From assembly GCA_964565725.1 (NCBI GenBank), contig CAZMGA010000013.1:1-17228 (forward strand): a DNA stretch of 17,228 bases, given 5' to 3'. The stretch comes from an uncultured archaeon. GTDB lineage: Archaea > Iainarchaeota > Iainarchaeia > Iainarchaeales > 0-14-0-20-30-16. Shown here piece by piece: positions 1-17,228 of this stretch. The notes under the pieces are model-generated. The model was not told the DNA's origin. It saw only the letters and a list, made by a program, of their open reading frames with translations, and did not search any database. How positions within the stretch are numbered: position 1 is the stretch's first letter; every line of letters starts with the position of its first letter. Made by a program: the position numbers and the translations under genes.

Positions 1-387
1 AAAAATTTTACAATTACTTGGGATGCAGAAAAAGATAGAAAAACAAAAGCAATTATAAAATTAAATACCTCTATAGATGAAATTGATTTTGATGAAACTA
101 AATTTACTTGTGTAAAAAATAAAGATACATCTATTATATCTATATTTCAAATGTTGCCAAATGGGGAATATATATATACAACTAATGAAACTCAAATGCA
201 TTTTAAGAAAGAGGGAACAGATATATTTATATGTGTAAAAAATAGGGAAGTTCCTGCGCCAGTAGTAACTCCTGAACCAAAGCCGTTAAAACCATCTGAT
301 GATGGTACTACTCCTACAAGTAATTTTAACTTTAAAAAGTTTTATAATGGATTATTGGAAAAATTATTAAAAAAAAAAGCCCTATAA
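1..387 (+). CDS. C-terminal part of a larger ORF entering from the left edge (frame 1). It has a beta-rich domain of unknown family followed by a Pro/Thr-rich linker. It is probably the upstream part of the SGNH-amidase gene, from which it is separated by a -1 frame change at an A10 tract.
   Basis: Frame 1 has no stop from nt 1 to TAA 385-387; the ORF track lists it only from the Met at 151. The segment VPAPVVTPEPKPLKPSDDGTTPTS looks like an interdomain linker. No family was recognised for the preceding part. Confidence 0.55.
   Translation, partial: KNFTITWDAEKDRKTKAIIKLNTSIDEIDFDETKFTCVKNKDTSIISIFQMLPNGEYIYTTNETQMHFKKEGTDIFICVKNREVPAPVVTPEPKPLKPSDDGTTPTSNFNFKKFYNGLLEKLLKKKAL
369..378 (+). 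repeat. A10 homopolymer lying in the only interval (348-387) where frame 1 and frame 3 are both open
   Basis: Read directly: ...ttatta aaaaaaaaaa gccctataa. In frame 1 it reads L L K K K A L stop. In frame 3 it reads K K K S P I T K... Confidence 0.9.
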
Positions 388-1724
388 CTAAAACAAACAC
401 AATTACAACAGTAAATTCTACTGAAAATTATCTTTTTATTGGAGATTCAATTACTGTTGGTAATTGGTATAAATATTCATCTTTAAATGATGGTGCTAGA
501 TGTGCAATTAGTGGCGCAGAAGCAACAGATATTTTAAAATATTTAGAATCAGACTGTACAACAAGTAATTTAAAATATACTAGCAATTATAATTTCAAAA
601 ACTTTTCTAATTACGAAACAGCAGTAATTCATTTAGGAGTAAATGATTTGAGACATGTAAGCCCTAATGAATTGCAAAATAGAACACAAAACATCATTAA
701 TTTTTTAAACAATAAAGGAATCAAAAAAATTATATTATTAACAACTATACCTACAAAAACATTTGCAAATAGAAACATTAAAATTAAAACATATAATGAC
801 TGGATAAAAACATTAAATGGAAAAAATGGAATAACTGTTGTAGATGCAGCATCTAATTTTTATACTAATTCAAATGTAAATACTAATTATTATATTGATG
901 ATTTACACCCTAACGAATTAGGAAAAAAAGCGATGTCTGAGGCTTTAGATTTATATATTGCAAAATTGTTAGTATATGAAGGCCCCATAGATGAACCGTT
1001 TAATGCTTCTGATGAACCATTTACTTTATTTCTAATGGCTGGAACTAAAACCATTAATAGTTTTTTATCAACTTATTTATTATCTGTTGATGAGGTAATT
1101 AATTTAAAAAATACAATTGATGTGAATGAATTATATCTAAATCATAAATATTTAAGTAAATTAGATAAAAGAACAAGTTATGGTTTTGTAGTTTTACATG
1201 ATGGTGGAGATATTCCTATATGTAAAGATAATAAAGATCAAGAAAATTGCGTAATAAAAAATATAATTTTAGGACAATGGAAAAATAGTGGTTTATCAAG
1301 TCATTACTATATTGGTTGTGATGGAAAAATATTTAAATTAATTTCTGAAAATTATATAGCAATGCATGCAGGTTGTAATAAAGATTATTGTGTAAAAGGA
1401 ATGAATAATGTATCTATAGGAGTAGATTTAAGAAATTGTAGTAGATATACTGAAAATAAATCTTCTTATACGAATGCACAACATAACTCTTTAAATTTAT
1501 TATTAAAAGATATGTACTCACGAGGAATAATAAAAGAAATTGTTGATGAAACTGTAATTGCCCATTTTGAAATTAATAAAAATAAAGGGGATCCAGAAGC
1601 TGGTTTTAATTGGTTAATCATAGATGGTCTTTTAGAGGATCATAGATTATTAAGAGAAAATAATAAAGATACCCCATTTCAAAAAGCTTTAAAAAAAGTT
1701 ATAACAGATACCACATACGCCTAA
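378..1724 (+). CDS. SGNH/GDSL hydrolase domain fused to an N-acetylmuramoyl-L-alanine amidase (Amidase_2/PGRP-AmpD type) domain; putative peptidoglycan-degrading enzyme. It has no start codon of its own upstream of the catalytic blocks. The ORF-track start at 648 is a TTG inside the domain.
   Basis: Frame 3 is open from 348 to 1724. SGNH blocks: LFIGDSITVG (432-461), AISGAEA, HLGVND (GVND at 636-647), DDLHPNELG (897-). Amidase_2 signature over about 1182-1613: GFVVLHDGG, HYYIGCDGKIF, AMHAG, NNVSIGVDL, YTNAQHNSL, IAHFE, KGDPEAGFNW. The H...H...K-x-D-P pattern resembles AmpD/T7-lysozyme Zn ligands. Confidence 0.75.
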   Translation, partial: SPITKTNTITTVNSTENYLFIGDSITVGNWYKYSSLNDGARCAISGAEATDILKYLESDCTTSNLKYTSNYNFKNFSNYETAVIHLGVNDLRHVSPNELQNRTQNIINFLNNKGIKKIILLTTIPTKTFANRNIKIKTYNDWIKTLNGKNGITVVDAASNFYTNSNVNTNYYIDDLHPNELGKKAMSEALDLYIAKLLVYEGPIDEPFNASDEPFTLFLMAGTKTINSFLSTYLLSVDEVINLKNTIDVNELYLNHKYLSKLDKRTSYGFVVLHDGGDIPICKDNKDQENCVIKNIILGQWKNSGLSSHYYIGCDGKIFKLISENYIAMHAGCNKDYCVKGMNNVSIGVDLRNCSRYTENKSSYTNAQHNSLNLLLKDMYSRGIIKEIVDETVIAHFEINKNKGDPEAGFNWLIIDGLLEDHRLLRENNKDTPFQKALKKVITDTTYA

Positions 1725-2426
1725 TTAAAGAAACATATGTGCTAAAAAAAACTTTAAATTGTTATCACAAATATTATATGTTAAATAGAATGGATATTTT
1801 GAACTCAATCTAATTTCTAAAGAATTATCTAAAGGACAATTTTTTAACATGTTAACTAAGTGTGAAGAAGAAAACTTTGCTTTAAAAATTTCTTTATTTT
1901 TAATATTTAATTTTGTATTATATTTTCCATACAAACCATCAGCCAATATATTTAAAGAATCAGATTCACAAGAAAATATAATAGATTCACTTACTACTTT
2001 TGAACAAGAAAAAATATCTTTTAATATTTCAGGATTTTCTTTAATTATTACTGGATAATCTTTAGAATTTAAATCCAAAATTTTATCATCAACTATTTTT
2101 TGAGAAAATGAAAAAGTTCTTGAATATTTGCCATTAATAATAACATCTAAACTTTTGTCTTTTATGTCTAAAAATAATTCTTCATCTGAATTTATTTTAG
2201 ATAAAATTTTATTAAATTCAACAACATTGATTCCAAAAACAGTAGAGGGTAATTCGCCTTCAATTCCTTGTGCAGATAAAAAATATTCTAAATAAATAAT
2301 TTGTGCATTGTCGAAAGCAGTAATTTTAATACCTTCGTCATTAAAATGCACATTGCATTCATCTACAAACAAAGAAATTTGCTCTAGAGATTTTTTAAAA
2401 GCATCGTTATTTTTGATTTTAAACAT
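1725..2426 (-). CDS. pcn: PCNA-like sliding clamp, divergent second paralog. The ATG at 2426 is preferred; the alternative GTG at 2435 overlaps the upstream stop.
   Basis: MFKIKNNDAFKKSLEQISLFVDECNVHFNDEGIKITAFDNAQIIYLEYF... aligns by eye with the upstream PCNA and with archaeal PCNA N-termini. The length is typical of PCNA (about 233 aa). The C-terminal ...LKFFLAHMFL compares with the canonical ...FFLAPR. Confidence 0.75.
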   Translation of the reverse strand: MFKIKNNDAFKKSLEQISLFVDECNVHFNDEGIKITAFDNAQIIYLEYFLSAQGIEGELPSTVFGINVVEFNKILSKINSDEELFLDIKDKSLDVIINGKYSRTFSFSQKIVDDKILDLNSKDYPVIIKENPEILKDIFSCSKVVSESIIFSCESDSLNILADGLYGKYNTKLNIKNKEIFKAKFSSSHLVNMLKNCPLDNSLEIRLSSKYPFYLTYNICDNNLKFFLAHMFL

Positions 2427-2431
2427 AGCTC

Positions 2432-3166
2432 TCACTCATAATCTCTAGGGGCTAAGAAAAATTCTATATTTGCATTACCAATAAGATATCTTACTTTCAA
2501 AGGGGCGTTAGTTTTAATATTTAATTCAACATCAGTATCTACAGCACCTTTTAAAATATTTTGCAAATATTCTATAGAAAACATAGCAGTAGCTTCATTT
2601 TTTATATCTTTATCAGAAATTTGTTCTGAATTTAATTCTGTTTTATTTTCTAAATCACCTTGTGGACCTTTTGCGTTTATTTTAAAACTATTTTTATCCA
2701 CATTGAAAAGCAAATATGTTGAAAACAAACTTGCATCTTTTACACCATCTAATAAAGCATTAGATTTTATTTTTAATATGGCATCAAAAGCAATACTAGG
2801 ATTAGGAATTTCATTACTAGATAAATCTAATAAATTTATTGAAAAACTTCTAACATTATCTCCAGATAAAATAACATTTAATCTTTTATCTTTTACTTTT
2901 AATGATAATTTATCATTATTTTTTGCTCTTTTTAAAATACTTAATAATGATGGCAAATTAATACCTAATTTTGTGCTTCCAGAAACATCGAATTTTTCAA
3001 AAACGTCTTTAGGCATATTAAAAGTAACCATTGCAATTTGTGCGGCATCAATTGCTTTTAAGGATACTCCATATTCATTAACTACAAATTCAGCATCTTT
3101 AATCAAATCTACCATTGCATCAATACTTTGTCTAAATAATTTAGCATCAGATAATACTAACTCCAT
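2432..3166 (-). CDS. pcn: DNA polymerase sliding clamp PCNA (canonical-looking paralog)
   Basis: 244 aa. Motifs seen: MELVLSDAKLFRQSIDAMVDLIKDAEFVVNEYGVSLKAIDAAQIAMV, GINLPSLLSILKRA, and the C-terminal IEFFLAPRDYE. An SD-like AGAGGTG (complement of 3172-3178) lies 5 nt upstream of the ATG. Confidence 0.88.
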   Translation of the reverse strand: MELVLSDAKLFRQSIDAMVDLIKDAEFVVNEYGVSLKAIDAAQIAMVTFNMPKDVFEKFDVSGSTKLGINLPSLLSILKRAKNNDKLSLKVKDKRLNVILSGDNVRSFSINLLDLSSNEIPNPSIAFDAILKIKSNALLDGVKDASLFSTYLLFNVDKNSFKINAKGPQGDLENKTELNSEQISDKDIKNEATAMFSIEYLQNILKGAVDTDVELNIKTNAPLKVRYLIGNANIEFFLAPRDYE

Positions 3167-3228
3167 AAATACACCTCTATATAACTAATATAATAAAAGA
3201 GGTAAAGGTTTAAAAAGACAACTTTACT

Positions 3229-4569
3229 CTATTTAAAAAGCTTTTTTATACCTCTTGCAGAAATCAAACCAGTACATGCGGCATTTACTATATCATTAGA
3301 TAAACCAGCCCCATCACCAGCAAAAAATAAATTAGGATATTTTTCAGATTGCAAGTCTTTAGAACAATTAATTCGCATAGCGCTTAATTTAATTTCGGGA
3401 GCATATAATAAAGTATAATTTGAATTTATGCCAGGCATTACTTCATTTAAAGCATCTAAACCTTCAACAATATCTGTTACGATTCTATGTGGTAGTAATA
3501 AAGATATGTCTCCAGGAACTACATCTTTTAATGTAGGTTGTACTAAATTTTTTTCTAATTTAGACCAAGTTGTTCTTCTACCTGCTTTTAAATCTCCTAA
3601 TCTTTGTAATATTGGTTTTCCAGAGCCTAAAAAATTAGCTAAATTTCCTATATATTTGGCATAAGAATTAGAATCTTCTATTGGCTCTGTTAATTTTATT
3701 TTAACTAAAAATGCAAAGTTTGTATTTTCTGATTTTAAATCTCTTAAACTATGTCCATTTACATTAATAAATTTATCATAACTTTCAGAAACAACAAACC
3801 CCTCTGGATTAGTACAAAAAGTTCTTACAAAATCATCATATGTTTTTGTGTAAATATGAAATTTAGGATCATATTGTATATCTGTAATATTTTGAGTTAT
3901 TTCTTTTCTAGTTTCTACCCTTACACCTATATCTACAGGTAAATATATTGTTTCTAAACCAATATCTTTTGCAACCTTATTTAACCATTGAGAGCCAACT
4001 CGTCCTACCGCAAAAATAAAATAATCTGCAAAAAACTCGCCTTTATTTGTTTTTACTCCAATAACTTTTTTATTTTCTAAAATTAATTCTTCAACAGTAG
4101 TTTCTAAATATAATTTTAAACCTTTAGAAATTAAATTCTGCAACATATTATCTATTATCCCCGGCAAATAATCGGAACCAATATGTTTTTGTTTAACTTC
4201 TACAAATCTAATACTATTTTTTATAGCTGTTTCTTTTAATTCTTTCATTCTTTCTATTTTATTAGAATAATCTTCAAACATACCAAAATTAGTAAACGTT
4301 TGGTTTACTTCTTCAATTAATTTATACGCTTCGTCTAAAGGCAAAAAATCAATTAAGGATTTACTCATAAAAGGACTAAAATTTAATTTGCCATCTGAAA
4401 ATAAACCAGCTCCGCCAACACCAAATAACAAATCTTTTTTCGCTCTTTCTTTAGGTGCTTTACCTTTTTCAATAGCAATAACTTCAAAATCTGAATTTAA
4501 TAATTCCTTTGCTGCAAACAATCCGGCAGGTCCCAAACCTATAATAATTACTTTCTTTTTATCATCCAT
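3229..4569 (-). CDS. FAD-dependent oxidoreductase (COG2509-like uncharacterised FAD-dependent dehydrogenase)
   Basis: N-terminal Rossmann dinucleotide motif VIIIGLGPAGLFAA...E, followed by GVGGAGLFSDGKLNFS, and a C-terminal FFAGDGAGLS motif. Confidence 0.7.
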   Translation of the reverse strand: MDDKKKVIIIGLGPAGLFAAKELLNSDFEVIAIEKGKAPKERAKKDLLFGVGGAGLFSDGKLNFSPFMSKSLIDFLPLDEAYKLIEEVNQTFTNFGMFEDYSNKIERMKELKETAIKNSIRFVEVKQKHIGSDYLPGIIDNMLQNLISKGLKLYLETTVEELILENKKVIGVKTNKGEFFADYFIFAVGRVGSQWLNKVAKDIGLETIYLPVDIGVRVETRKEITQNITDIQYDPKFHIYTKTYDDFVRTFCTNPEGFVVSESYDKFINVNGHSLRDLKSENTNFAFLVKIKLTEPIEDSNSYAKYIGNLANFLGSGKPILQRLGDLKAGRRTTWSKLEKNLVQPTLKDVVPGDISLLLPHRIVTDIVEGLDALNEVMPGINSNYTLLYAPEIKLSAMRINCSKDLQSEKYPNLFFAGDGAGLSNDIVNAACTGLISARGIKKLFK

Positions 4570-4613
4570 TATATCCCTTTTAATATAGCTACAACATGTT
4601 TATAAACCTAATT

Positions 4614-6026
4614 TTACCTTTTAATTTTAAAATTAATTTGAGACAAAATATTTGGTATAAATAATTTTATTTCTTTCATTTCTTCCGTTAATTTAAATTC
4701 GGAAACCTCTTTTCTAACATCCCTTAATTTAGGAACCCAATAAAAATAAGCTACGCTTCTAAAAATAAAACTTATCAAAAATGTAAACAATAATGGTCCT
4801 AAAATCCAAAATGAAAAATTAATATTAGATATTATTCCTCCCAATAAAGATCCAAAAAATAAACCTAAAACAGCAAATATATTTTTATAAGTTACAATGA
4901 TTGCTAACTTATCTCTTGATACAGCCTCATACACAAAATTAGTAGAACTTAAAATTAAGCCAGCATATAATAAATCACCTAAAAAAGTAATTATTAAAAT
5001 ATAAATTAATAAAAATAAATTTCCAAATTGTTTAAAAAATATTGTTAAAAACCAAAAGAAAGGAATTAAAGGTAATAATCTAGAAACAAATTTTATTATT
5101 TCTATATTTCCATGTTTGTCTCCCAATCTACCCCAAAATGGCATAAAAATATAATAGCTACCTACACTCACAATTAGATAAAAAGTATACCACAAATAAT
5201 TGAAATTTAAATCTTTTAATAAATAAACAGAATAAAATGGAGATGCAATATTTATTGCAAAAATTATAAACGCATAAAATAAAATAAATCTACCAAAGTT
5301 ATATTTAGGACATTTTTTTATAAACATAAATAAACTAAAATAATTTTCTTTACTGGCGCTAAATCTTGGTTCATATTGTTTTCTAATTAATAATGCAGAA
5401 ATAAATCTCGCAATAAATGAAAAACCAAATAAAAATATGTAAGCAATAAAAACATTTGTTTGTTTAAAAAAGTCTAAGAAAAATCCAGCTATTAACATAG
5501 TTAAAATTACTACTATGCCTATAATTCTATTTCTCCTTCCAAAAAAATCTCCTTTATTTACAAAGGGTAATAAATCATTCATCCATGAAGACCAAATTGG
5601 ATTTATAGAATGTCCTGAAATTAATAAAAAAGTATATAATATTATTAAGTAAACTGGTCCCAAAGATAGATCTTTTTTTAAAAGCAAATATGCTAAAGCT
5701 AAACACATTATTGCTAGCCATAATATAGATTGAATCAATATTCCTAAAAAAACTATTTGTCGTCTATTTTTATTTACCAAAGCTTTAATAGCAAACAATT
5801 GAGAAAAATTACCTAATAATTCCGGCAAAGATTTTAATAATCCTATATGAACATTATTGGCGCCCAAATCTAAAGCAAAAGCCGTAATATAACTTAAACC
5901 AAAGCCTTCACTAACCCCGTAAAATGCTCCTTCTTTAACGCTTGTTTTTCTACCCTTTGCTCTTTTTACAGATTGTTTATTTTCTATTTTATCCACAATA
6001 GTTTTTAATGGCATAAAATCACACAA
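4614..6026 (-). CDS. Polytopic membrane transporter, MFS-like. Alternative ATG at 6014.
   Basis: 470 aa with about 12 hydrophobic segments. The N-terminal region SVKEGAFYGVSEGFGLSYITAFALDLGANNVHIGLLKSLPELLGNFSQLF resembles archaeal/CPR MFS proteins. It overlaps the upstream gene by 8 nt. Confidence 0.55.
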   Translation of the reverse strand: MCDFMPLKTIVDKIENKQSVKRAKGRKTSVKEGAFYGVSEGFGLSYITAFALDLGANNVHIGLLKSLPELLGNFSQLFAIKALVNKNRRQIVFLGILIQSILWLAIMCLALAYLLLKKDLSLGPVYLIILYTFLLISGHSINPIWSSWMNDLLPFVNKGDFFGRRNRIIGIVVILTMLIAGFFLDFFKQTNVFIAYIFLFGFSFIARFISALLIRKQYEPRFSASKENYFSLFMFIKKCPKYNFGRFILFYAFIIFAINIASPFYSVYLLKDLNFNYLWYTFYLIVSVGSYYIFMPFWGRLGDKHGNIEIIKFVSRLLPLIPFFWFLTIFFKQFGNLFLLIYILIITFLGDLLYAGLILSSTNFVYEAVSRDKLAIIVTYKNIFAVLGLFFGSLLGGIISNINFSFWILGPLLFTFLISFIFRSVAYFYWVPKLRDVRKEVSEFKLTEEMKEIKLFIPNILSQINFKIKR

Positions 6027-6492
6027 AAATTATATTTACAAAAAAACCTACAAAATATGTAATTATTATTACTAATATTGCAATACTTATATGTTCAAAA
6101 ATTGCATGAATTACGTTTTCTTTATTATTTTTAGCTACAAAAAAACTAAAAATACTTAATAGTAATAAACCCAAAATTATATTTATTATAACTCCTATTT
6201 TTAAATTAAAAATTATTATAGGTCCTATAAATAAAATAGCTACAAAAAATTTTGCCAAAAAGGTATATAAAGTAGAAAACCAAATTTGTTTTTTATTTTT
6301 TTGTGAAAACTCTTGAGAAATATGAATACCTAAGGAGTCAGACATAGCATCAGCTATAGCTATAGTGATAATTCCCCCAATAACTGCTAATTTAGAATTA
6401 GTAGCAACATCTAAGCCTACAATTAAACCCAAAGTAGTTATTATTGCCGAAGTAATTCCAAAACCTAAACCTGTTTTTAAAGCATCATTCAT
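6019..6492 (-). CDS. Small integral membrane protein, VIT1/CCC1-like (short archaeal form)
   Basis: 157 aa with 4-5 TM segments. GLGFGITSAIITTLGLIVGL and IADAMSDSLGIHISQE resemble VIT-family motifs. Recognition is by eye only. Confidence 0.45.
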   Translation of the reverse strand: MNDALKTGLGFGITSAIITTLGLIVGLDVATNSKLAVIGGIITIAIADAMSDSLGIHISQEFSQKNKKQIWFSTLYTFLAKFFVAILFIGPIIIFNLKIGVIINIILGLLLLSIFSFFVAKNNKENVIHAIFEHISIAILVIIITYFVGFFVNIIFV

Positions 6493-6605
6493 TATATAAA
6501 AACAACTTAAAGCATATAAATCATAACTAATTCTGTTTAAGAAAAGACCTTATAAATGTTTTCTTGCCTATTATATATTATCTAATTATTATTTTTATAT
6601 TAATT

Positions 6606-6611
6606 GAGGTG
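6606..6611 (+). promoter_or_regulatory. Shine-Dalgarno-like GAGGTG, 5 nt upstream of the eL33 ATG
   Basis: Sequence attGAGGTGttataATG is complementary to the conserved 16S rRNA 3' end (CACCUCC). Confidence 0.5.
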
Positions 6612-6616
6612 TTATA

Positions 6617-6880
6617 ATGGTTGAAATTAAAGGAATTATAAAAAATTATAGATTAGGAGTAAATACTCAAAAAACAAATCAATACGTAATTATTATTGAA
6701 GGTTATGATAAAGCTAAATCTTCAGCTTTAATTGGGAAAAGTGCAATTTGGACTACTCCTTCAGGTAAAGAAATAGTAGGTAAAGTTACAGGCGTGCACG
6801 GAAATAAAGGTGCAATAAAAGTTAGATTTGATAAAGGTTTACCAGGCCAAGCAATAGGTACTGATATTTTAATTAAATAA
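6617..6880 (+). CDS. rpl35ae: 50S ribosomal protein L35Ae (eL33)
   Basis: 87 aa. Motifs seen: YRLGVNTQ..NQ..I..EG, GK...W.T.SGK...GKV...HGNKGAIKVRFDKGLPGQAIG. These are typical of archaeal L35Ae. Confidence 0.88.
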   Translation: MVEIKGIIKNYRLGVNTQKTNQYVIIIEGYDKAKSSALIGKSAIWTTPSGKEIVGKVTGVHGNKGAIKVRFDKGLPGQAIGTDILIK

Positions 6881-6914
6881 AAGCTATTGCTTTTATTTCT
6901 TATTTTAGATTTTT

Positions 6915-17228: not shown

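Follow-up and report, generated by a model that had tools for sequence, protein, structure and literature searches.

Is a single protein made from an SGNH-amidase gene that is split between two reading frames at a run of ten adenines, and what part does the run play? The gene lies at the start of a 17.2-kb stretch of DNA (17,228 nt, 24% GC; hereafter the window), which is a contig from the chromosome of a Woesearchaeota-like (DPANN) archaeon and carries genes for two PCNA proteins, primase large subunit, TFIIB, RadA, ThiI, L35Ae, and diphthamide synthase. Members of DPANN, which are ultra-small and uncultivated, are believed to live on other cells. A phage origin was considered and rejected: blastn of positions 1–1800 against phage records gave no match, and the window carries archaeal chromosomal genes.

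An SGNH-Amidase Gene Is Broken at an A10 Tract

The features referred to below are as follows.

1..387, + strand: 3' part of the upstream ORF, frame 1, 128 codons plus stop; the whole ORF, of 246 aa, begins 354 nt upstream of window position 1
121..323, + strand: six nonsynonymous polymorphisms between strains, upstream ORF (K>E, N>D, R>S, K>E, P>T, N>S; L006)
348..387, + strand: sole overlap of frames 1 and 3, bounded by the frame-3 TAA 345–347 and the frame-1 TAA 385–387; contains the A10
369..378, + strand: candidate A10 slip site, a homopolymer in the upstream ORF; with an added A or a −1 slip, frame 1 runs on into frame 3
378..1724, + strand: downstream coding part, frame 3 (−1); linker SPITKTNTITTVNSTEN, SGNH/GDSL esterase, Amidase_2 (AmpD/AmiD-like); stop TAA 1722–1724
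429..461, + strand: SGNH block I YLFIGDSITVG with the catalytic Ser, frame 3; FIGDS at 435–449
about 435–929, + strand: SGNH/GDSL esterase domain (Pfam, frame-3 translation)
636..647, + strand: SGNH block III GVND, frame 3, directly 5' of TTG 648–650
897..908, + strand: SGNH block V DDLH with the catalytic Asp and His, frame 3 (sequence and Pfam alignment range)
about 1185–1598, + strand: Amidase_2 domain (Pfam, frame-3 translation)

Translation of the window showed that frame 1 has no stop from base 1 until TAA 385–387 (terminal residues ...FYNGLLEKLLKKKAL*) and that frame 3, after a TAA at 345–347, is open over 348–1724. In the ORF listing the earliest canonical start in frame 3 is TTG 648, with no ATG, GTG, or TTG in 348–647. 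These coordinates bear out the preliminary description, according to which the tract breaks the frame of one SGNH-amidase gene, the GDS block lies upstream of any start, and both frames are open together only over 348–387, with the A10 inside. The 0-frame codons across the tract are TTA (367–369), AAA AAA AAA (370–378), GCC, CTA, and TAA; a heptamer A_AAA_AAA at 372–378 is in phase with the 0 frame, and the −1 frame is open from 348. When the tract length was edited in silico, A11 or A8 gave a single ORF (692 aa with A11), and A9, A10, A12, and A13 did not. The junction produced by one added A or a −1 slip reads ...LLEKLLKKK-SPITK, with three lysines; the trans-frame peptide proposed earlier had four, one too many. 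The A10 is the longest homopolymer in the window and its only run of at least ten.

Both domains encoded in frame 3 were clearly recognized by Pfam: Lipase_GDSL_2 (PF13472) at 8.9e-16 and 59.3 bits (cut-off 32.9; profile positions 1–177 of 178), and Amidase_2 (PF01510) at 3.2e-14 and 53.8 bits (cut-off 26). SGNH blocks I (GDS), III (GxND), and V (DxxH) are all present, the former two upstream of the first start. The amidase part matches AmpDh2, AmiD, and AmpD in PDB and NCBIfam, and its alignment to AmpDh2 (4bj4) retains the SxHY, AxHAG, SIG(I/V), and xH...K.DP motifs. The NCBIfam AmpD equivalog score was 40.5 against a cut-off of 143; judged by these matches, the amidase part is a predicted member of the Amidase_2 family and not an AmpD ortholog. 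Inspection of the downstream part revealed no start codon, Shine-Dalgarno motif, or signal peptide of its own; Shine-Dalgarno motifs of the GGAG or GGTG type precede about half of the genes in the window. Gene callers (NCBI, Logan) begin a 358-aa product (P0001) at TTG 648–650, which would lack the catalytic Ser; the annotation consists of an "SGNH-amidase" without catalytic serine plus an unrelated hypothetical protein, where the real unit would be the reconstructed 692-aa protein.

The complete upstream ORF was recovered by representative-sequence search as P0008. From the N terminus it comprises a signal peptide or membrane anchor, then a variable beta-rich module, then a Pro/Thr linker, and it ends in a helix ...FNFKKFYNGLLEKLLKKK-AL*. 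In L102, which is identical to the window, its ATG is preceded by GGAG and by an AT-rich TATA-like stretch. A single-sequence AF2 model of the ORF (pLDDT 43) was confident only in the N-terminal (5–33) and C-terminal (229–243) helices.

The Tract Length Is Reproduced in Independent Assemblies

A sequencing or assembly artefact, with a true tract of A11 (or A8) and an ordinary single ORF, would make the break trivial, and length miscalls classically hit homopolymers of at least ten; moreover, one A7/A8 disagreement was seen between two assemblies of a near-identical strain of a second species (species B, below). For the species of the window (species A), we compared the NCBI contig with three Logan assemblies from three other runs, representing three haplotypes in all. 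The same A10 was present in L102 (SRR8925755), L103 (SRR16642441, 2 SNPs), and L006 (SRR8925826, 6 SNPs). Over 11.9 kb, contig L001 differed from the window by 11 substitutions and no indels, a span that includes 13 other A/T runs of at least 8. The homologous break is found in three species-B assemblies and one assembly of a third species (species C), and the in-frame species-B allele is called A10 in all three of its assemblies. The Logan contigs pass through the tract unbroken and are uninformative on length heterogeneity. We conclude that the assembly error offered as one option in the preliminary description is very unlikely.

The Frame Break Recurs in Three Species

In public data the family comprises three species and about five alleles, and only a handful of relatives with the SGNH plus Amidase_2 combination exist in 5.8 billion protein clusters. 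A pattern scan of GTDB representative genomes with the SGNH-amidase alignment detected no relative, a protein-pattern scan of JGI metagenome contigs gave no match, and tblastn found no homolog at 80 syntenic Woesearchaeota or Methanosarcinales loci fetched via the neighbouring 687-aa protein. Two JGI DNA-pattern matches were discarded as unrelated high-GC bacterial SGNH genes. The L010 upstream ORF had no match in a homolog search, and the P0004 N terminus matched only itself.

The broken state is common to species A (the window), B (L010–L012, whose assemblies may stem from one read set), and C (L104). In each, the 0 frame contains (AAA)3 followed by G and reaches a stop two codons later, and the −1 frame, which opens at the tract or up to seven codons before it, reads KKK-S.... 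The species-B broken allele has A9 after TTT (L010, 838–846). Species C has A10 after TTA (L104, 3272–3281); its upstream ORF ends ...LLKKKVQ*, and the −1 frame continues SSIVE...LFIGDS. The two-frame overlap, 16 nt in L010 (840–855) and about 27 nt in L104, is centred on the tract. Housekeeping flanks are 68%–72% identical between species A and B or C and 84% identical between B and C. In each of the three broken alleles one A is missing, and none would need an A removed.

The break is thus conserved in orthologs with downstream constraint, but in-frame alleles also exist. Species B holds both the broken A9 allele (L010–L012) and an in-frame A10 allele (L013, L100, L101; homologous tract at 7096–7105 of L013) at one chromosomal locus, with flanks that are 95%–99.7% identical. 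Within the gene, the A9 and A10 alleles are only 81%–85% identical and so are not recent switch variants. Tract length is constant inside each allele lineage, being A10 in the three species-A haplotypes and the window contig, and in all in-frame assemblies of species B. Broken alleles share their species with in-frame or tract-less ones (L013 in species B, L004 in species A), so the gene family does not require the frameshift.

In-Frame Alleles and Exchange of N-Terminal Modules

The in-frame species-B alleles (P0004–P0007) read ...AFKKKSSVIE... across the junction. L004, from species A, is in frame and tract-less and has a different upstream module (...ANLFELTQKTN...KYLFIGDS). Conserved residues, SS(I/V)xE after KKK, begin at the first codon past the tract. 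Because only the upstream ORF has a promoter-proximal ATG, a Shine-Dalgarno motif, and a signal peptide, and because the in-frame alleles read through, the two parts were once one ORF. As evidence to the contrary, the preliminary description had named orthologs whose SGNH domain begins at a conserved non-canonical initiator behind a distinct upstream gene; what we found instead were alleles (L013, L100, L101, and L004) that cross the junction.

Orthologs do show two ORFs, yet the sole signal peptide is on the upstream one.

Position 429 is a join point of alternative N-terminal modules: contigs L001 and L005 break exactly there, and the L004 module joins there. The DNA at block I around 429 is nearly identical between species that are ~70% identical elsewhere, and dS is lowered. 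The six nonsynonymous polymorphisms listed above lie in the upstream ORF, and the remaining 2.9 kb shared with L006 contain none; L103 carries two of the six. A diversity-generating retroelement as the source of these clustered changes was rejected for the window, which contains neither a template-like repeat nor a reverse transcriptase.

The Downstream Part Is Constrained and the Tract Is Retained

Relative to L010, dN/dS is 0.48 over 378–647 and 0.33 over 648–1721. With 0.125 off-frame stops per codon in the contig, start-less stretches of 90 (378–647) and 132 codons would stay open by chance with P of about 6e-6 and 2e-8, respectively. No second lesion (stop or indel) was found in the 1.2–1.4 kb downstream of the tract in the window, L006, L010, or L104, no sign of relaxed constraint was seen there, and the catalytic motifs are intact. 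Hence the simple pseudogenising indel of the preliminary description is disfavoured on these comparisons, with a one-A-short state in three species and intact downstream ORFs.

Lysine codons are 91% AAA, yet AAG occurs in 13 of the 14 lysine runs of at least three in other genes (binomial 1.5e-7, uncorrected for orthology). At this locus the lysine run is free of AAG in four of four alleles (Fisher 0.0016). Synonymous shuffling of the other 18 genes predicted 2.07 runs of at least A10, against none observed (P = 0.02), and 4.15 runs of at least A9, against 2 observed (P = 0.03); long A runs are thus avoided elsewhere in coding regions, as expected where transcription slips on them. Such runs are avoided genome-wide through codon choice, yet this tract has been retained.

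Candidate Slippage Signals at the Tract

It is established that transcription slips on runs of at least 9 A and that coding regions avoid them (PMC1088944). Taking about 9 A/T as the minimal length from that source, all three broken alleles have a sufficient run at which one added nucleotide restores the frame (A10 in the window and L104, A9 in L010). The same three alleles also contain an in-phase X_XXY_YYZ heptamer with the −1 frame open across it. Across the window, L010, and L104, no stimulatory RNA structure proved to be conserved 5–9 nt downstream. Downstream fold z-scores were −3.4, −4.0, and −0.7, respectively, the first two being significant and the last corresponding to no fold. A conserved frameshift-stimulating hairpin was rejected: the window and L010 folds differ and L104 has none. 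In the window the helix begins about 18 nt from the tract. This fold pattern, as predicted, argues against a canonical −1 programmed frameshifting signal but not against transcriptional slippage.

A Retained Slippery Tract as the Proposed Explanation

We propose that the A10 is a retained slippery tract that gates production of the full-length SGNH-amidase, a reading to which we assign a probability of about 0.5. It is probably a control on the amount of full-length enzyme, not an error or the mark of a dead gene. The locus would be one gene for a secreted modular cell-wall hydrolase with a signal peptide, a variable module, a linker helix, an SGNH esterase, and an AmpD-like amidase, the latter with proposed N-acetylmuramoyl-L-alanine amidase activity. 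As encoded, its default product would be the secreted 246-aa N-terminal protein that stops two codons past the tract, and the 692-aa enzyme would appear only when slippage restores the frame. The likeliest route would be transcriptional slippage, RNA polymerase adding one A on the A10/T10 template; the other would be an unstimulated −1 ribosomal slip on A_AAA_AAA. Both the production of full-length protein by slippage and the choice between polymerase and ribosome as the slipping step are what we infer from sequence. As the full-length enzyme would need slippage, the tract would attenuate its production and so set the ratio of the long product to the short one. Heritable changes of tract length, though rare, could switch the default product, a state seen in the sister species with its in-frame A10 allele.

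Among the options raised at the outset of this work, artefact is very unlikely and a simple pseudogene is disfavoured; phase variation and rescue by slippage are the two best supported. A purely heritable phase variation, in which replication slippage toggles the tract, the strain of the window is OFF for the catalytic half, and rescue is negligible, fits the coexistence of broken A9 and in-frame A10 at one species-B locus between nearly identical flanks. It also fits the secreted or surface nature of the encoded protein, the position of the gene at a hypervariable spot of a near-clonal genome (N-terminal modules are exchanged, nonsynonymous SNPs cluster, and contigs break where sites are polymorphic), and the keeping of an uninterrupted tract while other genes purge such runs. 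Set against this, tract state follows allele type and is not randomised, the divergence of the A9 and A10 alleles within the gene is too great for recent switching, and the broken alleles are all one A short, none one A long. Furthermore, an A10 that slips in replication should also slip in transcription, which makes a strictly DNA-only switch unlikely; we regard this explanation as possible but less probable than rescue by slippage. More doubtful still is recurrent recent pseudogenisation, the loss of one A from a dispensable gene in three lineages independently with decay still pending. Homopolymer indels do occur (A7 vs. A8 splits an MFS transporter gene in L011 but not in L010), the in-frame and tract-less alleles imply that the break is dispensable, cross-species dN/dS values of 0.3–0.5 are blind to a recent loss of constraint, and loss of accessory lytic enzymes is common. 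However, three hits in the same codon phase would be needed in all three known species; no lineage has acquired a second lesion despite the frequency of off-frame stops; the species-A broken allele is old enough to have split into three haplotypes; and in four of four alleles the tract is uninterrupted, contrary to what other genes in the genome show. A hotspot could conceivably have lost an A three times independently, and since the tract mutates fast, parsimony (one change vs. three) is a weak argument.

The least probable account, together with the artefact, is that of two proteins, the downstream ORF being translated separately by termination-reinitiation or from a non-canonical initiator, for which an ATA overlapping the stop is the candidate. 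In three of three broken alleles the 0-frame stop does overlap a −1-frame ATA by two bases (ATAA in the window, 384–387, and in L010; ATAG in L104), in a manner that resembles the ATGA stop-start overlaps of translational coupling. However, an Ile-ATA with A or G as the next base produces such an overlap trivially when the genome is AT-rich; ATA initiates very poorly and, unlike the starts of about half of the window's genes, has no Shine-Dalgarno motif before it; and the product would be without a signal peptide though both catalytic domains act on the extracellular cell wall. The in-frame alleles, moreover, cross the junction with GTA replacing ATA.

A bolder form of the slippery-tract reading, which we put forward tentatively as possible though less than even in likelihood, is that (AAA)3 is an anciently conserved programmed slippage site in DPANN, acting in transcription or on the ribosome, that sets the ratio of secreted targeting module to full-length SGNH-amidase in a hypervariable, module-swapping locus for host or prey interaction.

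Relation to Known Systems

The only proven programmed −1 frameshift in Archaea is that of Saccharolobus solfataricus fucA1 (alpha-L-fucosidase), whose sister strains have a full-length gene with an A run different by one (PMC8211752). The present locus resembles it in being an archaeal chromosomal hydrolase gene split into 0- and −1-frame ORFs with a 40-nt overlap, in its A-rich heptamer (A_AAA_AAT in fucA1, A_AAA_AAA here), in the full-length sister alleles with an A run one base different, and in the lysine at the junction of the full-length product. The two differ in that fucA1 has flanking rare codons and a putative stem-loop, whereas no conserved stimulator was found here; the tract here, with 9–10 A, is long enough for transcriptional slippage; the break is present in three species vs. 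two strains; and here the gene is hypervariable and encodes a secreted protein. The locus is a second candidate frameshift-dependent gene in Archaea after fucA1, one that can be compared across three species and four tract-bearing alleles and set against natural in-frame controls. If the ancient programmed slippage proposed above is true, it would be the second case of recoding in Archaea and the first from DPANN; contingency or attenuation loci would then have their first archaeal analogue.

Transcriptional slippage on A9/T9 is known for Thermus thermophilus dnaX, IS-element transposases, and S. aureus mapW candidates (PMC1088944), and poly(A)-tract rescue has been described in Buchnera and Blochmannia (cited in PMC5009743). 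Likenesses to the bacterial sites include 9–10 A in coding sequence with a stop close behind in the unslipped frame, an ORF restored by one added A with a short and a long product from one gene (here predicted), and a small AT-rich genome that otherwise avoids such runs. Established cases are all bacterial or viral, and we know of no documented slippage of archaeal RNA polymerase on such tracts. The endosymbiont tracts are regarded as tolerated damage, whereas the tract here has been kept in four alleles of three species.

Homopolymer phase variation of surface and host-interaction genes is familiar from Campylobacter, Neisseria, Haemophilus, Helicobacter, and Mycoplasma (e.g., PMC2831843, PMC3025981). 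Like those contingency loci, the present one has an intragenic homopolymer in a gene for a secreted or surface protein, with a frame-shifting length difference (A9 vs. A10) between two diverged alleles of species B, and it is the hypervariable spot of the genome of an organism that is probably host- or prey-associated; it differs in a tract that is constant, not mixed, within each allele lineage across samples, as seen in consensus contigs. A full-text literature search found no archaeal precedent for a homopolymer contingency locus, and to our knowledge none is known. In host-associated bacteria, hypervariable targeting combined with slippery-tract gating marks genes of the host or prey interface. 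The present locus points to a predicted secreted lytic enzyme with a hypervariable targeting end and a catalytic end that the slippery tract would gate.

Modular peptidoglycan hydrolases of archaea and bacteria join a targeting module to a catalytic amidase or esterase (PMC12352652). The reconstructed protein shares with them a signal peptide, a variable N-terminal module, and catalytic domains, including an Amidase_2 akin to AmpD, AmiD, and AmpDh2; it differs in N-terminal modules without detectable homologs and in the slippery-tract interruption, which is unreported for the described enzymes. Murein-degrading enzymes have also been reported in Woesearchaeota MAGs (PMC9723730), and the present host is likewise Woesearchaeota-like.

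A Frame Break within the SGNH-Amidase Gene

Features of the hydrolase locus in the window (0 frame, frame 1; -1 frame, frame 3)
1-387, + strand: 3' part of the upstream ORF, open in frame 1 from the window edge to TAA 385-387, C terminus ...NFNFKKFYNGLLEKLLKKKAL*
348-1724, + strand: downstream part, open in frame 3 after TAA 345-347
369-378, + strand: A10 tract, 0 frame TTA AAA AAA AAA GCC CTA TAA
429-461, + strand: SGNH block I, frame 3
636-647, + strand: SGNH block III, frame 3
648, + strand: TTG, first ATG/GTG/TTG of frame 3 (ORF listing)

The preliminary description had placed a frame break at the A10 tract and the GDS block upstream of any start codon. Both points agree with the sequence: the frame limits, TAA 385-387 and TTG 648 all match, and blocks I and III precede TTG 648. 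In the frame-3 translation, Pfam assigns Lipase_GDSL_2 to residues 30-194 and Amidase_2 to residues 280-417. Among simulated tract lengths, only A8 and A11 restored a single ORF; with one added A the junction peptide is LLKKK-SPITK, with three lysines rather than the four originally written. No other homopolymer in the window reaches 10 nt, which makes the tract the longest. Off-frame stops occur at 0.125 per codon, and 62 codons is the longest stretch open off-frame in 18 other genes; the 90 start-less codons thus do not stay open by chance (P about 6e-6). A direct repeat (316-348 versus 579-611, 79% identity) encodes TSNFNFKKFYN (frame 1) and TSNYNFKNFSN (frame 3). The copies are thus each translated in a frame of their own, probably a low-complexity coincidence in an AT-rich gene.

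The Same Break in Three Species

Alleles of the hydrolase locus
Species A, window: 0 frame TTA AAA AAA AAA GCC CTA TAA; -1 frame KKK-SPITK...
Species B, broken (L010 = L011 = L012): 0 frame GCA TTT AAA AAA AAA GTT CAA TAA; -1 frame opens within the tract, KK-SSISETNN...KYLFIGDS
Species C, L104: 0 frame ...PGFWKPFFEKFYEGLLKKKVQ* (GGA TTA TTA AAA AAA AAA GTT CAA TAG); -1 frame GIIKKK-SSIVEIQ...ILFIGDS
Species B, in frame (L013, L100, L101): TTT A10 GTT, one frame throughout

Housekeeping flanks of species A are 68-72% identical to those of B or C, and those of B and C are 84% identical; the three species-B broken assemblies may come from one read set. All three broken alleles carry exactly (AAA)3 followed by G, with a stop two codons on, and are one A short. 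Both frames are open over 40 nt (window), 16 nt (L010) and about 27 nt (L104), the tract always lying centrally. The downstream ORF is intact in each; comparing the window with L010 gives a dN/dS of 0.48 in the start-less part and 0.33 in the remainder. In species C the upstream ORF (423 aa) has a signal peptide of the same type, and the -1 frame runs on into two SGNH domains. Few family members exist in public data. The architecture of species C (L104 2019-5786) thus differs: the two SGNH domains lie in tandem after the tract, the second with GTS for GDS, and the amidase (P0003) is encoded apart from them and bears a signal peptide itself. An AbiEii-family gene lies nearby (L104 345-1091).

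The complete upstream product (P0008, 246 aa) begins MFFDNNKLKFLFLFGFLFIMFDIFLINFSYA, a signal peptide or anchor, and GGAG and an AT-rich promoter-like stretch precede its start. The downstream part lacks a start codon ahead of TTG 648, an SD-like motif and a signal peptide, yet its SGNH and amidase domains both act on the extracellular cell wall. In the in-frame proteins of species B (P0004-P0007), ...GFWQGFFTKLKDAFKKKSSVIETT... is read in a single frame; in L004, from the window's species, a different upstream module is in frame at 429 (...ANLFELTQKTNQGENKVPEKEHK-YLFIGDS). Joined in silico, P0008 and frame 3 of the window form a 692-aa protein. Ancestrally the locus was thus a single ORF.

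The Tract against the Genomic Trend

AAA makes up 91% of Lys codons. AAG is nevertheless present in 13 of 14 Lys runs of at least three in other genes of the three species (binomial P 1.5e-7; some sites are orthologous), versus an uninterrupted tract in 4/4 alleles at the hydrolase locus (Fisher P 0.0016). Compared with shuffles of synonymous codons in the other 18 genes of the window, runs of at least A9 are depleted (2 observed, 4.15 expected, P=0.03), as are runs of at least A10 (none observed, 2.07 expected, P=0.02). Such avoidance is a signature of genomes where long A runs slip (Baranov et al., PMC1088944), and hence implies that the hydrolase-locus tract is tolerated or used. Two A9 runs lie within intact genes, an Asn-synthase fusion (7753-7761) and a methyltransferase (9188-9196); the latter is the sole uninterrupted AAA AAA AAA outside the hydrolase locus.

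Slippage and Alternative Explanations

The best-supported reading is that of a secreted hydrolase whose catalytic half would be gated by a retained slippery tract. A length of 9-10 A is established for transcriptional slippage, e.g., in T. thermophilus dnaX and IS elements (PMC1088944), and ribosome sliding along A runs has been reported too (PMC5009743). Fold z-scores revealed no downstream stimulatory RNA structure conserved across the window, L010 and L104: the folds of the window (z -3.4, helix beginning about 18 nt from the tract) and L010 (z -4.0) differ, L104 has none (z -0.7), and regions 5' of the tract gave no significant fold. A canonical -1 PRF signal therefore lacks support. The default product encoded in the genome would be the N-terminal module, secreted and 246 aa long; some transcripts or ribosomes would regain frame and yield the full-length enzyme, and infrequent heritable changes in tract length, exemplified by the in-frame allele of species B, could flip the short/long ratio. 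The locus would then be an archaeal, DPANN instance of an already known phenomenon. The nearest known parallel is fucA1 of S. solfataricus, the sole archaeal gene with proven -1 PRF, for which sister strains are full length with the A run off by one (PMC8211752).

An assembly error, one of the explanations first proposed, is very improbable. Independent Logan assemblies, retrieved by exact look-ups of upstream and neighbouring proteins, include L102 (SRR8925755), identical to the window over -912..504 with A10 included, and L103 (SRR16642441) and L006 (SRR8925826), which carry A10 with two and six SNPs, respectively. Over 11.9 kb containing 13 other A/T runs of at least 8, L001 and the window show 11 substitutions and zero indels. 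For an artefact to be the cause, the identical error would need to arise in three haplotypes and with several assemblers, yet leave all other homopolymers untouched. Homopolymers do vary in length within these data sets, whether genuinely or through artefact: L010 and L011, otherwise 99.99% identical, differ solely by A7 versus A8 (L011 6288-6295) in an MFS transporter gene, which A8 splits in L011. Equally hard to credit is independent initiation, or reinitiation, of the downstream ORF at the ATA overlapping the stop (ATAA/ATAG), which would proceed without SD motif or signal peptide and runs counter to the in-frame alleles. The overlap recurs in all three broken alleles (window 384-387, L010 852-855, L104 about 3286-3289) and has the look of a stop codon overlapping a non-canonical start; it probably arises as a by-product of an Ile-ATA codon.

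Recent pseudogenisation, recurrent at a hotspot, is unlikely, since it requires three same-phase hits with no secondary lesions alongside; the simple dead gene suggested earlier fits poorly with the same one-A-short state in three species and intact downstream ORFs. Heritable phase variation alone deserves somewhat more weight, although it too is doubtful: it fits the hypervariable nature of the locus and its A9/A10 pair in species B, but the tract state is constant across samples within each allele lineage.

Enzyme Function and Variability of the Locus

The amidase domain aligns to AmpDh2 and AmiD and retains the active-site motifs; the NCBIfam profile rejected it as an AmpD equivalog. Archaeal peptidoglycan hydrolases able to kill bacteria have been described (PMC12352652), and murein-degrading enzymes are known from Woesearchaeota (PMC9723730).

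Within near-clonal genomes the hydrolase gene is the variable spot, being 81-85% identical between strains with 95-99.7% identical flanks. N-terminal module swaps happen exactly at 429, and contigs break at polymorphic positions 429 and 486 (ends of L001, L005 and L004 examined). Six strain SNPs, all nonsynonymous, fall within ~200 nt of the upstream ORF (121-323), with zero in the remaining 2.9 kb of that contig (L006), a pattern suggesting that the N-terminal module is under diversifying selection or has imported variation. The window contains neither a DGR template repeat nor a reverse transcriptase. Block I DNA (429-470, TATCTTTTTATTGGAGATTCAATTACTGTTGGTAATTGGTAT) is nearly identical between species ~70% identical elsewhere (dS 0.39, versus 0.95 downstream) and contains a palindrome, CAATTAC-TGTT-GGTAATTG; it has the appearance of an anchor for module-swapping recombination.

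Host DNA and Neighbouring Genes

The window (GC 24%) encodes two PCNAs, primase large subunit, TFIIB, RadA, ThiI, L35Ae and a diphthamide-synthase fusion. Its chromosomal gene content and a blastn comparison of 1-1800 with phage records, which gave no match, rule out phage origin. With the 687-aa neighbour as query, the nearest species-representative genomes are MAGs of Woesearchaeota and other DPANN, none above 47% amino-acid identity. The window comes from the chromosome of an AT-rich DPANN archaeon without a close sequenced representative.

Neighbouring genes
1725-2426 and 2432-3166, - strand: two divergent PCNA genes in tandem, directly 3' of the hydrolase gene
6915-8978: 687-aa glutamine amidotransferase/asparagine synthase + Diphthami_syn_2 fusion

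MAGs of Woesearchaeota, of other DPANN and of Methanosarcinales conserve this fusion, with 38-47% identity.

What the first reader, a model, noticed from the sequence alone, without database searches (positions are those of the whole stretch)
1..1724. Modular peptidoglycan-type lytic enzyme (linker + SGNH esterase + Amidase_2) in an archaeal genome
The Amidase_2 domain keeps the Zn/catalytic signature: H in VLHDGG, H in IAHFE, and K-G-D-P in KGDPEAGF, as in AmpD/T7-lysozyme-type MurNAc-L-Ala amidases. Archaea have no murein, and pseudomurein lacks the MurNAc-L-Ala bond. The likely substrate is therefore a bacterial wall, which suggests an antibacterial, predatory or host-interaction function. 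The fused SGNH domain could be a peptidoglycan O-acetyl-esterase-type activity that removes a modification blocking lysis. An upstream beta-rich domain plus a Pro-rich linker suggests a secreted or surface-tethered modular protein. Peptidoglycan hydrolases have been reported in some archaea, so the class is not unprecedented. This particular architecture and its frame-broken state deserve attention.
Basis: partly seen in the sequence, partly recalled or inferred. Interest (0 to 1): 0.7.

Follow-up and report, generated by a model that had tools for sequence, protein, structure and literature searches.

The report
Poly-A-gated wall-lytic enzyme in DPANN archaeon
A tiny symbiont-type archaeon carries a modular enzyme built to cut bacterial cell walls, and in several related lineages its cutting domains sit out of frame behind a run of A's, which may work as an on/off switch.

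Summary
Window 1-1724 (+) encodes one 5'-truncated gene: a beta-rich module, a Pro-rich linker and a short helix (frame 1), then an SGNH hydrolase (Pfam E 1.2e-15) and an Amidase_2 domain (E 5e-14) in frame 3. The frames join at an A10 run (369-378). The Zn ligands His, His and Asp and the catalytic Lys are present. The AmpD general-base Glu is Asp throughout this clade. The host is archaeal: DPANN, Iainarchaeota/Diapherotrites (RadA 82% identical).

The closest relatives of both domains sit in archaeal proteins, some giant, that also carry SLT, glucosaminidase or M74 murein-hydrolase domains. One relative is SGNH+SLT+Amidase_2. A bacterial-wall target is therefore well supported but untested. 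Peptidoglycan hydrolases in DPANN and other archaea are already published, so the enzyme class is not new.

The new point is the frame break. Five lineages are broken at the same module junction, four of them at pure A9-A10 runs. One base restores 270-850 aa ORFs. Elsewhere these genomes interrupt 20 of 21 Lys-Lys-Lys runs with AAG. The N-module is hypervariable between strains. I read this as a phase-variable or slippage-dependent switch; read-level data are needed to prove it.

The parts
1..246 (+). Frame 1: 3' part of the N-terminal module. The 5' end is lost at the contig edge. It is beta-rich and matches no known family. It is the hypervariable, presumed targeting part.
   Evidence: Translation. 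No Pfam or NCBIfam hit. The single-sequence AF2 model shows beta strands but pLDDT is only 42. All 6 differences from strain contig L007 fall at 121-323, and all are non-synonymous.
247..321 (+). Pro/Thr-rich linker, EVPAPVVTPEPKPLKPSDDGTTPTS
   Evidence: Direct reading. Comparable low-complexity linkers precede the junction in L008 and L010.
322..378 (+). Junction motif NFNFKKFYNGLLEKLLKKK. It is a predicted short amphipathic helix ending in Lys-Lys-Lys.
   Evidence: The motif 'FW..FF...KKK' is conserved at module boundaries in L008, L010, P0004, L004, L102 and P0021. The helix appears in the model, at low confidence.
369..378 (+). A10 homopolymer, the site of the frame change. The frame-1 reader must shift -1, or the tract must gain one A.
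   Evidence: The equivalent pure A9-A10 tract is present in L007, L008, L010-12, L013 and L014.
385..387 (+). TAA stop of frame 1, two codons after the run. It ends the short, N-module-only product.
   Evidence: The same arrangement occurs in L008 (TAG) and L010 (TAA).
435..929 (+). SGNH/GDSL hydrolase domain in frame 3. Ser of GDS is at 447-449. GVND is block III, and DDLH is the DxxH block.
   Evidence: Pfam PF13472, E 1.2e-15. PDB 3p94 and 7toj alignments. Foldseek matches to GDSL, PAF-AH and sialate esterases.
972..1184 (+). Conserved inter-domain segment (YEGPIDEPF...NTIDVNELYLNHKYL) that precedes the amidase core. It is also present in amidase-only relatives.
   Evidence: Alignments A4 and A6. 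Partly confident in the AF2 model.
1185..1598 (+). Amidase_2 domain, a Zn-dependent MurNAc-L-Ala amidase fold. Catalytic positions: His 1197-1199, Asp 1425-1427 (at the AmpD Glu position), His 1563-1565, Lys 1584-1586, Asp 1590-1592. Six Cys are conserved.
   Evidence: Pfam PF01510, E 5e-14. PDB AmpDh2, AmiD and AmpD. Alignment A6. AF2 pLDDT 85-98 and Foldseek AmpD 2y28, LysC, Ph2119 and PGRP-SA.
1599..1724 (+). Clade-specific C-terminal extension (GL..DHR...TPFQ.A) and the TAA stop at 1722-1724. The stop abuts the stop of the convergent PCNA gene at 1725.
   Evidence: Alignments A4, A6 and A7. ORF list.

Best explanation
The gene encodes a secreted or surface-tethered modular murein hydrolase of a DPANN archaeon (Iainarchaeota/Diapherotrites).

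Modules and proposed roles:
- An N-terminal, rapidly diversifying module with a flexible Pro-rich linker presumably recognises the target cell surface.
- An SGNH esterase probably removes an acyl modification of the glycan. O-acetyl on MurNAc is the best guess.
- A Zn-dependent Amidase_2 domain (His/His/Asp metal site, Lys, and Asp at the general-base position) cuts stem peptides from the glycan.
- Because the producer has no murein, the target is a neighbouring or host bacterium's wall. The purpose would be attachment, entry, predation or nutrient scavenging.

Proposed control of expression: the two catalytic domains lie one frame off, behind a pure A10 tract at the module junction. Standard decoding yields only the N-module, which stops two codons after the tract. 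The full lytic protein is made only in one of two ways. Either the tract length changes by one base in DNA (phase variation), or an extra A or a -1 shift is introduced during transcription or translation.

Shown: the domains, the catalytic residues, the archaeal host, the recurrence of the junction break, and tract retention against a genome-wide avoidance.

Inferred: secretion of this copy, the substrate, the esterase specificity, and that the tract acts as a switch.
For: Domains and residues.

Host.

Murein link:
- The closest relatives of the amidase are the C-termini of P0020, P0021 and P0022 (2,000-2,900 aa), P0023/P0165 and P0026.
- These proteins combine it with SLT, glucosaminidase or Peptidase_M74.
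- P0035 is SLT plus this SGNH domain. P0029 is SGNH+SLT+Amidase_2.
- P0021 lies in the same syntenic archaeal neighbourhood: MTase, AsnS/Dph6, L35Ae, VIT1, MFS and FAD-oxidoreductase, with TFB and SepF nearby.
- NCBI names relative P0041 as coming from a Nanoarchaeota archaeon.

Export:
- P0003, P0004, P0021 and the L008 423-aa ORF have signal peptides.
- Six Cys are conserved in the amidase.

Switch:
- Frame breaks at the same junction occur in the window and L007 (A10), L008 (A10), L010/L011/L012 (A9), L014 (A9) and L102 (A4G5).
- L013 (A10) and L004 (no tract) are in frame.
- A one-base change restores stop-free stretches of 574, 850, 749, 425 and 272 aa.
- There is no start codon between the tract and the catalytic Ser.
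- The downstream ORFs are intact, with dN/dS about 0.36.
- Lys is AAA in 91-94% of codons, yet 20 of 21 KKK runs in non-lytic ORFs carry an AAG. The junction tract is pure in 5 of 5 lineages.
- The other A9/T9 runs in the same contigs are in frame.

N-module diversification:
- Six of six strain differences cluster at 121-323, and all are non-synonymous.
- L004 shows a whole-module swap, and contigs L001 and L005 break at position 429.
Against: - No activity, substrate or localisation data exist.
- The 5' end of this copy is missing, so its signal peptide is inferred from relatives.
- The general-base Glu is replaced by Asp. The change is conservative and clade-wide, but its effect is untested.
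- The SGNH domain has no specific match to known peptidoglycan O-acetyl esterases.
- Frame corrections differ in direction: three lineages need +1 nt and two need -1 nt. One break is at A4G5, not a long run. This argues against a single programmed ribosomal shift and fits plain mutational breakage.
- No tract-length variation was observed within one population, because reads were not available.
- dN/dS of 0.36-0.5 indicates only moderate constraint.
- L101 looks degraded.
- Lineages are related, so the 5/5 versus 1/21 contrast overstates independence.
Confidence: 0.6

Rival explanations
1. Plain pseudogene. The long A-run is simply the most mutable site of a dispensable accessory gene, and each lineage has recently and independently lost the gene there. 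Nothing downstream is expressed.
For: The frame break itself. L101 shows real decay, with deletion of the SGNH N-half and Zn-His changed to Asn. Constraint is moderate, with dN/dS 0.36-0.5. Corrections have mixed direction. The gene sits in a variable island with toxin-antitoxin genes.
Against: Five lineages keep 270-470 codons downstream stop-free in 24-29% GC DNA. All catalytic residues are retained. The breaks never occur elsewhere in the 1.3-2.5 kb genes. The tract stays pure although these genomes otherwise break up such runs. The window and L010 lineages (dS about 0.8) share the same break type.
Confidence: 0.17
2. Homopolymer sequencing or assembly error. The true tract is one base different and the gene is simply intact.
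For: Homopolymers of 9-10 are the classic site of indel errors. All the evidence comes from metagenome assemblies.
Against: The same length is seen in the NCBI contig and in a Logan contig that differs by SNPs. L010, L011 and L012 agree across three assemblies. A9/T9 runs inside core genes of the same contigs are in frame. One break is at A4G5. Errors would have to reach majority in every assembly.
Confidence: 0.07
3. The enzyme acts on an archaeal host envelope (pseudomurein or another glycan-peptide wall), not on bacterial murein. This would match the archaeal hosts of all cultivated DPANN.
For: Established knowledge: cultivated DPANN are episymbionts of archaea.
Against: The partner domains in relatives (SLT, glucosaminidase, Peptidase_M74) are murein-specific families. 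Amidase_2 chemistry targets the lactyl-L-Ala amide, which pseudomurein lacks (established knowledge). The known pseudomurein-cutting enzymes PeiW and PeiP belong to a different fold.
Confidence: 0.1
4. The downstream ORF is translated on its own as a cytoplasmic AmpD-like enzyme that processes imported muropeptides for nutrition.
For: The best sequence and structure matches are AmpD, AmpDh2 and AmiD. DPANN depend on scavenging.
Against: There is no start codon before the catalytic Ser of the SGNH domain. Six conserved Cys suggest disulfides. Relatives have in-frame fusions to signal-peptide-bearing modules.
Confidence: 0.04

Closest known systems
AmpD / AmpDh2 / AmiD and T7-lysozyme-type Amidase_2 enzymes (PF01510), including phage endolysins LysC and Ph2119 and PGRPs
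   Same: Same fold (Foldseek probability 1.0 to 2y28, 6ssc, 6su5 and 5xz3). Same His/His/Asp zinc site and catalytic Lys. The profile score is twice the Pfam cut-off.
   Different: Asp replaces the general-base Glu. There are six conserved Cys, a conserved roughly 70-aa N-terminal lead-in (YEG.LDEPF...) and a C-terminal GL.DHR..TPFQ extension. The host is archaeal. Only 22-30% identical to solved structures. The NCBIfam AmpD equivalog scores far below its cut-off (40.5 against 143).
Large murein-lytic surface proteins of DPANN archaea (Woesearchaeota AR20-type lytic transglycosylases; Vigneron 2022, PMC9723730; also PMC10936187)
   Same: DPANN host. Predicted extracellular murein degradation. 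Relatives of this gene are 2,000-2,900-aa proteins with SLT domains.
   Different: This gene has an amidase plus an esterase instead of a transglycosylase, and it is much smaller. It belongs to Iainarchaeota rather than Woesearchaeota. It carries a homopolymer frame break that those reports do not describe.
Archaeal antibacterial peptidoglycan hydrolases (Woldo and Danwoldo of Halogranum salarium; Strock et al. 2025, PMC12352652)
   Same: An archaeon-encoded, exported, modular murein hydrolase, proposed to act on bacteria.
   Different: Different catalytic domains: zoocin-A-type peptidase or glucosaminidase there, Amidase_2 plus SGNH here. Those proteins use recognised PG_binding domains. The N-module here matches no known binding family. 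No activity data exist for this gene.
Peptidoglycan O-acetyl esterase Ape1 (SGNH) working with lytic transglycosylases in Neisseria (recalled from my own knowledge, not checked in a paper here)
   Same: SGNH catalytic blocks. Genetic or physical association with SLT and other murein hydrolases in relatives.
   Different: No specific sequence or structure match to Ape1 was obtained. The closest solved SGNH structures are generic. Substrate untested.
Homopolymer contingency loci and slippage-dependent genes: phase-variable surface genes of Neisseria, Campylobacter and Mycoplasma, inlA poly(A) (PMC2831843), transcriptional slippage at A9-11 (PMC1088944), and -1 frameshifting in archaeal fucA1 (PMC8211752)
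   Same: A pure A9-A10 tract inside a surface/interaction gene. On and off states occur among relatives. The 0-frame stop lies just after the tract. A slippery A AAA AAA heptamer is present.
   Different: The tract lies at an internal module junction, not near the 5' end, so the off state still yields a defined N-module protein. The host is an archaeon. No read-level or transcript evidence exists yet. No canonical downstream stimulator was found.

Membership tests
Amidase_2 (PF01510) zinc MurNAc-L-Ala amidase | Profile match above the curated threshold | tested here: met
   53.2 bits against a cut-off of 26, E 5e-14, profile positions 7-130 of 131.
Amidase_2 (PF01510) zinc MurNAc-L-Ala amidase | Three zinc ligands (His, His, Asp/Cys) and the catalytic Lys | tested here: met
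The second His, the Lys and the Asp are confirmed against PDB AmpDh2.
Amidase_2 (PF01510) zinc MurNAc-L-Ala amidase | General-base Glu of the AmpD/AmiD subgroup (AmpD E116) | tested here: not met
   Asp at this position ('SIGVDL'). It is Asp in all clade members. T7 lysozyme also lacks this Glu, so it does not define the whole family.
Amidase_2 (PF01510) zinc MurNAc-L-Ala amidase | Fold | tested here: met
   AF2 pLDDT 85-98 over the domain. Foldseek top hits are AmpD, LysC, Ph2119 endolysin and PGRP-SA.
Amidase_2 (PF01510) zinc MurNAc-L-Ala amidase | Hydrolysis of the MurNAc-L-Ala bond | not testable with these tools
   Needs an enzyme assay.
SGNH/GDSL hydrolase (PF13472) | Profile match and the four catalytic blocks (Ser, Gly, Asn, Asp-x-x-His) | tested here: met
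   58.9 bits against a cut-off of 32.9. GDS, SGAE, GVND and DDLH are read directly and aligned to 3p94.
Peptidoglycan O-acetyl esterase (Ape1-type) | Specific similarity to characterised O-acetyl-PG esterases, or activity on O-acetylated PG | tested here: inconclusive
   Only generic SGNH matches were found. Indirect support comes from SGNH-SLT(-Amidase_2) fusions in relatives.
Programmed -1 ribosomal frameshift site | Slippery heptamer X XXY YYZ in the 0 frame | tested here: met
   A AAA AAA within TTA AAA AAA AAA GCC.
Programmed -1 ribosomal frameshift site | Conserved stimulatory RNA structure 5-9 nt downstream | tested here: not met
   Predicted stems start about 20 nt downstream in the window (z -3.0) and in L010 (z -3.9). 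L008 has none (z -0.8).
Programmed -1 ribosomal frameshift site | Same frame relationship conserved in homologues | tested here: inconclusive
   Three lineages need -1, two need +1, and two are in frame.
Homopolymer phase-variable (contingency) locus | Long pure homopolymer in the coding sequence, retained in homologues | tested here: met
   A9-A10 in 5 of 5 junction-bearing lineages. In other ORFs, 20 of 21 KKK runs are interrupted by AAG.
Homopolymer phase-variable (contingency) locus | Tract-length polymorphism giving on and off states within a population | not testable with these tools
   Only consensus contigs were available. Between lineages, L010 (A9, off) and L013 (A10, on) differ by one A.
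Modular peptidoglycan hydrolase in the sense of Strock et al. 2025 (catalytic domain plus recognised PG-binding domain) | A recognised peptidoglycan-binding Pfam domain fused to the catalytic domain | tested here: not met
   The N-modules of the window, L008, L010, L014, P0003 and P0004 have no Pfam hit. The definition was taken from PMC12352652 as read.

The most novel reading that the evidence does not exclude
The A-tract is a selected switch. DPANN archaea of this lineage would keep a hypervariable targeting module permanently expressed. They would couple it to a wall-lytic warhead (esterase plus amidase) only in a stochastic subpopulation or fraction of transcripts, through homopolymer slippage. 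This would be the first contingency-locus or slippage-controlled 'attack' gene described in archaea, and a handle on how DPANN cells choose and breach bacterial partners.
Probability: 0.35. Interest if true: 0.75.

Novelty: new variant of a known kind. Interest (0 to 1): 0.55.

Why it matters
Whether DPANN archaea attack or attach to bacteria, and with what tools, is still argued from gene lists. This locus contributes several things:
- A compact, expressible two-enzyme candidate (esterase plus amidase).
- A clade-specific Asp-variant Amidase_2.
- Evidence that its targeting module diversifies between strains.
- A recurrent single-base frame gate, which can be tested directly from existing read sets and metatranscriptomes.

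If the gate is real, it would extend homopolymer-based phase variation or slippage control to archaeal interaction genes. Such control is well known in host-adapted bacteria.

It also shows that surveys requiring a recognised binding domain, or an intact ORF, will miss this family.

Tried and rejected
- Pattern scans for family members in GTDB species representatives, JGI metagenome contigs and IMG/VR found nothing. All relatives therefore came from the protein searches.
- The look-up of the giant protein P0022 was not on record.
- No tRNA or Rfam element lies in the window.
- The N-terminal module has no Pfam or NCBIfam family. Its single-sequence AF2 model is unreliable (pLDDT 42), so the 'beta-rich' description rests on sequence pattern only.
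- The SGNH half of the 448-aa model is low-confidence. I did not use it for specificity.
- A conserved frameshift-stimulating RNA structure was sought and not found convincingly.
- Viral origin was rejected. PHROG endolysin and amidase hits are only about 1e-10, and the neighbours are core archaeal genes.
- An alternative genetic code was rejected, because all neighbouring ORFs are intact under table 11.
Full report
**1. What is in the sequence**

Window 1-1724 (+) holds one gene that runs off the 5' end of the record. The window is the whole 17,228-bp NCBI contig.

Frame 1 is open from base 1 to the TAA at 385-387. It encodes three parts:
- a beta-strand-patterned segment;
- a Pro/Thr-rich linker, EVPAPVVTPEPKPLKPSDDGTTPTS;
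- a short amphipathic stretch ending in KKK.

Frame 3 is open from 348 to the TAA at 1722-1724. The two frames meet in an A10 run at 369-378, the longest homopolymer in the window. Inserting one A gives a stop-free 574-codon reading. Frame 3 has no ATG, GTG or TTG before 648. That position is already past the SGNH catalytic serine (447-449), so the downstream domains cannot be made by ordinary initiation.

**2. Domains and residues**

Pfam gives two hits, both well above the curated cut-offs:
- Lipase_GDSL_2 at nt 435-929, E 1.2e-15;
- Amidase_2 at nt 1185-1598, E 5e-14.

The SGNH blocks (GDS, Gly, GVND, DxxH) are all present.

In the amidase, the His of VLHDGG, the His of AHFE, and the Lys and Asp of KGDP align with the zinc ligands and catalytic Lys of T7 lysozyme and AmpD. 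The second His, the Lys and the Asp are independently confirmed against PDB AmpDh2.

The AmpD general-base Glu is Asp here. It is Asp in every clade member, so it is a lineage trait.

An AlphaFold model is confident over the amidase (pLDDT 85-98) and weak over the SGNH half. Foldseek finds two groups of matches:
- for the amidase: AmpD, the endolysins LysC and Ph2119, and PGRP-SA;
- for the SGNH part: generic GDSL, PAF-AH and sialate esterases.

Six Cys are conserved in the amidase, which suggests an extracytoplasmic protein.

**3. Host**

The neighbours are two PCNA genes, an FAD oxidoreductase, MFS, VIT1, L35Ae, an AsnS-Dph6 fusion, a methyltransferase, PriL, TFB, ThiI and RadA. RadA is 82% and 80% identical to two Ca. 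Diapherotrites MAGs, and 63-70% identical to most of the other loci returned, chiefly Ca. Iainarchaeum MAGs. GC is about 24%. The host is a DPANN archaeon of the Iainarchaeota/Diapherotrites.

**4. Relatives and what they say about function**

Close family members are few (56-66% identity) and modular:
- signal peptide + N-module + amidase (P0003);
- signal peptide + large N-module + SGNH (P0004);
- SGNH + amidase (L010-12);
- N-module, then 2xSGNH, then a separate amidase (L008).

They usually sit beside the same MTase-Dph6-L35Ae block.

An exhaustive HMMER scan found only 13 proteins below 1e-30. The next-closest amidase domains are mostly the C-termini of large proteins:
- P0020, P0021 and P0022 (2,000-2,900 aa);
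- P0023, whose cluster includes the 2,930-aa P0165;
- P0026 (1,355 aa, where the amidase lies mid-protein).

P0022, P0023 and P0026 also carry SLT, glucosaminidase and Peptidase_M74 domains respectively. P0035 joins SLT to this SGNH domain. P0029 is SGNH+SLT+Amidase_2.

P0021 lies in the same syntenic archaeal neighbourhood, flanked by AbiEii pairs. NCBI labels relative P0041 as Nanoarchaeota.

Both domains therefore belong to a DPANN tool-kit of murein-specific hydrolases. A bacterial-wall substrate is the best-supported inference. The O-acetyl-esterase role of the SGNH domain is plausible because lytic transglycosylases need a free C6-OH (established knowledge). It is not shown.

**5. The frame break is a family feature**

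The same junction sits after a 'FW..FF...KKK'-type motif and before the catalytic part. It is out of frame in five lineages:

| Locus | Tract at junction | Fix needed |
|---|---|---|
| Window and L007 | A10 | +1 A |
| L008 | A10 | +1 A |
| L010, L011, L012 (three assemblies) | A9 | +1 A |
| L014 | A9 | -1 A |
| L102 | A4G5 | -1 nt |
| L013 | A10 | in frame |
| L004 (same species as the window) | no tract | in frame |

One base restores stop-free stretches of 574, 850, 749, 425 and 272 aa. In every +1 A case the 0-frame stop lies two codons after the tract.

Sequencing error is unlikely for three reasons. The lengths are reproduced across assemblies and across strains that differ by SNPs. The A9/T9 runs inside core genes of the same contigs are in frame. 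One break is at A4G5 rather than a long run.

These genomes use AAA for 91-94% of Lys codons. Even so, they interrupt 20 of 21 Lys-Lys-Lys runs in other ORFs with AAG. The junction tract is pure in 5 of 5 lineages. A hypergeometric calculation gives p of about 9e-5, but this is optimistic because the lineages are related.

Downstream ORFs stay intact with dN/dS of about 0.36. The value is 0.51 for the 90 codons that have no start codon of their own.

A canonical frameshift stimulator was not found, and the direction of the required shift differs among lineages. I therefore favour tract-length phase variation and/or transcriptional slippage over a dedicated ribosomal frameshift. Simple recurrent breakage of a dispensable gene remains a real alternative; L101 is visibly degraded.

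**6. The N-module diversifies**

The window and L007 differ at only six positions in 3,243 nt. All six lie within 121-323, and all are non-synonymous. L004 replaces the whole module upstream of position 425. Contigs L001 and L005 end exactly at 429, an assembly-graph branch point. This is the behaviour expected of a target-recognition part.

**7. Comparison with the literature**

- Murein-lytic transglycosylases in Woesearchaeota and other DPANN, and the 'vampiristic' reading, are published (PMC9723730; PMC10936187).
- About 5% of archaeal genomes carry peptidoglycan-hydrolase homologues, which are prominent in Nanoarchaeota. Two haloarchaeal enzymes of this kind were studied experimentally, and one of them (Woldo) was shown to kill a halophilic bacterium (PMC12352652).
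- Homopolymer switches and slippage are well described in bacteria (PMC2831843; PMC1088944).
- In archaea, programmed frameshifting is established only for fucA1 (PMC8211752 and PMC8037382).

The enzyme class is therefore known. Three things are new here:
- the particular clade: an Asp-variant amidase with its lead-in and tail, paired with SGNH, in Iainarchaeota;
- its unannotated hypervariable N-module;
- the recurrent homopolymer gate.

**8. Verdict**

Novelty is a new variant of a known kind. Interest is moderate and rests mainly on the possible switch, which can be tested from existing read data.

Noticed in passing
window 1725-2435 (-) and 2432-3166 (-): Two tandem PCNA genes overlap by 4 nt. 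The one next to the lytic gene is divergent (Pfam E about 1e-6 to 1e-7, against 1e-17 for the other). The pair is conserved in all strain contigs. The stop of the lytic gene (1722-1724) abuts the stop of the convergent PCNA gene (1725-1727), with no intergenic base.
   Followed up: partly
window 6915-8978 (+): A single 687-aa ORF fuses a glutamine-amidotransferase/asparagine-synthase part to a diphthamide-synthase (Dph6-like) part. The fusion is conserved in L001, L008, L010 and L100.
   Followed up: no
window-wide, plus L008, L010, L013, L014, L020: AAG makes up only 6-9% of Lys codons, yet it is placed inside 20 of 21 Lys-Lys-Lys runs of ordinary ORFs (typically AAA AAG AAA). This indicates genome-wide selection against A9 or longer runs in this lineage.
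   Followed up: yes
L008 345-1668; L100 8397-9723 and 16356-17823; L013 4489-5784; L014 1341-2588: In relatives the lytic genes lie next to the MTase-Dph6-L35Ae block rather than next to PCNA. They are flanked by AbiEii toxin-antitoxin pairs or AAA_14/DUF4143 ATPases. The locus behaves as a variable island whose position differs from that in the window.
   Followed up: partly
L015 8001-9155 (P0011); L018 2286-3437 (P0010): More distant amidases of the same clade (35-37% identity) start with what looks like an archaeal class III (type IV pilin-like) signal: K/R-G-A/T followed by a hydrophobic stretch. They lie in long same-strand runs of unannotated small genes. In L015 these sit next to a 2,088-aa CarboxypepD_reg protein.
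   Followed up: no
L008 3344-4537: The SGNH gene of this relative holds two tandem SGNH domains. The second has GTS instead of GDS at block I. Its called TTG start sits directly before FIGDS, although the frame is open back to the A10 tract.
   Followed up: partly
window 13356-14405 (-): A 349-aa membrane-anchored protein with a Cys-containing thioredoxin/GILT-like segment (weak Pfam hit, E 0.009). It could be an extracytoplasmic disulfide oxidoreductase, relevant to the Cys-rich secreted proteins of this organism.
   Followed up: no
window 9541-9879 (-): A 112-aa Arg-rich ORF with no family match, in a 24% GC, Lys-rich genome. The composition is unusual and the function is unknown. It is conserved in L001.
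   Followed up: no
window 322-378; L008, L010, L013, L004, L102; P0021 around aa 697: A short motif (G)FW..FF/FY...L..(KKK) recurs exactly at boundaries between N-modules and catalytic modules. It also occurs inside the giant protein P0021. Its role (hinge, membrane-active helix or processing site) is unknown.
   Followed up: partly
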